Assembly: GCA_046328015.1 (NCBI GenBank)
Contig: JAXLXH010000001.1
Location: forward strand, 3,173,135-3,237,134
Direction: 5' to 3'
Source of the DNA: Candidatus Sericytochromatia bacterium
GTDB lineage: Bacteria > Cyanobacteriota > Sericytochromatia > UBA7694 > JACMQJ01
DNA length: 64,000 nucleotides
Shown: piece after piece, positions 1-64,000 of the stretch
How the letters are laid out: the number at the start of each line of letters is the position of its first letter
Position numbering within the stretch: position 1 is the stretch's first letter
Made by a program: the position numbers and the translations under genes
Notes under the pieces: model-generated
The model's input: only the letters and a program-made list of their open reading frames with translations
What the model was told of the DNA's origin: nothing
The model's database searches: none

Positions 1-1046
1 TCCTCAAAATATAAATAATTACTTACATCCAAATCAAAAACATGAATATTTAAATCTCTATAAGAGCAATAAGAAGCAATATTTTCCAAGGAAACCCATT
101 CACCTTCAGGCATATTTTTTATTAGTGTTAAGAGTTCTTTTTTATTAGTAATATTTCTACTTTCATAGTCTTTAGAGTTTTTTAATTCAGATTTACCTTT
201 TATATGGTTTATTAATGAGTCTAATAAAAAATGATCTCCTTCTACTAAAGCGTATAATGCTTTTCTTAAAATCATTAAATTATTATCATCATTTTTATCA
301 TGAAAATTTTTGAAAAAAGAAATTATTAATTCAGTTCTTAAATTTTCTAAGTTTTTATCTTGTGTAGCTTCATAAAATTCAGATATTTCACAAAAATCCT
401 TCATATTTCTTATAGAAGTTGGAGAAGGTTTATCTTGTTTTGAAAAAGTTATATTATCTTTAGTTACATAGTTATTATAAATAGAAATATCTTTTATTAA
501 AGTTCCATTACTAATAAAAGTAAATTCAGTTAATTCTTCTACTCTTCCTACAGGAATAATATTATAAAATTCTGGATGAGAAAGATATTTTTTAGTAGCT
601 TTTCTTAGTTCATCTGGTAAAAATAACTTATATTCAAAAGAGCCTGGTGTAATACCAGAAATTTTTTCAGAGCAAATAATACTAAAAAGAGGATTTAAAT
701 TTATTTTTGGTTCTTTTATGAGTATTTTTACCTCTAAATCTTTATCCAATTCTTCTGGTGTATATTTTATTCCAGACCAAGTTATTTTTTCAAAAACTTT
801 TTTTACATCATTAGGTAAATTTGACATCAATTCATTAAAAGAAACATCACTTGAAATTATATTAGTAAAAATTCTAGCTAATTCTTTTTTTTGAAGCTTT
901 TGATCCGAATTTGTAGTACCTTTATGCTCTAATTTTACATTTGGATTAGGTTCAAATTGTTTAAAATAATCCTTATATAATCTCAAGAGAGAATCTAAAG
1001 AATAAAAACTCTCTATAGAATTTTCTATTTTATCTCTATTTTCCAT
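1..1046 (-). CDS. hypothetical protein, N-terminal part only (C-terminus beyond left window edge); translationally coupled to upstream SNF2 helicase
   Basis: Manual minus-strand translation from ATG 1046-1044 (MENRDKIENSIESFYSLDSLLRLYKDYFKQFEP...) appears open to position 1; absent from ORF track because no stop in window. Helicase stop TAA (1049-1047) directly abuts this ATG. Confidence 0.55.
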   Translation of the reverse strand, partial: MENRDKIENSIESFYSLDSLLRLYKDYFKQFEPNPNVKLEHKGTTNSDQKLQKKELARIFTNIISSDVSFNELMSNLPNDVKKVFEKITWSGIKYTPEELDKDLEVKILIKEPKINLNPLFSIICSEKISGITPGSFEYKLFLPDELRKATKKYLSHPEFYNIIPVGRVEELTEFTFISNGTLIKDISIYNNYVTKDNITFSKQDKPSPTSIRNMKDFCEISEFYEATQDKNLENLRTELIISFFKNFHDKNDDNNLMILRKALYALVEGDHFLLDSLINHIKGKSELKNSKDYESRNITNKKELLTLIKNMPEGEWVSLENIASYCSYRDLNIHVFDLDVSNYLYFE

Positions 1047-3884
1047 TTATTTACCTAGTATATATTCAAAATCGTCTTCAGTTAACGATTTTATTGATGC
1101 ATCGTCAGAAGAAATAATAGTATCAAATAGTTCTATTTTTTTCTCTTGTAATTGTAATATTTTTTCTTCTATAGTATCTTTAGTAATTAATTTGTAACTA
1201 AAAACAGTTTTATCTTGACCTATTCTGTGAGCCCTATCAATTGCTTGATTTTCTGCGGCTTTATTCCACCAAGGATCAAAGATAAAAATATAATCTGCTG
1301 CTGTAAGATTAAGACCTAATCCGCCGGTTTTTAAAGTCATTACAAAAACTTTATATTCAGGGTCATTTTGGAATTTTTCTACTATTTCAGCTCTATTTGT
1401 AGTAGATCCTGTCATAGTAAGATGTTTTATTCCTTCTTTTTCTAAATCTTTAGATATTTTATCAACTACATTTAAAAAGTTTCCAAATACTAATACTTTA
1501 TGTTTATTAGAAATAACTTCTAAAATATTTTCTATTAAAATTTCTCTTTTTGGAGATATAATAGTATCATCAGTTTTTGATTCAGGAATAGAGGCTATTT
1601 GCCTTAATTCATTAAGAGCTTGAAGAATATAGAACTGAGATTTTGAAATCCCAGAACTAGATATTTGTTCTCTTATTGATTTATAATAGAAATTTCTTCT
1701 TTGTTCATAAAATTCTTTTTGTTCTGGACTCATTTCTACAAAAATAGTTTGTTCTATTTTTTCTGGTAATTCTTTTAGAACGTCTTTTTTTAATCTTCTT
1801 AAAATAAAAGGATAAATTTTTCTTTTTAATTCTTGAGTTACTTCTTTATTATTTTCTTTTTGTATTGGATAAGCATAATTTTTATTAAAATCATCTATAG
1901 TTCCAAACATAGAAGAGTTTAAAAATCTAAATAATGAGAATAATTCACCTAAATTATTTTCAAAAGGAGTACCACTTAAAGCTAATTTATATTTAGCTTT
2001 TAAATGCATAACAGCTCTTGAAATCTGAGAAGTTGAAGTTTTTATATTTTGAGATTCATCAAGAACTACATAATAAAAATCTTCTTCTCTAAATTTATCA
2101 CTTTCATTTCTTAACATAGAATAAGTAGTTAAAATTAAATTTTTGGTTTTAGCTTCTTTTATATCCCTATTTTGACCATAAAAGCTATAATATGTAATAT
2201 TAGGAGTGAATTTTCTTATTTCATTTTCCCAGTTAAATAATAAACTTTTTGGCATTACTATTAAAGAAGGAATATCTTGTTTTTCTGGATAAATAGAAGA
2301 TAATAAAGCTAAAGTTTGAACTGTTTTACCCAAACCCATATCATCTGCCAAGCAACCACCTAATTGGTTTTTCTCTAGGTATTTTAACCATTTAAATCCT
2401 TGTTCTTGGTAGTTTCTTAAATCTGTTTTTACAGAATCTTTTTCAAATGGTATTTCATTTATATTATTAAAACCATCTAAAATTTCTCTAGATTTTTTGA
2501 AAATTTCTGGGCTTAAATTTTCATCAATAAGCTCTTCTATTATTGGTAAATCAAAAAATGATACTTTAATTTTATTTTTTTCTTTTTTGAATAATCTTTT
2601 TAATTTATCCATATAAGATTTATTTATGATAGCATTTGTACCATCTTTTAAAATAATATTAGTATTTTTATTATAATTATCTATAAAATCATGAATACTA
2701 AAAAATTCGCCTTCTAATTCAACTTCACCACTACCTTCAAGAAAATCTATTCCATGGCTTAAAGATAAATGTAATTTAGGTTTTATTGTTTTTACTTTCA
2801 TTTCAGAAAGATTTTCGGTTCCTATAACATTATATTTAGATCCTAAAACCGGAAGTTCTTTATATATAATATCTTTAGCTACATTTTCTTCTATAATAAA
2901 CGTATCATCTATATAAAAAACATTATTTTTTATAGTGTATTGTTTTTTATACTTAGAAAGTAATCTTTCAAAATCTTCTATATAAAATTCTTTATTTTTT
3001 TCTAAAATTTTACTTACAAAAATAGTTTTTAATTCATCATTAACAAAAGCATATTTAGAAATATCATAATCTTGGAATAGTTTATAATCTGTATTAGAAA
3101 TGGATTTTAAAATTTTTATGTTTAAGTTTTTATCTTTGTCTATTTTTTCTATAGATAATACAGGAGATACAGTTTTATCTTCTCCTATTACAACATCATA
3201 ATCTTTATAAAAAATATGTAATTGTTCAAAATTAGAATATAAAATAGAAAGATATTTTTCTAATTGATTGCTTTTTAAATTTATTTCTAAATCTTTTATA
3301 TTCGAAAAGTTTTTACCTATAGATTCTGTTTTATAAATTCTTGCATTTGCATAAAAATATTTTTCTGATAATGGGATAAAATGAATTAAAGTTTCTAAAC
3401 CGTTATATAAAGATAAAGTCGTAGCTAAAATACTTTCGCCTTCTATAGTTAATCTTATTTTAGATTTTTCTGTATCAAATGTAATTTTTCTAAAATTAGT
3501 ATCAACAAAGTAATTAGCCGATTCTAATTTTTCTAAAAGAGATTCATTTTCATCTAAGTAAATTTTATTATAATCTTTATTTAACCAATTAAAAGTAAGA
3601 TATTTTTTCTCGGTTATTTTCAAGATTTCTTTTACTAATTCAGAATCTTTTTTTCTTTCAAGAGCTCTAATATCTATTTCATTGTCATCTATATCAACAA
3701 CCTTTATATAAGCTCTTTTATCTAAATCGAAATTTAGTTGAAAATAGATATTATTATTTATATTACTATGATCTATTTTTTCAAATTTATCTATTTTATA
3801 CTTTTCAAAAAAATCTAATTTGCTATTACTCATTAATATTTTATTTATTACAATTTTATTTTTTAAGAAAAACACTATAAACAA
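1047..3884 (-). CDS. SNF2-family DNA/RNA helicase with ~490-aa N-terminal extension of unknown function
   Basis: Walker A LADDMGLGKT, DESQ box, helicase-C block LKTGGLGLNLTAADYIFIFDPWWNKAAENQAIDRAHRIGQ. Track start is TTG; first ATG is at codon 18 (3833). Confidence 0.85.
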   Translation of the reverse strand: MFIVFFLKNKIVINKILMSNSKLDFFEKYKIDKFEKIDHSNINNNIYFQLNFDLDKRAYIKVVDIDDNEIDIRALERKKDSELVKEILKITEKKYLTFNWLNKDYNKIYLDENESLLEKLESANYFVDTNFRKITFDTEKSKIRLTIEGESILATTLSLYNGLETLIHFIPLSEKYFYANARIYKTESIGKNFSNIKDLEINLKSNQLEKYLSILYSNFEQLHIFYKDYDVVIGEDKTVSPVLSIEKIDKDKNLNIKILKSISNTDYKLFQDYDISKYAFVNDELKTIFVSKILEKNKEFYIEDFERLLSKYKKQYTIKNNVFYIDDTFIIEENVAKDIIYKELPVLGSKYNVIGTENLSEMKVKTIKPKLHLSLSHGIDFLEGSGEVELEGEFFSIHDFIDNYNKNTNIILKDGTNAIINKSYMDKLKRLFKKEKNKIKVSFFDLPIIEELIDENLSPEIFKKSREILDGFNNINEIPFEKDSVKTDLRNYQEQGFKWLKYLEKNQLGGCLADDMGLGKTVQTLALLSSIYPEKQDIPSLIVMPKSLLFNWENEIRKFTPNITYYSFYGQNRDIKEAKTKNLILTTYSMLRNESDKFREEDFYYVVLDESQNIKTSTSQISRAVMHLKAKYKLALSGTPFENNLGELFSLFRFLNSSMFGTIDDFNKNYAYPIQKENNKEVTQELKRKIYPFILRRLKKDVLKELPEKIEQTIFVEMSPEQKEFYEQRRNFYYKSIREQISSSGISKSQFYILQALNELRQIASIPESKTDDTIISPKREILIENILEVISNKHKVLVFGNFLNVVDKISKDLEKEGIKHLTMTGSTTNRAEIVEKFQNDPEYKVFVMTLKTGGLGLNLTAADYIFIFDPWWNKAAENQAIDRAHRIGQDKTVFSYKLITKDTIEEKILQLQEKKIELFDTIISSDDASIKSLTEDDFEYILGK

Positions 3885-4075
3885 TAGTTTATAGTATCTT
3901 AGGATTAAATAATTTTATAATCCTAAACCTTTACTAAGTAAAACTTAGTATTAATTTTCAAACTACTTTTATCAAGTTAAGAACAGGTAAATTAGTATTA
4001 TACTATTAGATTGATTTTTATCAAATAAGATAATACTTATACTATTGTAATGAAGTTGAAATTAATTTATTAATT

Positions 4076-4119
4076 TTGAACTAGAAACTTAGACTAATTA
4101 GTCTAAGTTTCTAGTTCAA
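4076..4119. repeat. perfect 44-bp palindrome (20-bp arms, AATT centre) in divergent intergenic region
   Basis: ttgaactagaaacttagact aatt agtctaagtttctagttcaa read directly; followed by an A-run. Confidence 0.8.
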
Positions 4120-4140
4120 AAAAAATTCTTTTTATCTTAA

Positions 4141-4230
4141 CTCACCCCAACCCCTCTCTAAATCATTAGAGAGGGGTATCTTAGCTTTCTCCCCTTCTCT
4201 TTTAGCAAAGAGAAGGGGAAGGGGGATGAG
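4141..4230. repeat. nested palindromic repeat, family A copy 1 (REP-like)
   Basis: ctcaccccaacccctctctaaatcattagagagggg plus second hairpin ctccccttctcttttagcaaagagaaggggaag; GC-rich island in AT-rich DNA; related copy at 7263. Confidence 0.7.
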
Positions 4231-4391
4231 TTATGTAAAACTTACTTTACAGTGTACTAGCAACTTAAGTTAATTAGTTAAAAAAACTACTTATAAAACT
4301 TAAGGAATTTATATTTTACTTAATAACTAATTTTTTTAAAAAAGATATATAATTAAAAGGTTGTAAAAGATTTATATATGGGAGTGAAAAA

Positions 4392-4787
4392 ATGAAAATT
4401 AATAAATTATTAGTTTCAGCAATTGCTTTTTCATTAATAGCATTTAATGCTTACGCAAAAGAAATAAAATTTGGTAAAGATATTACACTAAAAGATAAAA
4501 CTTCTGTTTCTAAAATATTAGAGAACCCTAAAAGTTTTGTTGGTAAAACTTTATTAATAGAAGGAACTGTTTTAGATGTTTGCCCAAAAAGAGGTTGCTG
4601 GATGAAAGTATCTAGTGATAAGAAAAAAGAAAGTATTAAATTAAAAGTGGAAGATGGAGATATGATATTTCCAACCGATGCTTTGGGTAAAATGGTTAAG
4701 GCTGAAGGAACAGTTGTTTTCCAAAATATAGATGGTAAAAAAGTTTATGCTTTCAAACCAATTTCTGTTAGTATTACAGAAAAATAA
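4392..4787 (+). CDS. small secreted protein with conserved Cys pair (DUF4920-like, tentative)
   Basis: Signal peptide MKINKLLVSAIAFSLIAFNAYA; motif DVCPKRGCWMK; AGGAG-like RBS upstream. Confidence 0.6.
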   Translation: MKINKLLVSAIAFSLIAFNAYAKEIKFGKDITLKDKTSVSKILENPKSFVGKTLLIEGTVLDVCPKRGCWMKVSSDKKKESIKLKVEDGDMIFPTDALGKMVKAEGTVVFQNIDGKKVYAFKPISVSITEK

Positions 4788-4893
4788 TTTCGTGAGACGT
4801 GAATCGTAATTTTAAAGTTATTAAAATCAAGTTATTTGATTAAACTACAAAATACGATTCATAATTCACTATTCAAGACCCACAATAAAAAAA

Positions 4894-5460
4894 ATGAATG
4901 TAAGAAAATTAAATATATTATTTCATAGATATGTAGGCTATTTCTTTTTTGGGCTTACTATTGTTTATTCTGTTTCAGGATTTACCTTAAATCATCTGGA
5001 TGATTGGAATCCTAATTATGTTTTAAATAATAAAAAAATAGAAATTGAGCCAATAAAAAATAAAGAAGAATTATCGGAAGCAGAAGGTTATAAAATTTTT
5101 TATAAACTAGATATTTATGATAAAAATTTTAATTCAAAAAATGTTTTTTATCCTTCAGAAGATACTATTCAGGTTGTATTAGGTAAAGATAAAAAAATTA
5201 TAATTGATACTAAAAAAAATACAGCTAATTATGAATATACCTCAAGAAGACCTATATTTAATGCCTTAAATTTTTTACATCGAAATAAAATAAAAAAAGC
5301 TTGGACTTATTATGCAGATTTCTTTTGTATAGCTTTACTTCTGATAGCTATTTCTGGTATGTTTATGAAAAAAGGCCCAGAAGGAGTATGGGGTAAAGGT
5401 GGCGTAATAGCCTTGGCTGGTATGATAGCTCCTTTAGCTTTTATTTTAATTTATTATTAA
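4894..5460 (+). CDS. PepSY-associated TM helix-like membrane protein
   Basis: N-terminal HRYVGYFFFGLTIVYSVSGFTLNH and C-terminal hydrophobic helix. Confidence 0.5.
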   Translation: MNVRKLNILFHRYVGYFFFGLTIVYSVSGFTLNHLDDWNPNYVLNNKKIEIEPIKNKEELSEAEGYKIFYKLDIYDKNFNSKNVFYPSEDTIQVVLGKDKKIIIDTKKNTANYEYTSRRPIFNALNFLHRNKIKKAWTYYADFFCIALLLIAISGMFMKKGPEGVWGKGGVIALAGMIAPLAFILIYY

Positions 5461-5473
5461 TTCTAAGGAAAAT

Positions 5474-7225
5474 ATGAAATATTCAAAAATATATCCAAAA
5501 ACAAGAAAAGAAGATCCAAAAACAGTTGTTTCTAATGGAACAAAGTTTCTTATTAGAGGTGGTTTTATAGAGCAAGTTAGTAGTGGAATTTGGATTCTTT
5601 CAACTTTAGGTATTGCTGTAAAAAGAAAAATCGAGGCTATTGTTAGAGATGAAATGAATAAATCTGGAGCAGTAGAATTCGAGTTTCCTATTTTACAACC
5701 CAAAGAACTTTGGGAAGAAAGTGGAAGATGGGATAAATATATAGAGGCGGAAATAGCTTTTAGATTAAAAGATAGAAAAAATTTGGAGTATTTTTTGGCT
5801 CCAACAGCAGAAGAAGTAGTAACTAATTTTGCCAAAAAACATTTAAAATCTTATAAAAATTTACCAGTTAATATTTGGCAAATGAATCAAAAATTTAGAG
5901 ATGAAATTCGACCAAGACAAGGATTAATAAGAGGTCGTGAGTTTGTTATGAAAGATGCTTACTCATTTGATGAAACAGAACAAGGTATGGCTGAAATCTA
6001 TGAAAAAATGAACAATACTTATAACAAAATTTTTAGTAGATGTGGTCTTAATTTTATAAAAGTAGAAGCTGATAGTGGTTCTATTGGTGGTAGTAATAGT
6101 GCTGAATTTATGGCATTAACAGATATAGGTGAAGACACACTTCTTTTTTGTCCAGAATGTAACTATGGAGGTAATCAAGAAAAAGCTACTGCTTTATTTA
6201 ATTATGAACCAGAAACTTTAAATGATTTTATAGAACTCCCTACTCCTAATATTAGAACCGTTGAAGAATTAGTTGCTTTTACTAATATACCTAATCATAA
6301 AATGTTAAAAACAGTTATTTTAGAAGTAGATGGAGAACCTGTAATAGTATCTATAAGAGGAGATTTAGAAATTAGTGAAATAAAACTAGCAAATTTATTA
6401 GGGGCTAAAAATATAAAAAATGCTTCTCCTGAAACAGTTTTTAAGGTTACTAATGCTCCAGTAGGCTTTGCAGGACCAATTAATTTATATAAAAATACTA
6501 CTTATAAATACTTTTTTGATAAATCAGCAGAAGGATTACAAAACTTTTTATGTGGCTGTAATAAAGAAGATATACATGGGATTAATGTTAATTTTGAAAG
6601 AGATTTACCAAAACCTGATAGTTATCATGATCTTTCTAAAGCGGTTGCTGGTCAGAAATGTTCATCTTGTAAAAATGGAACTTTAAAACAATTACAAGGT
6701 GTTGAAGTTGGTCATATTTTCCAATTAGGACAAGTTTATTCTAAACCAATGAAAGCAACTTTTATTAATAAAGAAGGAAAAGAAGAGTTCTTTTATATGG
6801 GGTGTTATGGTATAGGTGTTTCTAGAATTTTACAAACAATAGCTGAACAATTTTATGATAATAATGGAATTATTTGGCCTTTATCTACTACTCCTTATCA
6901 AATTACAGTTTTACCTGCCAATGTAAAAGTTCATTTAAATGATGCTGAAAATATTTATAATAATTTAAAAGAACAAGGATTTGAAGTTCTTTTAGATGAT
7001 TCTGATACTAGAATGGGTGAAAAATTTATTAATGCTGAATTATTAGGTATTCCTTTACAAGTAGTAGTTGGTAAATCTTGGGAAGAAAATAAAAAAGTAG
7101 AAGTAAGATGGAGAAATCATAATAACTATGATCAAAGTATTTTTTCTATAAAAAAAGAAAAAGCTTTACCTTCTTGCGAAATGGATTTAGAAACATTATT
7201 TAATTTTATAAAAAAAGTTTTTTAA
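5474..7225 (+). CDS. proS: proline--tRNA ligase (class II, bacterial type)
   Basis: Motif 2 FRDEIRPRQGLIRGREFVMKDAYSFD, motif 3 GCYGIGVSRILQTIAEQ, 583 aa. Confidence 0.9.
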   Translation: MKYSKIYPKTRKEDPKTVVSNGTKFLIRGGFIEQVSSGIWILSTLGIAVKRKIEAIVRDEMNKSGAVEFEFPILQPKELWEESGRWDKYIEAEIAFRLKDRKNLEYFLAPTAEEVVTNFAKKHLKSYKNLPVNIWQMNQKFRDEIRPRQGLIRGREFVMKDAYSFDETEQGMAEIYEKMNNTYNKIFSRCGLNFIKVEADSGSIGGSNSAEFMALTDIGEDTLLFCPECNYGGNQEKATALFNYEPETLNDFIELPTPNIRTVEELVAFTNIPNHKMLKTVILEVDGEPVIVSIRGDLEISEIKLANLLGAKNIKNASPETVFKVTNAPVGFAGPINLYKNTTYKYFFDKSAEGLQNFLCGCNKEDIHGINVNFERDLPKPDSYHDLSKAVAGQKCSSCKNGTLKQLQGVEVGHIFQLGQVYSKPMKATFINKEGKEEFFYMGCYGIGVSRILQTIAEQFYDNNGIIWPLSTTPYQITVLPANVKVHLNDAENIYNNLKEQGFEVLLDDSDTRMGEKFINAELLGIPLQVVVGKSWEENKKVEVRWRNHNNYDQSIFSIKKEKALPSCEMDLETLFNFIKKVF

Positions 7226-7262
7226 TTCTAATACCCATTATAAAATAAAATTTTTTGTCAAA

Positions 7263-7300
7263 CTCACCCCAACCCCTCTCTAAACTTTAGAGAGGGGCTT
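7263..7300. repeat. palindromic repeat family A copy 2 (possible proS terminator hairpin)
   Basis: ctcaccccaacccctctctaaactttagagagggg, near-identical to 4141-4175; 38 bp downstream of proS stop. Confidence 0.65.
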
Positions 7301-7379
7301 TCTAATAAGTACTAAGGGGTCTTTTATAGCTAATCTCATATTTTTAGAATACAAATTTATAATTAGCTATACTTAAAAT

Positions 7380-7455
7380 TATTATAAAAACACACTTTGT
7401 CCTTCCGTAGTAGTATACGGAATCTAGTGTGTTTTTCTTATTTTAAAGCTATAAA
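7380..7455 (-). repeat. palindromic repeat family C copy 1 (bidirectional terminator-like hairpin between convergent genes)
   Basis: Reverse complement matches 15871-15945 and 52651-52720 (tttaaaat.agaaaaacacactagattccgta..ctactacggaagga..aagtgtgttttt); lies between proS (+) and permease (-). Confidence 0.6.
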
Positions 7456-7521
7456 AAGGAGGTCTGTTTTGAGACACTCCCTAGTAGATGAGTTATGAAA
7501 ATAAAGAAGAATAATTATAAA

Positions 7522-8856
7522 TTACTCATCTGTTTTTAAAAAATAATATAAAATAAAACCAATTAAAATAGTTCCAAATCCAGTTAGTGCTACTTTAGGT
7601 TCTTCGAAAATTGAATAAAAAATCATCCATAAAGATAATACTACAAAAATAATAGGTGTTAAGGGATAACCAAAAGTTTTATAAGTTCTTTCTAATTGAG
7701 GTGCTTTTATTCTCATCAAGATAACACCAAAAATACCAAGTCCTGCAAAAATAGAAATAGTAAAGCCAATATATTTTAGAAGGGTATCAAAAGCAGAAGA
7801 AAAAAACATTATAATAGATATTACCATTTGAAAATAAATAGCGTTGATAGGGATTCCATTTTTATTTTTTTTAGTAAAAAAGCTAAGTTTTTTAAAATCT
7901 TGCCCAACGGCTTCATACATTCTAGAGCCTGAAATAACCATAGCTCCAACTGCTGAAATTAAGCCAAAAGCTATTAATAAAGAAATAAAATTAGATCCTA
8001 TTTCTCCAAAAAGTGTTTTACCTGCTACTGCGGCAATTTCTTCTACTCCATCTAAAGTTTTATATGGAAGCATATATAAATAAACAAAATTAAGTCCCAT
8101 ATATAAAAGTGTTACTATAGCTGTGCCTAAAAAAAGTGAAATAGGAATAGATTTATTTGGTTCTTTCATTTCACCTGCAATATAACCTACAGCCTCCCAC
8201 CCACTATAAGCATAAGAAACATAAATAAGTGCTACAGCAAAAGCTGGCGAAAAAGCATAATTTAATTCATTACCACTAATTGGATAACTATTAAAACTAC
8301 CACTAAATATTCCGGCTATAATAAAAGTCATAATTAGAATAATTTTTCCTATTGTAAATAAATCTTGAAATTTAGCTCCATCTTCTGCTTTTAAAGTATG
8401 TATAAAAGAAGTAATAATTATTAAAAATAAACCTGCTACTGTTTTATTTATATCAAAAACTGTACTAAGATAACTTCCAAAAGCCATAGCTGATGAAGCT
8501 ATAGCAGCAGCAAAGCCTACCATTAAAGAAATCCAAGCACAACAAAAACCTAAAGCTTTATTATATACTTGTGTAATAATATTATATTCTCCTCCATTTT
8601 TAGGAAAAATAGTTACAAGTTCTGCATAAGATAAAGCTCCACATAAAGCAAAAAGACCTCCTAAAAGCCAAGAAAACATTATCATTAAAGGAGAATCTAT
8701 TGGTTTAATCATAAAACCTGTCGTAGTAAAAATACCAGTGCCAATCATAGTTGAAATAACTAAAAATGTACCAGTAGAAATACTTATTTTTCTCTCTTTA
8801 AGTTCTAAATTATTATTATTACCTAATTGAGAATTTATAAAATTATTTTCTTGCAT
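7522..8856 (-). CDS. APC-family amino acid permease
   Basis: About 12 predicted TM helices; N-terminal GTGIFTTTGFM-type signature; 444 aa. Confidence 0.8.
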   Translation of the reverse strand: MQENNFINSQLGNNNNLELKERKISISTGTFLVISTMIGTGIFTTTGFMIKPIDSPLMIMFSWLLGGLFALCGALSYAELVTIFPKNGGEYNIITQVYNKALGFCCAWISLMVGFAAAIASSAMAFGSYLSTVFDINKTVAGLFLIIITSFIHTLKAEDGAKFQDLFTIGKIILIMTFIIAGIFSGSFNSYPISGNELNYAFSPAFAVALIYVSYAYSGWEAVGYIAGEMKEPNKSIPISLFLGTAIVTLLYMGLNFVYLYMLPYKTLDGVEEIAAVAGKTLFGEIGSNFISLLIAFGLISAVGAMVISGSRMYEAVGQDFKKLSFFTKKNKNGIPINAIYFQMVISIIMFFSSAFDTLLKYIGFTISIFAGLGIFGVILMRIKAPQLERTYKTFGYPLTPIIFVVLSLWMIFYSIFEEPKVALTGFGTILIGFILYYFLKTDE

Positions 8857-9023
8857 ATAAAATACCTAAATAATTGTTTTTTAATTATACATAAACAAAA
8901 ATAGGTTGTAAAAAAGTAAATCTTATTTTTTATTTATTAGCTAGCATCTTATTTTTTGTTTATTATTTTGATAAAATATAATTCTAAATTATTTTTTTAT
9001 TGCAAGAGCAATTTTAATTTTTA

Positions 9024-9629
9024 ATGAGTACTCCTGTATCATTGCAGAAATGTTTGGAATCTATCTTAGATAGAAGTCAGGCAAAAAGATATTTAAGAAA
9101 TGCTGGTAAAACATCTTTACCTGCTAGAACTTATTATAATAATGCCTTAAGAGATCTTAGTAAAAAAGATAGTGAAGGAGCTATTCATAACCTTATTATT
9201 GCACTTGATACAGAAAGAGACAATGAACCATCTCTGCACTTAGTAAAAACTATGCTATTTGGATTAAGTAAAAAATTTCATGAAGCAGGTGGAGAAGATT
9301 ACAAAAGAAAATATGTAACTTTAGCAAATTGGATTAACATAATAGAAAAAGAAATTGTAGAAGTAGATAAAGTTATTTTATCTTTAAAAAATGAAAAATT
9401 ACAAAATCAAAAAAAAGGCTTATGGTTTTTATTACAAAAAACCTTTTTTAAAAATAGTATCAAAAATTATGATGCTATAATACAAAAGCATCTAAATAAA
9501 AAAGAAGAATTAAAAGATCAATTATCTTTTGCTGCTAAATTATCTCAGATAGGTGAGTATGCAAAAGTGTTAAGTACTATATTAGAAATTTGCTTATACC
9601 CTGCTCGTTATTCTTGGGTTGTAGCTTAG
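9024..9629 (+). CDS. hypothetical protein
   Basis: 201-aa ORF, no motif recognised; likely operon with next gene. Confidence 0.5.
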   Translation: MSTPVSLQKCLESILDRSQAKRYLRNAGKTSLPARTYYNNALRDLSKKDSEGAIHNLIIALDTERDNEPSLHLVKTMLFGLSKKFHEAGGEDYKRKYVTLANWINIIEKEIVEVDKVILSLKNEKLQNQKKGLWFLLQKTFFKNSIKNYDAIIQKHLNKKEELKDQLSFAAKLSQIGEYAKVLSTILEICLYPARYSWVVA

Positions 9630-9641
9630 GAAGGATTAGTT

Positions 9642-10211
9642 ATGAAAAAAATAGTATCAAAAGTATCTGTTTTATTATCTGCTCTAGTTTTTACAGTAGC
9701 TTTTTCTAACACTGCAAAAGCACTTGATCCTACTGAGTATTTAGAATCAAGAACTATAAAAGCTCAAAAAGAACCTGTAAGCCATGATTGGTATGATTAT
9801 AAAAGAGGTCTTTTTGTTGCAGAGCAAAGCAAAAAATATGTTTTGGTTAATTTTTATAATAAAGATGATAAATTCTCTCAAAAATTATTAAAATCTTATG
9901 AAGATCCAGAAGTAAAAGCTCTTTTGAAAGAAAAATTTGTAACTATTAATGTTGATGGTACGTCTAATTATAGAATTGAATCTAATAAAAATATGGTAGA
10001 AAAAGAACTTTTAAAAAAATACGAAATAGAAGTTTATCCTACTATGGCTTTTTTGGATTATAAAGGTAAACAAGTTAGTGGACAAGTAAAAGGATATTTA
10101 CCACCTGATAAATTATTAGTTATTTTAAATTATATTTCTACAGAATCTTACAAAAAAACAACTCTTTTAGCTTATGAAAGAAGTTTTAAAAAAAATAGTA
10201 ATAATAAGTAA
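9642..10211 (+). CDS. secreted thioredoxin-fold protein (no CxxC seen)
   Basis: Signal peptide; thioredoxin-like pattern VLVNFYNKDD...YPTMAFLDYKGK. Confidence 0.5.
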   Translation: MKKIVSKVSVLLSALVFTVAFSNTAKALDPTEYLESRTIKAQKEPVSHDWYDYKRGLFVAEQSKKYVLVNFYNKDDKFSQKLLKSYEDPEVKALLKEKFVTINVDGTSNYRIESNKNMVEKELLKKYEIEVYPTMAFLDYKGKQVSGQVKGYLPPDKLLVILNYISTESYKKTTLLAYERSFKKNSNNK

Positions 10212-10289
10212 ATTTTTAAAATTTAAAATTTAGAATTTTTTAATAGCTTTATTTTTTAAACCAATAATTTACTAATACTATAAAATTAA

Positions 10290-11384
10290 ATGAGAATAGA
10301 ATTAATCATAATAAGCTTAATTCATGGCTTAATTCATAGCTTAGGATTTGTAAAAGGATTTGAATTTAAAGAAATAAAAGAATTATCCTCCCCTATTTCA
10401 AAAGAAATGGGAATATTATGGTTAATTTCTAGCTTATTATTTTTACTTTACACTTCTGCTATTTTTTTTAATCATAAATACTCTTGGTTTATAGGTTTTA
10501 TAGCTGTTTTATTATCTCAATTTCTAATTATTTTATTCTGGAAAGATGCTAAATTTGGAACATTACCTAATTTTATTATATTAATTGCTTCAATAATCTC
10601 TTATGGTAATTATAGTTTTGAAAAAATGGTACAACTAGAAACTAATATAATATTAGATAAAAACAAACTTCCAAAAGAAAAATTAGTTTCTGAAAATGAT
10701 TTAAATAAATTACCTTATGCAGTAAAAAAATGGCTTAATTCTTCTGGGATTATCGGAAAACCTTATATAAACATAGGAAAAGTTTTTCAAAAAGCTGAAA
10801 TGAAACTTAAACCAGAACAAACAGATTGGCTAAAAGCTACAGCTATACAATATTCTACTATAGATAATCCTTCATTTATTTGGAGTGTTTCTGTAAAAAT
10901 GAACAATTTTATTAACTTTAAAGGTAGAGATAAATTCGAAGATGGAAAAGGTAATATGTTGATTAAATTAAATTCTATAATCAATATTGTTAATGAGAAA
11001 GGAACTAAATTAGATGAAGGAACTATACAAAGATACTTAGGAGAAATGGTTTGGTTTCCTTCATTAGCTTTAAGTCCTTATATTACTTGGAAAGAAATAA
11101 ATAAAAATACTGCAATTGCTATTATGGAATATAAAGGGACAAAATGTGATGGGACTTTTTATTTTAATAATGAAGGTGATTTTATAAAATATACAACTTT
11201 ACGCTATAAAGGTAATAAGCCTGAAGATAAACGTTATGAGTGGGTTTTATTAGTTGATGAATATAAAACTTTTAATGGCATAAAAATTCCTTCTAAGATG
11301 AAAGCTACTTGGAAATTAGAAAATACTGATTGGACTTGGTTAAAGCTTGATATTATTGACATAAAATATAATAAAGACATTTAA
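10290..11384 (+). CDS. membrane-anchored hypothetical protein
   Basis: Three N-terminal hydrophobic helices followed by ~250-aa soluble domain; no motif recognised. Confidence 0.55.
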   Translation: MRIELIIISLIHGLIHSLGFVKGFEFKEIKELSSPISKEMGILWLISSLLFLLYTSAIFFNHKYSWFIGFIAVLLSQFLIILFWKDAKFGTLPNFIILIASIISYGNYSFEKMVQLETNIILDKNKLPKEKLVSENDLNKLPYAVKKWLNSSGIIGKPYINIGKVFQKAEMKLKPEQTDWLKATAIQYSTIDNPSFIWSVSVKMNNFINFKGRDKFEDGKGNMLIKLNSIINIVNEKGTKLDEGTIQRYLGEMVWFPSLALSPYITWKEINKNTAIAIMEYKGTKCDGTFYFNNEGDFIKYTTLRYKGNKPEDKRYEWVLLVDEYKTFNGIKIPSKMKATWKLENTDWTWLKLDIIDIKYNKDI

Positions 11385-11409
11385 TTAATAATATTTTTAA
11401 TTTATTTTA

Positions 11410-11463
11410 TTGACTTATTTTAAAATTTTATATACCATTATGTTAGTGAGTATTTACTAACAT
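11410..11463 (+). promoter_or_regulatory. putative promoter and operator of the TetR-family gene
   Basis: TTGACT at 11410-11415, TATACC-like -10 about 15-17 bp downstream, then perfect inverted repeat ATGTTAGT-N8-ACTAACAT (11440-11463) 18 bp upstream of the start. Confidence 0.4.
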
Positions 11464-11480
11464 AAGTAAAGTTAAAAATT

Positions 11481-12068
11481 ATGGAAAAAATAACAAATCG
11501 TCAACTAGAAATAATTGAAGCATCTGCTAAGATTTTAACATCTTATGGTATAAATGGACTTACTATAAAAAACATAGCTAAAAAAATGAATTTTTCTGAA
11601 GCTGCTATTTATAGACATTTCTCAAATAAAGAAGAAATTATTTTAACTCTACTAAATTTTGTAATAGAAAACATAACCTCATTATCTATGGCAAAAATAA
11701 ATGAAAATTACACAGCTATTGAAAAGCTTAAAATTATTTTTGAAGAACAATTTATTTTCTTTAATAAAAATCCACATTTAGTTATAGTTATTTTTTCAGA
11801 TAGTTTATTAGAAGAAAGTAAAGAAATAAATGAAAAAATTTTTAATTTAATGAAAACAAGAAAACAAACTCTTGAACCTGTTATTTTGCAAGGTCAAAAT
11901 GAAGGTATTTTTACTAAAGATTTAAATTCAGATGAAATTATTCATATAATTATGGGATCAGTTAGATTACAGATGTATAAGTGGAGAATCAATAAATTTA
12001 ATTTTGATATTATTAAAAATGGAAATAAAATAATTGAGAATTTAATCAAAGTGATTTCTAACAAATGA
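11481..12068 (+). CDS. TetR-family transcriptional regulator
   Basis: HTH LTIKNIAKKMNFSEAAIYRHFSNKEEI. Confidence 0.8.
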   Translation: MEKITNRQLEIIEASAKILTSYGINGLTIKNIAKKMNFSEAAIYRHFSNKEEIILTLLNFVIENITSLSMAKINENYTAIEKLKIIFEEQFIFFNKNPHLVIVIFSDSLLEESKEINEKIFNLMKTRKQTLEPVILQGQNEGIFTKDLNSDEIIHIIMGSVRLQMYKWRINKFNFDIIKNGNKIIENLIKVISNK

Positions 12069-12463
12069 AAAGAAAACTAAATTATTTTTTTATTACTTTT
12101 TTATGTTTATTTGGAGTTTTAAATATTTTTCTTACTTCATCAATTATTTTAGATTTATTTAATGTAAGAGCAAGAGTAGGAAATTTTGTTCCTTTTGTAG
12201 TTTGGATTAATTTTTTTACTGGTTTTAATTATGTATTAGCAACTTATGGTTTTATAAAGTTAAAACAATGGACAAAAAGGATTTTGATTATAAATTTATT
12301 TATATTAATTTTAGGCTTTATAGCTTTCTTTTTCTATATAAATTTAGGAGGTATTTATAAATATGATACTATTTTTGCTTTGTTATTTAGAATAACTTTT
12401 ACTCTAATAGCTATATTATTTTCTTATTCATTAATAAAAAAGGAGTCATATAATCATGAATAA
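12065..12463 (+). CDS. small integral membrane protein
   Basis: Four hydrophobic segments; start overlaps TetR stop (ATGA). Confidence 0.6.
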   Translation: MKRKLNYFFITFLCLFGVLNIFLTSSIILDLFNVRARVGNFVPFVVWINFFTGFNYVLATYGFIKLKQWTKRILIINLFILILGFIAFFFYINLGGIYKYDTIFALLFRITFTLIAILFSYSLIKKESYNHE

Positions 12464-12842
12464 CTTTAAAAGAAGTTTTTTTATAGGATTAAGTATATTA
12501 ATTTTTTCTATTTTAGTTGCTAATGCCCAAGAATTAAAAAAAGATGAAAAAATTGATAATATTAAAAATTTACACAATAATAATGAAAATCTTTCTGTTA
12601 AACAATTATTTAAGGGTAAAGAAGGTATTACTCGTTCACTTCAATTAAAAAAAGATGCTCTTTTAAAAGAACATATAACTAAAATAGAAGCTCTTTTAAT
12701 TTGTATTTCTGGTGAAGCTCTTTATGAAGATGAAAAAGGCAATAAAAAATCTTTAAAAATAGGAGATTATATAATAATAGAACCTATGGTAAAACATTGG
12801 GTTAAAGCAACTGAAGATAGCCAATTATTACTTATAAAATAG
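12456..12842 (+). CDS. secreted cupin-domain protein
   Basis: Signal peptide; C-terminal cupin-like beta pattern; overlaps previous gene (operon). Confidence 0.55.
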   Translation: MNNFKRSFFIGLSILIFSILVANAQELKKDEKIDNIKNLHNNNENLSVKQLFKGKEGITRSLQLKKDALLKEHITKIEALLICISGEALYEDEKGNKKSLKIGDYIIIEPMVKHWVKATEDSQLLLIK

Positions 12843-12846
12843 GATT

Positions 12847-13368
12847 TTAATTAAATTTATCTAGATTAAATTTAACTTCGTAATTAGAGGAATCTACTTT
12901 TAATTCTATTTCAGGGTATTTTTTCAAAATATTTAGCATAGGATAGTTATAACAATTAACAGTACCTACTAGAAATTTTATTTTACTTTCTTTAGCATAG
13001 TCGATTAAAATTTTTATTAGATTTTTTCCTACGCCTTGGCTTTGAAATCTATCTATAACTGTTACTGCTACTTCTGCACTAAAATCATCTATTTTTATAT
13101 ATCTTGCTACACCTATGCCTAGTCTTTTCCCATCTTCATCTATTCCAGCTCCAAAAGCTACGTGTTTAACCCAATCTGGAGAAGATAAGTATTCTAATTC
13201 CTTTTCTGATAAATTTTTTTTTAATTCTAAAAATCTAAACATAATAGATTTTTCACTTAACTGGAAAAAACCATTTTCTATAGTTATTTTATCGGCATGA
13301 GTAATTTTTTTTATTTGATATGGAATACCATCTTTAGTAAAAAACTCAAATTTTTTATTAAAATCCAT
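12847..13368 (-). CDS. GNAT-family N-acetyltransferase
   Basis: Acetyl-CoA motif A RFQSQGVGKNLIKILIDYAKE. Confidence 0.75.
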   Translation of the reverse strand: MDFNKKFEFFTKDGIPYQIKKITHADKITIENGFFQLSEKSIMFRFLELKKNLSEKELEYLSSPDWVKHVAFGAGIDEDGKRLGIGVARYIKIDDFSAEVAVTVIDRFQSQGVGKNLIKILIDYAKESKIKFLVGTVNCYNYPMLNILKKYPEIELKVDSSNYEVKFNLDKFN

Positions 13369-13510
13369 TTTTAGAATCTACTTTTTTAAATTTTAGTATA
13401 ATTTTCAACCTACATAGATTATACAATTATAATTTATAAGCTAGTTAAAAAATATAGTTTATTTTATCTGCTATAGTATTTATAAATACATTCTAAAACA
13501 GGAATAAATA

Positions 13511-14143
13511 ATGGATAAAGATTTTTGGTTAACTAGATGGGAACAAAGAGAAATAGCATTTCATGGTAATGAAGCTAACCCTTTATTAATAAATAATTTT
13601 GAAAAATTGGGTTTAAAAGAGGAAAGTACAATTTTTGTGCCACTTTGTGGAAAAACCTTAGATATTGCCTGGTTACTTGCCAAAGGACATAAAATTATAG
13701 GTTGCGAATTGGTTGAAACAGCTATAAAAGAATTATTTGAAGAATTAAACTTAATACCCAAAATAACAGAATTAGGCACTATAAAACATTATAGCTATGA
13801 AAATTTAGATATTTTTGTTGGAGATGTTTTTGAACTAACTAAAGAGCATTTAGGGAAAATAGATGCTATTTATGATAGAGCTGCATTAGTTGCTTTGCCT
13901 TATGATTTAAGAATTAAATATACTAAACATCTTATAGATATTACTGAAAAAGCACCTAAATTACTTGTTGTTTATGAGTATGATCAAGAAAAATTAGATG
14001 GACCACCTTTTTCTATAACAGATGAAGAAGTAAAAAAACATTATGAAGGTATTTATACTATAAATTGTTTATCAAAAAATGAAGTTGAAGGTGGTTTAAA
14101 AGGAAAATGTCCAACAACAGAGAATGTTTGGTTAATTAAATGA
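13511..14143 (+). CDS. tpm: thiopurine S-methyltransferase family protein
   Basis: Family-typical WLTRWEQREIAFH ... IFVPLCGKTLDIAWLLAKGHKIIGCELVETAIKELFEE. Confidence 0.8.
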   Translation: MDKDFWLTRWEQREIAFHGNEANPLLINNFEKLGLKEESTIFVPLCGKTLDIAWLLAKGHKIIGCELVETAIKELFEELNLIPKITELGTIKHYSYENLDIFVGDVFELTKEHLGKIDAIYDRAALVALPYDLRIKYTKHLIDITEKAPKLLVVYEYDQEKLDGPPFSITDEEVKKHYEGIYTINCLSKNEVEGGLKGKCPTTENVWLIK

Positions 14144-14247
14144 TAAAAATAATATTTATTACTTTAAATAATCTTATATGATATAATTTTTTCTAATTTT
14201 AATTAAAAGACAAAATCTTTAAAAAATTAAGTTAAAGGTTAATAAAA

Positions 14248-15828
14248 ATGTATTTAACTAGAGGTCAAAGAATAAAGTTAGTAGATTATACAAAATCTAC
14301 TAACTTTATTATAAAAATAAAACTTCAAGGAAATAATAAAGAAGAATATGATATAAGCTGTTTTGGTTTAGATTCAGAAGAAAAGTGTTCAGATGATAAA
14401 TATATGGTATTTTATAATCAGAAAAAAACTCCATGTAACAGTATAATTATTAAAGAAGAATATTTTGATAATGAATTAAGTTTTGAAATAAATATTAATA
14501 AATTACCTGAAAAAATACAAAAAATATCTTTTACTGCAACTGTTGATGGCATTGGAGTAATGTCTGATTTAAAAGAAGGTAGCATATCTTTAATAGAAAA
14601 TTTTGAAAATAAATTTACATATAAATTTACAGGTAATGATTTTAAAAACGAAAAATCATTAATGCTAGGAGAGATTTATTTTAAAGATGAATGGAAATTT
14701 TATGCAAAAGGTTTTGGTTTTAATGGTGGATTAAGTTCTTTACTAGAATACTTTGGTATAGAAGAAGAACAAGAAATAACTAGTAATATAGAAATAATAA
14801 ATTTAAACAGTATCGTAGAAGAAGAGCCTCCTTTACCTAAAAAAAATTTAGGAGAATTTTTCAAAAATATTTTATTAACTCCTTTTAAATATGTTGAAAA
14901 AAAAATAGATGAAAAAAAAGAATTACAAGAAAGACAAAATTTAGAAGAATCTATAATTCAAAAAAAACTTAAATTTAAACAAATTCTTATAGATTATTTA
15001 TCAGATGGAGTTTTAACAAATACAGAAATGAATAATCTAGAAGTATTTTGTATTGAAAATAATATTAATATTGATGAATGCTTATATTCATCTAAGTATG
15101 AAGTTGAATCTTTTTTGAGATTACTTTTAGCTAATATTGTATCTGATTTTATTGTAACTCAAGAAGAAGAAAATACAATAAAGAGTGTTTGTTCTTTTTT
15201 GAAACCATCAATTCAAATAATTGAAGAAATTGAATCGACAATATATAGAGTTAAAGAACTCTCTAAAATAAGAAAAGGAGAAGTTTATCCAATAGATAAC
15301 CCTAAAATAATAACTAAATTAAGTGAGTTAGTTTGGTATATAGAATATAATATAAAAATATTAAAAATAACAAAGAAAGACTTAATACATTATAAAGGTG
15401 ATTTATTTGTTACTAGTGATAGATTATTATTTAAATCTCAAGATTATCCATTAGAAATATCCTTAAAAAATATTATTGATTTAGAATATAGTGGTTTGGA
15501 TTTATATATAACTGGTAATACGAATAAGTCTACTTGTCAATTTAAATTATATGAAGGTGAAAAATTACTAGCTTATATAGAACAAGCTTTAAATAAATTC
15601 CATAGAAAATTAGATTTTTCTAATTCAAATAAAAAAACAAGAACTATTCCTCAAACAGTAAGGCAAGAAGTTTGGTTAAGAGATCAAGGACAATGTGTTG
15701 AATGTTTAGCTACAGAATATTTAGAATATGATCATGTTATTCCATTTTCAAAAGGTGGTTCTAATTCAACTAATAATATTCAATTATTATGTAGAAAATG
15801 TAATTTAAAAAAAAGTGATCGTATTTAA
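14248..15828 (+). CDS. multidomain protein: N-terminal TerD domain, helical linker, bacterial PH-like domain, C-terminal HNH endonuclease
   Basis: TerD-like LTRGQRIKL...DISCFGLD...VFYNQ...GEIYFKDEWKFYAKGFGFNGGLSSL; HNH motif CVECLATEYLEYDHVIPFSKGGSNSTNNIQLLCRKCNLKKSD. Confidence 0.8.
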   Translation: MYLTRGQRIKLVDYTKSTNFIIKIKLQGNNKEEYDISCFGLDSEEKCSDDKYMVFYNQKKTPCNSIIIKEEYFDNELSFEININKLPEKIQKISFTATVDGIGVMSDLKEGSISLIENFENKFTYKFTGNDFKNEKSLMLGEIYFKDEWKFYAKGFGFNGGLSSLLEYFGIEEEQEITSNIEIINLNSIVEEEPPLPKKNLGEFFKNILLTPFKYVEKKIDEKKELQERQNLEESIIQKKLKFKQILIDYLSDGVLTNTEMNNLEVFCIENNINIDECLYSSKYEVESFLRLLLANIVSDFIVTQEEENTIKSVCSFLKPSIQIIEEIESTIYRVKELSKIRKGEVYPIDNPKIITKLSELVWYIEYNIKILKITKKDLIHYKGDLFVTSDRLLFKSQDYPLEISLKNIIDLEYSGLDLYITGNTNKSTCQFKLYEGEKLLAYIEQALNKFHRKLDFSNSNKKTRTIPQTVRQEVWLRDQGQCVECLATEYLEYDHVIPFSKGGSNSTNNIQLLCRKCNLKKSDRI

Positions 15829-15870
15829 ATTTATAGCTATTCTAAAAAAAATTAAATACAAAGTTAATTC

Positions 15871-15945
15871 TAAAAGTTTAAAATGAGAAAAACACACTAG
15901 ATTCCGTATTCTACTACGGAAGGACGAAGTGTGTTTTTATAATAA
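15871..15945 (+). repeat. palindromic repeat family C copy 2 (terminator-like)
   Basis: taaaagtttaaaatgagaaaaacacactagattccgtattctactacggaaggacgaagtgtgttttt, ~45 bp after the TerD-HNH stop. Confidence 0.65.
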
Positions 15946-16100
15946 TTTCTATTATCGTGCTCTCGAAAAAGAGGACAAAGCAGTGCTTTGCCCCTACCAA
16001 AACAATGGGTTTGGCACCAATATTTTTTGTAAAAAACAGCTTTTTGAACATATTTTCATAGTTATATTTATATTTTATTTATATGGGATTATCTATACTA

Positions 16101-17297
16101 TCAACGAATAAATATTTTACCAAACTTTAAAATTACAAATGAAAGCAACATAAATATTCCTAAAAAGATAAAACCAGAAAAAATAGAAAAATTAGTTGAC
16201 ACATAAGAAAAAATTAGCCCAATTATTATGACAAAAAACCTTTCTATAAAATTAAAAACAGATTCTATTGTAGCTCTATATTTAGATTCAACTTTATGAT
16301 GTATATAACCTAAGCTTAGAATATCTATCATCCCACTAAAGATAAAAACTAGAGTCATAAATATAATACCTATTTTATTAGCCATAAATCCAGTTATAAT
16401 AATAAATAGGGCTGAAAAAAATAAGCTTATGCTAAAAATATTAGTTATAGAAATTTTTTCTTTTATTTTATAAGCTAAAAATCTTGAAATAGCTGAAAAA
16501 AATTCTCTAAAAATAGAATAAATACCAAATAAAATAATAGGGAAATTAACTTTTTCAAAGTAAATTTGCCAATACTCATCTATATATCCTATAGTTGCAA
16601 CCATTAGTATAGAAACTAGAATTATATGATATAAAATCTTATCATTTTTAAAAAAATCTAAAATTTCTTTATAACTTGTTTTTATATTAGAATTATTTTC
16701 AATTTCATTATCTTCATCTTGAGCATAAGATCTTTTTGGTTCTATCAATGTAAAAGTTATTAAAAAAGCTATAAAAACAGTTATTATTGATAAGTAGCTA
16801 GTATAAGTATAATTATACCTAGTCGCAACCCAAGAACCTACTAAAGCTCCTATGGAAGCTGAAATAGATGCATATAATTCTGAAGTAGCTAAAACTTTTT
16901 CAAATTCAAGTTCTTTATTATTTTCTTTTAGTGAATCATAATAAATAGCATTTAAAGTTCCACTAGATAAAGCACCAGAAAAGGCTGCACAAACAACTGA
17001 TAAAGCAAAGCCTATAAAAGAAAAAGAAATTGATAACCCATAAAAGTATAATATAAAACAAAAAGAGCTTAAAATCATAACTCTTTTTCTACTCCAAATA
17101 TCTGCTAAAATACCAGTAGGAATTTCAAAAATAATAATAGAAGTAGCATAAACTATTTCTAAATAAACCATTTCTTGAATAGATAAGCCCCTTTCTGCTT
17201 CAAATAATCTTTCTATAATATAGTAAAAAATAAATGAGTGAAAAAAGGCATATAGATTTAATTTATATATATTTGAGTAACTATTTTTTATTTTCAT
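16101..17297 (-). CDS. MFS transporter
   Basis: About 12 TM helices with MFS-like loop DIWSRKRVMI after helix 2. Confidence 0.7.
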   Translation of the reverse strand: MKIKNSYSNIYKLNLYAFFHSFIFYYIIERLFEAERGLSIQEMVYLEIVYATSIIIFEIPTGILADIWSRKRVMILSSFCFILYFYGLSISFSFIGFALSVVCAAFSGALSSGTLNAIYYDSLKENNKELEFEKVLATSELYASISASIGALVGSWVATRYNYTYTSYLSIITVFIAFLITFTLIEPKRSYAQDEDNEIENNSNIKTSYKEILDFFKNDKILYHIILVSILMVATIGYIDEYWQIYFEKVNFPIILFGIYSIFREFFSAISRFLAYKIKEKISITNIFSISLFFSALFIIITGFMANKIGIIFMTLVFIFSGMIDILSLGYIHHKVESKYRATIESVFNFIERFFVIIIGLIFSYVSTNFSIFSGFIFLGIFMLLSFVILKFGKIFIR

Positions 17298-17435
17298 TAT
17301 TTTATCCTCTTAAATTAATTAATATTAGTTTTTTTAGTATTAATTAAAATAAATAGAATTTTTTATTTTAAATAAAATAAAGAAAAGTATGAGAGTATTT
17401 TTTATTTTATTGAAGATATTTAATTGTTTTTTATA

Positions 17436-17468
17436 CAACCAAAAAGAGAGGTTATTTTTTATAACCTC
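17436..17468 (-). terminator. rho-independent terminator for lipoprotein gene 17600-18370
   Basis: Minus strand reads gaggttat-loop-ataacctc followed by TTTTTGG. Confidence 0.5.
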
Positions 17469-17599
17469 ATAACTCTTTTTAGTTTTTTTATCTAGATATT
17501 AACAGACTACTTTTAATATATAAGATAAACTTGTTTTTTTGTACATATTTTTATTTTTAACTTCATTTAGGGTTTAACTCTAAAAATGAAGAATATACT

Positions 17600-18370
17600 T
17601 TATTCTATGGTAGGATTTTTTAAAGTATGAGAAGTAAAAAGTCCTGTTAACCCAGCTGTATAATCTCTATAATCAGAAATATATAATCTGGTTTTATATT
17701 GTTTATCAATAAGTTTATAATCTCTTGATATTACAAGGCTTCCATTAGAAGTTTCATAAGGTCTTCCATTACCTGTTCCATTAACAATTTCAGTTTGAGC
17801 TTTCATATTTTTTATTAATAAGCTTTCATCCATTTTAGCTATTTTTACAGTTTTATTACCAGTAAAATATCCTATATCAGAACTATAAGCATAAGGTTTA
17901 CCTTCTGCTATTGAATCTGTAACTAAAACTTTAGCAACATTAGCAAAAACTTTTTCTCTATTAGCAGCAGATATTTTACTTCCTTTTATACTTAAAGTAG
18001 CATCATCAGCCATTAATAAGTTTACTATTTCTGATGGTGTAAAAGCTTTTGCTGGAGTATATCCCCAAGATTTATCATCATAGTTATAAAAGAAACCTTC
18101 TCCCATACCACCTATTACAAGTGGAACTTCTTTAGCATCTACTTGACCATCTTTATTTAGATCTAAAGCATTTGCTATTTTTAAAGCAAAGTCTTTTGAC
18201 ATAGATTTTGCATTTACAGGAACCGATTTTGGAGGAGTATAATCATTTTTTTTAGGAGCAGCTAATGCATTTACTTGTTCTTCTTGTAAGTTATTATTAA
18301 TTTGGTTAGAACAAGAAAATAAACTAAGTGCTAAAATTGAAGCAGATAATATAGTAGCAATTTTTTTCAT
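17600..18370 (-). CDS. lipoprotein, hypothetical
   Basis: Signal peptide with lipobox LSLFSC. Confidence 0.65.
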   Translation of the reverse strand: MKKIATILSASILALSLFSCSNQINNNLQEEQVNALAAPKKNDYTPPKSVPVNAKSMSKDFALKIANALDLNKDGQVDAKEVPLVIGGMGEGFFYNYDDKSWGYTPAKAFTPSEIVNLLMADDATLSIKGSKISAANREKVFANVAKVLVTDSIAEGKPYAYSSDIGYFTGNKTVKIAKMDESLLIKNMKAQTEIVNGTGNGRPYETSNGSLVISRDYKLIDKQYKTRLYISDYRDYTAGLTGLFTSHTLKNPTIE

Positions 18371-18634
18371 TTTTTTTACCTTAAAATCGTATTATATGTA
18401 TTTAATTAAATTATATAATTTTTTTCATTTTTTTTCTAGCTATTTTTAACAAAAAATTAACTAATTGTTAACTATTAAATAATTTAATAATTTTTATTAT
18501 TACTAATATAAGTATTATAAATTCTAAAAAAATTAAGCTTATAAAATATTTTTTTAATAATATTAAAAGTGAATATCTTTTTTATTTTATGATAAAATTC
18601 TAAATATGTATTATATATATTAGGTTATTTATTA

Positions 18635-19066
18635 ATGGCACAATCATCGGAACAATTAAACAAAAAAAAATCAGTTGGTTTAAAAATAAAATTATTATTA
18701 GGGCTGGTTGTTTTTTTGGTATTGGTTTTAGTTGGCTTAATTTTATATTTTCAATATGTTCTCTTTAAAACAAAAGCAGAAGGAATAGCAATTGGATATA
18801 AAAAAGCTATTGTAGCTGCATATCAAGCTCAAAGACCATTACCAAATACTATTTTTGAAGAAGGAAATTATAGAGTTGAAGTTAATAGCCAACAAACTTC
18901 TTCTGGGCAAATAAAAGTTTCTATTGCTGTAAGAGATAAATATTCAAATGTTAGTCATTTTAATCATGAAGATACTATAGCCTTAACTCAACAAATACCT
19001 ATGTCTATGCCACAAGTTCAATCTATTCCAGCTCCTAATACTCAAGCATCAGATCAACCAAAATAA
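18635..19066 (+). CDS. single-pass membrane protein, hypothetical
   Basis: One TM helix LLLGLVVFLVLVLVGLILYF; 4-bp gap to NUDIX gene. Confidence 0.55.
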   Translation: MAQSSEQLNKKKSVGLKIKLLLGLVVFLVLVLVGLILYFQYVLFKTKAEGIAIGYKKAIVAAYQAQRPLPNTIFEEGNYRVEVNSQQTSSGQIKVSIAVRDKYSNVSHFNHEDTIALTQQIPMSMPQVQSIPAPNTQASDQPK

Positions 19067-19069
19067 AAT

Positions 19070-19624
19070 ATGTTAGAGCTTATTAAAAATAAATTAGGTA
19101 ATAATTTATTTAAAGAAGATATTGCAAAAGAAGATTTTACTTTAGCTTCTGTGCTAATTCCTTTGTATAAGAAAAATGATAAAACTTACATCTTATTTAC
19201 AAAAAGAAGTAATAAAGTAAAACATCATAAAGGACAAATATCTTTTCCAGGTGGTAAATTTGAAACTAATGATAAAAATTTACAAGAAACTTCTCTAAGA
19301 GAAACTTATGAAGAAATAGGCGTAAAACCAGAAGATATAGAAATAATAGGTAAAATGCCTTCTATTATTACTATATCTAATTTTTATGTAACACCTTTTG
19401 TTGGTTATTTTAATTATCCATACAATTTTAAAATAAGTACCGATGAAATTGATACTTTAATTGAAGCTCCTTTAGAACATTTTTTTGATGAATCTATTTT
19501 CTGGATAGAAAATAGAGAAGTTTTTGGAAATATAAAAAAAGTTTATTTTTATTCTTATGAGGGGCATACAATTTGGGGTGCAACTGGTAAAATATTATAT
19601 GATTTATTGAGAGTGATAAGATAA
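19070..19624 (+). CDS. NUDIX hydrolase (CoA-pyrophosphatase-like)
   Basis: Nudix box GGKFETNDKNLQETSLRETYEEIGV. Confidence 0.8.
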   Translation: MLELIKNKLGNNLFKEDIAKEDFTLASVLIPLYKKNDKTYILFTKRSNKVKHHKGQISFPGGKFETNDKNLQETSLRETYEEIGVKPEDIEIIGKMPSIITISNFYVTPFVGYFNYPYNFKISTDEIDTLIEAPLEHFFDESIFWIENREVFGNIKKVYFYSYEGHTIWGATGKILYDLLRVIR

Positions 19625-19627
19625 TAT

Positions 19628-21205
19628 ATGAAACATGTTTTTTTAATTGATTCGGTTGAAAAAGAGATAAGACAAGGTAGTTCAGTACTTGGAAGAAGTT
19701 CAGATAATGCTATTTCTATATCTGAAGCTTCTGTTTCATCTAAACATTTACTTATATCTAATTTTTCTGATTATATAGAAATTTTAGATTTAAATAGTAG
19801 TAATGGTACTTTTATTAATGGAACTAAACTTAATCCTTTTATTCCTCAAAAAGTAAAAAATGGTGATAATATAACCTTAGGAAGATATACTATATCTTAT
19901 AAAGCTAATAATGATGTTTCAACTTCTTCTAAACCAGTAGTTCCTCCTCCTATGATTAATCAATCAATAAGAAAAGATGTTACTGTTATGGCTAAATTCG
20001 ATCCTAAAGAATTTATGAACTTGATTAATGAATCAAAAACAGAAACAGAAATGCAAAAAGCTAGTAAAAGATTAACTTTTTTATATTCTTTTGGACAAAA
20101 AATAGGTAAGATTATAGAGCTAAAAGATTTATTTGCTTTTGTAATAAAAGAAGTTTCAACCCTATTCCCAGAAGCTGATAGAGCTTTGATTTTTGATGTT
20201 TATGGAACAGATTATAAACCAACTTTTTTTCTTAAGAATGGTATAGATACCCCAATTGAAGAATCTAAATACTCTAAATCTATAGTTGAAATGGCAATAG
20301 AAGAGAAACATGGTTTTATTGCCTCAGATTTAAAAAGTGGACAAGATATAGATACTAGTAAATCTATTTTAGCTCTAAATTTACAATGTACCATGATAGT
20401 TCCTTTTATTGTAGATAATGAAATTTTTGGTTTATTACAATTAGATTCAACTAAAAAAATAAGTGCTTTTAATCAAGAAGATTTAACTATGTTATCTGGT
20501 ATTAGTAATCAAATAGCAGTTAATATTAAAAATAAAATGCTTATTGAAGAAATGAATAGACAAGAAAAAGTAAAAAGCTCTTTAGAAAGATATTTAGGCC
20601 CTAAAATGGTTACACATCTTATTGATAATAAAATTAATTTAGATCAAAAAGGCGAAGAAAGATTTGGAACAGTTCTATTTTCTGATATAAGAGGTTTTAC
20701 TTCATTATCAGAAAAATTAGAACCTAAACAAATAATTGAAATCTTAACTTTATATTTTAGTAAAATGACCGAAATTATCTTTAGATATGACGGTTTTATA
20801 GATAAATTTATTGGGGATGCTATTTTTTGTATATTTGGAATACCTTTATATCAAGACGATCATGCTGATAGAGCTGTAAAAACTGCTATAGAAATGAAAA
20901 AAGAATTAGAAATCTTGAATAAAACTATAGTAAGAGATTTTGGTATAGAAATAAAAATAGGTATTGGTATAAATACAGGTAAATTTGTATATGGTAATAT
21001 AGCTTCTATGGATAGACCAGAAGTAACTATTCTAGGTGATACTGTTAATACAGCAGAAAGACTATGTTCTTCTGCAAGAAAAAGTGAAATATTTATTTCT
21101 ACTGAGTGTAAAAATAATCTTCAAAATCAGTATATAATACAAGATCAAGGATTATTTTCTTTAAAAGGTAAAGAAGAAAAAGTTAATATTTATAGCATTG
21201 AATAA
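19628..21205 (+). CDS. FHA-GAF-class III adenylate/guanylate cyclase
   Basis: FHA-like LGRSSDNAISI...SSNGTFINGTKL; cyclase blocks GTVLFSDIRGFTSLSE, FIGDAIFCIFG, GDTVNTAERL. Confidence 0.8.
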   Translation: MKHVFLIDSVEKEIRQGSSVLGRSSDNAISISEASVSSKHLLISNFSDYIEILDLNSSNGTFINGTKLNPFIPQKVKNGDNITLGRYTISYKANNDVSTSSKPVVPPPMINQSIRKDVTVMAKFDPKEFMNLINESKTETEMQKASKRLTFLYSFGQKIGKIIELKDLFAFVIKEVSTLFPEADRALIFDVYGTDYKPTFFLKNGIDTPIEESKYSKSIVEMAIEEKHGFIASDLKSGQDIDTSKSILALNLQCTMIVPFIVDNEIFGLLQLDSTKKISAFNQEDLTMLSGISNQIAVNIKNKMLIEEMNRQEKVKSSLERYLGPKMVTHLIDNKINLDQKGEERFGTVLFSDIRGFTSLSEKLEPKQIIEILTLYFSKMTEIIFRYDGFIDKFIGDAIFCIFGIPLYQDDHADRAVKTAIEMKKELEILNKTIVRDFGIEIKIGIGINTGKFVYGNIASMDRPEVTILGDTVNTAERLCSSARKSEIFISTECKNNLQNQYIIQDQGLFSLKGKEEKVNIYSIE

Positions 21206-21222
21206 AAATAAATATATTTAAA

Positions 21223-22119
21223 CTATAAAAATGGAAAAGGTCTCATATCTAAACCTATATCAATAAGTTTTTTTATATCATCTTTTACATTAGTAACTAA
21301 TTCTTTTATTTTTTCTGGGTCATTTATAGTTTCTTCATCATAATGGCTTACATTAATAGGTGAACCAAAAACAATTCTATATTTAGAAGGAAGTGGGAAA
21401 GCACCTAAAGGACCAAAAAGAGGCCAAAAAGGCGTTACTGGGAAACTAGGTATTTTTAATAATTTTGCTAAAGGTTTAAAATCAAATAAAACCATAGCTT
21501 GTTCTACACTACCAGTTACACCAATTGGAATAATAGGAACTTTTTTTCTTATAGCTAATTCCATAAAACCAACATTGAAATCTTCTAATTCGTAGTATTT
21601 ATAACAAGGTTTTGCTGCTCCTTTTGCTCCTTCTGGAAATATTTGTAATAACTCACCTGAATCTAAAATTATTTCTGCATTTTCATAAGTACCGATTACT
21701 TGACCTACTCTAGTTAAGAAAGTATAAACATAAGGAAATTTAGGGAAAAATCGTTCTACTAATGTTCTTACTAATCTGGGTTTTTGTTTTTTTAACATTA
21801 TAGCGGTTACTATATGAGCTGCATCCATAGCAATTACTCCACCATGATTTGCAATTAGTAAGGCGGCTCCTTTATTAGGTACATTATCAATTCCATAAAC
21901 TTCTACTCTATTCCAATAGTTATAAAAAAAGTTAGAACAAAGAGCTGCTAATTTTATATATTCTTTTCTTATTCCAAAAGGATCATTTTCTGGTATTTCA
22001 ATAGCATCTATTTTATCCGTAACTTCTTTAGTCAAAAATTTACTAAAAGTAGAATTATTTATTTCATGAAAAAGGTTATCTAATTGATGAAATGTAGTAC
22101 TTATAAGTTGTGTAATCAT
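21223..22119 (-). CDS. lysophospholipid acyltransferase-like protein (PlsC superfamily, tentative)
   Basis: LLIANHGGVIAMD and FPEGAKG resemble acyltransferase blocks I and III; His-Asp spacing atypical. Confidence 0.5.
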   Translation of the reverse strand: MITQLISTTFHQLDNLFHEINNSTFSKFLTKEVTDKIDAIEIPENDPFGIRKEYIKLAALCSNFFYNYWNRVEVYGIDNVPNKGAALLIANHGGVIAMDAAHIVTAIMLKKQKPRLVRTLVERFFPKFPYVYTFLTRVGQVIGTYENAEIILDSGELLQIFPEGAKGAAKPCYKYYELEDFNVGFMELAIRKKVPIIPIGVTGSVEQAMVLFDFKPLAKLLKIPSFPVTPFWPLFGPLGAFPLPSKYRIVFGSPINVSHYDEETINDPEKIKELVTNVKDDIKKLIDIGLDMRPFPFL

Positions 22120-22136
22120 TTTTTCTCTTTTTTATA

Positions 22137-24155
22137 TTATTTATAAATCTCCAATGTAGCCAAAACATATTTAGCTTCACTCCAAGTTAGAGGTAAAGAA
22201 CTAACCCAGATTTTTTTATTTTCATCAAATTGTTCACCTAACATCAAAGAACCTGTAGTATAAGCATAATTAGTAATAGATTGATGTAATTGTTCGGCTT
22301 GAGATTTTCTACCTGATTTAGCCAAATATATTGCTAACCAATCCGTTGTTGCAGGCCAAGGTTGACCATCATAATATTGATCTCCTGTATATCTTTTTAT
22401 TCCATTTTGACCAGATTTTAAATCTTTATAAATTTTATCTGCTGTCGAAACAATTCTTGGATCGTTTGCAGGAAAAACATTAAATGGATAACTTAAACCT
22501 AAATTTGCAGCTTCTACAGATAAATCTTTTTCATTATTTTCAGTATTCATACCTCTAATATAATATTTACCGTTTTCATCCCATAAATTATCATAAATAG
22601 CTTGTTTTATTTTTTCTGAATGAGTTGAATATTTTAGTTTTAAATCATTATTACCCAAAACAGAGGCTATTTCACTTGCAGAACGCAACCCAGCTACTAC
22701 TGCAGCATTAGTAAAAGTCCAAGATTTATCTGTATGTAATTCCCATAAATCTCTACAAGAAGTCATTAAATTTTTATCTGTAGTATAACGAATCAAAAAT
22801 TCACTAGCTCTTTTTACGGCATCCCATTTATCTCTTAGCCAATTTATATCTTTAGTTTTTTTATAATAATCATTAATTGCCCAAATAACTGTACCTACTT
22901 GATCATGCTCATTTTTAAGATCTCCAAAATCCCAAAGTGGCTTACTACCATCCATAAAAAAGTTTACTGCCCACCCACCATTAGGTTTTTGTTGTTTTAT
23001 TATAAAATCTAAAAAGTTTTTAGCTTCTTGAGTATAACCAGCTTCCATATAAGCTTGAGCTGAAATACAACCATCTCTTGGCCAAGTAAAAGCATAAACT
23101 GGGGTTAATAAAACTGGAGCTGCAATAATAGCACCGCTATTAGCTGTATTTTGTTTCATTGTGATTAAAGCTCTTCTATAAACTTTGTTTATATCTTTAG
23201 ATACATTAGGTTTTTTAGCTTTAGCTAACCAATTTTTCCAATAAGTTAAATCATTCTTTTTAATATCATTCCAAGAGGTATTTTTAGCTTTATTAAAATT
23301 ACTTTGAGCAGAGTAAAAATCTTTTCCTGCACTTATATAATAAGTCATTTCAAAAGTTTCACCAGCTTTTAGCTCCTTAACATTATGTCCCAAGCTTCCA
23401 TTAACACCTAATCCTATACCTGCTTTAGATGACTCATTATTTTTTAAATTTCCATCTTCTGCATCTTTTCTAGCATCATAACTTTTTGCTAAAGGAACTA
23501 AATTTTCAGCTCCACCACACTGCCATTGTTCTGGTGTTTTTTCTGAAGCAATAATAAAAACTGTGCCAGAGCCCTTATGAACCAAATAACCATTTTCTTT
23601 ATCATATTCTAGGGTATCACCAGAACCAACATAATTTACAGTTATAAATTCATAAAAGAAAGTTTTTAAATCTTTAATTGTTTCGGAAGAATTATTTTTT
23701 ATTTCTAAATGTCGTACTAAAGTATCATTATCTTTTATTACCAAATCTGATGTTTTCATAGAAAGCTTATTATCTTTGGTTTTAAATTCACTAGTAATTA
23801 TCCCAGAATCTTCTATTACTTCTTGTTTTACTAAATCCGTATCATGAAACCAATTTAACTTTCCATCATAAAAAATACCATTATAAGCATCCCATAAATG
23901 ATCTTTAGTATAATTAGGATAAAAAAGTTCTACTAAAGCACCTGCTTTAGCTCCTCTTCCATAACTTCTAGAAACAACTGCACTTAAATTACCATTAGCT
24001 GTTTGTGCAAAATTAGGAGAATCCCCTAAAAATTTAGAAACAATTTCCCTATTTATCTCAGATTTTTGTTCTGGTTCTAAAGTTGTTTCAGGATTTATTT
24101 TATTGCAAGATACAACTAGTAATATAGATGTTAATGAAGCTAAAATTTTTTTCAT
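22137..24155 (-). CDS. glycoside hydrolase family 15 (glucoamylase-like) lipoprotein
   Basis: Lipobox LLVVSC; GH15-like FTWPRDG and RDLWEL blocks. Confidence 0.7.
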   Translation of the reverse strand: MKKILASLTSILLVVSCNKINPETTLEPEQKSEINREIVSKFLGDSPNFAQTANGNLSAVVSRSYGRGAKAGALVELFYPNYTKDHLWDAYNGIFYDGKLNWFHDTDLVKQEVIEDSGIITSEFKTKDNKLSMKTSDLVIKDNDTLVRHLEIKNNSSETIKDLKTFFYEFITVNYVGSGDTLEYDKENGYLVHKGSGTVFIIASEKTPEQWQCGGAENLVPLAKSYDARKDAEDGNLKNNESSKAGIGLGVNGSLGHNVKELKAGETFEMTYYISAGKDFYSAQSNFNKAKNTSWNDIKKNDLTYWKNWLAKAKKPNVSKDINKVYRRALITMKQNTANSGAIIAAPVLLTPVYAFTWPRDGCISAQAYMEAGYTQEAKNFLDFIIKQQKPNGGWAVNFFMDGSKPLWDFGDLKNEHDQVGTVIWAINDYYKKTKDINWLRDKWDAVKRASEFLIRYTTDKNLMTSCRDLWELHTDKSWTFTNAAVVAGLRSASEIASVLGNNDLKLKYSTHSEKIKQAIYDNLWDENGKYYIRGMNTENNEKDLSVEAANLGLSYPFNVFPANDPRIVSTADKIYKDLKSGQNGIKRYTGDQYYDGQPWPATTDWLAIYLAKSGRKSQAEQLHQSITNYAYTTGSLMLGEQFDENKKIWVSSLPLTWSEAKYVLATLEIYK

Positions 24156-24755
24156 ATATTTTTTAATTCTTACTGAAACTATTATATTTATCTTATAGAT
24201 TATACTACAATAAAGGTTGTGTTAAAAATTTTTATTTTTGTTTGGGTGTATGAAATTCTACATTATATTAATAGAAATATTTTTTGAAAGTTAACTTATA
24301 ATATTTTAGCCACGGATTACACTAATTACACTAATAATAGCTCTTTTAAAAAACTATTTTTTTATATTTTTTATCCGTGTTTTCTGTGAAATCTGTGGCT
24401 AGACAAAAAACTAAATGTTATTTTTCATACGCCATTTTTGTTTATTTGGTTACTTACTTAGAATATAAAAATATGATACCAAAAACAGCTTTTTTCAATA
24501 TTATTAGGTTATCAGTAATAAAGAATGAACAAATTTTCGCACTGAAATATGAATGCATATTGAAAGCATGAAAAAATTTTAGAAGTTTTTTAATAAAAAA
24601 AAAATTTGGAGGTAAAATATATAATTTTAACCTAAAAAGTAATATACCAAAAAAAGAGAAAAAAGAAAGCCCCCAAAGTCAGAAAAGTTAGAGAAAATTA
24701 ATTTTGCCAGCAGTTATTTTGCGTCTATAAAAAATTTTTTTCCAAATTTCCATAC

Positions 24756-25893
24756 TTGGATAAGTCAATTAAAAGATTTCCGCCAAGAGAAAAATGCCAT
24801 TATCAAATACATGAGATTATAAATTTAAGCTTAATACTCTTTAGTTTCACAGGTTCAAGGAGAAACTATAATATTGAGTTAAGCAAAATAGAAGCAAAAG
24901 AATTTCTAAATAAAGCTTTTAACTTAAATTTGATAAGTATTCCCAATGGAGATACTTTGGCATATTTTGGAATAAATTTCAAATATCAGAATTGGAAAAA
25001 TTAACCTATAAAATGTCAAATAAATTATTAAGAAGTAGACAGTTAGAAATTACAGGTTAGGAATATATTATCTGATAGCAATAGATGGAACAGAGATTTA
25101 TCGTTTTACTGAAAAACATTGTGAACATTGTCTTTATGAAACAAGAAATGGTAAAAAACAATATTTTCATAGGGATACTAGAAGCTAAAATAGTAACATC
25201 AAATGGATTAGCAATATCAGTTGCAACAGAGTTTATTGAGAATCCAGCAGATAAAGAATTTGATAAACAAGATTGTGAACTTAAAGCATTTTATCGTCTT
25301 TCAGAAAAAATAAAGAAATTTTTTCCAAGATTAAAAATTTGTCTGCTTCTTGATGGATTATATCCAAATGCCAGTGTACTAAAAATCTGTAATACCCATA
25401 ATTGGAAATACATAATTACTTTTAAGGAAGGTAATTTAAAAACAGTATGGGAGGACTTCAATGGGTTCTTTGAAAATAGGGAGACTGCAATAGGAGGAAA
25501 GATTGAATTACCAGAGATTAAAGATAAAGAAACAATGTATCGAGGATGAATAAAATTGAATATTCCGAATTTGAAATAAATATTTTTGCTAAATATTTTA
25601 ATGAAAAAGTAGTAAGAGCCTTTATTACAAACTTTAAGATAAAATCTGAAAATTTATTAAAAATTGAATCTAATGCTCAGTTGAGATGGAAGATGAAAAA
25701 TGAAGGTTTTGATACTCAAAAGCATCATGGTTACAATCTTGAACACATTTATACTAAAAAACCTAATGGTATGAAAGTTGTTTATCTGTTAATTCAGATA
25801 GCTCACATAATAAACCAGTTATTCTTAAAGGCAGATGTTTTAAAAGTTTTATCAAACAATTTATCAATAAAATATATTTTTCTAAATTATTAG
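24756..25893 (+). pseudogene. degraded DDE transposase, split into three frames
   Basis: ORF fragments of 82, 154 and 115 aa; manual frame gives IDGTEIYRFTEKHCEHCLYETRNGKKQYFH then stop; LLDGLYPNASVL second-Asp-like block. Confidence 0.55.
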
Positions 25894-26278
25894 GTGGAAT
25901 ATTACTTGGCTGGATAAAAGATTTTGAACTAATTTTTGAAAGTTTTGAGAATAAACCTTTTCAACTAAAATTTAATACATCATAACTCTCTAACAAAAAA
26001 AAATTAAAAGGAGGTGCTTTATAGAATAATTTATTATTAATTCTTGATATTTGTGAAATTAATTTTCCATTTCTTTGTTATGCTTAAATTTTATTCTTAT
26101 TAGCTTTTTCTTTTTTTACTTTAACTTTAATTTTATTTTTCTTCTGAATGTTTTTTTATTACAAAATATTATTCTTAACTACTGTTAGGTTATTTGAGAG
26201 ATTGACCAAAAAGAATAATTATAATATAATAAATCATTACTTTAAAAATTGTTAGTAGTTTTTATTTAGGAATAAACT

Positions 26279-27841
26279 TTGCCTGTTAGTCTTGAATCCT
26301 TAAATCATTATGGAAAAGAACTCCAAGAAAAGGGAGATTTTTATTCTGCTGCACAAGTTTATGAAAATGCTTATACGTTCATTTATAAAGAAGCTGATAA
26401 TGAGGAGTATAAAGAGCAGTTATCAAATAAGGATATTATAAAAGATATTATCTATAATTTAAGTTTCTGTTTTGAAAAAATAAAAAATTACGAAAAAGCT
26501 TCTTATTATATAAAACATGCTTACGCTATGTTTCCAGATGATTCTAAAATAACTTACTCTGTTCTAAAAAGTTATTTATTACAAAATAATTTAAAAAAAT
26601 CAGCTAATTTATATATTAAAGTTGCAAATATTACTTCTGAAGAAGAAAAAGCCAAAATTTTATTGTATTCAGAAGAAAAAAGAAATAGTTACAAATATGG
26701 CTCTACTTTTATAAAGATATTAAAAAATGTACTAGCTTTAGATTTAGTTAATGAAGAAGATAAACAATTATTTAATAACAAAATTGTAGAAATAGATTCA
26801 TCTCTAAAACACCCAAAAATTTCTACTTGTATTATTACTAAAAATGATGAAAAAACTATTAGACAAACTTTAGAAAGTTTTCAAAAAGTTTCTTTTGAAA
26901 TTATAGTATTTGATTTAGGTTCTACAGATGAAACTAAATCTATAGCAGCTGAATATGCTTCAGTAAATAGTTTTGAGTTTAAAAATGATTATTCTGAAGT
27001 AAAAAATGCTATGATAAAAAAATCCAAATCAGATTGGTTATTATTTGCAAATTCAAATGATTTTTTGACAAAAGAAACTGAAGAAGATTTATTAATGTAT
27101 TTACATGATCAAGAAACTGAAGATCCAAATTCTGTTTATTATATAAATAAAATAGATGTAGAAAAAATGGGTAATCAATTAATATTTTATTATAAACCAT
27201 TTTTGTTTAGAAATAATCAAGGTATACATTTTAGAAGATCTGTTCATGAGGAAGTTTTTCATCCTGAAAAAGAACTAAAAAAAATCTATTGTTATTCTTT
27301 AGAGATGAAAAATCAGACAAAACAAAAATCTGAAGAAGAGTTTTTTGAATCTGAAATGAACTATAGGAAAATGCTAGATCAGGCTATTTTACATAATCAA
27401 GATACAGCTGATAATTACTATTATTATCATTTTTCAGCTATAAATTATAGTATTCATGGAGAAACTAAAAAAGCCCTAGAAGATCATTATAAAGCACTAG
27501 GACTATATAAACAAAAATTTCCAGATAAAAAAGATGATTTTTATTTATATATATTAATGGCTATTGTTAAGTTTTTATCTGAAAAAACTAATAATTTTGA
27601 TGCAACTAAAGCTTTTGTTGATAAAGTTTTGGATATAAAACCAGATTATCCAGATGCTTTGTATTATCTAGGAACTTATTATGAAAAAACAGGTAATACT
27701 GAAAAAGCTGTAGAGTATTATCAAAAAGCTTTGGAACTACTACAAGACAAATGGCATAAAATTAAAAACACAGAATTACCATCTATTGGAGAAAGTTTAG
27801 TTTATACTCTAAGTGAAAAGTTTGAAAACTTTGTTTGGTAA
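26279..27841 (+). CDS. family-2 glycosyltransferase with flanking TPR-like repeats
   Basis: GT2 core STCIITKNDEKTIRQTLESFQKVSFEIIVFDLGSTDET; track start is TTG. Confidence 0.65.
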   Translation: MPVSLESLNHYGKELQEKGDFYSAAQVYENAYTFIYKEADNEEYKEQLSNKDIIKDIIYNLSFCFEKIKNYEKASYYIKHAYAMFPDDSKITYSVLKSYLLQNNLKKSANLYIKVANITSEEEKAKILLYSEEKRNSYKYGSTFIKILKNVLALDLVNEEDKQLFNNKIVEIDSSLKHPKISTCIITKNDEKTIRQTLESFQKVSFEIIVFDLGSTDETKSIAAEYASVNSFEFKNDYSEVKNAMIKKSKSDWLLFANSNDFLTKETEEDLLMYLHDQETEDPNSVYYINKIDVEKMGNQLIFYYKPFLFRNNQGIHFRRSVHEEVFHPEKELKKIYCYSLEMKNQTKQKSEEEFFESEMNYRKMLDQAILHNQDTADNYYYYHFSAINYSIHGETKKALEDHYKALGLYKQKFPDKKDDFYLYILMAIVKFLSEKTNNFDATKAFVDKVLDIKPDYPDALYYLGTYYEKTGNTEKAVEYYQKALELLQDKWHKIKNTELPSIGESLVYTLSEKFENFVW

Positions 27842-27863
27842 ATAAACAAGTGAGAATTAATCA

Positions 27864-28217
27864 ATGAGAATTAAAAATAGACTTTTAAATTATATAAAAA
27901 TAATATTTTCGGCTTTATTATTTACTTTAATAATAACTTTCCCTGTTATGTCTTATTCGCCTTATTTAGATCAAGCAAAAGAGATTTACCATCTTAATTC
28001 TTTAAAATGTGAAACTTGTCATATAGGAAAAAATTTAAATAGTTATGGCAAAGATTTTAAAAATACTATAAAAATACAAAAAGATATTACCAAAACATTT
28101 TTAGAACTAAATAATTTAGATAGTGATGAAGATGGAGTTAGTAATTATGATGAAATAATTGCTAATTTTAATCCTGGTGACAAATTTAGTTATCCTAAAA
28201 ATGAAAAAAAGAAGTAA
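27864..28217 (+). CDS. small secreted protein, hypothetical
   Basis: Signal/TM segment; CETCH motif. Confidence 0.5.
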   Translation: MRIKNRLLNYIKIIFSALLFTLIITFPVMSYSPYLDQAKEIYHLNSLKCETCHIGKNLNSYGKDFKNTIKIQKDITKTFLELNNLDSDEDGVSNYDEIIANFNPGDKFSYPKNEKKK

Positions 28218-28884
28218 AAAATTAGAAATACTTGATTTAGATAATATTCATTCTCATTATATTTTCCAAAATTTAAAAGAATTAGAAGTAATTAATACTT
28301 ATTTAGGTGGTTTTAAAATATCTATAGAAGGGCTAAATTATTTTATTAATGATAATTCTAAAAAATATTTAGTTGCAGATCTTGGGTGTGGAGGTGGAGA
28401 TTTTTTAAAGTATGCATCTGATTATTTTTATAAGAAAAATTTTAATATAGATTTTTTAGGTTATGATTTAAAACCAGAATGTATCAGTTATGCAAAAAAA
28501 ATTTGTACTAATAATAATAACATATCCTTAATTCAAAAAGATTTTGATGAAATTTTTTATGCTAAAAATAAACCTGATATAGTTCATGTCTCTCTTTTTT
28601 TACATCATTTAGAGGAAAATAAAATAATAAATTTTATACAAAAATGTATTGATAATAAGATTAAATTAGTAATTAATGATTTGGAAAGACATCCTTTGGC
28701 ATATCATAGTATAAGTATTATTACTAGCATATTATCTAAATCAGAATTAGTAAAAAATGATGCCAAATTATCTGTAGCCAAAGGTTTTATAGATAATGAT
28801 TGGAAAGAGATATTTAAAAATTTTAATACCAAAATTACTATACTTAAACGTTTTCCATTTAGATATTTAATTTTGATTGAATAA
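28159..28884 (+). CDS. class I SAM-dependent methyltransferase
   Basis: Motif I YLVADLGCGGGDFLKY; true start probably the internal ATG near 28201. Confidence 0.65.
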   Translation: MLILILVTNLVILKMKKRSKKLEILDLDNIHSHYIFQNLKELEVINTYLGGFKISIEGLNYFINDNSKKYLVADLGCGGGDFLKYASDYFYKKNFNIDFLGYDLKPECISYAKKICTNNNNISLIQKDFDEIFYAKNKPDIVHVSLFLHHLEENKIINFIQKCIDNKIKLVINDLERHPLAYHSISIITSILSKSELVKNDAKLSVAKGFIDNDWKEIFKNFNTKITILKRFPFRYLILIE

Positions 28885-28904
28885 GTTACTTAAGATATAA
28901 CAAG

Positions 28905-29543
28905 CTATTTAGAATATAATTTTTTATAATAACTAAGAAATAAATTATCTTTTTCTGTTGAATTAGAGGCTAATTTGTTTAAAAAAAATAAATCTTTTTC
29001 TCGTCTAGTTTTATTAGATTCAATACTTATTTTTTCTAATAAATTAGTTTCATTATTTTTGTAAAATTCTTTATCTATAAAATTATCTTTTAATTCAAAA
29101 GCATATAATATTAAATCTTGGAATAATTCTACTTTTTCTTTAAAAAAATCTGAATTATCTTTACTTAAAAAAATAAAATTACCAAATTCAAATTTGAAGG
29201 GGAAAAAACTAACTTTTTCTAAATCAATTAGTTGTTTTTTTGTTATTAAATAATTTAATTTTGATAAATTAACTTTTTCCAAATTAAAACTAGAAAAAGT
29301 TTCAAAACAAAATAAAAGATCTTTATTAGTAAAATTTATGTCATCTGTTAATTTAGAATAAAATAAGCCCTTTTCTATAGAAAATCTATATAGCTCATTA
29401 TTAAAAAGAGCATTTAAATTTCCTATTTGATAAAATCTTTCTAGCTTAATCTCATAAAAAAAATTAAGAATAATATTTATAATACTTTTTTCTAATAATT
29501 TTCTTTTTTCTAATTGATAATCAAGAGCAAAAGATTTTATCAT
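28905..29543 (-). CDS. hypothetical protein
   Basis: 212-aa ORF, no motif recognised. Confidence 0.5.
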   Translation of the reverse strand: MIKSFALDYQLEKRKLLEKSIINIILNFFYEIKLERFYQIGNLNALFNNELYRFSIEKGLFYSKLTDDINFTNKDLLFCFETFSSFNLEKVNLSKLNYLITKKQLIDLEKVSFFPFKFEFGNFIFLSKDNSDFFKEKVELFQDLILYAFELKDNFIDKEFYKNNETNLLEKISIESNKTRREKDLFFLNKLASNSTEKDNLFLSYYKKLYSK

Positions 29544-29722
29544 TTTATCTAAAATTATTTCCTAGTGTAAAATTTCCGTTGGAAAATTAAAAAAGCTAAC
29601 ATCTATTAAACTACAGATTAAACAGATGCAACAGATATACACAGATTTATTTATTAATAATTTGTAGATAATCCGTTTAATGTGTGTAATATGTAGTTTA
29701 AAATATTCTATCAACACTTTTT

Positions 29723-30010
29723 TTATTTAGATGCTGTAGCACTTGGAGTAGCACTAGTTGATGGTTTAGGAGATGTACTAGCACTTGGAGCTACACTAGC
29801 AGTTGGAGTTTTACTAGCTGTAGGATTAGCTACTGTACTTGGAGCTGTAGAACTTGGAGTTGTAGAAGGATTAAGTGATACTTGAGCTACAGGGGCTGAA
29901 GCTGAAGAACTTGTTACAGGGCCATTTTTAGGAGGAGCGTATTTATCTTCACAAGAAGCAAATAAGGTGACTGATAATATAGAAAAAACTACTAAACTTT
30001 TTGATTTCAT
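29723..30010 (-). CDS. small Ser/Thr/Pro/Ala-rich lipoprotein
   Basis: Lipobox LFASC; low-complexity tail; locally GC-richer. Confidence 0.55.
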   Translation of the reverse strand: MKSKSLVVFSILSVTLFASCEDKYAPPKNGPVTSSSASAPVAQVSLNPSTTPSSTAPSTVANPTASKTPTASVAPSASTSPKPSTSATPSATASK

Positions 30011-30148
30011 GAATTTTTTACCTTATATATTTTGATATATAACAATAAAATATATTAACATATTTATCTATTGATAGCTAGTTCACAGTGTTTTTATATA
30101 AAATGGTTTATACTTAACAAGTATTAATATTTTTATTTTTTTATTATT

Positions 30149-31270
30149 ATGAAAAAAATTATTTTTTTGTTTTTATCTTTAACAACAATATTTTCTTGTC
30201 AAAATTATTTGCAAAATACTACAGAAACAGATGGTGAAGTTAAAATAGTATTTGAATTTCCTACTTCTAAAGCTAATTTTAATATAAAAGCAGTTCCTCA
30301 AAATACTGGTTTTATAGAAGTAAAAATTTTTGGTGAAAGATTACCTTTAAAAGAAGCAAAAATAATAGAAATAAAAAAACCAGATATTCAAGGTGAGCCA
30401 AAACAAGCTAAAGCTGAAGCTAAAAAAATTCCTATAGGTGAAAAATATGTGGAAATAAGAGCTTATGAAAATGAAAAGAAAGAAAAAGTTTTGGCTTCAG
30501 CTAGAGAAAAAACCATTGTAAGACCTTCTCAAGTGGTTAGAGTTGTGGCTGAATTAAAAGAAGGTGATTTACCAGAACTAAAAGACGATAAGATTTTAGA
30601 TAAAAATGCTAAAGAGGCGATTAAAGATAATAAAAAGCTTCAACCTTGTCCTCCAGAAGATCCAAATCAAAAAGAAAAAACTAAAACAGTTGAATTAAAT
30701 AATAAACTAATTTCTACAACTATAACCACAACAATAGATAAAAAAGTAAATAATCCTACTCCTTGTGAACCTATAAAACCTAGTGCAATTGGTAGTTTAA
30801 AACCTCCTCAAAATAATCCTTTATCTTCTAATTGTCAGCAATTATTAAATCAAAATCCAAAACCCTCAGTAATACCAGTAGAGTGTAAACCAAATATTTT
30901 ACAACCTTCTAATCAACCTGTAGGATCGAATCTTCCTATAACTCCTAATCAAACTATTGCTTCAGTATTACCTTTATTATCTGCTGAATGTAAACAGTTA
31001 TTAACTCAAATTCCAAGACCTTCAGTAATACCAGTAGAATGTAGACCAAATATTTTACAAAGCCCTAGCCCTTCTCCAACAGTCAGTAGCTCTACTGCTG
31101 CTATTAATAGTTCTCCTTCTCCTGTAGTATCAAGCCCTATAATTTCAAGCACACCTAATCCATCTCCTACAGTTTCAAACACACCAAGACCAATATTAAC
31201 ACTTTTGGAATGTGCACAATTAAAAAATAGAATTCCACCTCCTCTTATATTACCTCAAGAATGTAGATAA
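30149..31270 (+). CDS. lipoprotein with tandem Cys-containing repeats
   Basis: Lipobox IFSC; repeats LLNQNPKPSVIPVECKPNILQ, LLTQIPRPSVIPVECRPNILQ, LKNRIPPPLILPQECR. Confidence 0.65.
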   Translation: MKKIIFLFLSLTTIFSCQNYLQNTTETDGEVKIVFEFPTSKANFNIKAVPQNTGFIEVKIFGERLPLKEAKIIEIKKPDIQGEPKQAKAEAKKIPIGEKYVEIRAYENEKKEKVLASAREKTIVRPSQVVRVVAELKEGDLPELKDDKILDKNAKEAIKDNKKLQPCPPEDPNQKEKTKTVELNNKLISTTITTTIDKKVNNPTPCEPIKPSAIGSLKPPQNNPLSSNCQQLLNQNPKPSVIPVECKPNILQPSNQPVGSNLPITPNQTIASVLPLLSAECKQLLTQIPRPSVIPVECRPNILQSPSPSPTVSSSTAAINSSPSPVVSSPIISSTPNPSPTVSNTPRPILTLLECAQLKNRIPPPLILPQECR

Positions 31271-31284
31271 AAAAGGTCATAAAA

Positions 31285-31887
31285 ATGAGTAGTGAAGAAA
31301 AGCTTTTTAAATTAGTTCAAGAAAGAATAAATAATCCTTCAGATAAAAAACTTATAGATGAAAAAATATGGGAGTTATTTGGAGAAGATTGGGCTATTAT
31401 GTTTACAGATTTATCAGGATTTTCTAGAAACTCTGCTAAATTTGGCATAATACATTTTTTACAAACTATTTATGAATCTAAAATAATTTGCGAACCTATT
31501 ATAGATAAAAATGATGGTTTTTTATTAAAAACAGAAGGTGATAGTATGTTAGTTATTTTTAGGAAACCAGAAAAAGCTTTAAAAGCCTCTATAGAAATGC
31601 AATTATCTTTAATAGAATATAATAAACATAAAATTGAAGAAGAAAAAGTTTTATTATGTGTTGGATTAGGCTTTGGTAGAATTTTAAAAATAGGCGATAA
31701 AGATGTTTTTGGAGAAGAAGTAAATTTTGCTAGCAAATTAGGTGAAGATACAGCTAAAGCTTATGATATATTAGTTACTAAAAATTTTAAAGATAATTGT
31801 AATACTATTTCTGAATATGAGCTAGAAGAAAAAGAAAAAATTTTTGAATTAAAAGATATTCATTATAAAGTTTTATTTAAAAATTGA
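31285..31887 (+). CDS. stand-alone class III nucleotidyl cyclase-domain protein
   Basis: MFTDLSGFS ... KTEGDSMLVIF; 200 aa with no sensor domain. Confidence 0.55.
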   Translation: MSSEEKLFKLVQERINNPSDKKLIDEKIWELFGEDWAIMFTDLSGFSRNSAKFGIIHFLQTIYESKIICEPIIDKNDGFLLKTEGDSMLVIFRKPEKALKASIEMQLSLIEYNKHKIEEEKVLLCVGLGFGRILKIGDKDVFGEEVNFASKLGEDTAKAYDILVTKNFKDNCNTISEYELEEKEKIFELKDIHYKVLFKN

Positions 31888-32799
31888 AATAATTTCTTCT
31901 TTTATAATATCAAAATCCTTTAAATTTTCTGCTGATTTCCAAGTAACAAAAGGATCATTTCTAAACCAAGTTAATTGTCTTTTAGCAAAGTTTCTAGTGT
32001 TTTTTCTCATATTTTCTTTTGCTTCTTCAAAAGAACAATTACCTAATAAAAACTCTTTTGGCTCACCATAATTTATTGTTTTTAATAAAGGTAAATCATT
32101 GCCATATTTATTCATAATATGTTTTATTTCATCTAAAAGCCCTTCTTCAAACATTTTATCTATTCTTGTATGAATACGTTCATAAAGTTTTTCTCTATCT
32201 ATATCCAAAGCAATATAAGTTATATCATAAAAAGGTTCTGTATCTTTTTTTTGTAAATCGCTAATTTTTTTTCCTGTAGCTTCAAATACTTCCAAAACTC
32301 TTATCATTCGAACCAAATCATTTTGATGTATTTTTTCCATAGCAATAGGGTCTATGGCTAAAGCTTTTTCATATAAAAATAAACTACCTTTTTCTTCTGC
32401 TAAAGCTTTCATTTTTTCTCTAAAATCTAATAAAGGTTCCAAAGCTGGCATAGAATAATTTTGTAACAAAGATTTTATATATAAACCAGTACCACCTACT
32501 AAAAGAGGAATTTTATTTTCTGAATAAATCTTTTCTATTATTTTTCTAACTTCAGATACATAATCTGCTACAGTATAAGTTTTTTCTGGAGTACATACAT
32601 CAATCATATAATGAGATATAAGTTTTTGTTCTTCTATAGTTGGTTTTGCTGTACCAATATTGAAATCTATGTAAATTTGTCTAGAATCTGCTGAAATTAT
32701 AGGGGTATTTAATTCTTGAGCAACTTGAAAACCTAAATAGCTTTTACCTATACCAGTAGGACCGGCTATTACAATAAGGGGAATTTTTTTATTTTTCAT
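31873..32799 (-). CDS. miaA: tRNA dimethylallyltransferase
   Basis: P-loop IVIAGPTGIGKS and ISADSRQIY block; 308 aa. Confidence 0.9.
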   Translation of the reverse strand: MKNKKIPLIVIAGPTGIGKSYLGFQVAQELNTPIISADSRQIYIDFNIGTAKPTIEEQKLISHYMIDVCTPEKTYTVADYVSEVRKIIEKIYSENKIPLLVGGTGLYIKSLLQNYSMPALEPLLDFREKMKALAEEKGSLFLYEKALAIDPIAMEKIHQNDLVRMIRVLEVFEATGKKISDLQKKDTEPFYDITYIALDIDREKLYERIHTRIDKMFEEGLLDEIKHIMNKYGNDLPLLKTINYGEPKEFLLGNCSFEEAKENMRKNTRNFAKRQLTWFRNDPFVTWKSAENLKDFDIIKEEIISIFK

Positions 32800-32808
32800 T
32801 TTTTTTAA

Positions 32809-32890
32809 TGGGCGTGAAGAGACTTGAACTCATAAGCCTTTCGGCGCTAGATCCTAATTCTAGTGCGTCTACCAGTTCCGCCACACGCCC
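32809..32890 (-). tRNA. tRNA-Leu (anticodon UAG), long variable arm, CCA not encoded
   Basis: Reverse complement GGGCGTGTGGCGGAACTGGTAGACGCACTAGAATTAGGATCTAGCGCCGAAAGGCTTATGAGTTCAAGTCTCTTCACGCCC folds as cloverleaf: 7-bp acceptor stem, anticodon loop ATTAGGA, T-loop TTCAAGT. Confidence 0.8.
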
Positions 32891-32946
32891 AACATATATA
32901 TATTAACAAAAGAAAACATAACTGAATAGTATCTCTTAATGTTTGT

Positions 32947-33264
32947 TCAAGAGTTATTTTCATTTATGCTAGGAAATTCATCTAAAGACTTATCCATAGA
33001 AGCAATCATTCCCTTAGGTAAATTAAGTTGATCTTCTATTTCTTGAAAGGAGTAAGAGTCTTTTATAGGAAGCCCTAATGCTTGTATAGAACTAATTTCG
33101 ATTTGTTCTATTTTTTTATAAAGAGCATCTAAAGAATCACACTGAAAAATATTCATTAAATCTTCTTCAGTATAATTTTCTTTTACTTCTACGCCTTCAG
33201 CCTTTAAATTAAGAGCTATTCCTTTAGCAATAAAATCTATATAATCTTGTGGTAATCTTGACAT
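32947..33264 (-). CDS. hypothetical protein
   Basis: 105-aa acidic ORF; 1 nt from upstream ORF in a different frame. Confidence 0.45.
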   Translation of the reverse strand: MSRLPQDYIDFIAKGIALNLKAEGVEVKENYTEEDLMNIFQCDSLDALYKKIEQIEISSIQALGLPIKDSYSFQEIEDQLNLPKGMIASMDKSLDEFPSINENNS

Positions 33265-33265
33265 A

Positions 33266-33466
33266 TTAAGCTTTCCAACACTCAGAAGCTTTCATTCCAG
33301 CACACTTTGAAACACAAGAAGAATCTTTTTTGTCTTCTTCTGATAATCTACTTAAATAGCAATAAACATTCCCACCTTGTTCTTCAGAAGGATTATCACT
33401 ATCAAAAAAAACTTCCTGAAATCCATTTTCACAACCAAATGTTACAGGTTTCATTATTTTAGGCAT
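33266..33466 (-). CDS. small Cys-rich hypothetical protein
   Basis: 66 aa with five Cys. Confidence 0.4.
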   Translation of the reverse strand: MPKIMKPVTFGCENGFQEVFFDSDNPSEEQGGNVYCYLSRLSEEDKKDSSCVSKCAGMKASECWKA

Positions 33467-33500
33467 AAAACTATCACCACCACCAAAACTATAAAACTAT

Positions 33501-34358
33501 TTATTTTTTATTGTAATTATAAAACCCTTTTCCTGTTTTTTTACCAAGATGTCCGGCATTTACAAGTTTTCTAAGAAGAGGACAAGCTCGATATTTTGAA
33601 TCTTTATATTCATTATACATTATATCAAGAATTGAAAGACATATATCAATACCTATTTCATCAGCTAGTGCTAATGGTCCTATAGGATGATTATACCCTA
33701 ATTTCATTCCTTTATCTATATCTTCTGGAGACCCTACTCCTTCAAATAAGCAAAAAGCGGCTTCATTCATCAAGACTAAGCCTAATCTAGTTGTAATAAA
33801 TCCAGGAAAATCTTGAGAAGCTGAAACTTCTTTTTCTAAAATTTTAGAAAATTCTTTTATATTATCAAAAGTCTCTTTTGAAGTGTCATAACCACTAATT
33901 AATTCAATTAGTTTCATTCTATGAACAGGAGAGAAAAAATGCATTCCTATAAACCTATCAGCTCTTTTAGTTGAGGAAGCAAGTTTTGTTATAGGTAAAG
34001 AAGATGTATTAGAAGCAAAAATAGTTTCATTTTTACAAATAGCATCCAATTTAGAAAAAAGCTCTTGCTTTAAACTAATATTTTCAGAAACTGCTTCTAT
34101 TACAAGATCTACATCTTTGGCAAAATCTAAACTAGTCACTGTTTTTATTCTTGATAAACAAGCATCTACTTCTTCTTGAGTAATAAGATTTTTCTCTAAA
34201 GATTTAGCATAAACAGATTTTATTCTATTTAAACCTTTTTCCAAAGCTTGCTCTGATATATCATATAAAAAAACTGGAACTTTAGCTGAAGTAATAACCG
34301 CATGGGCTATACCAGAGCCCATTAGCCCCGCACCAGCAACAAAAACAGAATTTATCAT
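33501..34358 (-). CDS. 3-hydroxyacyl-CoA (3-hydroxybutyryl-CoA) dehydrogenase
   Basis: Rossmann VFVAGAGLMGSGIAHAV; 285 aa. Confidence 0.85.
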   Translation of the reverse strand: MINSVFVAGAGLMGSGIAHAVITSAKVPVFLYDISEQALEKGLNRIKSVYAKSLEKNLITQEEVDACLSRIKTVTSLDFAKDVDLVIEAVSENISLKQELFSKLDAICKNETIFASNTSSLPITKLASSTKRADRFIGMHFFSPVHRMKLIELISGYDTSKETFDNIKEFSKILEKEVSASQDFPGFITTRLGLVLMNEAAFCLFEGVGSPEDIDKGMKLGYNHPIGPLALADEIGIDICLSILDIMYNEYKDSKYRACPLLRKLVNAGHLGKKTGKGFYNYNKK

Positions 34359-34377
34359 ATTAATAGTATCTTTCTAA

Positions 34378-34932
34378 TTAATAAGGAATAGTTCCAGATT
34401 TTATTGTATCAACAAAATCACCATCTTTAATTTTTCCATAATTAGAAAAATTAGCATAGATCCAAAATTTAGAATCTGTAAAAGGAATTCTTAGGGTTTC
34501 TAAAACTGGTTCTTCAACTAATTGAACATCAGAAAGTTTAAACTTTATTTCTTTTCCAATTTTTTCAGCTAAAGTTTTATTATCTAATAAAAATTGACCT
34601 TTAAAAAGAATTTTTATCGGAATAGGATTATCTAAGATAACAATAGCTGTTGAACCTTCTTCAAAATTTAAAGTTTCAACTTTAGCAGTTCCTTCTAAGG
34701 TTGCAGGGAAAACTTTTTTAAATAGCTCTGTAGCTTCGTTTATACCAGCTTTTTGCTCTTTCATTTTATGTTTTAGTTCATTCATTTTACCATTAAGGTT
34801 TGAATCTACTATGTTTTCTCTTGGAACAAATTTTTCTTTTAATTTATGGTTTGAGCCTAATCCTCCAGCTCCAAGTATTGACAAGCTTAATAAAGAAAAT
34901 GCAACAATACCAAGTTTTTTACCTAATTTCAT
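34378..34932 (-). CDS. secreted hypothetical protein
   Basis: Signal peptide MKLGKKLGIVAFSLLSLSILGAGG. Confidence 0.55.
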   Translation of the reverse strand: MKLGKKLGIVAFSLLSLSILGAGGLGSNHKLKEKFVPRENIVDSNLNGKMNELKHKMKEQKAGINEATELFKKVFPATLEGTAKVETLNFEEGSTAIVILDNPIPIKILFKGQFLLDNKTLAEKIGKEIKFKLSDVQLVEEPVLETLRIPFTDSKFWIYANFSNYGKIKDGDFVDTIKSGTIPY

Positions 34933-35048
34933 GGTTATATATAAAATACCTATTGAATAAATACTACATTAAAAACTCTTACTTAATAAAAACTCATTAA
35001 AATATAATAAGCTTATATATAGTAAGCACTACGTATTATATTATATGA

Positions 35049-36725
35049 TTAGGTTTTGGTCAATTCTAAAATATCCTTTCTTTTTTCCATCTCTTTAAGT
35101 GGCATCAAATCCCCTTTTTTAGAAGCTTCTGCTATTCCAATTTTATATATTTGTAAGGCTTCCTGATCATTATCAATAAATTCTAAAGATTTACCCAAAT
35201 ATAGATAGGCTGTAGAATAATCTCTTTTTATTTCAATTGATTTTTTTAGATAAGGAATAGCCTCTTTATAATTATTTAAATCAAAATAAGCTTTCCCCAT
35301 ACCATAATTAGCTATCAAATCATCTGGATCTTCTGTTTCTAAAACCTCTTTAAACATTTCCATTCTTTCATAAATAGCTTGTAATTGTTGTTTTTTTAGT
35401 TCTTCTTCAGCTTTTTTTTGTTTTGCTTCAGAAGCTGTTTTCTTAAATTTTAAAGTAGTCGCCATAGCCATTTGTTTTTCAGCTTCTTCTTTATCACCTT
35501 TTTTCATATAAAAAATAGATAAGTTTGTCCTAGCCATAGGTTCATCTGGAGCTATTTCAGTTAATTTATTCATGATATCTATAGCTTCATCATATTTTTC
35601 TAATCTAGATAAAATAACTCCTAAAGCTTCATAAGCATCTGGAAAATTAGGTTGTAATTCTATTGATTTTTTTAATAATTCTATTGCTTCTTCTTCTTTA
35701 TTTTCAGCAAAAATACTCAAAGCTTTTTCATAAAGGTTTTTAGATTTTTCTTCTTTAGATAACTTTTTATAAAAAGGTAATAAAGAAACTTTTACAACAT
35801 ATTCTTCAAATTTAATTATAGTATCTGGATTTCTAAAATCTTTATTTAGATAAGCTAAAGCAATATATTTATCTAATAAATAAGAGTAAGTAGAACTTTT
35901 TATTTTACCTATATTTTTTCCATCATCTAAAATAATATCAGAATTAAAATTAGGTGTCTTATTTTCAAAAATAAGACCTATTAAAGCTTTAGGTGCTGTA
36001 CCATAAGTTTTTATTCTTGCTACAACTTCTTGACCCAAATAACAACCTTTATTATAACTAACATGTGTTTTTTCTAATCCTGTTTCTGGAATAAGATTTT
36101 CTTCATTCATATCAATATCATACTTAGGAGTTCCTACTTCTATTCTTAAGACTTCTAATAAATCTTCTGAAAGTTCTATAAAATTGTTAGTTTTTAGATT
36201 TTCTTCTAAAGAAATAATTAATTCTTTATCTTTAGTTATTATAAAAAAACCATTGTCAAAAAATAAATCTTTTACAATTACTAAAGTATCTAAATTATTG
36301 TTATAAATAATATTGTTTTCTTCTTCTTTAAAATTTTCTAAATCAAAATTTTTTTTAATTATTTCAGTTGATTTTTCTCCTTGTATAGACAAAAAAGTAT
36401 AATTATCTGAAATATCTTCTTGTTCAAAATCTTCTGTAAAATGAAAATTTTCTAAATGTTCTAATAAGCTTTCTTTTTGATTATTTTCAACTAAAATAAT
36501 ATAGTTATCATTTAATTTATGCATAGAAAAAGTTGCTTTTAAATGAGCTTTTCTATCTAATAATGAATTATAAACTCCTGAATAATTTGAAATTTCAATA
36601 ACTTGATTGGAAGTCTGAGAATTGATATAAGTAGCGGCATCTGCTCCTGATATTTTTATAAGACTAAAATTATTTAGATAAAAATATCCACCTATTTCTC
36701 TTGCTTGTTTGTATTTTTCTTTCAT
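35049..36725 (-). CDS. YgfZ/GcvT-like folate-binding domain fused to C-terminal TPR repeats
   Basis: Signature KGCYLGQEVVARIKTYG; C-terminal ~230 aa TPR-like. Confidence 0.7.
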   Translation of the reverse strand: MKEKYKQAREIGGYFYLNNFSLIKISGADAATYINSQTSNQVIEISNYSGVYNSLLDRKAHLKATFSMHKLNDNYIILVENNQKESLLEHLENFHFTEDFEQEDISDNYTFLSIQGEKSTEIIKKNFDLENFKEEENNIIYNNNLDTLVIVKDLFFDNGFFIITKDKELIISLEENLKTNNFIELSEDLLEVLRIEVGTPKYDIDMNEENLIPETGLEKTHVSYNKGCYLGQEVVARIKTYGTAPKALIGLIFENKTPNFNSDIILDDGKNIGKIKSSTYSYLLDKYIALAYLNKDFRNPDTIIKFEEYVVKVSLLPFYKKLSKEEKSKNLYEKALSIFAENKEEEAIELLKKSIELQPNFPDAYEALGVILSRLEKYDEAIDIMNKLTEIAPDEPMARTNLSIFYMKKGDKEEAEKQMAMATTLKFKKTASEAKQKKAEEELKKQQLQAIYERMEMFKEVLETEDPDDLIANYGMGKAYFDLNNYKEAIPYLKKSIEIKRDYSTAYLYLGKSLEFIDNDQEALQIYKIGIAEASKKGDLMPLKEMEKRKDILELTKT

Positions 36726-36893
36726 AAGTATCTAATTTTTTTGAAATAAATTTATAAAATGCATAAAGTATTATAGCTAAAAATCATAAATAGTGCTTTT
36801 TTATAGATTAATTTGTAAGTGTAAAATATTAGCTAAACATCTTTTTGTTTTTAATTCTCTAAAATTAGAAAATTCTTTGTGTTATTAATATAT

Positions 36894-37175
36894 TTAATCT
36901 TTAAAAATTTTAATTTCTGTTTTGGCAGCAAGTGTTTCTGGATGTTTTTTTACAAAATCAAAGGTTTCTTTAAAGAAATCCTTTACTTCATGTGCAGCAT
37001 GTTCAATAAAGCCTTCTATTTTTTCTGCTACTGGTTTAAGAACTTCTGGATTACCCGTACCTAATACTTCAGGATGTTTTTTTACATTTTCAACACCTTC
37101 TTTTATAGCATTTTTTACTTTATCTGGTAAAGCTCCTGCTATATAACCTGAAGGTGGATTTCCATTTAATTCCAT
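36894..37175 (-). CDS. small repeat-containing hypothetical protein
   Basis: AGAGG RBS 8 nt upstream; internal repeats KKHPEVLG / NPEVLKP / KKHPETL; track ORFs 36879-37064 and 36922-37146 (+) overlap it antisense. Confidence 0.5.
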   Translation of the reverse strand: MELNGNPPSGYIAGALPDKVKNAIKEGVENVKKHPEVLGTGNPEVLKPVAEKIEGFIEHAAHEVKDFFKETFDFVKKHPETLAAKTEIKIFKD

Positions 37176-37425
37176 AATAAACCTCTAAAAAAATACTTTA
37201 TCTATCTTTATAGTGCATATATTTTAATAAATGCTATTCTTAAAGAAAAATTAACTTATTTAATTATATTTATTTTTTATATAAATATCAGATTTTATCC
37301 AATAAGCACATCGTTCTTTTAAAATTTTATAAATAATACTACATAGAATTAATGTATTCTAAGACAATTAAAAAAAATTGCAAAAAATAAAAAAATAAAT
37401 TACCATTAATAAAATTAAATTTTTA

Positions 37426-38829
37426 ATGGTAAAAAATATGCTTTTAAAAAAGTATTTCTTTAGTTCTTTTATCGCTTTAATAATAATTAACTCTTTAATT
37501 CCAGTTCAAGCAAAAGAAAAAAATATTTTTTCTGAAGCTATTAATAATTTACAAAATTATTTAAAAATAAACACAACTAATCCTCCTGGAAATGAAATGA
37601 ATTCTGCTAAATTTTTAAAAAAATTATTAGATAAAGAAGGAATAGAAAATAAAATTTTTGATTTAGGAAATAATAGAGCTAATTTATATGCTATTTTAAA
37701 AGGTAATGGCTCTAAAAAACCAATTATTTTACTTCATCATATGGATGTAGTACCTGCTGATCCTAAATATTGGAAAATACCACCTTTTTCTGGAAAAATA
37801 ATAAATGGAGAGTTATATGGAAGAGGAGCAATTGATATAAAAGGTAAAGGAATAGTTGATTTAATGACTATGATAAATATAAAAAGGAATAAAACACCTT
37901 TAAAAAGAGACCTAATTTTTTTAGCTGTAGCGGATGAAGAAGTTTCTTCTATAGGTGCTAAATGGATGATAAAAAATAAACCAAACCTTATAAAAAATGC
38001 AGAGTATCTTTTTGATGAAGGAGATTCTGTTACAGAAGATAAAAATGGAAATATTATTTATACTAATGTAGGCATAGGTGAAAAATCTCCTTTATGGCTA
38101 ACACTAACTTTCAAAGGAGAACCTGGTCATGGATCTATTCCAAATGAAAATTCTTCTGTAAATAAAGCTTTAATAGCTGCTAATAGAATATTTGAATATT
38201 CAAAAAAAATACCTTTTCATATTATCCCTGGTATAGAGGAAAGTATAAAAGTAAGATATAAAGGTAATATTACTAAACTAAAAAGTTATAGTAATAACAT
38301 GAAAGAATCTATTAAAAATATAGAGTTTTTAGAAGAAATAGCAAAAGATCCTGATATTAACGCTTTGATAAGAAATACTATTTCTATTACAGGCTTAAAA
38401 GGTAGTGATAAAATAAATATTATTCCCAATGAAGCTCAAATTTCTCTAGATTGTAGATTATTACCTAATATAGAAAAAGAAACTTTTTTAGCTGAACTAA
38501 AAAAAGTAATTAATGATGACAGTGTAAAAATAAAAATAGAAGAGTATTATAGTGCTAAATATTCTTCCGCTAATACTGAATATATTGAGATACTAAAAAA
38601 ACTAATGAAAAAAAGAGCTCCAAATACACAAGTTTTTCCTACTATTTTTACTAGTTCAACTGATAGCTCTTTATTTAGAGCTTTAGGTATTAATGTTTAT
38701 GGCTTTGAAAGTTATAAAATAGATACAGAAATATCTTCTACAGCTCATGGTAATAATGAGAGAATAAAAATAAAAAATATAGAATTTGGAATAAATTTAT
38801 TAAACGATATTTTAAGAGAATTAAATTAA
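37426..38829 (+). CDS. secreted M20-family metallopeptidase
   Basis: Signal peptide; ILLHHMDVVPAD, GRGAIDIKG, LAVADEEVSS, GEPGHGS blocks. Confidence 0.8.
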   Translation: MVKNMLLKKYFFSSFIALIIINSLIPVQAKEKNIFSEAINNLQNYLKINTTNPPGNEMNSAKFLKKLLDKEGIENKIFDLGNNRANLYAILKGNGSKKPIILLHHMDVVPADPKYWKIPPFSGKIINGELYGRGAIDIKGKGIVDLMTMINIKRNKTPLKRDLIFLAVADEEVSSIGAKWMIKNKPNLIKNAEYLFDEGDSVTEDKNGNIIYTNVGIGEKSPLWLTLTFKGEPGHGSIPNENSSVNKALIAANRIFEYSKKIPFHIIPGIEESIKVRYKGNITKLKSYSNNMKESIKNIEFLEEIAKDPDINALIRNTISITGLKGSDKINIIPNEAQISLDCRLLPNIEKETFLAELKKVINDDSVKIKIEEYYSAKYSSANTEYIEILKKLMKKRAPNTQVFPTIFTSSTDSSLFRALGINVYGFESYKIDTEISSTAHGNNERIKIKNIEFGINLLNDILRELN

Positions 38830-38845
38830 AGCACTATAAGCTTAA

Positions 38846-40408
38846 TTATCTTCTTACGTATAAAGAATAATTATATTTTATTTCTCTAGTTTCGCTTGAT
38901 TTTAAATCAAGATTCCATTCTACTTTATTTGTTTTATTTTGAACTTTGTATTTATTTAAATTATAAAAATCCCATTTATAACTAGATTTTTCTAATTCAC
39001 CTTCTATAACTTTATTTATACTTAATTTTATATCTTTATTTTTACTATTTCTGATATAAATTTTTGATTCAATATTTATTAAATCATAATAAGTTCCATC
39101 TAACATTTTTATATTTTCTTTTCTAGAAGTTTCTTTTTCTGTTTCATTTACATAAATATCAGGTGATAAAGTTAATTTTACTTTAGCTGTAGCTCCCATA
39201 GGAGTATAATTTATTTTTTCTTGACTTATTGGATTTAAATTATTACTTTCATTTTTAGTAACCATCACAATTCCTGTAGTTAAGGGATATTTAGAAGTAT
39301 TTTTAAATTTTAGATAATGAGTTACAGTATTAATATTATTGTTAATACTATTATTATCTCCACCTTTTTTTTGATAATAATAATAATTTTTATCAGAATT
39401 ACTTTCTAATTCTGTTTCATAAATACTTTCATATTTAACTTCATTAGAAAAAAGTTCAGTCATCATTCTAGATGATTTTTTTAAGCTTATTTTTTTAGGT
39501 ATTTTATAAAAATAAAGATCTTCTTGGCTACCCAAATCACCTTCTATATTACTTGGTAAAGAATAGTCATTGTTATAAGATCCTGCTGATTGATAAGCTA
39601 TATTACTTAAACTTTGAACAGGAGCATTATAATTATTATATTTAGGTTTAAAATCAAATTGCCTTATAAAATCTCCAAATTCTTGATCAGAAGTTAGTGG
39701 AGAATTATAAGATTCATAAATAAAATTAGGATAACCTATAACTAAAGAAATATTAGCGTTTTCAAAGTCTTCTGCATTATTTACAATAATAGAATTTAAA
39801 GTTAGTTTAGCTTTTTCTTGATCTAATAACTCTAAATTATAAGAAGGTAACCATCCTAAGCCTCTTTGCATATAAAACATTTCTAAATTGTTCGCATCAC
39901 CTTCAAATTCTGCTTTAATAATTCTTTTATTTACTTTCTTTTTAAATTCAGTTTGGTATTTATCATCAAATTCTACAAATTTTATATTATTTAGTTCTAA
40001 TACCATATTTTTAGGTTCATTTTTTCCATCAAAAAAGTTTTTACAAAAAATTAAACTCCCTTGTATTTTTTCTATAACTACTTTAAATTTTTCATTTGTA
40101 TTTAAAGTTACTTTTAAATCTTTTCCAATATTTGCATCCAAAAGATCTTTTAAATTTTCAACTTTGACTTTTTCATCTAAATTTATACTTTCACTAGTTA
40201 AACTTTTTATTTTTTTATCCGATTGAAACCATAAAGCACCTAAAATTGCATTTGGAGGATCCGTAATAATAGCATTATTTTTATTCTCAATATTAACAGT
40301 TTTAGCATTAAAACTAAGGTTGTTTTTAAAAATAGCTATTTGTTGTTCTGCATAAGAAGGTAAAGATGTCAAAATAAAACAAAAAGATAAAAATAAGCTT
40401 TTATTCAT
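38846..40408 (-). CDS. large secreted Asn-rich hypothetical protein
   Basis: Signal peptide; 520 aa. Confidence 0.55.
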   Translation of the reverse strand: MNKSLFLSFCFILTSLPSYAEQQIAIFKNNLSFNAKTVNIENKNNAIITDPPNAILGALWFQSDKKIKSLTSESINLDEKVKVENLKDLLDANIGKDLKVTLNTNEKFKVVIEKIQGSLIFCKNFFDGKNEPKNMVLELNNIKFVEFDDKYQTEFKKKVNKRIIKAEFEGDANNLEMFYMQRGLGWLPSYNLELLDQEKAKLTLNSIIVNNAEDFENANISLVIGYPNFIYESYNSPLTSDQEFGDFIRQFDFKPKYNNYNAPVQSLSNIAYQSAGSYNNDYSLPSNIEGDLGSQEDLYFYKIPKKISLKKSSRMMTELFSNEVKYESIYETELESNSDKNYYYYQKKGGDNNSINNNINTVTHYLKFKNTSKYPLTTGIVMVTKNESNNLNPISQEKINYTPMGATAKVKLTLSPDIYVNETEKETSRKENIKMLDGTYYDLINIESKIYIRNSKNKDIKLSINKVIEGELEKSSYKWDFYNLNKYKVQNKTNKVEWNLDLKSSETREIKYNYSLYVRR

Positions 40409-40448
40409 TTATTAGCCTCAAAAGGTAAAATTAAAATATAAAATAAAA

Positions 40449-41189
40449 TTACTCCATCATAATTAAATTATTATGATTATATTTAGGAGTACCTTTTTCT
40501 ATAACCATTCCAAAATGATTTAATTTCTCATTGGTATCAGTATCATGCCATCTATCTAAAAAGTCTTTAGTTGGGATATAAGTATAGTAGCCTAAGCTAG
40601 ATGGATCCATAAAATAAAATCTTTTATCATCATAACCAATAGCTATAGAATAATGTCCATCTTCCCAATCTTTAGAATAATCTGTAGGCTTTTCTGACCA
40701 AGCTTGCAATAAAACTAATACAGGTTTTTTGTTATCAATTAGTTTTTTTAGGTCTTCTATTTTCATATCTTTATAGATTTTAACACTATAACCATTTTCT
40801 TCTGAGAATTTTTTTATATTTGCATAAGCTGTGCCTTCATTTGGATCTGATTTTAAAGATTTAGCTAATTCACCTTCCATGTATTCATCACCATAATACA
40901 TCATAATAGATTGCAAAGAGCCTACTCCACAAGTATAGTCTGTAGATTGTCTCGCTAAAGGTAAAAACATAAAATTAGCTGGTAAATCTTTTACGCTTAA
41001 TTTTGGAGGTTTATTAGTATTTTTTGCTAAGAATTTTTTTCTTTGTGATATGTTAAAATTTTTTATACTTTTATTAGATTGTATGTTGGTAGTATTATTA
41101 ACAGAAATATCAGTTTCGTTTTGCTTATTACATGATAAAACAGTTATAAAAAGACTAGATAAAATAATAGAGGATATTTTTTTTAACAT
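40449..41189 (-). CDS. lipoprotein with papain-like (C39-like) peptidase domain, tentative
   Basis: Lipobox VLSC; candidate catalytic Cys in DYTCGVGSLQSIMMYYG and His in GHYSIAIGYDD. Confidence 0.5.
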   Translation of the reverse strand: MLKKISSIILSSLFITVLSCNKQNETDISVNNTTNIQSNKSIKNFNISQRKKFLAKNTNKPPKLSVKDLPANFMFLPLARQSTDYTCGVGSLQSIMMYYGDEYMEGELAKSLKSDPNEGTAYANIKKFSEENGYSVKIYKDMKIEDLKKLIDNKKPVLVLLQAWSEKPTDYSKDWEDGHYSIAIGYDDKRFYFMDPSSLGYYTYIPTKDFLDRWHDTDTNEKLNHFGMVIEKGTPKYNHNNLIMME

Positions 41190-41342
41190 GATTTTTTCTC
41201 TACAAAAATTTTATATAAATATTTTATCATTTTTATTATTTAGATAAAATACCTTAAATACTATAAATATATATTTATAAAAATACCTCAAATATACTCA
41301 AAAAAATTGTTTTACATTTTTTCAGTCAGTGAGTCTATATAT

Positions 41343-41370
41343 GAAACATTGGGTTGCAACCCAATGTTTC
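41343..41370. repeat. perfect 28-bp palindrome
   Basis: gaaacattgggttgcaacccaatgtttc in a 500-bp divergent intergenic region. Confidence 0.75.
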
Positions 41371-41425
41371 AGGGTAATATGATTTTGAAAAAATGAAAAC
41401 TATAAAATATTAACTATAGTTTATT

Positions 41426-41518
41426 CTTATTAGAGAATACCTAAGAACTATACTCTGAGGTTTCAGGGGATACGGGGGCAGAGCCTCCACTACCTTCCTC
41501 ATACGGAATTGGAGGTCT
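41426..41518 (+). repeat. repeat family B copy 1 (candidate small RNA or MITE-like element)
   Basis: Core tagagaatacctaagaactatactctgaggtttcaggggatacggggg shared with 48677 and reverse complement of 45812-45858. Confidence 0.6.
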
Positions 41519-41692
41519 TAAATTCATTTTTTTAATTGTCTTAAATTATAACTTTAATAATATAACAAAAAATTTACCAAATTTTTACGCAAGTATAATC
41601 TTTTTTTAACTATAACTAATTATTAATTATTGTATAATATTAAAATAGTTAATAATGCTTAGTTTTTATATAAAGCGTAGGGAGTTAATAAA

Positions 41693-42958
41693 ATGGTGAA
41701 CTTGAAAAAATTGAAAACAATTTCTTCATCTCTTTTAGTTGCAGCTTTTGTTGTAGGTTGCTCAAATAAGTTAGATGATACTGCCTTAGATGTTCAAGCT
41801 GTAGATAATCAATTATCAGCATCTTCTGCTGATGATGAAAGCTTACCTATTTTTGCAAGCTTCAACAATGCTTACAAAACTACTGTAGCAGAAAATGATC
41901 CTATTTCAAGAAAAGATCCAAGAAACTCTGATAAATATTTTGTAAAATTAATTAATTCTGCTAAAAAGACCTTAGATGGAGCTTTTTATGATATTCAAGA
42001 TCCAGATGTTACACAAGCTTTTATTAATGCACACAAAAGAGGTGTAAAAGTAAGATTAGTAACAGATGATGAAAATTTAAAAGATAAACAAGATCCTACT
42101 AAAGATAGACAATCTATTATTGATTTGAAAAAAGCTGGAATTGAAGTAAAAGATGATAAAAGAGAAAAACTTATGCACAATAAGTTTATGGTAGTTGATA
42201 ATACCTATGTTTGGACAGGTTCTATGAATTTAACTACATCTTCTATGTATCACCATAATAACAATTCTATCAGAATAAAATCTCCTGAGCTTGCTCAAAA
42301 TTTTAATGCTGAATTTAGCAGATTTTGGGATCAAAACCTTTATGGAACCAACCCACATACTATTCCTAACCAAGTAGTTAATGTAGCTGGTTCTTCAATA
42401 AGAACATTTTTCTCTCCTGGTGGTGGAACAAATTTAGCTATAGTAGAAGAACTTAAAAAAGCTAAAAAATCTATAAAATTTATGGCTTTCTCTATGACAC
42501 ATAAAGATATTCTTGCTGTTATGACAGAGAAAAAACAAGCTGGTTTAAATGTAGAAGGTATATTTGATGAGTGTTTAATACCTCAATATTCTATCTATTT
42601 TGCACTCAAAAAAGCTAATATATTTACAAGAGGTGATGGAAACCAAGCTTTAATGCATCATAAAGTTATGATTATTGATGATGAAACAGTAATTACAGGT
42701 TCTTTCAACTTCTCAAAAAGTGCTGATGAAGGTAATAATGAAAACTGTTTATTTATTAAATCACCAACTCTTGCTAAGATTTATAATAGCGAATATTCAA
42801 GAATTAAATATGCTGCTTTAAATAACAAAAATATTCCTCCATATGATCATCCTGCTTGTAGTAAACATGATTCAAAAGGTTCTCAACCTGCTCCAGCTAA
42901 AAATTCAGCTGTAGTTGAAACAGAAAAAGCATTATGGGATAAATTTACAAAAGAATAA
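41693..42958 (+). CDS. phospholipase D-family lipoprotein with two HKD motifs
   Basis: Lipobox VVGCS; HNKFMVVD...GSMNLT and HHKVMIID...GSFNFS. Confidence 0.85.
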   Translation: MVNLKKLKTISSSLLVAAFVVGCSNKLDDTALDVQAVDNQLSASSADDESLPIFASFNNAYKTTVAENDPISRKDPRNSDKYFVKLINSAKKTLDGAFYDIQDPDVTQAFINAHKRGVKVRLVTDDENLKDKQDPTKDRQSIIDLKKAGIEVKDDKREKLMHNKFMVVDNTYVWTGSMNLTTSSMYHHNNNSIRIKSPELAQNFNAEFSRFWDQNLYGTNPHTIPNQVVNVAGSSIRTFFSPGGGTNLAIVEELKKAKKSIKFMAFSMTHKDILAVMTEKKQAGLNVEGIFDECLIPQYSIYFALKKANIFTRGDGNQALMHHKVMIIDDETVITGSFNFSKSADEGNNENCLFIKSPTLAKIYNSEYSRIKYAALNNKNIPPYDHPACSKHDSKGSQPAPAKNSAVVETEKALWDKFTKE

Positions 42959-42971
42959 TCTTATAAAAATA

Positions 42972-44458
42972 AAAAACCCTCTTTATATTAAAGCTTACCA
43001 TTACCCATAAGTATAATTATTAAAAGATTCAAGTATTTCAGTAGCTTCTAGGATAGTTTTAAATTTAATAAAGCCCCTCCAAAGAACTTTTACACCTGGA
43101 AAACCATCACCCTTTCTTGCTAAAAAACCTCCAAGTCGTGCAATCCAGACAATAACCTCTTTTAATTTTGGTATTTCTTTAGGTAGGTTAGGTGTTTTAT
43201 TTACTAATATATATATTAAATTCCATTCTTTTTTTGAAAAAAAGGCTTCACAACTTAGCTCGGGTTCTTTTCTAACAATATAAGTCATGTTTAATAACTT
43301 ACAAGAAACCACAGAATACATAGCTAATACTTTTTGTATCTTATCTGATGAATCTAATTGAAGCTCTTCTATGTGGCAACCACTTTTTAATACATAATGA
43401 TATCTCTCTATTAACCATCTATAACTGTACCATCTAACATATTTTATAGCATCTTCAAGTGAGTTTATGTCTAGTGTTGTCAAAAGAACCCATCTTATAG
43501 GCTCTTTGCTCTCTCCCGATTTTTCTTCTTCTACCAATATTACATTTAAAGATACACTATGTATATTTTTTTTATGATTTTTAGGTTCTTTTATCTCAAA
43601 TTTATCATATTTAATGTTTAATTTAGCTTTCCTTGAAGACACTCCTTTCTTCCTAGATATATCAACTTCTAAATTTCCTTTAACCTCAAGATTATCTAAC
43701 CCTTTAAATAATTTCTTATCTTCATGATTTATAAGTCTATCTTGTGCTGCTCTTACAAGTAAATGACTATTCCTCTTCCTATCAACTAAAAACAAATCAT
43801 AAATATCTGATTCACGGTCTCCTATCGTAACTATAACCTGTTCTTCATTAAAAAACTTCTTGTCTATTGATATTAATGATTCTATCCACCTATAACTTTC
43901 CTTATCTTCTATATTCTTTTTACTGCGTTCTGATACTAACTCTTTACTTCTTGTCCATATTTTCTGCTCTAATATTCCTACTGGAACTCCTTCGCTTGTC
44001 AATGATAGTGTTGTATGAACCATTAAACCTGTGCAATTAGAATTTCCTATTCTACCCATTTCCTTCTTTGATTTATGCGTTGTAAAATTTAATTCTGTTG
44101 TATCTTGAACATTTAATACTACTTTCTCATTTAAAAGACTGTTTATTGTCTTTTCATAATGGCTATTCATTAATTTCTCTCTTGTAACTTTTTTATTATC
44201 ATAAAATCTATAACAAGCTTTTGTTCCTGACCAATCTTCAAAACTATTAGGTATGCTTTTACCAACATTATTTTAAAAAAGAATTGAATATTATTCTACA
44301 TCTATTATTCAATCTCTTATCTCCAAAATTTATATTATCAAATTCGTTCATTATTTTATAGCTCTTTTTAATATTTTTAACTCTAACACATATTCTAAGT
44401 TATTTTCAACCCCCTTTATAGATGTGGGTAATGGGTAGATATTAAAGAGGGTTTTTTT
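42972..44458 (-). mobile_element. IS4-like insertion sequence (~1.49 kb) with imperfect terminal inverted repeats
   Basis: Left end aaaaaccctctttatattaaagcttaccattaccca versus reverse complement of right end aaaaaccctctttaatatctacccattaccca; encloses the transposase gene. Confidence 0.7.
43001..44170 (-). CDS. IS4-family DDE transposase (main frame; N-terminal ~60 codons in another frame upstream to 44351)
   Basis: HTTLSLTSEGVPVGILEQKIWTR and IGDRESDIYDLF; upstream ORF MNEFDNINFGDKRLNNRCRIIFNSFLK ends at a T6A4 run (44271-44280) where the frame changes. Confidence 0.75.
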   Translation of the reverse strand: MNSHYEKTINSLLNEKVVLNVQDTTELNFTTHKSKKEMGRIGNSNCTGLMVHTTLSLTSEGVPVGILEQKIWTRSKELVSERSKKNIEDKESYRWIESLISIDKKFFNEEQVIVTIGDRESDIYDLFLVDRKRNSHLLVRAAQDRLINHEDKKLFKGLDNLEVKGNLEVDISRKKGVSSRKAKLNIKYDKFEIKEPKNHKKNIHSVSLNVILVEEEKSGESKEPIRWVLLTTLDINSLEDAIKYVRWYSYRWLIERYHYVLKSGCHIEELQLDSSDKIQKVLAMYSVVSCKLLNMTYIVRKEPELSCEAFFSKKEWNLIYILVNKTPNLPKEIPKLKEVIVWIARLGGFLARKGDGFPGVKVLWRGFIKFKTILEATEILESFNNYTYG

Positions 44459-44629
44459 ATTGAAATTTTTTGAGTTTAAAAATAATGTGAATGATATTTT
44501 ATTTAATAATAGTAATTACTTTAATTTAACTTTAAACTATTATTTATAACTATTACTAGCATCTAATTAGTTATAAAATTAAAATTTATTGTAAAATATT
44601 AATTAGATAGGTTAATAAGAGGTGCAAGA

Positions 44630-45220
44630 ATGAAAAAAATATTTTTAGGATCTTTAATAATATTATCTTTTTTTTGTTTTCAAATTGATCGTGCTTATTC
44701 AAAATCTTGTTTAAAAGGAGATTGTAATAATGGACAAGGAACTATAACCTATTTTGATGGGAGTAGATATATAGGTGAATTTAAAAATGAGCAGTATCAT
44801 GGGCAAGGAACTTTTACTTTTCATAATGGTATGAAATATATAGGTGATTGGATAAGTGGTAAAAAAAATGGTAAAGGAACTATAACTTACCCAGATGGAA
44901 GTAAATATGTTGGTAGTTTTAAAAATGATCTTTACCATGGAGAAGGAATTTTAACTTTAAATAATGGAACGCAATATATTTGTAATTGGGTTGATGGTAA
45001 AAAAAATGGTAAAGGAACTATTATTTATTATGATGGAAGTAAATATGTAGGTGATTTTAAGGAAGATCTTTATCATGGACAAGGAACTATGTTTTTTTCT
45101 GATGGGAGTAGATATATAGGTGAATGGAAGAATGGTAAATTTGATGGTGAAGGAACTTATACTTGGAATAATGGAAATACTTATACTGGAAAATTTAAAG
45201 CAGGAGAAAAAATAAATTAG
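44630..45220 (+). CDS. secreted MORN-repeat protein
   Basis: Signal peptide; ~7 tandem Y-x-G-x-[FW]-K-x-x-x-x-H-G-x-G-T repeats. Confidence 0.8.
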   Translation: MKKIFLGSLIILSFFCFQIDRAYSKSCLKGDCNNGQGTITYFDGSRYIGEFKNEQYHGQGTFTFHNGMKYIGDWISGKKNGKGTITYPDGSKYVGSFKNDLYHGEGILTLNNGTQYICNWVDGKKNGKGTIIYYDGSKYVGDFKEDLYHGQGTMFFSDGSRYIGEWKNGKFDGEGTYTWNNGNTYTGKFKAGEKIN

Positions 45221-45348
45221 AATTGTTAATCTTTAATAATAAAATCCTAATTTTATTTCCTTTATATTGACAAATAAAGGGATTACAGTTATAGTTAAAG
45301 ACGTGAAAAAATCTAGGTTAAATTTAGTTTATAATAGAGGTAGATATA

Positions 45349-45702
45349 GTGAGCCAACAATTATTAAGAGAACTTACTGGGGCACAATTAAAAAAAGATT
45401 TGCCAGCAATTAATGTAGGTGATACAGTTAAAGTTGCCGTTAAAATCGTAGAAGGCGGTAAAGAAAGAATTCAAAACTACGAAGGTGTTGTTATTGCAAA
45501 AAGAGGCAGTGGAATATCTGAATCTATGACAGTAAGAAAAGTATTTAAAGGTGTAGGAGTAGAAAGAATATTCCCTTTACATTCTCCAATGCTTGATTCT
45601 GTTAAAATAGTTAAACAAAGTATAGTAAGAAGATCTAAACTTTACTATTTAAGAGGACTTACAGAAAAAGCAACCAGATTAAAAGAAAGATCTACAAAAT
45701 AG
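45349..45702 (+). CDS. rplS: 50S ribosomal protein L19
   Basis: [30 protein letters not shown]...[13 protein letters not shown] start with AGAGG RBS. Confidence 0.9.
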
Positions 45703-45720
45703 TATTTAAGATTAACACTA

Positions 45721-45748
45721 AAAAGCTACCTTGAAGGTAGCTTTTTTA
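45721..45748 (+). terminator. rho-independent terminator of rplS
   Basis: aaaagctacc ttgaa ggtagctttttt hairpin plus T-run, 19 bp after the stop. Confidence 0.75.
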
Positions 45749-45768
45749 TTTATATAATAAATTTAAAA

Positions 45769-45860
45769 CCTCCTACGGGGTATCAACCCAGCAGGAAGAA
45801 GTGAGCACACTCTAAAACACCAGAGCAGAGCTATGAGGTATTCTCTAGTAAAAACTAAAA
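45769..45860 (-). repeat. repeat family B copy 3 (reverse orientation)
   Basis: Reverse complement tactagagaatacctcatagctctgctctggtgttttagagtgtgctcac matches the B core. Confidence 0.55.
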
Positions 45861-46412
45861 TCTTATGGAAGCTCTAAAACCTCTACCACTGTAGTAAGAA
45901 GATGCTCCATTATGATAAACAAAAACAGTATCAAATCTTCTATCAGCAAAAATTGCTCCACCTAATTTTCTAATTTTATCAGGTGTTTTTATCCAACTAG
46001 AGGTTTTGGTATCAAACTCGCCTAGTGTTTGTAAAAATTTATACTCTTCTTCTGTTAATAAATTAACATCCATTTCTTCTGCCATATTAATTACATTACT
46101 TTTAGGTTTATGTTCTTTTCTAGAATTTAAAGCTTCTTGATCATAACAAAGAGCTCTTCTTCCAGTAGGAGTTTCTGGTGAGCAATCATAAAAAATATAT
46201 TCATCTTTTTTTGAGTCATAATCAACAATATCAGGTTCTCCACCTGTTTTTTCCATTTCATAGAGAGACCATAATTTTTCATCATTATTATTTAATTTTT
46301 CTTCTATTTTAGACCATTCAAGTTTTTTATGTCTTTTTTTATTTTTTTCAAATCTATCTTTTAATGTATAAATTAATTCTTGTTTTTCTTCTATAGAAAG
46401 TGTTTTTTTCAT
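45855..46412 (-). CDS. DUF4256-like conserved hypothetical protein
   Basis: 185-aa ORF with family-like C-terminus; last gene of ArsR operon. Confidence 0.5.
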   Translation of the reverse strand: MKKTLSIEEKQELIYTLKDRFEKNKKRHKKLEWSKIEEKLNNNDEKLWSLYEMEKTGGEPDIVDYDSKKDEYIFYDCSPETPTGRRALCYDQEALNSRKEHKPKSNVINMAEEMDVNLLTEEEYKFLQTLGEFDTKTSSWIKTPDKIRKLGGAIFADRRFDTVFVYHNGASSYYSGRGFRASIRF

Positions 46413-46418
46413 AAACTA

Positions 46419-46883
46419 TTACCTAAACATATTCATAATATCTTGCAATTTATTGTGTGCCATATTTAAACCATGAGCAAAGGGGAGTTTTAAAATCTGA
46501 TTTCTAATATCAACAGATTTATAAATTACATGCATAGTTAATTTACTTTTATCATTAGAAATAGATTCAAATTCTAAAAATTCTAATTGAGCTTCAAAGG
46601 AAGTATTTTCCATTTCGAAGGTTCTAATAATTTTTTTATTTGGTATAAAATTATGTATTGTACCACTAAAATTATGTTTGTTTCCCATAGGATCAGTTGT
46701 TTCAAAATGATAGTAACCATGTTTTTTATTTTCTAATTTTATTACTTTAGTCCCCATCCATTGTTCAACAATTTGAGGCTCTATATAAGCCTTAAAAAGT
46801 AAATCTAATGGTAAATCAAATTCTCGGATAATAAATAACTCTTGCTTATTTTCTTCTGCTTTAATTTTTGTTTTTTGTTCCAT
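46419..46883 (-). CDS. SRPBCC-superfamily protein
   Basis: About 150 aa, typical partner of ArsR regulators; assignment by context and size. Confidence 0.5.
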   Translation of the reverse strand: MEQKTKIKAEENKQELFIIREFDLPLDLLFKAYIEPQIVEQWMGTKVIKLENKKHGYYHFETTDPMGNKHNFSGTIHNFIPNKKIIRTFEMENTSFEAQLEFLEFESISNDKSKLTMHVIYKSVDIRNQILKLPFAHGLNMAHNKLQDIMNMFR

Positions 46884-46896
46884 AATATTTTATTCT

Positions 46897-47211
46897 TTAT
46901 TTGTATAATTTCATTATATTTTCTAAGTTATTAAATCTTTCATCCCACATTTTACGAAATGGTTCTATAAAATCTGCAATTTCTTTCATTTTATTAGGAT
47001 TTAATTCATAATATATTTCTCTACCATTTTTTTCTTGTTTTATTAATTCACATTCTGTAAGTATATGCAAATGTTTTGAAACAGTTGGTCTTGCAGTTTC
47101 AAAATTTGCAGCAATAGCACCTGCTGTCATAGTCTGAGAAGCTAATAATATAAGTATAGCCCTTCTTGTGGGATCTGCTATTGCTTGAAAAACATCTCTT
47201 CTTAAATCCAT
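46897..47211 (-). CDS. ArsR/SmtB-family transcriptional regulator
   Basis: [48 protein letters not shown]. Confidence 0.85.
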
Positions 47212-47273
47212 ATGTAGACACTTAACTACAAATAATATGTAGGTATTTAACTACATAATTTAAAAGTTGTCAA
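47212..47273 (-). promoter_or_regulatory. putative ArsR operator/promoter: two tandem TGTAG-N9-CTACA palindromes
   Basis: atgtagacacttaactaca (47212-47230) and atgtaggtatttaactaca (47237-47255) abut the arsR start; TTGACA on minus strand at 47268-47273. Confidence 0.45.
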
Positions 47274-47375
47274 GCTTAAATAATTTTTTCATTTAGCTAT
47301 TAATTAATAGTTTTTTATTATATTATTTAAAAAACATAAAACTGAAAGCATTAAAGATATTTTTAGGTAAAAATA

Positions 47376-48182
47376 ATGGAACGTTTTAAAGAAATTTTTA
47401 AAGTAAAAAGCCCAGTAATAGGAATGATTCATGTAGATGCTTTACCTGCAACTCCAAGATATAAAAATAATTTTTCTGAAATAATAGAAAAAGCCCTTAA
47501 AGAAGCTGAAATTTATAAAAAAGCAGGAATAGATGCTTTGGCTATAGAAAATATGCATGATATTCCTTATATGAAAACTAATATTGGACCAGAAATTACT
47601 TCTGCTATGACTGTTATAGGTTATCAAGTAAAAAAAACTTCTAATTTGGTATGTGGTATTCAAATTTTAGCAGGTGCCAATAAAGAAGCTTTTGCGGTAG
47701 CTAAAGCTTCAAATTTAGATTTTGTAAGAGCTGAAGGATTTGTTTTTTCTCATGTGGCAGATGAAGGTATTATGGAATCTTGTGCTGGAGAATTATTAAG
47801 ATACAGAAAATCTATTGATGCAGATAATATTTTAGTTTTTACAGATATTAAGAAAAAACATAGTTCTCATGCTATAACATCCGATGTTGATATTTGTGAA
47901 ACAGCTAAAGCTGCTGAGTTTTTTCTTAGTGATGGTTTAATAATTACAGGAACTTCAACTGGTCATGAAGCTAGTACCAATGAAATAGAATCTGTAAAAA
48001 ACGCTGTAAAGTTACCTGTAATTGTTGGCTCTGGTGTTAATCTAAATAACTTAGAAAGCTATTTTAATATAAGTGATGCTATGATTGTGGGTTCTTATTT
48101 TAAAAAAAATAGCTATTGGGCTAATGATTTAGATTATGATAAAGTAGCTTCTTTTATGGAAAAAGTTAATAAACTTAGATAA
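47376..48182 (+). CDS. BtpA/SgcQ-family TIM-barrel protein
   Basis: N-terminal VIGMIHVDALPATPRY. Confidence 0.65.
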   Translation: MERFKEIFKVKSPVIGMIHVDALPATPRYKNNFSEIIEKALKEAEIYKKAGIDALAIENMHDIPYMKTNIGPEITSAMTVIGYQVKKTSNLVCGIQILAGANKEAFAVAKASNLDFVRAEGFVFSHVADEGIMESCAGELLRYRKSIDADNILVFTDIKKKHSSHAITSDVDICETAKAAEFFLSDGLIITGTSTGHEASTNEIESVKNAVKLPVIVGSGVNLNNLESYFNISDAMIVGSYFKKNSYWANDLDYDKVASFMEKVNKLR

Positions 48183-48183
48183 T

Positions 48184-48570
48184 TTATAAGCTTTCAATTA
48201 CTTTTTTTAGTTTATTTCTAACTTCTTCTGCAACTGGTAATAAAATTTCGTTATTTACAGATTGCATAGTAACAAAAGGATCTACAGCTGAAACTTCAAT
48301 AAATCCTTCTTCTTTTTCTTGTACAATTAAGTTGCAAGGAAGTAATAAGCCTATTTTATCTTCAGCTTGAATAGCTTTATAAGCAAAGGGAGGATTACAA
48401 GCACCTAAAATTTTATATTTAGGTAAATCTACATCAAGCTTTTTTTTCATAGTTTCTTTAACATCTATTTCAGTTAAAATTCCAAAACCTTCTTTTTTTA
48501 GTTCTTCAGTTACTTTTAAAATAGCATTCTCAAAAGAATCTGATATTTTTTTATTAAAATAATAAGTCAT
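48184..48570 (-). CDS. DUF302-domain protein
   Basis: ILGACNPPFAYKAIQAEDKIGLLLPCNLIV. Confidence 0.7.
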   Translation of the reverse strand: MTYYFNKKISDSFENAILKVTEELKKEGFGILTEIDVKETMKKKLDVDLPKYKILGACNPPFAYKAIQAEDKIGLLLPCNLIVQEKEEGFIEVSAVDPFVTMQSVNNEILLPVAEEVRNKLKKVIESL

Positions 48571-48676
48571 AAAAACCTCTTTATATACTATACGGTATAT
48601 AGTATATTATATAATAAAAAAAATAACAAGCTTATATAGCTAATTCAAATTTTTAGCTTACATTTAAGATTATATT

Positions 48677-48845
48677 TTTATTAGAGAATACCTCAGAGCT
48701 TTGCTCTGGGTTTTAAGAGGATACGGGGGTGTCTAAAAAGTGTGCGTTAATTATAACGCCCATACGAAAACACTGGCTTTAACCCTAGTCTTTCGTAAAA
48801 AAAAGACCTAAAAAAAGCCTTTTTGGACACACCCGTCTTAAATTA
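48677..48845 (+). repeat. repeat family B copy 2, extended structured form (candidate ncRNA)
   Basis: Core ttagagaatacctcagagctttgctctgggttttaagaggatacggggg; long-range pairing acgggggtgtc (48723-48733) with ggacacacccgt (48825-48836). Confidence 0.5.
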
Positions 48846-48904
48846 ATTTATATGCTAATAGCTATAAGATAAAAAATTTATGAAATATTAAAAAAATATT
48901 TATA

Positions 48905-49972
48905 TTATTGATTTCCGGTAAAAGAATTCCATAATCTTTGTAATTCAGCTTTTTCTTCTCTAGTTTTACATTTAGAAGGGTTATAAACAAGAACTTGATT
49001 GTTATAAGCTTGATTTAAACCGTCTTTTGAAACTCTAAAAATTGGAACAGAACTTCCTCCTATATTATTCGGTAAGGCTTGAATCCAAGGCATTTCAGAG
49101 TTACCACCTTGAGTATTAAAAACTGCTGTATGAGCAACTTCACCACCTTTAAAACATATTGCAATAGTCTTATTTCCTGCTCTTCTAATAAGATCATCTA
49201 AACTACTTGGCTTAGTATCTTGCCCAAGTGCATAATGATGACAATTTTTAACTTTAAGACAATGCTCTAATCCTTCTAATTTATACTGATCTGGTGAAAT
49301 ACCTAATTCCCCTTGAATAATTGATTCTTTACACTCATGTAAATCTTTAATGGTTATTTTAATATCATCTGATATGTTTTTTAAAAACTCTTCTGCTTTT
49401 TTCTTTTGCATAGTAGAAAAAGGTCTAAGACTCATTACGCCACTACTTGGATCTAATTTTTGATCAATATTATTATATATTTTATTTATAACACTTTCTG
49501 GAACTCTAAGATTTGTAGCCATTTTAGTAAGTTCTTTTTTTAATATAGGATCCATTTTTTTTTCTTCATTTGGCACTTCAGAAGAATTATTAGAAACCAC
49601 AACATTATTAGTTGAAGGTGATGGAGTACTATTTTCTCTAGGTGTACTAGGTGTAGGTGCTGATTGTGTAGTTTTTTTAGAACTACCTCTCATTGTATTT
49701 GCAACTGAACCTATTTCAGCTACATCTTCTGGATTACATTGAGAAGTTTCAAAAGAATTTAATTTTCTTCTTAATCCCTCAACATCAGTTTGAGGATTAA
49801 TTTTTTTTAGAGTATCAATTATAGAATTTTGAGTAAAACCTCTAGATTTAAAAAGTTCGTAACCTTTTTGGGTTTGAACTGCTTTTTCAAATGATGATGT
49901 AGAAACTGTAGTAGGATTTGTTTTGTTTGGGCTAGTAAAAGAAACTACACCTTGTGAAACACCAATACGCAT
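48905..49972 (-). CDS. Ser/Thr/Pro-rich hypothetical protein with Cys/His-containing C-terminal domain (effector/toxin-like, unassigned)
   Basis: Low-complexity middle STPRENSTPSPSTNN; C-terminal NCHHYALGQ...AHTAVF; 4-bp gap to upstream small gene; locally higher GC. Confidence 0.6.
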   Translation of the reverse strand: MRIGVSQGVVSFTSPNKTNPTTVSTSSFEKAVQTQKGYELFKSRGFTQNSIIDTLKKINPQTDVEGLRRKLNSFETSQCNPEDVAEIGSVANTMRGSSKKTTQSAPTPSTPRENSTPSPSTNNVVVSNNSSEVPNEEKKMDPILKKELTKMATNLRVPESVINKIYNNIDQKLDPSSGVMSLRPFSTMQKKKAEEFLKNISDDIKITIKDLHECKESIIQGELGISPDQYKLEGLEHCLKVKNCHHYALGQDTKPSSLDDLIRRAGNKTIAICFKGGEVAHTAVFNTQGGNSEMPWIQALPNNIGGSSVPIFRVSKDGLNQAYNNQVLVYNPSKCKTREEKAELQRLWNSFTGNQ

Positions 49973-49976
49973 ATCA

Positions 49977-64000: not shown

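Follow-up and report, generated by a model that had tools for sequence, protein, structure and literature searches.

At the left edge of the 64,000-nt stretch of Candidatus Sericytochromatia DNA analyzed here (the window), the gene of an SNF2-family helicase ends directly at the start of a second open reading frame, which runs off the window. This arrangement raises the question of whether the two genes form a functional unit and, if so, in which process the unit acts. The first-pass annotation had proposed a helicase-plus-partner module, possibly a larger one extending past the left edge, that could belong to a phage-defence or DNA-modification system. SNF2 helicases are the cores of several defence systems. 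The coordinates of the features are given in Table 1.

Table 1. Features of the helicase-partner locus, in positions of the window
Feature	Positions	Strand	Basis
Best sigma-70-like promoter match, TTGATA-16-TATAAT, 11/12	3997..4024	-	consensus scan alone
SNF2-family ATPase gene, 928 aa + TAA stop	1047..3833	-	ORF, translation, Pfam
Helicase N-terminal extension (aa 1-470)	2424..3833	-	Pfam-free, conserved
SNF2 ATPase core (aa 471-928)	1050..2423	-	motifs, identity to orthologues
TAA-ATG junction, helicase stop / partner start, 0-nt gap	1044..1049	-	read from sequence
Partner gene, 5' part, 348/598 codons, predicted p52/Tfb2-like protein	1..1046	-	

The reading frame of the helicase is open over 3884..1047, and its start is most plausibly the ATG at 3833; a 928-codon frame at 23% G+C is far beyond chance. 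A Mycoplasma-type genetic code, which we considered in view of the 24% G+C, is unnecessary, because the long ORFs read cleanly in table 11. Pfam recognizes SNF2-rel_dom (PF00176, aa 475-748, E 2.8e-71) and Helicase_C (PF00271, aa 764-872, E 2.4e-19), and the translation contains intact motifs I, II, III, and VI (GLGKT, DESQ, SGTP, and QAIDRAHRIGQ). Judged by both lobes and these motifs, the protein belongs to the SNF2/Swi2 family, which bears out the original call. The ATPase core shares 60-88% identity with orthologues from other phyla. Its closest solved structure is the SNF2 core of Sulfolobus SSO1653 (1z63, E 1.4e-96, aa 464-923); the solved cores next in rank include Mot1, then ISWI, Snf2, and Ino80, and Rad26 scores much lower (E ~1e-56).

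The N-terminal extension comprises ~470 aa and not ~490 aa as first noted. No Pfam family was found in it in the window helicase and 20 orthologues, and its profile had no sequence match in the PDB, in line with the first-pass description of a long region without recognizable motif. This description holds in full for a part of the extension. The PADLOC ZorD1 model aligns to the helicase from aa 345, NCBIfam NF053675 reaches back to aa 388, and yeast Snf2 chains reach back to aa 391. From these alignments, aa ~345-470 appear to be a pre-ATPase module common to other bacterial SNF2 proteins, and the orphan part is therefore limited to ~aa 1-345. The extension shows 31-62% identity across phyla with the invariant motifs GIDFLEG, DGTxAIIN, and SFFDLPxxEE, and in every locus examined it occurs only alongside the p52-like partner described below.

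At the junction (...GGTAAA TAA ATG GAA...), the helicase stop at 1049-1047 is followed without a gap by the next ATG at 1046-1044, and the downstream frame stays open for 348 codons up to the window edge, confirming the abutting arrangement reported in the first-pass annotation. The encoded part is 100% identical to aa 1-348 of P0001, a 598-aa protein of a 'Candidatus Sericytochromatia bacterium' MAG, which places the C-terminal 250 codons of the partner gene beyond the left edge. No terminator-like site was found between the two genes, and the sigma-70-like match, which precedes the helicase ATG by ~165 nt, is a candidate for the promoter of the operon.

In 23 of 28 genome loci, the helicase with the same extension immediately precedes the partner, and those with the pair span at least seven phyla or candidate phyla. 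The genes were likewise adjacent in 10/10 metagenome loci having enough upstream DNA, and every contig carrying a close relative has them side by side in the same orientation. With genome and metagenome loci taken together, the pair occurs in Sericytochromatia, Desulfobacterota, Bacteroidota, Fusobacteriota, Desantisbacteria, KSB1, SAR324, and Methylococcales. Its carriers include the cultured Fusobacterium vincentii and Chondrinema litorale, and it is present on contigs of the F. ulcerans/varium cluster as well. Spacing in orthologous loci is mostly -4 to +3 nt, with some cases of 21-65 nt. The N-terminal and C-terminal parts of the helicase (helN and helC) and the partner diverge together, their percent identities to the window copy being correlated over 22 loci (r 0.91-0.94). 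The pair is a conserved two-gene unit and not a chance juxtaposition, and the proposed helicase-plus-partner module is borne out.

A word-indexed homologue search had returned 7 partner clusters, and a second indexed search with a 76-sequence partner profile added little. An exhaustive profile search corrected this number to 1,581 clusters at 50% identity, of which 622 had E < 1e-30. Distribution is patchy over these ~1,600 clusters, and the pair does not serve a universal housekeeping function. Members of the same class are nearest to the window copy (36-61% identity, vs 25-30% elsewhere), which suggests long vertical residence over rapid exchange.

The 87 flanking proteins from 31 loci belong to metabolic and housekeeping families, and no third gene conserved across lineages was found among them; in the window, the right flank holds ProRS, permease, and thioredoxin-like genes. 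In Fusobacterium, an MBL-fold gene lies upstream. Exact look-ups of the helicase and of P0001, and an exact 26-mer scan of metagenomes, yielded no contig extending the window to the left, and relatives were used in its place. In those relatives whose DNA continues past the partner, the genes that follow vary by lineage (rhodanese, acetyltransferase, vWA, glutaredoxin, AMP-ligase). Because these genes differ between relatives, we conclude that the module ends with the partner: it does continue past the left edge, by the ~250 remaining partner codons, but a larger module is not seen. Conserved housekeeping synteny, which the first-pass annotation had set against a module, comes close to the pattern observed, yet the pair is a genuine module.

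In domain searches on both proteins, the SNF2 core was found in the helicase, and the partner had no match in Pfam, NCBIfam, PADLOC, or PDB sequences; neither protein carries a nuclease, methylase, or other effector domain. The partner is 598 aa long, with long forms of ~860 aa that contain HEAT repeats. Its invariant residues are G390, G427, W524, and G594, and the near-invariant ones are mostly aromatic residues, Pro, and Gly; judged by these conserved residues, the partner appears to lack an enzyme signature. In order to obtain information on its fold, we used an AF2 model from 76 sequences (pLDDT 89.9, pTM 0.82), which replaced a mediocre first model from a 7-sequence alignment (pLDDT 66.6). 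In a Foldseek search of the PDB, the 14 best matches were of a length fitting p52/Tfb2 (E 3.7e-7 to 2e-3), and p52/Tfb2 identity was confirmed for several of them (8ebt_D, 7o4i_2, 5oqj_2, 7zs9, 7k01, and 7ml0). Their alignments cover ~560-580 columns and are collinear over nearly the whole partner; XPB/Ssl2 chains followed in rank with ~160 aligned columns. Viral structures, used as a specificity control, gave no match at E <= 0.001. At the level of the predicted fold, the partner has the layout of p52/Tfb2, with clutch and CTD alpha/beta modules placed collinearly behind a winged-helix array.

The resemblance to p52, as far as the model goes, is structural only. The Pfam Tfb2 and Tfb2_C profiles had no match at E <= 1 in 76 + 10 partner-family members, PF13625 matched none of these members either, and hhalign of the partner family against human p52 returned nothing (probability 0.1%); against the human XPB NTD, the result was not significant (E 0.089). 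The partner profile did align with a Rhodococcus 'helicase-associated domain-containing protein' (hhalign probability 99.4%, E 8.5e-22, 392 columns). This protein carries PF13625 above the gathering score (E 7e-12), in a region that aligns to ~aa 486-567 of the partner. In addition, a Fusobacterium ulcerans member of the partner family bears the UniRef name 'Helicase XPB/Ssl2 N-terminal domain-containing protein'.

In TFIIH, the clutch of p52 pairs with the XPB NTD, cradles RecA2, and stimulates the ATPase (PMC6422496, PMC13024598). By analogy, we consider it somewhat probable that the two proteins form a two-subunit DNA translocase, an SNF2 motor bound and regulated by a p52-like adaptor. The motor would be a dsDNA translocase of the SSO1653 type with its own ~345-aa orphan N-terminal region, and the partner a non-enzymatic adaptor with N-terminal helical and winged-helix modules and, in its C-terminal part, alpha/beta modules like those of the XPB N-terminal domain and the p52 'clutch'. 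We infer from the TFIIH analogy a physical complex in which these C-terminal modules would dock on the helicase, most likely on its N-terminal extension, and tune its ATPase activity. The docking site is a guess, because helN showed no sequence similarity to either the XPB NTD or the partner; hhalign between helN and the partner gave nothing significant, whether run on the full regions or on 40 pairs of segments, and a 29-column beta-beta-alpha match (helN 390-418 vs partner 566-594, probability <2%) was disregarded. The winged-helix array, together with the HEAT-repeat extension in the long forms, may anchor the motor on DNA or on another protein, and the tethered translocase might strip or reposition DNA-bound proteins or open DNA locally. 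Regarding the biological role, the genomic context points to a chromosomal DNA transaction (transcription, repair, or nucleoid remodelling) over a canonical defence island. The patchy distribution and the seven partner homologues without adjacent helicase, listed below, speak against the translocase reading. That the partner moreover descends, very distantly, from a common ancestor with TFIIH p52/Tfb2, as a bacterial adaptor serving SNF2 instead of XPB, is a rather doubtful, though conceivable, extension of this reading.

The defence role suggested by the first-pass annotation would make the pair an uncatalogued two-gene anti-phage or anti-plasmid system, with the winged-helix-rich partner as sensor of foreign DNA or of a phage protein and the SNF2 motor as effector, e.g. 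by stalling replication or evicting phage proteins. This is unlikely in our view, although several observations fit it. Besides the prominence of SNF2 helicases in such systems and the patchy distribution of the pair, the PADLOC DpdE, ZorD, and DrmD models score well on the helicase core, the Chondrinema copy is located between IS elements on a 524-kb replicon, and the Fusobacterium ulcerans/varium copy has a Rep3-like gene as neighbour. Conjugative plasmids carry solitary, distant relatives of the partner, one of them beside Hachiman HamA/HamB; because of these plasmid-borne relatives, we keep in mind that the pair may have a conflict-related role. However, the PADLOC scores arise through the generic core only, the helicase stays far below the NCBIfam cut-offs for ZorD (NF041790, 247 bits vs 1500), DrmD (95 vs 950), and DpdE (70 vs 500), and the partner has no PADLOC match and neither protein an effector domain. 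The check for defence-island neighbours came out negative, as the 25 commonest neighbour families (87 proteins, 31 loci) include neither restriction nor methylase nor any other defence families, and no phage-record or viral-contig matches to the pair were found. The same-class nearest relatives, with the vertical residence that they suggest, and the G+C content (22.7% vs 24.4% in the rest of the window, no compositional anomaly) also speak against this role, so that the assignment to a phage-defence or DNA-modification system is not supported.

Compared with the defence role, we give less credence still to a transcription-coupled remodeller similar to RapA, Mot1, or CSB, in which helN would bind RNA polymerase, the partner would act as specificity factor, and the motor would rescue or remove stalled transcription complexes. 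The ranking of solved cores behind SSO1653, with Mot1 among the first, is consistent with such a function, as are the chromosomal, housekeeping-like context and the predicted p52-like fold, which is that of a transcription and repair factor. Against it, the NCBIfam RapA model reaches 35.9 bits on the helicase vs a cut-off of 576, no RNAP-binding domain is recognizable in helicase aa 1-470 by Pfam and PDB profile searches, and nothing here ties the pair to RNA polymerase genes; moreover, a remodeller would be a special case of the two-subunit translocase and not a true alternative to it. Conserved synteny of two functionally independent genes is hardly credible: it could account for the seven partner homologues without adjacent helicase (L017, L025, L028, L030, L034, L051, and L055, at least the first five being long forms), but 0-3 nt junctions are kept across phyla as all other neighbours change, helicase and partner co-diverge (r ~0.9), and the helicase extension was seen only together with this partner at all loci examined.

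The two-subunit translocase reading would have consequences beyond this locus. To our knowledge, very few bacterial SNF2 ATPases have known functions or partners, and our literature search found no study of a bacterial SNF2 protein with a p52-like partner; the pair is a widespread, uncharacterized two-gene unit. The predicted likeness of the partner to the TFIIH subunit that recruits and activates XPB offers a testable role for two orphans, the N-terminal region of the helicase and a family of ~600-aa 'hypothetical proteins' without Pfam model, in a unit whose carriers include Fusobacterium and Chondrinema, which are cultivable. In 2012, a study of mycobacterial XPB reported that p52 homologues were not found in bacteria (PMC3353954). 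If ancestry or mechanism were shared, the pair would provide a simple bacterial model of p52-type adaptor control over a dsDNA translocase and one piece of evidence on how the TFIIH XPB-p52-p8 sub-module originated. If the partner were a true relative of p52, p52-type helicase adaptors would predate eukaryotes and would not be tied to one motor. Bacteria would then open DNA or evict proteins with a tethered SNF2 translocase, in parallel to the action of TFIIH at promoters, which it opens, and in nucleotide excision repair.

Several known systems share individual features with the pair. YwqA-type bacterial SNF2 proteins carry PF08455 (SNF2_assoc) in the N-terminus and have an adjacent SWIM-finger partner; this type was rejected, with no PF08455 at E <= 1 in the window helicase and 20 orthologues and no SWIM domain in 76 partners. 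RapA (HepA), likewise a chromosomal, stand-alone SNF2 protein of bacteria, has ~950 aa and a long N-terminal region, but it works without an operonic partner, and RapA/HepA identity was dismissed on the NCBIfam score given above (NF003426). ZorD, DrmD, DpdE, and BrxHII have an SNF2 core in common with the window helicase, to which their PADLOC models align at aa ~345-920, whereas the latter misses the family cut-offs by far and lacks an Mrr or other nuclease domain. None of their companion genes (ZorABC, DrmABC/MI, DpdA-K, BrxABCX-PglZ) was found nearby, in the window flank or in the 31 loci. We therefore rejected identity with Zorya ZorD, with neither nuclease domain nor zorABC neighbours, and with DISARM DrmD, Dpd DpdE, and BREX BrxHII, which give core-only matches and come without companion genes.

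Closer to the motor is the Rad54-like core of Sulfolobus solfataricus SSO1653 (1z63), which has the same dsDNA-translocase-type core with intact motifs; the solved fragment is devoid of an N-terminal extension, and we know of no p52-like partner described for it. On the side of the partner, bacterial 'helicase-associated domain-containing' proteins with PF13625 come close, such as Rhodococcus opacus WP_120661687.1, which is homologous over ~390 columns and, unlike the partner family, matches PF13625. It is shorter (448 aa), lacks the N-terminal ~190 aa, and has no adjoining helicase at the locus examined. The TFIIH XPB-p52(-p8) assembly differs in its motor, which here is an SNF2 ATPase and not XPB, and in its other subunits, none of which is present; furthermore, the partner is longer than p52 (598 or ~860 aa) and without detectable p52/Tfb2 sequence similarity. 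In both cases, however, an SF2 dsDNA translocase would be combined with a non-enzymatic adaptor. Like p52, the modelled partner combines winged-helix domains in its N-terminal part with alpha/beta 'clutch'/CTD modules in its C-terminal part; it is collinear with p52/Tfb2 and also aligns to the XPB NTD, and over its C-terminal half it shares homology with a protein that carries PF13625.

The helicase belongs to the SNF2 family, and its ATPase core is closest to the Sulfolobus SNF2 ATPase SSO1653 (1z63, E 1.4e-96), followed by Mot1, ISWI, Snf2, and Ino80. Motifs I (GLGKT), II (DESQ), III (SGTP), and VI (QAIDRAHRIGQ) are all legible in the translation, and from these intact motifs we predict that the ATPase should be active. 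Models of defence-type helicases and RapA matched the generic core alone, far under their curated cut-offs, and the protein did not qualify as ZorD, DrmD, DpdE, RapA, or the SNF2_assoc/SWIM type. Residues ~345-470 are within reach of models of other bacterial SNF2 proteins, while residues 1-345 had no match in Pfam, PDB sequences, or the partner. The ORFs, translation, and Pfam domains bear out the first-pass annotation, which had described a helicase with an N-terminal extension and a stop codon abutting the next ATG; the extension comprises ~470 rather than ~490 amino acids. The partner ORF remains open for 348 codons up to the window edge and represents the 5' part of the gene for a 598-aa protein; the matching database entry (P0001, 100% identical) assigns the source to a 'Candidatus Sericytochromatia bacterium' MAG. 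A scan of the window (G+C ~24%) revealed no terminator-like site between the two genes.

Features of the helicase-partner locus, of the remaining window, and of homologous loci in other genomes (L handles); positions are those of the window unless a protein or another locus is named
Feature	Position	Strand	Remark
Helicase ORF	3884..1047	-	first ATG at 3833; 928-aa protein
SNF2-rel_dom	helicase aa 475-748		Pfam
Helicase_C	helicase aa 764-872		Pfam
Helicase stop TAA	1049-1047	-	partner ATG follows at once
Partner ATG	1046-1044	-	
Sigma-70-like match	~165 nt upstream of helicase ATG		candidate promoter (good match in scan)
Palindrome	4069-4126		29-nt arms, 93% complementary, no spacer, then T-run
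Structured element	4141-4228	-	GC-rich
Structured element, second partial copy	7263-7300		
TerD-HNH gene	14248-15828	+	526 aa
Fusobacterium MBL-fold gene	L047 3573-4286		237 aa; same strand as SNF2 gene
Fusobacterium MBL-fold gene	L067 5411-6124		237 aa; same strand as SNF2 gene
Distant partner relative, Polaromonas pPNAP01	L048 5179-6954		
Distant partner relatives, Vibrio and Shewanella	L042/L049 5176-6933		

The proposed helicase-plus-partner unit was supported, as the SNF2 gene precedes the partner gene across lineages with otherwise changing neighbours. In contigs of close relatives of the partner, a 924-928-aa SNF2 gene is always located directly upstream on the same strand, 0-3 nt apart, and every other neighbour differs. 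A search with the extension alone retrieved SNF2 proteins labelled Cetobacterium, Bacteroidota, and 'Candidatus Vecturithrix' by their sources; in all three contigs inspected, a partner homologue follows the SNF2 gene (two are full-length, with 23-25% identity), and long-read assemblies show it with frameshifts. An exhaustive profile search put the partner family at 1,581 50%-identity clusters for E < 1e-3, of which 622 reach E < 1e-30, so the family is far from small; its members measure ~600 aa, or ~860 aa including an N-terminal HEAT-repeat extension. A one-genome-per-species scan returned 28 full-length loci from Sericytochromatia, Desulfobacterota, Cyclobacteriaceae, Desantisbacteria, KSB1, SAR324, and Methylococcales. 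A helicase with a matching extension lies directly upstream of the partner in 23 of them; the other five encode long-form partners without an adjoining helicase, and one of these genes is flanked by guaB and guaA. The helicase was present in 10/10 metagenome loci with enough upstream DNA, and two further solitary homologues were found among the metagenome loci. As the locus scans rest on one degenerate peptide pattern, these counts sample the existing loci rather than enumerate them. Cultured carriers of the pair are Fusobacterium vincentii (899 aa and 597 aa, gap 0 nt) and Chondrinema litorale, where it resides on a 524-kb replicon; it also occurs in contigs of the Fusobacterium ulcerans/varium cluster.

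Relative to the window copy, the ATPase core is 60-88% identical, the extension 31-62%, and the partner 23-61%, and the three values correlate across 22 loci (r 0.91-0.94), hence the parts have been inherited together. The nearest relatives come from the source's own class, an indication that the pair has long resided in its lineage. Its G+C content (22.7% vs 24.4% in the remaining window) is not anomalous.

Scans of 86 partner family members did not reveal a match in Pfam, NCBIfam, PADLOC, or PDB sequences. Family-wide conservation falls mainly on Gly, Pro, and aromatic residues, and none of it looks like a catalytic motif. The AlphaFold2 model is confident (pLDDT 89.9, pTM 0.82; 76-sequence alignment) and gives the partner a p52-like fold: the top 14 Foldseek matches in the PDB had chain lengths fitting TFIIH p52/Tfb2 (E 3.7e-7 to 2e-3), followed by XPB/Ssl2 chains with ~160 aligned columns. 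A PDB search with the human p52 sequence confirmed several of these chains as p52/Tfb2 (8ebt_D, 7o4i_2, 5oqj_2, entries 7zs9, 7k01, 7ml0). Among viral structures, the partner model had no significant hit. An indirect sequence bridge appears to lead to PF13625, the XPB/Ssl2 N-terminal domain family: the partner profile matched a Rhodococcus 'helicase-associated domain-containing protein' (probability 99.4%, E 8.5e-22, 392 columns) bearing PF13625 in the region aligned to approximately residues 486-567 of the partner, and the UniRef title of a Fusobacterium ulcerans member refers to this domain. The same profile did not detect human p52, and its match to the human XPB N-terminal domain, albeit in the expected register, was not significant (E 0.089).

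The main alternative is that the pair constitutes an uncatalogued defence system. Its patchy distribution and its distant solitary relatives on conjugative plasmids, one beside Hachiman, are in line with this idea, which we nevertheless regard as unlikely. The initial suggestion of a phage-defence or DNA-modification role was not borne out by the neighbours: the 25 commonest families listed for 87 flanking proteins from 31 loci include none that stands for restriction, methylases, toxins, or defence of another kind, and enoyl-CoA hydratase, aminopeptidase P, PdxA, sensor kinases, and ferredoxins prevail. To the right of the helicase, the window encodes DUF4920 and PepSY-like proteins, prolyl-tRNA synthetase (ProRS), an amino-acid permease, and thioredoxin-like proteins. 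Searches of 50,697 phage records and of IMG/VR contigs yielded nothing that matches the partner. A larger module, also envisaged, was not supported, as no third gene is kept across lineages.

Fusobacterium alone has a conserved MBL-fold (Lactamase_B_3) gene immediately before the SNF2 gene, with a 2-nt gap in F. vincentii; all other lineages, window included, lack it. The F. vincentii protein shares 43% identity with its counterpart in the F. ulcerans/varium cluster and may represent a third subunit particular to this lineage, perhaps a hydrolase or nuclease.

Partner homologues without a preceding helicase (L017, L025, L028, L030, L034, L051, L055) include at least five long forms (the first five; ~690-860 aa, HEAT repeats in several). 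The MAG containing L034, the guaB-guaA copy, also holds a helicase-linked copy (L021). More distant solitary relatives (~585-591 aa; shared stretch aa ~277-432 or 274-594) reside on conjugative plasmids or in variable regions, and the Polaromonas copy adjoins Hachiman HamA/HamB and an SbcC-like ATPase. In L011, L012, and L013, both genes are split into several ORFs; the frameshifts in L012 and L013 ('polypolish' long-read assemblies) are probably assembly errors, which accounts for the truncated appearance of this helicase in many database entries.

Elsewhere in the window, the structured element, set in a 23% G+C genome, folds into an outer stem around two 12-14-bp hairpins (RNA MFE -59.1 kcal/mol, z -7.8). 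Its 3' hairpin and G-tract (CCCCTCTCTAA...TTAGAGAGGGGTTGGGGTGAGTT) are repeated just past the ProRS gene. The element has no Rfam match; a REP/MITE-like repeat and a small RNA are both conceivable. The palindrome, scored terminator-like, lies between divergent genes, upstream of the helicase promoter, an odd location for a terminator; it may be an operator or repeat. The TerD-HNH protein, with an N-terminal TerD domain and a C-terminal HNH endonuclease, is an unusual stress-response/nuclease fusion.

On balance, we lean towards a two-subunit translocase, in which the p52-like partner would dock on, regulate, and tether the SNF2 motor. In TFIIH, p52 is anchored through winged-helix domains at its N-terminus; its 'clutch' and the XPB N-terminal domain, which are alike in fold, pair as a pseudo-symmetric dimer, p8 is bound by the p52 C-terminal domain, and these parts jointly cradle XPB RecA2 (PMC6422496). 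The XPB ATPase is stimulated through its interaction with p52 (PMC3353954). By analogy, the bacterial partner would be p52's counterpart for a SNF2 motor, docking via its C-terminal alpha/beta modules, probably at the orphan N-terminal region, and regulating the ATPase. Its winged-helix or HEAT part would tether the motor, and the tethered translocase might remodel protein-DNA complexes or open DNA. A 2012 paper stated that p52 homologues were not found in bacteria (PMC3353954), and we found no description of a SNF2 ATPase with a p52-like partner in the literature; the general scheme of a helicase with a p52-type adaptor is already known. The partner model is collinear with TFIIH p52/Tfb2 over ~560-580 columns; the partner resembles p52 in its predicted fold but stands outside the Pfam Tfb2 families by sequence.

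What the first reader, a model, noticed from the sequence alone, without database searches (positions are those of the whole stretch)
14248..15828. Unusual single-polypeptide fusion of a TerD domain, a PH-like domain and an HNH endonuclease
The N-terminal ~175 aa match the TerD stress-protein signature and the last ~60 aa are a canonical HNH nuclease, with a helical region and a GRAM/bacterial-PH-like segment (DLIHYKGDLFVTSDRLLFKSQDYPLEISLKNIIDLEYSGLDLYITG) between. TerD proteins are normally stand-alone; a covalent link to a nuclease suggests a signal-gated DNA-cleaving protein, possibly defence- or stress-related.
Basis: partly seen in the sequence, partly recalled or inferred. Interest (0 to 1): 0.6.

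Follow-up and report, generated by a model that had tools for sequence, protein, structure and literature searches.

The report
TerD–TerB–PH–HNH single-protein nuclease
This is a real, intact gene for a four-domain protein that joins two "tellurite-resistance" type sensor domains (TerD and TerB-like) and a PH-like domain to a DNA-cutting HNH nuclease; its relatives travel as a single gene, often inside prophages, so it is most likely an uncharacterised signal-gated anti-phage nuclease.

Summary
Window 14248-15828 (+) is one intact 526-aa ORF with a TerD domain (Pfam E=2.9e-26), a PH/GRAM-like domain (confirmed by fold) and a C-terminal HNH nuclease (E=8.5e-13) whose Cys4 zinc site and D-H...N...N catalytic residues are all present.

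About 20 full-length homologues (39-59% identity) keep the whole architecture. TerB-like-PH-HNH is the conserved core of a larger family: 703 representative clusters, most of the best hits lacking TerD. TerD is one of several interchangeable N-terminal modules (18 of 146 clusters examined). Many diverse members match PADLOC's untested single-gene phage-defence candidate PDC-S48; the query itself matches only weakly.

No neighbouring gene is conserved. Relatives repeatedly sit in prophage accessory or lysogeny loci, beside Arc-like repressors, antirepressors or integrases.

The TerD domain lacks the canonical Ca2+-binding loop, so Ca2+ gating as in Klebsiella TerD is doubtful.

Best reading (confidence about 0.55): a single-polypeptide sensor-effector conflict nuclease. 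It is a new variant of a known kind and of moderate interest.

The parts
14248..15828 (+). Complete ORF, 526 aa plus stop: TerD - linker - TerB-like - PH-like - HNH
14248..14763 (+). TerD domain (residues 1-172), beta-sandwich. It belongs to the 'DISCFGLD...SDDRYFIFYNQ' subfamily that lacks the canonical Ca2+-binding loop.
   Evidence: Pfam TerD E=2.9e-26. Foldseek hits to 3ibz, 2kxt and 9a6r_B. Alignment with 2kxt shows a 5-residue deletion in the Ca2+ loop.
14764..14892 (+). Variable, low-confidence linker (residues 173-215); its length and sequence are not conserved among homologues
   Evidence: pLDDT <50 for residues 174-215; gapped, variable columns in A1
14893..15282 (+). Long helix followed by a TerB-like helical bundle (residues 216-345), with repeated motifs LSDGVLTxxEM and IVSDxIVTxEEE
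   Evidence: AF2 model of residues 236-345 has pLDDT 92. Pfam TerB is the commonest hit, 6/18 members with best E=1.8e-4, plus DUF533 at 2.5e-4. A family HMM of this region hits stretches that Pfam calls TerB above threshold in divergent relatives P0070, P0034, P0065 and P0054. The Deinococcus homologue gives TerB E=4e-4.
15310..15612 (+). PH/GRAM/GLUE-like domain (residues 355-455) with the motif G-D-L-F-V-T-S-D-R-L-L-F and a C-terminal helix
   Evidence: Foldseek hits to Vps36 GLUE 2cay, Lam6 5yqr and MTMR2. GRAM matches 14/20 and Vps36_ESCRT-II 12/20 homologues.
15640..15825 (+). HNH (beta-beta-alpha-Me) nuclease domain (residues 465-526). It carries Cys4 (C483, C486, C515, C518) and catalytic D495-H496, N510 and N519.
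   Evidence: Pfam HNH E=8.5e-13. These residues are invariant in 20 and in 60 relatives. The motif is intact in 131/134 family members. Closest solved structures are 4h9d, McrA 6ghc and IscB.
14179..14239 (+). Possible own expression signals: extended -10-like TGATATAAT (14179-14187) and AAAGG ribosome-binding site (14235-14239). This is weak evidence in a 22% GC region.
   Evidence: read from sequence; the consensus scan found no full -35/-10 promoter here
15888..15943 (+). Strong hairpin followed by a U-run, about 60 nt after the stop codon: the likely intrinsic terminator of the gene
   Evidence: RNA fold -19.9 kcal/mol, z=-5.0 against shuffles

Best explanation
The gene encodes a stand-alone, single-polypeptide sensor-effector nuclease of the biological-conflict (anti-phage or superinfection-exclusion) type.

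Shown:
- There are four folded modules in one ORF.
- The HNH active site and zinc site are intact and under strong conservation.
- TerB-like-PH-HNH is a conserved core to which different N-terminal modules, TerD among them, are attached.
- The gene moves as a single-gene cassette with no conserved partner.
- It is recurrently found in prophage accessory or lysogeny loci.
- Diverse relatives match the PADLOC defence candidate PDC-S48.

Inferred:
- The C-terminal HNH is a non-specific DNA nickase or cutter that is kept inactive in the resting state.
- The TerB-like and PH-like pair forms the constant regulatory and/or membrane-proximal localisation unit. TerB proteins are reported to be amphitropic, and GRAM/PH domains bind lipids or peptides.
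- The N-terminal TerD is the variable input domain. It would bind a trigger: a small ligand such as a nucleotide-like metabolite, a metal ion at a non-canonical site, or a phage product.
- Trigger binding releases the nuclease, which destroys incoming phage DNA and/or host DNA (abortive infection).
For: Domain calls and fold.

Conserved full-length family of about 20 sequences at 39-59% identity.

Catalytic and Zn residues are invariant in 60 diverse relatives, and the motif is intact in 131/134.

The core family has 703 representative clusters at E<=1e-3 and 164 at E<=1e-10. Among 146 clusters, 94 have core plus HNH without TerD and 18 have TerD.

PADLOC PDC-S48 models match 40/60 (best 4.5e-36) and 19/60 (best 3e-22) diverse members. 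PDCs are untested candidates found embedded in BREX, DISARM and type I RM loci.

Contexts:
- No synteny with the window's neighbours and no conserved neighbour among the closest homologues.
- P0020 lies in a phage-like contig with a GH19 endolysin, Arc and a P22 antirepressor.
- P0014 lies beside an integrase fragment and a PIN/PhD pair.
- Four IMG/VR viral contigs carry the full architecture and at least five more carry the core.
- In the L091/L092/L012 prophage loci (L012 is from an Acinetobacter genome), the gene follows an Arc-like repressor inside an antirepressor-rich insertion in the tail-gene module.
- In Deinococcus alpinitundrae it abuts the integrase, downstream of CI/LexA-like repressors.
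- In L100 it lies among an RDF, Ant and an Hdf-like antirestriction gene.

Literature: TerB domains occur in the validated defence systems Shango, Bunzi and Dionysus. TerD is proposed to sense specialised nucleotide derivatives. Ter genes are implicated in phage exclusion.
Against: - No experiment exists for any member, and PDC-S48 itself is untested.
- The query matches PDC-S48 only weakly: E=3e-4, over the TerB-like region only.
- The window copy is not in a recognisable defence island or prophage. Its neighbours are TPMT, GNAT, cupin, TetR and MFS genes, and its GC content matches the surroundings.
- Several of the closest homologues are also in ordinary chromosomal contexts.
- Autoinhibition, the trigger and membrane association are all inferred. 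pTM is 0.49 and no inter-domain confidence was available.
- No phage-association baseline was computed.
Confidence: 0.55

Rival explanations
1. It is a stress-response nuclease of the Ter system. TerD and TerB sense metal, tellurite, Ca2+ or oxidative stress, and the HNH then processes host DNA for repair or programmed growth arrest. On this reading it is host physiology, not antiviral defence.
For: TerD and TerB are the signature domains of tellurite-resistance operons, and Klebsiella TerD binds Ca2+. The gene directly upstream in the window is a TPMT-type methyltransferase; that bacterial TPMTs detoxify tellurite and selenite is from my own knowledge. The window copy and several close homologues sit among ordinary chromosomal genes.
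Against: No other ter gene or TerD/TerB paralogue is present in the 64-kb window. The TPMT adjacency is not seen in any of 27 homologue loci. The canonical Ca2+ loop is missing. Location in prophage accessory loci and the PDC-S48 link are not expected for a housekeeping repair enzyme.
Confidence: 0.15
2. It is a phage weapon rather than a host defence. On this reading the protein degrades host or competitor DNA during lytic growth. Alternatively, it is a modification-dependent (type IV, McrA-like) restriction nuclease whose N-terminal domains read DNA rather than a small signal.
For: Many relatives are encoded on viral contigs or prophages. The HNH resembles McrA and type II/IV restriction HNH models: PADLOC REase_II matches 53/60 and mREase_IV 33/60 members, and McrA 6ghc is among the closest solved structures.
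Against: In the phage contexts the gene sits beside lysogeny-type regulators (Arc-like, CI-like, integrase), as prophage-expressed morons do, and not in early or host-takeover modules. No known DNA-modification reader domain (SRA, PUA-like, SBD) was detected. The restriction-model matches cover only the roughly 60-aa HNH. Chromosomal copies exist without any phage genes nearby.
Confidence: 0.17
3. It is a selfish homing endonuclease or a phage DNA-packaging HNH cofactor that happens to carry extra domains.
For: Small HNH domains of this type are common as homing and terminase-associated nucleases in phages.
Against: The gene is not inserted in or next to a conserved target gene and is not adjacent to a terminase in any locus examined. 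About 460 residues of conserved non-nuclease domains are not explained. No full-length match exists in 50,697 GenBank phage records.
Confidence: 0.03

Closest known systems
PADLOC phage-defence candidate PDC-S48 (models PDLC05027 and PDLC05028), a single-gene candidate from the guilt-by-embedding screen (bioRxiv 10.1101/2024.01.29.577857)
   Same: The broader TerB-like-PH-HNH family, of which the query is a member, matches these models: 40/60 diverse members with best E=4.5e-36, and 19/60 with best E=3e-22. Both are single-gene, and both have an HNH effector.
   Different: The query itself matches only at E=3e-4 over about 86 of 411 profile positions, in the TerB-like region. It carries an extra N-terminal TerD domain. 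The window copy is not embedded in a BREX, DISARM or RM locus. PDC-S48 has no experimental validation, and I found no published description of its domains.
TerB-containing anti-phage systems Shango (SngA), Bunzi (BnzA) and Dionysus (DinB)
   Same: They use a TerB-type domain in a defence context. TerB is proposed to act in membrane surveillance or sensing.
   Different: Those are multi-gene systems in which TerB is a separate protein working with other components; in Dionysus these are a membrane protein and a pore-forming toxin. Here TerB-like is fused in cis to a PH-like domain and an HNH nuclease, and no neighbour is conserved.
Classical TerD proteins of the terZABCDE tellurite-resistance / phage-inhibition operon (for example Klebsiella TerD, PDB 2kxt; Streptomyces 3ibz)
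   Same: Same fold and a clear sequence family match.
   Different: Classical TerD is a roughly 190-aa stand-alone protein with two Ca2+ sites built largely from the GDN(R/L)TG(E/A)GDGDDE loop. The query's TerD lacks that loop, is not in a ter operon and is the N-terminal module of a nuclease.
Multidomain TerD fusions: TerD-vWA (Polaromonas plasmid pPNAP04; the name 'TerF-like' is from my own knowledge) and TerD-AIM24 of Streptomyces
   Same: These are the closest TerD sequences to the query (41-45% identity). They share the DISCFGLD...SDDRYFIFYNQ signature and the missing Ca2+ loop, and TerD is again N-terminal to a different C-terminal module.
   Different: Their C-terminal modules are vWA or AIM24, not TerB-PH-HNH, and none is a nuclease.
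Small Cys4 HNH nucleases: Geobacter Gmet_0936 (4h9d), E. coli McrA (6ghc) and the HNH of IscB/Cas9
   Same: Same beta-beta-alpha-Me core with a CxxC...DH...N...CxxC-N/H pattern.
   Different: Those have no TerD, TerB or PH domains. McrA, IscB and Cas9 obtain targeting from other domains or from RNA.

Membership tests
TerD (Pfam PF02342) | Sequence match above the curated threshold over the whole domain | tested here: met
   92.5 bits against a cut-off of 25.3, covering profile positions 4-187 of 187; 20/20 homologues match
TerD (Pfam PF02342) | TerD beta-sandwich fold | tested here: met
   Foldseek hits to 3ibz, 2kxt and 9a6r_B, E 1e-10 to 4e-13, target TM-score 0.72-0.76
Classical Ca2+-binding TerD of ter operons | Ca2+ sites formed by residues 40-42, 78, 79, 82, 84, 88 and 89, that is, the GDN(R/L)TG(E/A)GDGDDE loop | tested here: not met
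   Five residues of the loop are deleted and the remainder is non-acidic and variable in the family. Site residues are as cited in PMC8779313. Only D35, equivalent to D42, is invariant.
Classical Ca2+-binding TerD of ter operons | Encoded in a ter operon with terZ/A/B/C/E or telA | tested here: not met
   No ter-type genes were found among the 20 neighbouring ORFs scanned. No second TerD or TerB-like sequence is present in the window.
HNH nuclease (Pfam PF01844 / HNH_5) | Sequence match above threshold | tested here: met
   HNH 48.7 bits against 21.4; HNH_5 41.5 bits against 27.5
HNH nuclease (Pfam PF01844 / HNH_5) | Catalytic D-H, structural N, metal-binding N/H and a Cys4 zinc site | tested here: met
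   C483, C486, D495, H496, N510, C515, C518 and N519 are invariant in 20 and in 60 relatives. The motif is intact in 131/134 members.
HNH nuclease (Pfam PF01844 / HNH_5) | DNA cleavage activity | not testable with these tools
   Requires a biochemical assay
TerB domain (Pfam PF05099, TerB clan) | Sequence match to the TerB profile | tested here: inconclusive
   The query itself has no hit at E<=1. TerB is the commonest hit among homologues' middle domains, 6/18 with best E=1.8e-4, and DUF533 reaches 2.5e-4. The family HMM of this region overlaps above-threshold Pfam TerB hits in P0070 (72.7 bits), P0034 (38.9), P0065 and P0054. The repeated D-G-x-[LI]-[TS]-x-x-E motif is present.
TerB domain (Pfam PF05099, TerB clan) | Fold similarity to solved TerB | tested here: inconclusive
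PH-like / GRAM / GLUE domain | PH-like beta-sandwich capped by a C-terminal helix | tested here: met
   The model has seven strands plus helix 437-453. Foldseek hits Vps36 GLUE 2cay (target TM-score 0.59), Lam6 and MTMR2.
PH-like / GRAM / GLUE domain | Pfam GRAM or Vps36 match above threshold | tested here: inconclusive
   The query scores 14.6 bits on GRAM against a cut-off of 23.6. Among homologues GRAM matches 14/20 and Vps36_ESCRT-II 12/20, best E=1.8e-6. PF11605 is precomputed for P0017 and P0018.
PADLOC PDC-S48 candidate | Match to the PDC-S48 HMMs | tested here: inconclusive
   The query matches at E=3e-4 and only partially. Relatives match 40/60, up to E=4.5e-36.
PADLOC PDC-S48 candidate | Embedded in or adjacent to known defence systems | tested here: not met
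   The window's neighbours are TPMT, GNAT, cupin, TetR and MFS genes. This was tested for the window copy only.
Shango / Bunzi / Dionysus (TerB defence systems) | Multi-gene operon with partner genes next to the TerB gene (partner types for Shango and Bunzi are from my own knowledge; Dionysus partners) | tested here: not met
   No conserved neighbour in 8 close-homologue loci or in the window
Type IV (McrA-like) restriction nuclease | DNA-modification reader domain joined to HNH | tested here: not met
   No SRA, PUA or SBD-type domain was detected. The PADLOC mREase_IV match is confined to residues 490-519.
Phage terminase-associated / homing HNH | Adjacent to terminase or inserted in a target gene | tested here: not met
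   In the phage loci examined the neighbours are Arc-like, antirepressor, integrase, RDF and tail genes

The most novel reading that the evidence does not exclude
TerD and TerB are general signal-receiver modules of a Ter-type alarm pathway, responding to a nucleoside-like metabolite or an ion flux caused by phage entry at the membrane. This protein would then be the first case in which both receivers are wired in cis to an enzymatic output. It would give a one-protein assay (DNA cleavage or toxicity) for the decades-old question of what the Ter proteins actually sense.
Probability: 0.15. Interest if true: 0.75.

Novelty: new variant of a known kind. Interest (0 to 1): 0.5.

Why it matters
What TerD and TerB actually sense remains unresolved in the papers consulted: TerD is proposed to recognise specialised nucleotide derivatives, and how TerB-containing defence proteins protect is stated to be unclear. 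A natural fusion of both domains to a nuclease with an easy read-out argues that they act as input domains of an immune or conflict effector.

It also offers a compact experimental handle. Domain deletions, ligand screens and phage-escape mutants could identify the trigger. The finding further shows that an untested PADLOC candidate family (PDC-S48-like TerB-PH-HNH proteins) is large, modular at its N-terminus and frequently phage-borne. That helps to prioritise it for validation.

Tried and rejected
- The afdb50 library was unavailable.
- The key comparative paper on Ter systems (Anantharaman, Iyer and Aravind 2012, PMC4104200) is not held. I therefore cannot exclude that TerD/TerB-HNH fusions were already noted there.
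- Literature searches for TerD+HNH+TerB, 'TerB domain'+HNH, 'TerD domain'+nuclease+defense and PDC-S48 found no description of this architecture.
- I considered a functional link to the upstream TPMT gene, since both relate to tellurite. I rejected it because none of the window's 12 neighbours is found in any of 27 homologue loci.
- I considered a family-specific cysteine metal site (C38, C47, C63). I dropped it because C47 and C63 are not conserved in the wider TerD subfamily.
- I considered Ca2+ gating through the canonical TerD site and rejected it.
- tblastn against 50,697 GenBank phage records gave no full-length match.
- Cluster look-up gave no informative names.
Full report
**1. Observation**

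The window has a single open reading frame at 14248..15828 on the + strand. It starts with ATG and encodes 526 aa, exactly as reported. The opposite strand is closed.

Pfam gives:
- TerD at residues 2-169: E=2.9e-26, 92.5 bits against a cut-off of 25.3, covering the whole profile.
- HNH at 483-525: E=8.5e-13. HNH_5 and HNH_4 also match.
- GRAM at 377-425: only a sub-threshold hit, E=0.03.

NCBIfam sees only the HNH, through the IscB and Cas9 HNH regions. The exact sequence exists in NCBI as 'MAG: TerD family protein [Candidatus Sericytochromatia bacterium]' on a 3.55-Mb contig. The window is about 24% GC throughout and the gene does not stand out in composition.

**2. Anatomy**

Twenty full-length homologues (39-59% identity) align end to end, with invariant residues in every part. 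This excludes a frameshifted two-gene artefact.

An AlphaFold2 model built on that alignment has mean pLDDT 79.8. It shows:
- a beta-sandwich at residues 1-170;
- a disordered, length-variable linker at 174-215;
- a long helix and helical bundle at 212-342;
- a seven-stranded sandwich capped by a helix at 362-453;
- a small beta-beta-alpha unit at 469-525.

Foldseek against the PDB returns solved TerD proteins first (9a6r_B, 3ibz, 2kxt; E 4e-13 to 1e-10). PH-like domains follow: Vps36 GLUE 2cay, Lam6, myotubularin GRAM-PH and DH-PH modules. In the homologues, GRAM matches 14/20 and Vps36-GLUE 12/20, best E=1.8e-6.

The HNH has a Cys4 zinc site (C483, C486, C515, C518), D495-H496, N510 and N519. 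All of these are invariant in 20 close and 60 diverse relatives, and the motif is intact in 131 of 134 family members. The closest solved relatives are the Geobacter HNH 4h9d, McrA and IscB.

**3. The 'helical region' is TerB-like**

The region carries two copies of a D-G-x-[LI]-T-x-x-E type motif: LSDGVLTxxEM and IVSDxIVTxEEE. Scanned alone, TerB is the commonest Pfam hit among members (6/18, best E=1.8e-4). DUF533 reaches 2.5e-4 in one member.

An HMM built only from this region of the 20-member family hits stretches in divergent relatives that Pfam independently calls TerB above its threshold. These are P0070 at 72.7 bits, P0034 at 38.9 bits, P0065 and P0054. The Deinococcus full-length homologue gives TerB E=4e-4.

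**4. The evolutionary unit**

A profile of the TerB-like plus PH region was searched against 1.84 billion representative proteins. It found 703 clusters at E<=1e-3 and 164 at E<=1e-10.

I annotated the 146 new representatives with family-derived HMMs:

| Architecture | Clusters |
|---|---|
| Core plus the same HNH, no TerD | 94 |
| Carry TerD (16 with all four modules) | 18 |
| No HNH; some may be fragments | 34 |

The non-TerD members have N-terminal extensions of 0-300 aa. These include extra TerB-like repeats that Pfam labels TerB or Tic110. TerB-like-PH-HNH is therefore a constant module and the N-terminus is exchangeable.

Conversely, the query's TerD belongs to a subfamily whose nearest relatives (41-45% identity) are also N-terminal modules of multidomain proteins:
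- TerD-vWA on a Polaromonas plasmid;
- TerD-AIM24 in many Streptomyces;
- a 391-aa protein on a Spartinivicinus plasmid.

The whole subfamily shares DISCFGLD...SDDRYFIFYNQ. It lacks the GDN(R/L)TG(E/A)GDGDDE loop that supplies most Ca2+ ligands in Klebsiella TerD. Five residues are deleted and the rest is variable (ligand positions from PMC8779313).

**5. Context**

In the window the gene is flanked by a TPMT methyltransferase upstream on the same strand, with a 104-bp gap. Further upstream are GNAT, cupin, TetR, DUF6544 and thioredoxin-like genes. Downstream lies a convergent MFS transporter.

A strong hairpin with a U-run follows the stop codon. No other TerD, TerB-like, PH or HNH sequence of this type occurs in the 64 kb. 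None of 12 window neighbours recurs in 27 homologue loci.

The closest homologues have unrelated neighbours. The exceptions are P0014, beside an integrase fragment and a PIN/PhD pair, and P0020, in a phage-like contig with a GH19 endolysin, Arc, a P22-type antirepressor and a glycine-rich tail-fibre-like protein.

More distant full-length relatives are strikingly phage-linked:
- Four IMG/VR viral contigs carry TerD-TerB-PH-HNH and at least five carry the core.
- In the L091/L092/L012 loci (two IMG/VR contigs and an Acinetobacter genome), the gene directly follows an Arc-like ribbon-helix-helix gene. It lies between antirepressor genes, inside the tail-gene module and on the opposite strand to it, which is a typical moron locus.
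- In Deinococcus alpinitundrae it overlaps the start of a tyrosine integrase by 4 bp and lies downstream of two CI/LexA-like S24 repressors.
- In L100 it lies among an RDF, an antirepressor and an Hdf-like antirestriction gene.

No full-length copy exists in 50,697 GenBank phage genomes.

**6. Link to known defence catalogues**

PADLOC models for the query alone gave only weak hits: the HNH matched type II/IV restriction models, and PDC-S48 matched at E=3e-4 over the TerB-like region.

I then scanned 60 diverse family members. PDC-S48 model PDLC05027 matched 40 (best 4.5e-36) and PDLC05028 matched 19 (best 3e-22). PDC systems are 145 untested candidates proposed because they are embedded in BREX, DISARM or type I RM loci. 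I found no text describing PDC-S48 itself.

TerB domains occur in the validated systems Shango, Bunzi and Dionysus, where they are suspected of membrane surveillance. TerD has been proposed to recognise specialised nucleotide derivatives. Ter genes on phages have been proposed to exclude superinfecting phages.

**7. Mechanism**

Shown: the architecture; an intact, conserved nuclease site; a constant TerB-PH-HNH core with a swappable N-terminus; single-gene mobility; frequent prophage accessory location; and a match of the wider family to a defence candidate.

Inferred: the HNH is a latent non-specific DNA nuclease. The TerB-like/PH pair regulates and/or localises it, possibly at the membrane. 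TerD is the input domain that binds a trigger and releases the nuclease, giving destruction of invading DNA or abortive infection. I put this at about 0.55.

Rivals:
- A Ter-type physiological stress nuclease (0.15). It is weakened by the absence of ter genes, the non-conserved TPMT adjacency and the missing Ca2+ loop.
- A phage offensive or modification-dependent restriction nuclease (0.17). It is weakened by the lysogeny-type neighbourhood and the lack of any DNA-reader domain.
- A homing or packaging HNH (0.03).

**8. Novelty and verdict**

The sequence is already deposited, and the wider family overlaps an untested PADLOC candidate. TerB-in-defence and TerD fusions are both known themes.

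What appears undescribed in the literature I could search is the cis combination TerD + TerB-like + PH-like + HNH, together with the recognition that TerD is one of several swappable sensors on a conserved TerB-PH-HNH nuclease core. The 2012 Aravind-lab Ter paper could not be read, so prior mention cannot be excluded.

I rate it a new variant of a known kind, with interest 0.5. It is not categorically new, but it is a useful and compact handle on what Ter domains sense.

Noticed in passing
window 13511-14143 (+): A TPMT-family methyltransferase (Pfam E=8e-59) lies directly upstream of the TerD-HNH gene. It is a tempting 'tellurite' pairing, but it is not conserved in any homologue locus.
   Followed up: yes
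window 18635-21205 (+): A possible signalling operon: an unknown 143-aa ORF, a NUDIX hydrolase, then an FHA-GAF-adenylate/guanylate cyclase (525 aa).
   Followed up: no
window 1047-3884 (-): A 945-aa SNF2-family helicase (SNF2-rel_dom, Helicase_C, ResIII) with a long unannotated N-terminal half of about 490 aa.
   Followed up: no
window 15972-15994 (-) and 15888-15943 (+): Convergent terminator-like hairpins lie between the TerD-HNH gene and the MFS transporter gene. The + strand hairpin folds at -19.9 kcal/mol with z=-5.
   Followed up: partly
L091 9718-9948, L092 1189-1419, L012 9693-9947: A conserved Arc-like ribbon-helix-helix gene (N-terminus MARNDPQMNLRVP...) sits immediately upstream of the TerD-TerB-PH-HNH gene in these prophage-type loci (L012 is from an Acinetobacter genome). 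This suggests the nuclease gene is under repressor control.
   Followed up: partly
L007 2928-3161 and L100 9661-9906: Small ORFs (77-81 aa) with predicted transmembrane segments lie directly upstream of the homologue in two phage-like contigs. They could be membrane partners or chance ORFs.
   Followed up: no
P0006 (601 aa; loci L005, L006): One close homologue has a tandem duplication of the TerB-like domain. Many non-TerD relatives of about 447 aa also carry two or three TerB-like repeats.
   Followed up: partly
L013 6753-7949: In Deinococcus alpinitundrae, two adjacent CI/LexA-like S24 peptidase repressor genes and a tyrosine integrase bracket the homologue. This marks the end of an integrated element.
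   Followed up: partly
window 10290-11384 (+): A 364-aa protein matches both DUF6544 and DUF6920 strongly (E about 1e-70). It lies next to a thioredoxin-like gene and a TetR regulator. Its function is unknown.
   Followed up: no

What the first reader, a model, noticed from the sequence alone, without database searches (positions are those of the whole stretch)
41426..41518. Repeat family B: conserved ~45-nt core in three intergenic copies, one with extended secondary structure
Core tagagaatacct.a.a.ct.t.ctctg.g.tttt.ag.g occurs at 41426 (+), 48677 (+) and 45812-45858 (-). All copies carry a local hairpin (for example cagagc-tttg-gctctg), and copy 2 extends ~160 nt with a closing long-range stem. 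Positions relative to genes are inconsistent, which fits a small RNA gene family or a MITE better than a simple terminator.
Basis: seen in the sequence. Interest (0 to 1): 0.45.

Follow-up and report, generated by a model that had tools for sequence, protein, structure and literature searches.

The report
Small dispersed structured intergenic repeat family
Three copies (and probably at least one more elsewhere in the genome) of a roughly 90-160-base, GC-rich, hairpin-forming non-coding element lie between genes of a very AT-rich uncultured bacterium; the repeat is real and matches no described family, but it looks like an ordinary kind of thing, either a small mobile or REP-like repeat or a small-RNA gene family, and the data here cannot say which.

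Summary
A 45-nt core, TAGAGAATACCT plus an imperfect hairpin, occurs exactly three times in the window: 41431(+), 48682(+) and 45847(-). About zero are expected by chance. Each unit is discrete. It has a sharp 5' end (TTAY|TAGAG), a variable GC-rich hairpin and a conserved 3' end, GT(C/T)TTAAATT. Copy 2 carries a ~92-nt insert closed by a 10/11-bp stem.

Copies 1 and 3 are the 3rd and 4th most GC-rich 80-nt stretches of a 24%-GC window. Nothing in Rfam matches. Pattern scans of JGI metagenomes and IMG/VR, BLAST against plasmids and phages, and 27 kb from relatives gave no homologues.

A second strain carries copy 3 at the same site. It has 0 changes in the core and tail, and 6 in the 35 nt between; two of these keep terminator-stem pairs (G.U to G-C and the reverse). 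Two independent k=31 assemblies both break exactly 30 nt into copy 2. That implies at least one more copy outside the window.

There are no terminal inverted repeats, no convincing target duplication, no transposase partner, no conserved promoter and no compensatory double changes. The family shares modules with other intergenic repeats.

Best reading: a dispersed non-autonomous structured repeat, REP/MITE-like in the broad sense (0.45). Main rival: a small-RNA gene family (0.35). A simple terminator is excluded. Interest is low to moderate.

The parts
41431..41524 (+). Copy 1 (94 nt). Core is 41431-41477 and includes GGATACGGGGG at 41468-41478. The GC-rich 3' hairpin is CCTCCA (41484-41489) paired with TGGAGG (41510-41515). 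The tail GTCTTAAATT is 41515-41524. A second GTCTTAAATT lies at 41538-41547.
   Evidence: 80-nt GC 0.51
48682..48844 (+). Copy 2 (163 nt). Core is 48682-48728, with the perfect hairpin CAGAGC-TTT-GCTCTG at 48694-48708. The long-range stem pairs 48723-48733 with 48826-48836 and encloses a ~92-nt insert. The tail GTCTTAAATT is 48835-48844.
   Evidence: two assemblies end at 48707
45760..45847 (-). Copy 3 (88 nt). It starts 7 nt after the last base of the stop codon of the DUF4256 gene (45855-46412, -). Core is 45847-45808. The terminator-like stem-loop is 45798-45769. The tail GTTTTAAATT is 45769-45760. The bidirectional rplS terminator (45720-45746) follows.
   Evidence: orthologue in a second strain
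48635..48681 (+). Upstream module 'U' in front of copy 2: TATAGCTAATTC..TTTTTAGCTTACA..TTTAAGATTAT.. The same module also precedes two copies of a different repeat (family A), at 7325-7378(+) and 52767-52722(-). Copy 1 keeps only a degenerate 12-mer, TATAGTTTATTC, at 41415-41426.
   Evidence: (28 nt, 89%, E 2e-5)

Best explanation
Family B is a discrete, non-coding, dispersed repeat unit of about 88-95 nt (163 nt in copy 2, which carries an internal insert). It is present in at least four copies in this genome.

The unit has sharp ends: 5' TTAY|TAGAGAATACCT and 3' GT(C/T)TTAAATT. It carries an invariant 12-mer followed by an imperfect hairpin, then a fast-evolving GC-rich hairpin. It does not bring a promoter with it.

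I read it as a non-autonomous repeat of the REP/BIME or MITE kind in the broad sense. On this reading it was spread as a unit into AT-rich intergenic sites, in either orientation, by a mechanism acting in trans that does not use terminal inverted repeats. That could be a hairpin-recognising single-strand enzyme or recombination between repeats. The unit now sits stably in place.

Where a neighbouring gene reads into it (copy 3, in the 3' UTR of the DUF4256 operon), its hairpins are part of the mRNA. There they would act as a 3'-end or stability structure.

Shown: the three copies, the unit boundaries, the modular conservation, the shared modules with other repeats, and occupancy of both testable loci in two strains. 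Inferred from assembly breaks: at least one extra copy. Inferred without direct evidence: mobility, its mechanism, and any RNA-level effect.
For: The ends are sharp. Similarity between copies starts 4-12 nt before TAGAG and ends at TTAAATT(NATT).

Two independent k=31 assemblies, from the same strain (L098) and a second strain (L096), both stop at window position 48707. That is exactly 30 nt after 48678, although no 31-mer of copy 2 recurs in the window. The same 'about k-1 nt into a repeat' behaviour appears at three other contig ends that abut repeat or insertion-like sequence. This implies a further copy elsewhere, with the repeat boundary at TTATTAGAG.

Orientation and gene context vary. 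Copy 3 is wedged between a native stop codon (homologues end at the same residue) and an existing bidirectional terminator.

The family is a mosaic. Module U is shared with family A. Copy 1 contains the family-A inner hairpin motif CCTTCC..ATACGGAAT. Copy 2 has a ~92-nt insert inside its hairpin.

No promoter is shared. Promoter-like sites in the region are no more frequent than in shuffles: 42 found against 52 expected.

Copy 1's apical stem has three uncompensated G/C-to-A changes.

The genome is rich in mobile DNA, with an IS4-like element at 42971-44457 and several structural differences between strains.
Against: There are no terminal inverted repeats. The 3' ends of the three copies differ from each other and from the reverse complement of the 5' end.

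Only a weak 5-nt direct repeat (TYTTA) flanks the unit, and it matches in two of three copies. This is not significant.

No transposase that could act on it is in the window. The IS4-like ends are unrelated, and none of 63 ORFs is a Y1/RAYT enzyme.

Copy 3, and the 5' part of copy 2, are present at identical sites in a strain 3.35% diverged, whereas other structural differences occur between the two strains. So there is no sign of recent movement.

Conservation is strongly non-uniform. GC content is twice the genome average. Copy 3 and its orthologue fold much better on the element strand, -30.3 and -27.3 kcal/mol (z -3.1, -2.6), than on the opposite strand, -17.7 and -14.4 (z -0.6, -0.3). All of this fits a functional RNA at least as well.
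Confidence: 0.45

Rival explanations
1. A family of small regulatory RNA genes (paralogous sRNAs). Each unit would be a transcript starting a few bases before TAGAG, with an invariant 5' 12-mer and stem-loop as the functional part. It would end at the GC-rich hairpin plus the U-rich tail. Copy 3 would be a 3'-UTR-embedded member. The 5' GAAUACCU is complementary to the ribosome-binding-site-like AGGUAUUC, so it could pair with translation-initiation regions.
For: The shape is that of an sRNA: a conserved 5' module, a variable GC-rich hairpin and a U-rich tail.

Copies 1 and 3 are the 3rd and 4th most GC-rich 80-nt stretches of the window, at 0.51 and 0.50 against a mean of 0.243 (sd 0.068). 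Only the tRNA and one coding stretch are higher.

Folding is strand-asymmetric in both orthologues of copy 3.

Between strains there are 0 changes in the core (~45 nt) and tail (19 nt), and 6 in the 35 nt between. Two changes in the terminator stem keep pairing: U.G to C-G, and C-G to U.G.

A -10-like hexamer lies 10-12 nt upstream of TAGAG in all three copies: TATAGT, TAAGAT, TAAGAT.

Copy 2 is laid out like a stand-alone gene, divergent from the DUF302 promoter.

AGGTATT serves as the ribosome-binding site of two window genes, and AATACCT/AGGTATT is twice as frequent as expected: 33 against 15.9.
Against: The -10-like hexamer of copy 3 lies in native codons, and such hexamers are everywhere in 24%-GC DNA. 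No -35 element or wider promoter is shared.

RNAalifold finds 1 compensatory pair in 14, many broken pairs, and an unfavourable covariation term of +1.45.

Copy 1 has lost its apical stem.

The small middle hairpin of copy 3 is destroyed in the second strain.

The tail UCUUAAAUU is a poor U-tract, and the terminator scan does not call any of the three copies.

Half of the invariant 12-mer is buried in the stem.

No extended complementary target exists in the window.

0 changes in 45 nt is not significant against the 4.5% rate at third codon positions (P about 0.13, my calculation).

There is no Rfam match.
Confidence: 0.35
2. Inert relics of local segmental duplication or gene conversion within a 7.4-kb stretch. 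On this reading they have no function and no mobility of their own.
For: All three copies lie within 7.4 kb of a 64-kb window; the chance of that for three random points is about 0.04 (my calculation). An IS element lies between copies 1 and 3. Copy 1 shows AT-biased decay.
Against: The units are short and discrete, with no similarity in their flanks. The assembly breaks point to a further copy outside the window. 50% GC has been kept in a 24%-GC genome, and the core is unchanged between strains.
Confidence: 0.1
3. A cis-acting leader, attenuator or plain intrinsic terminator serving the adjacent gene.
For: Copy 3 sits directly after a stop codon and ends in a strong hairpin followed by UUUU. 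In copy 1 the hairpin GGGGGC/GCCUCC competes with CCUCCA/UGGAGG upstream of the PLD-like gene, which resembles an anti-terminator/terminator pair.
Against: Copy 1 is at no gene's 3' end, and the PLD-like gene has its own promoter-like sites downstream of it. Copy 2 points away from both neighbours. Copy 3 is followed 15 nt later by a canonical bidirectional terminator, so it is not needed for termination. No riboswitch or leader family matches.
Confidence: 0.07

Closest known systems
REP / BIME elements of enterobacteria and pseudomonads (with their RAYT transposases)
   Same: Both are short, GC-rich, imperfect palindromes preceded by a conserved short single-stranded motif. Both are intergenic, often just after stop codons, and occur in either orientation. 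Both combine with other conserved motifs into mosaics. Neither has terminal inverted repeats or target duplications. REPs act as mRNA 3'-end stabilisers.
   Different: No RAYT gene was found in the window, and the rest of the genome could not be searched. The copy number is unknown. The unit is longer than a REP and has a conserved AT-rich 3' end. No REPIN-type inverted doublets were seen.
Bacterial MITEs such as Correia (Neisseria), ERIC, RUP and BOX
   Same: Similar size range (about 90-160 nt). Both are non-coding, dispersed, able to form hairpins, variable in internal content, and sometimes function as terminators or transcribed RNA.
   Different: Those elements have terminal inverted repeats and defined target duplications (for example TA for Correia). 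Family B has neither, and its two ends are unrelated to each other.
IS200/IS605-derived miniature elements (PATEs)
   Same: Neither has inverted terminal repeats or a target duplication. Both have a hairpin near each end. Both have a short conserved oligonucleotide just outside the left end and at the right end (here TYTTA).
   Different: The left and right hairpins of family B are unrelated, and the right one differs between copies, so one TnpA could not recognise them. Orientation is mixed within 7 kb. No Y1 transposase is in the window.
Multi-copy sRNA families (e.g. cyanobacterial Yfr2-5, Vibrio Qrr1-5, E. coli Sib/QUAD repeats)
   Same: Several paralogous units of 60-160 nt with a conserved functional segment, variable remainder and a terminator hairpin. 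The QUAD repeats were first noticed as intergenic repeats, as here.
   Different: Those families keep their promoters (and, for Sib, an antisense toxin ORF). Family B has no shared promoter and no conserved small ORF on either strand, and there is no sequence or Rfam similarity to any of them.

Membership tests
Any Rfam 15 family | Covariance-model score at or near the gathering threshold | tested here: not met
   The gathering scan of the whole window finds only tRNA-Leu. E-value scans of 41000-49200, 41400-41560 and 45740-45880 give only noise far below gathering scores. ARAGORN finds only the tRNA.
Classical MITE | Terminal inverted repeats | tested here: not met
   The 5' end TAGAGAATACC is not matched by the reverse complement of any 3' end, and the 3' hairpin arms differ between copies.
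Classical MITE | Target-site duplication flanking each copy | tested here: inconclusive
   A 5-nt TYTTA occurs on both sides: TCTTA/TCTTA in copy 1, TTTTA/TCTTA in copy 2, TTTTA/TTTTA in copy 3. Only one position varies and it agrees in 2 of 3 copies, so this cannot be told from family conservation.
Classical MITE | Related autonomous element with matching ends | tested here: not met
   The only IS in the window (IS4/Tn5-like, 42971-44457) has the unrelated inverted repeats AAAAAACCCTCTTT. The whole genome was not searchable.
Classical MITE / any mobile repeat | Presence/absence polymorphism between related genomes | tested here: not met
   Copy 3 (complete) and the 5' part of copy 2 are present at the same sites in a strain 3.35% diverged. 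Copy 1 could not be checked.
REP / RAYT system | Short imperfect palindrome with a conserved 5' oligonucleotide, intergenic, in both orientations | tested here: met
   TAGAG plus the AAUACC..GGUNUU hairpin is conserved in all copies. The copies lie on strands +, +, - and all are intergenic.
REP / RAYT system | Cognate Y1 (RAYT) transposase gene, and tens to hundreds of copies | not testable with these tools
   None of 63 window ORFs has a Y1_Tnp domain.
IS200/IS605-derived miniature element | Similar subterminal hairpins at the left and right ends | tested here: not met
   The left hairpin (CAGAGC/GCTCTG type) is unrelated to the right hairpins, and the right hairpins differ between copies.
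Trans-acting sRNA gene family | Own promoter at each copy | tested here: inconclusive
   TAnnnT hexamers lie 10-12 nt upstream of each copy, but no -35 element is shared. Copy 3's hexamer lies in native codons. Promoter-like sites are not enriched in the region.
Trans-acting sRNA gene family | Intrinsic terminator at the 3' end | tested here: inconclusive
   A GC-rich hairpin is present in all copies, but the tail is (U)CUUAAAUU. The scan calls none of them; only copy 3 has UUUU directly after the stem.
Trans-acting sRNA gene family | Covariation-supported structure | tested here: inconclusive
   Only 3 paralogues and 1 orthologue are available. There is 1 compensatory pair in 14, and several pairs are broken. 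Two one-sided pair-preserving changes occur in copy 3's terminator stem; I calculate about 0.5 chance of that without selection.
Trans-acting sRNA gene family | A discrete transcript | not testable with these tools
   No expression data were available.
Intrinsic terminator (simple) | Located at the 3' end of a co-oriented gene | tested here: not met
   This is true only for copy 3. Copy 1 lies between divergent genes, and copy 2 is antisense to both neighbours.
Integron attC array | Same orientation, one per cassette, with RYYYAAC / GTTRRRY core sites | tested here: not met
   Orientations are mixed and neither core site is at the ends.
Type I toxin-antitoxin repeat (Sib/Ldr-like) | Conserved small hydrophobic ORF overlapping the repeat | tested here: not met
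   No start codon or open frame is shared by the three copies on either strand. This comes from reading the sequences.

The most novel reading that the evidence does not exclude
The units are genuine small RNAs of a deep-branching, non-photosynthetic relative of cyanobacteria (labelled 'Candidatus Sericytochromatia'). On this reading they form a multi-copy regulator family. The invariant 5' UAGAGAAUACCU would pair with AGGUAUUC-type ribosome-binding sites. The repeat boundaries coincide with transcript ends because the RNA-sized unit is what is duplicated.
Probability: 0.3. Interest if true: 0.5.

Novelty: new member of a known kind. Interest (0 to 1): 0.3.

Why it matters
If it is a repeat element, it is a useful marker. 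It shows that this 24%-GC, hardly sampled lineage carries mosaic intergenic repeats of the REP/BIME type that break short-read assemblies, and such elements help define strain differences and genome plasticity. If it is an sRNA family, it would be the first regulatory RNA described for this lineage, for which no RNA biology is known. Either way the family is lineage-restricted and small, and it changes no general concept.

Tried and rejected
1. The genome-contig scan used TAGAGAATACCTN{8,14}CTCTG, which was too loose. This is the main limitation, because the rest of the 3.55-Mb genome could not be searched.

2. Two stricter metagenome scans and one viral scan found nothing. Plasmid and phage BLAST found nothing.

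3. About 27 kb from the nearest relatives (ProS 68-70% identical) held no copies.

4. I considered that copy 2 was inserted into a split U module. I rejected this: a contiguous alignment of U upstream of copy 2 explains the data more simply, and the downstream TAGCTATA is weak evidence.

5. I considered that the upstream leader TAAGAT.. is shared by copies 2 and 3. I rejected this: beyond -12 the similarity is not significant on its own, and in copy 3 it lies in native codons.

6. I considered that the second strain has a different leader at copy 1. I rejected this: the divergent sequence after 41362 matches nothing in the window and may be an unrelated insertion.

7. A group II intron or retron link through the HNH protein at 14248-15828 was rejected; the protein is a TerD-HNH fusion.

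8. A seed/target search in the window gave no extended complementarity near start codons.

9. Integron attC sites, type I toxin-antitoxin loci, riboswitches, ribozymes and tRNA-derived elements were all excluded on the anatomy or by Rfam and ARAGORN.

Full report
**Source and setting.** The window has about 24% GC. Its prolyl-tRNA synthetase is 100% identical to a protein of an NCBI metagenome-assembled genome labelled 'Candidatus Sericytochromatia bacterium', on a 3,555,234-bp contig. The next best ProS in 5.8 billion proteins is only 77% identical. The organism is therefore almost unsampled. Its own genome record could not be fetched. Only short Logan contigs of the same strain (SRR26348420/22) and of a second strain (SRR1027651) were reachable.

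- TAGAGAATACCT (up to 1 mismatch) occurs at 41431(+), 48682(+) and 45847(-) only, against 0.51 expected.
- The 47-nt pattern common to copies 1 and 2 has 2 matches against 0.00 expected.
- A profile of the core finds exactly these three sites at E about 1e-12, and nothing else below E = 1.
- All three lie within 7.4 kb of the 64-kb window. I calculate P about 0.04 for that if positions were random.

**Anatomy.** Each unit has three parts.
- A 5' module of about 45 nt that is 77-90% identical between copies. It holds an invariant 12-mer, UAGAGAAUACCU, whose 3' half forms the base of an imperfect hairpin (AAUACC/GGUNUU). The apex is perfect in copy 2 (CAGAGC-UUU-GCUCUG), has one mismatch in copy 3, and has three uncompensated G/C-to-A changes in copy 1.
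- A variable GC-rich region ending in a stem. Copy 1 has CCUCCA/UGGAGG or CCUUCC/GGAGG. Copy 3 has CUUCCUGC/GUAGGAGG around an inner GGGU/ACCC hairpin. Copy 2 has ACGGGGGUGUC/GACACACCCGU, 10 of 11 pairs, around a ~92-nt insert.
- A conserved 3' end, G-U-(C/U)-UUAAAUU-N-AUU.

Similarity between copies begins 4-12 nt before TAGAG and stops after the tail; flank comparisons beyond that are not better than shuffles. Copies 1 and 3 are the 3rd and 4th most GC-rich 80-nt stretches of the window (0.51 and 0.50; mean 0.243, sd 0.068). Only the tRNA and one coding stretch are higher.

**Gene context.**
- Copy 1 lies between divergent genes, a C39-like peptidase (-) and a PLD-like lipoprotein (+). It is co-oriented with the latter and 168 nt upstream of its ATG; promoter-like sites lie between them.
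- Copy 2 lies between two minus-strand genes and points away from both.
- Copy 3 starts 7 nt after the last base of the stop codon of a DUF4256 gene, on that gene's strand. It is followed 15 nt later by the canonical bidirectional terminator of the convergent rplS.

The C-terminus of DUF4256 is native, since homologues end at the same residue. So the unit starts after the stop codon, and the TAAGAT '-10-like' hexamer upstream of copy 3 is coding sequence. A simple terminator is excluded for the family.

**Known families.** The Rfam gathering scan gives only tRNA-Leu. Permissive scans of the region and of the single copies give noise. ARAGORN finds only the tRNA.

**Homologues elsewhere.** My first collection scan (genome contigs) used too loose a pattern. 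It returned only chance hits and exhausted the cap. Two stricter scans of JGI metagenomes, one of IMG/VR, and BLAST against plasmids and phages found nothing. About 27 kb from the nearest relatives has no copy.

**A second strain.** A 97%-identical DUF4256 protein (P0121) led to Logan contig L094 (SRR1027651), which carries the orthologue of copy 3 at the same position.
- The contig differs from the window at 30 of 895 positions (3.35%). Third codon positions differ at about 4.5%.
- Inside copy 3 there are no changes in the core or in the 19-nt tail, and six changes in the 35 nt between.
- By my calculation, 6 or more in 35 nt at 4.5% has P about 0.006, whereas 0 in 45 nt has P about 0.13. The middle is therefore unusually variable; the core is not demonstrably constrained.
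- Two of the six changes lie in the 5' arm of the terminal stem and keep pairing (U.G to C-G; C-G to U.G). One is in a bulge. Three destroy a small middle hairpin.
- In both strains the element strand folds far better than its complement: -30.3 and -27.3 kcal/mol (z -3.1, -2.6) against -17.7 and -14.4 (z -0.6, -0.3).
- Contig L096 of the same strain covers module U and the first 26 nt of copy 2, with one substitution in its last 153 nt.

**More copies exist.** L096 (second strain) and L098 (same strain, another sample) both end at window position 48707, inside the core of copy 2. No 31-mer of that region recurs in the window. Logan contigs come from a k=31 graph, in which a contig coming from unique sequence runs k-1 = 30 nt into an exact repeat.
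- This behaviour is seen at three other contig ends that abut repeat or insertion-like sequence. Two flank an apparent insertion in the AHSA1 gene of the second strain. One joins a 72-nt repeat family seen elsewhere in the window.
- So at least one more locus shares an exact stretch of 30 nt or more with copy 2, starting at 48678 (TTATTAGAG...). That is the same boundary at which copies 1 and 2 begin to match.
- This is an inference from assembly behaviour, not a direct observation.

**Mosaic relations.**
- A ~47-nt module 'U' (TATAGCTAATTC..TTTTAGCTTACA..) precedes copy 2. It also precedes two of three copies of a different repeat, family A. Family A is a long hairpin, AAAAACACAC..GTGTGTTTTT, at 7386-7436, 15888-15938 and 52668-52718; all three lie downstream of gene 3' ends and look like bidirectional terminators.
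- Copy 1 retains only a degenerate TATAGTTTATTC of U. Its 3' half holds CCTTCC..ATACGGAAT, the inner hairpin motif of family A.
- This mixing of modules recalls BIME-type mosaics.

**Weighing the readings.**
- For a dispersed repeat element: sharp unit ends without a shared promoter, a further copy elsewhere, mixed orientation and context, mosaicism, an internal insert, uncompensated decay of copy 1, and a genome rich in mobile DNA.
- Against a classical MITE: no terminal inverted repeats, no convincing target duplication, no partner transposase in the window, and occupancy of both testable loci in the second strain.
- For an sRNA family: the overall sRNA-like shape, the high GC, the strand asymmetry, the pattern of change between strains, and the stand-alone layout of copy 2.
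- Against an sRNA family: no shared promoter, no covariation, a weak U-tract, and no target in the window.

I put the repeat-element reading (REP/MITE-like in the broad sense) at 0.45, the sRNA family at 0.35, inert duplication relics at 0.10, and a cis-regulatory or terminator role at 0.07.

**Novelty and interest.** The family is undescribed and lineage-restricted, but it belongs to a familiar class of features whichever reading is right. It is a new member of a known kind. Interest is about 0.3.

Noticed in passing
window 7386-7436 (+), 15888-15938 (-), 52668-52718 (-): Repeat family A is a long hairpin, AAAAACACAC..UUCCGUAGUAGNAUACGGAA..GUGUGUUUUU, with A- and T-runs on either side. Copies are 89-96% identical over 63-83 nt. 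All three lie downstream of gene 3' ends, two of them between convergent genes, so they look like repeated bidirectional terminators.
   Followed up: partly
window 7325-7378 (+), 48635-48681 (+), 52767-52722 (-): Module U (TATAGCTAATTC..TTTTAGCTTACAAATTTATAATTAGCTATA) is itself an inverted repeat, TATAGCTAAT/ATTAGCTATA. It sits directly upstream of, and co-oriented with, two family-A copies and family-B copy 2. It could be a shared promoter or operator, or another mosaic repeat module. TATAGCTA occurs 13 times against 6.9 expected, and 6 of those occurrences lie next to these elements.
   Followed up: partly
window 4139-4180 and 7261-7300: A third GC-rich hairpin repeat, ACTCACCCCAACCCCTCTCTAAA-N3-TTTAGAGAGGGG (95% identical over 38 nt). 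One copy lies just after the proS stop codon. There is no Rfam match.
   Followed up: partly
window 41342-41371; L095 1-60: A perfect 30-nt palindrome (ATGAAACATTGGGTTGCAACCCAATGTTTCAG region) lies 60 nt upstream of copy 1 and is unique in the window. In the second strain the sequence diverges completely from position 41362, in the right arm, into sequence not found in the window. This is probably an insertion.
   Followed up: partly
window 4074-4121: A perfect 48-nt palindrome (TTGAACTAGAAACTTAGACTAATTAGTCTAAGTTTCTAGTTCAA) lies in a 0.5-kb intergenic gap, immediately before the GC-rich hairpin repeat.
   Followed up: no
window 42971-44457: An IS4/Tn5-like insertion sequence with 15-bp inverted repeats (AAAAAACCCTCTTT..). 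Its transposase ORF is only 389 aa, apparently truncated or frameshifted at the N-terminus. The Logan contig is confined to the IS interior, which suggests the IS is multi-copy in the genome.
   Followed up: partly
L094 1-25 and L096 1-27, against window 46643-46652: In the second strain (SRR1027651) the AHSA1-like gene appears interrupted. Two contigs overlap by 10 nt of window sequence (a possible target duplication). Both continue into the same inverted end sequence, TTTTGTCGTGGAGTGAG, which is absent from the window.
   Followed up: partly
L097 1-44, against window 52581 onward; window 57141-57212, 60848-60919, 62191-62262: Past 52581 the second strain joins a copy of a 72-nt repeat (..TTTATTTCCAAATCATAGTTAATCACC..) instead of family-A copy 3. 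In the window this repeat occurs three times near a tyrosine integrase (62356-63204) and a 300-nt, 97% identical direct repeat (56874 / 60581). These may be attachment sites or ends of an integrative element.
   Followed up: partly
window 48905-49972 (-): This 355-aa protein next to copy 2 has no homologue at E below 1e-5 among 5.8 billion proteins and no Pfam domain. Most ORFs between 52.8 and 62 kb also lack any Pfam match.
   Followed up: partly
window 14248-15828 (+): An unusual fusion protein with an N-terminal TerD domain and a C-terminal HNH nuclease. The NCBIfam hits to IscB and Cas9 come from the HNH domain only.
   Followed up: partly
whole window: The heptamer AATACCT (reverse complement AGGTATT) is twice as frequent as expected: 33 against 15.9, with 0 of 100 shuffles reaching 33. 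AGGTATT serves as the ribosome-binding site for at least two genes (starts at 8856 and 34932). The invariant 5' GAAUACCU of family B is complementary to it.
   Followed up: partly
window 41538-41547: A second exact GTCTTAAATT lies 23 nt downstream of the tail of copy 1. There are only three exact occurrences in the window, and the other two are the tails of copies 1 and 2. It may be a local duplication of the element's end or an unoccupied target-like site.
   Followed up: no
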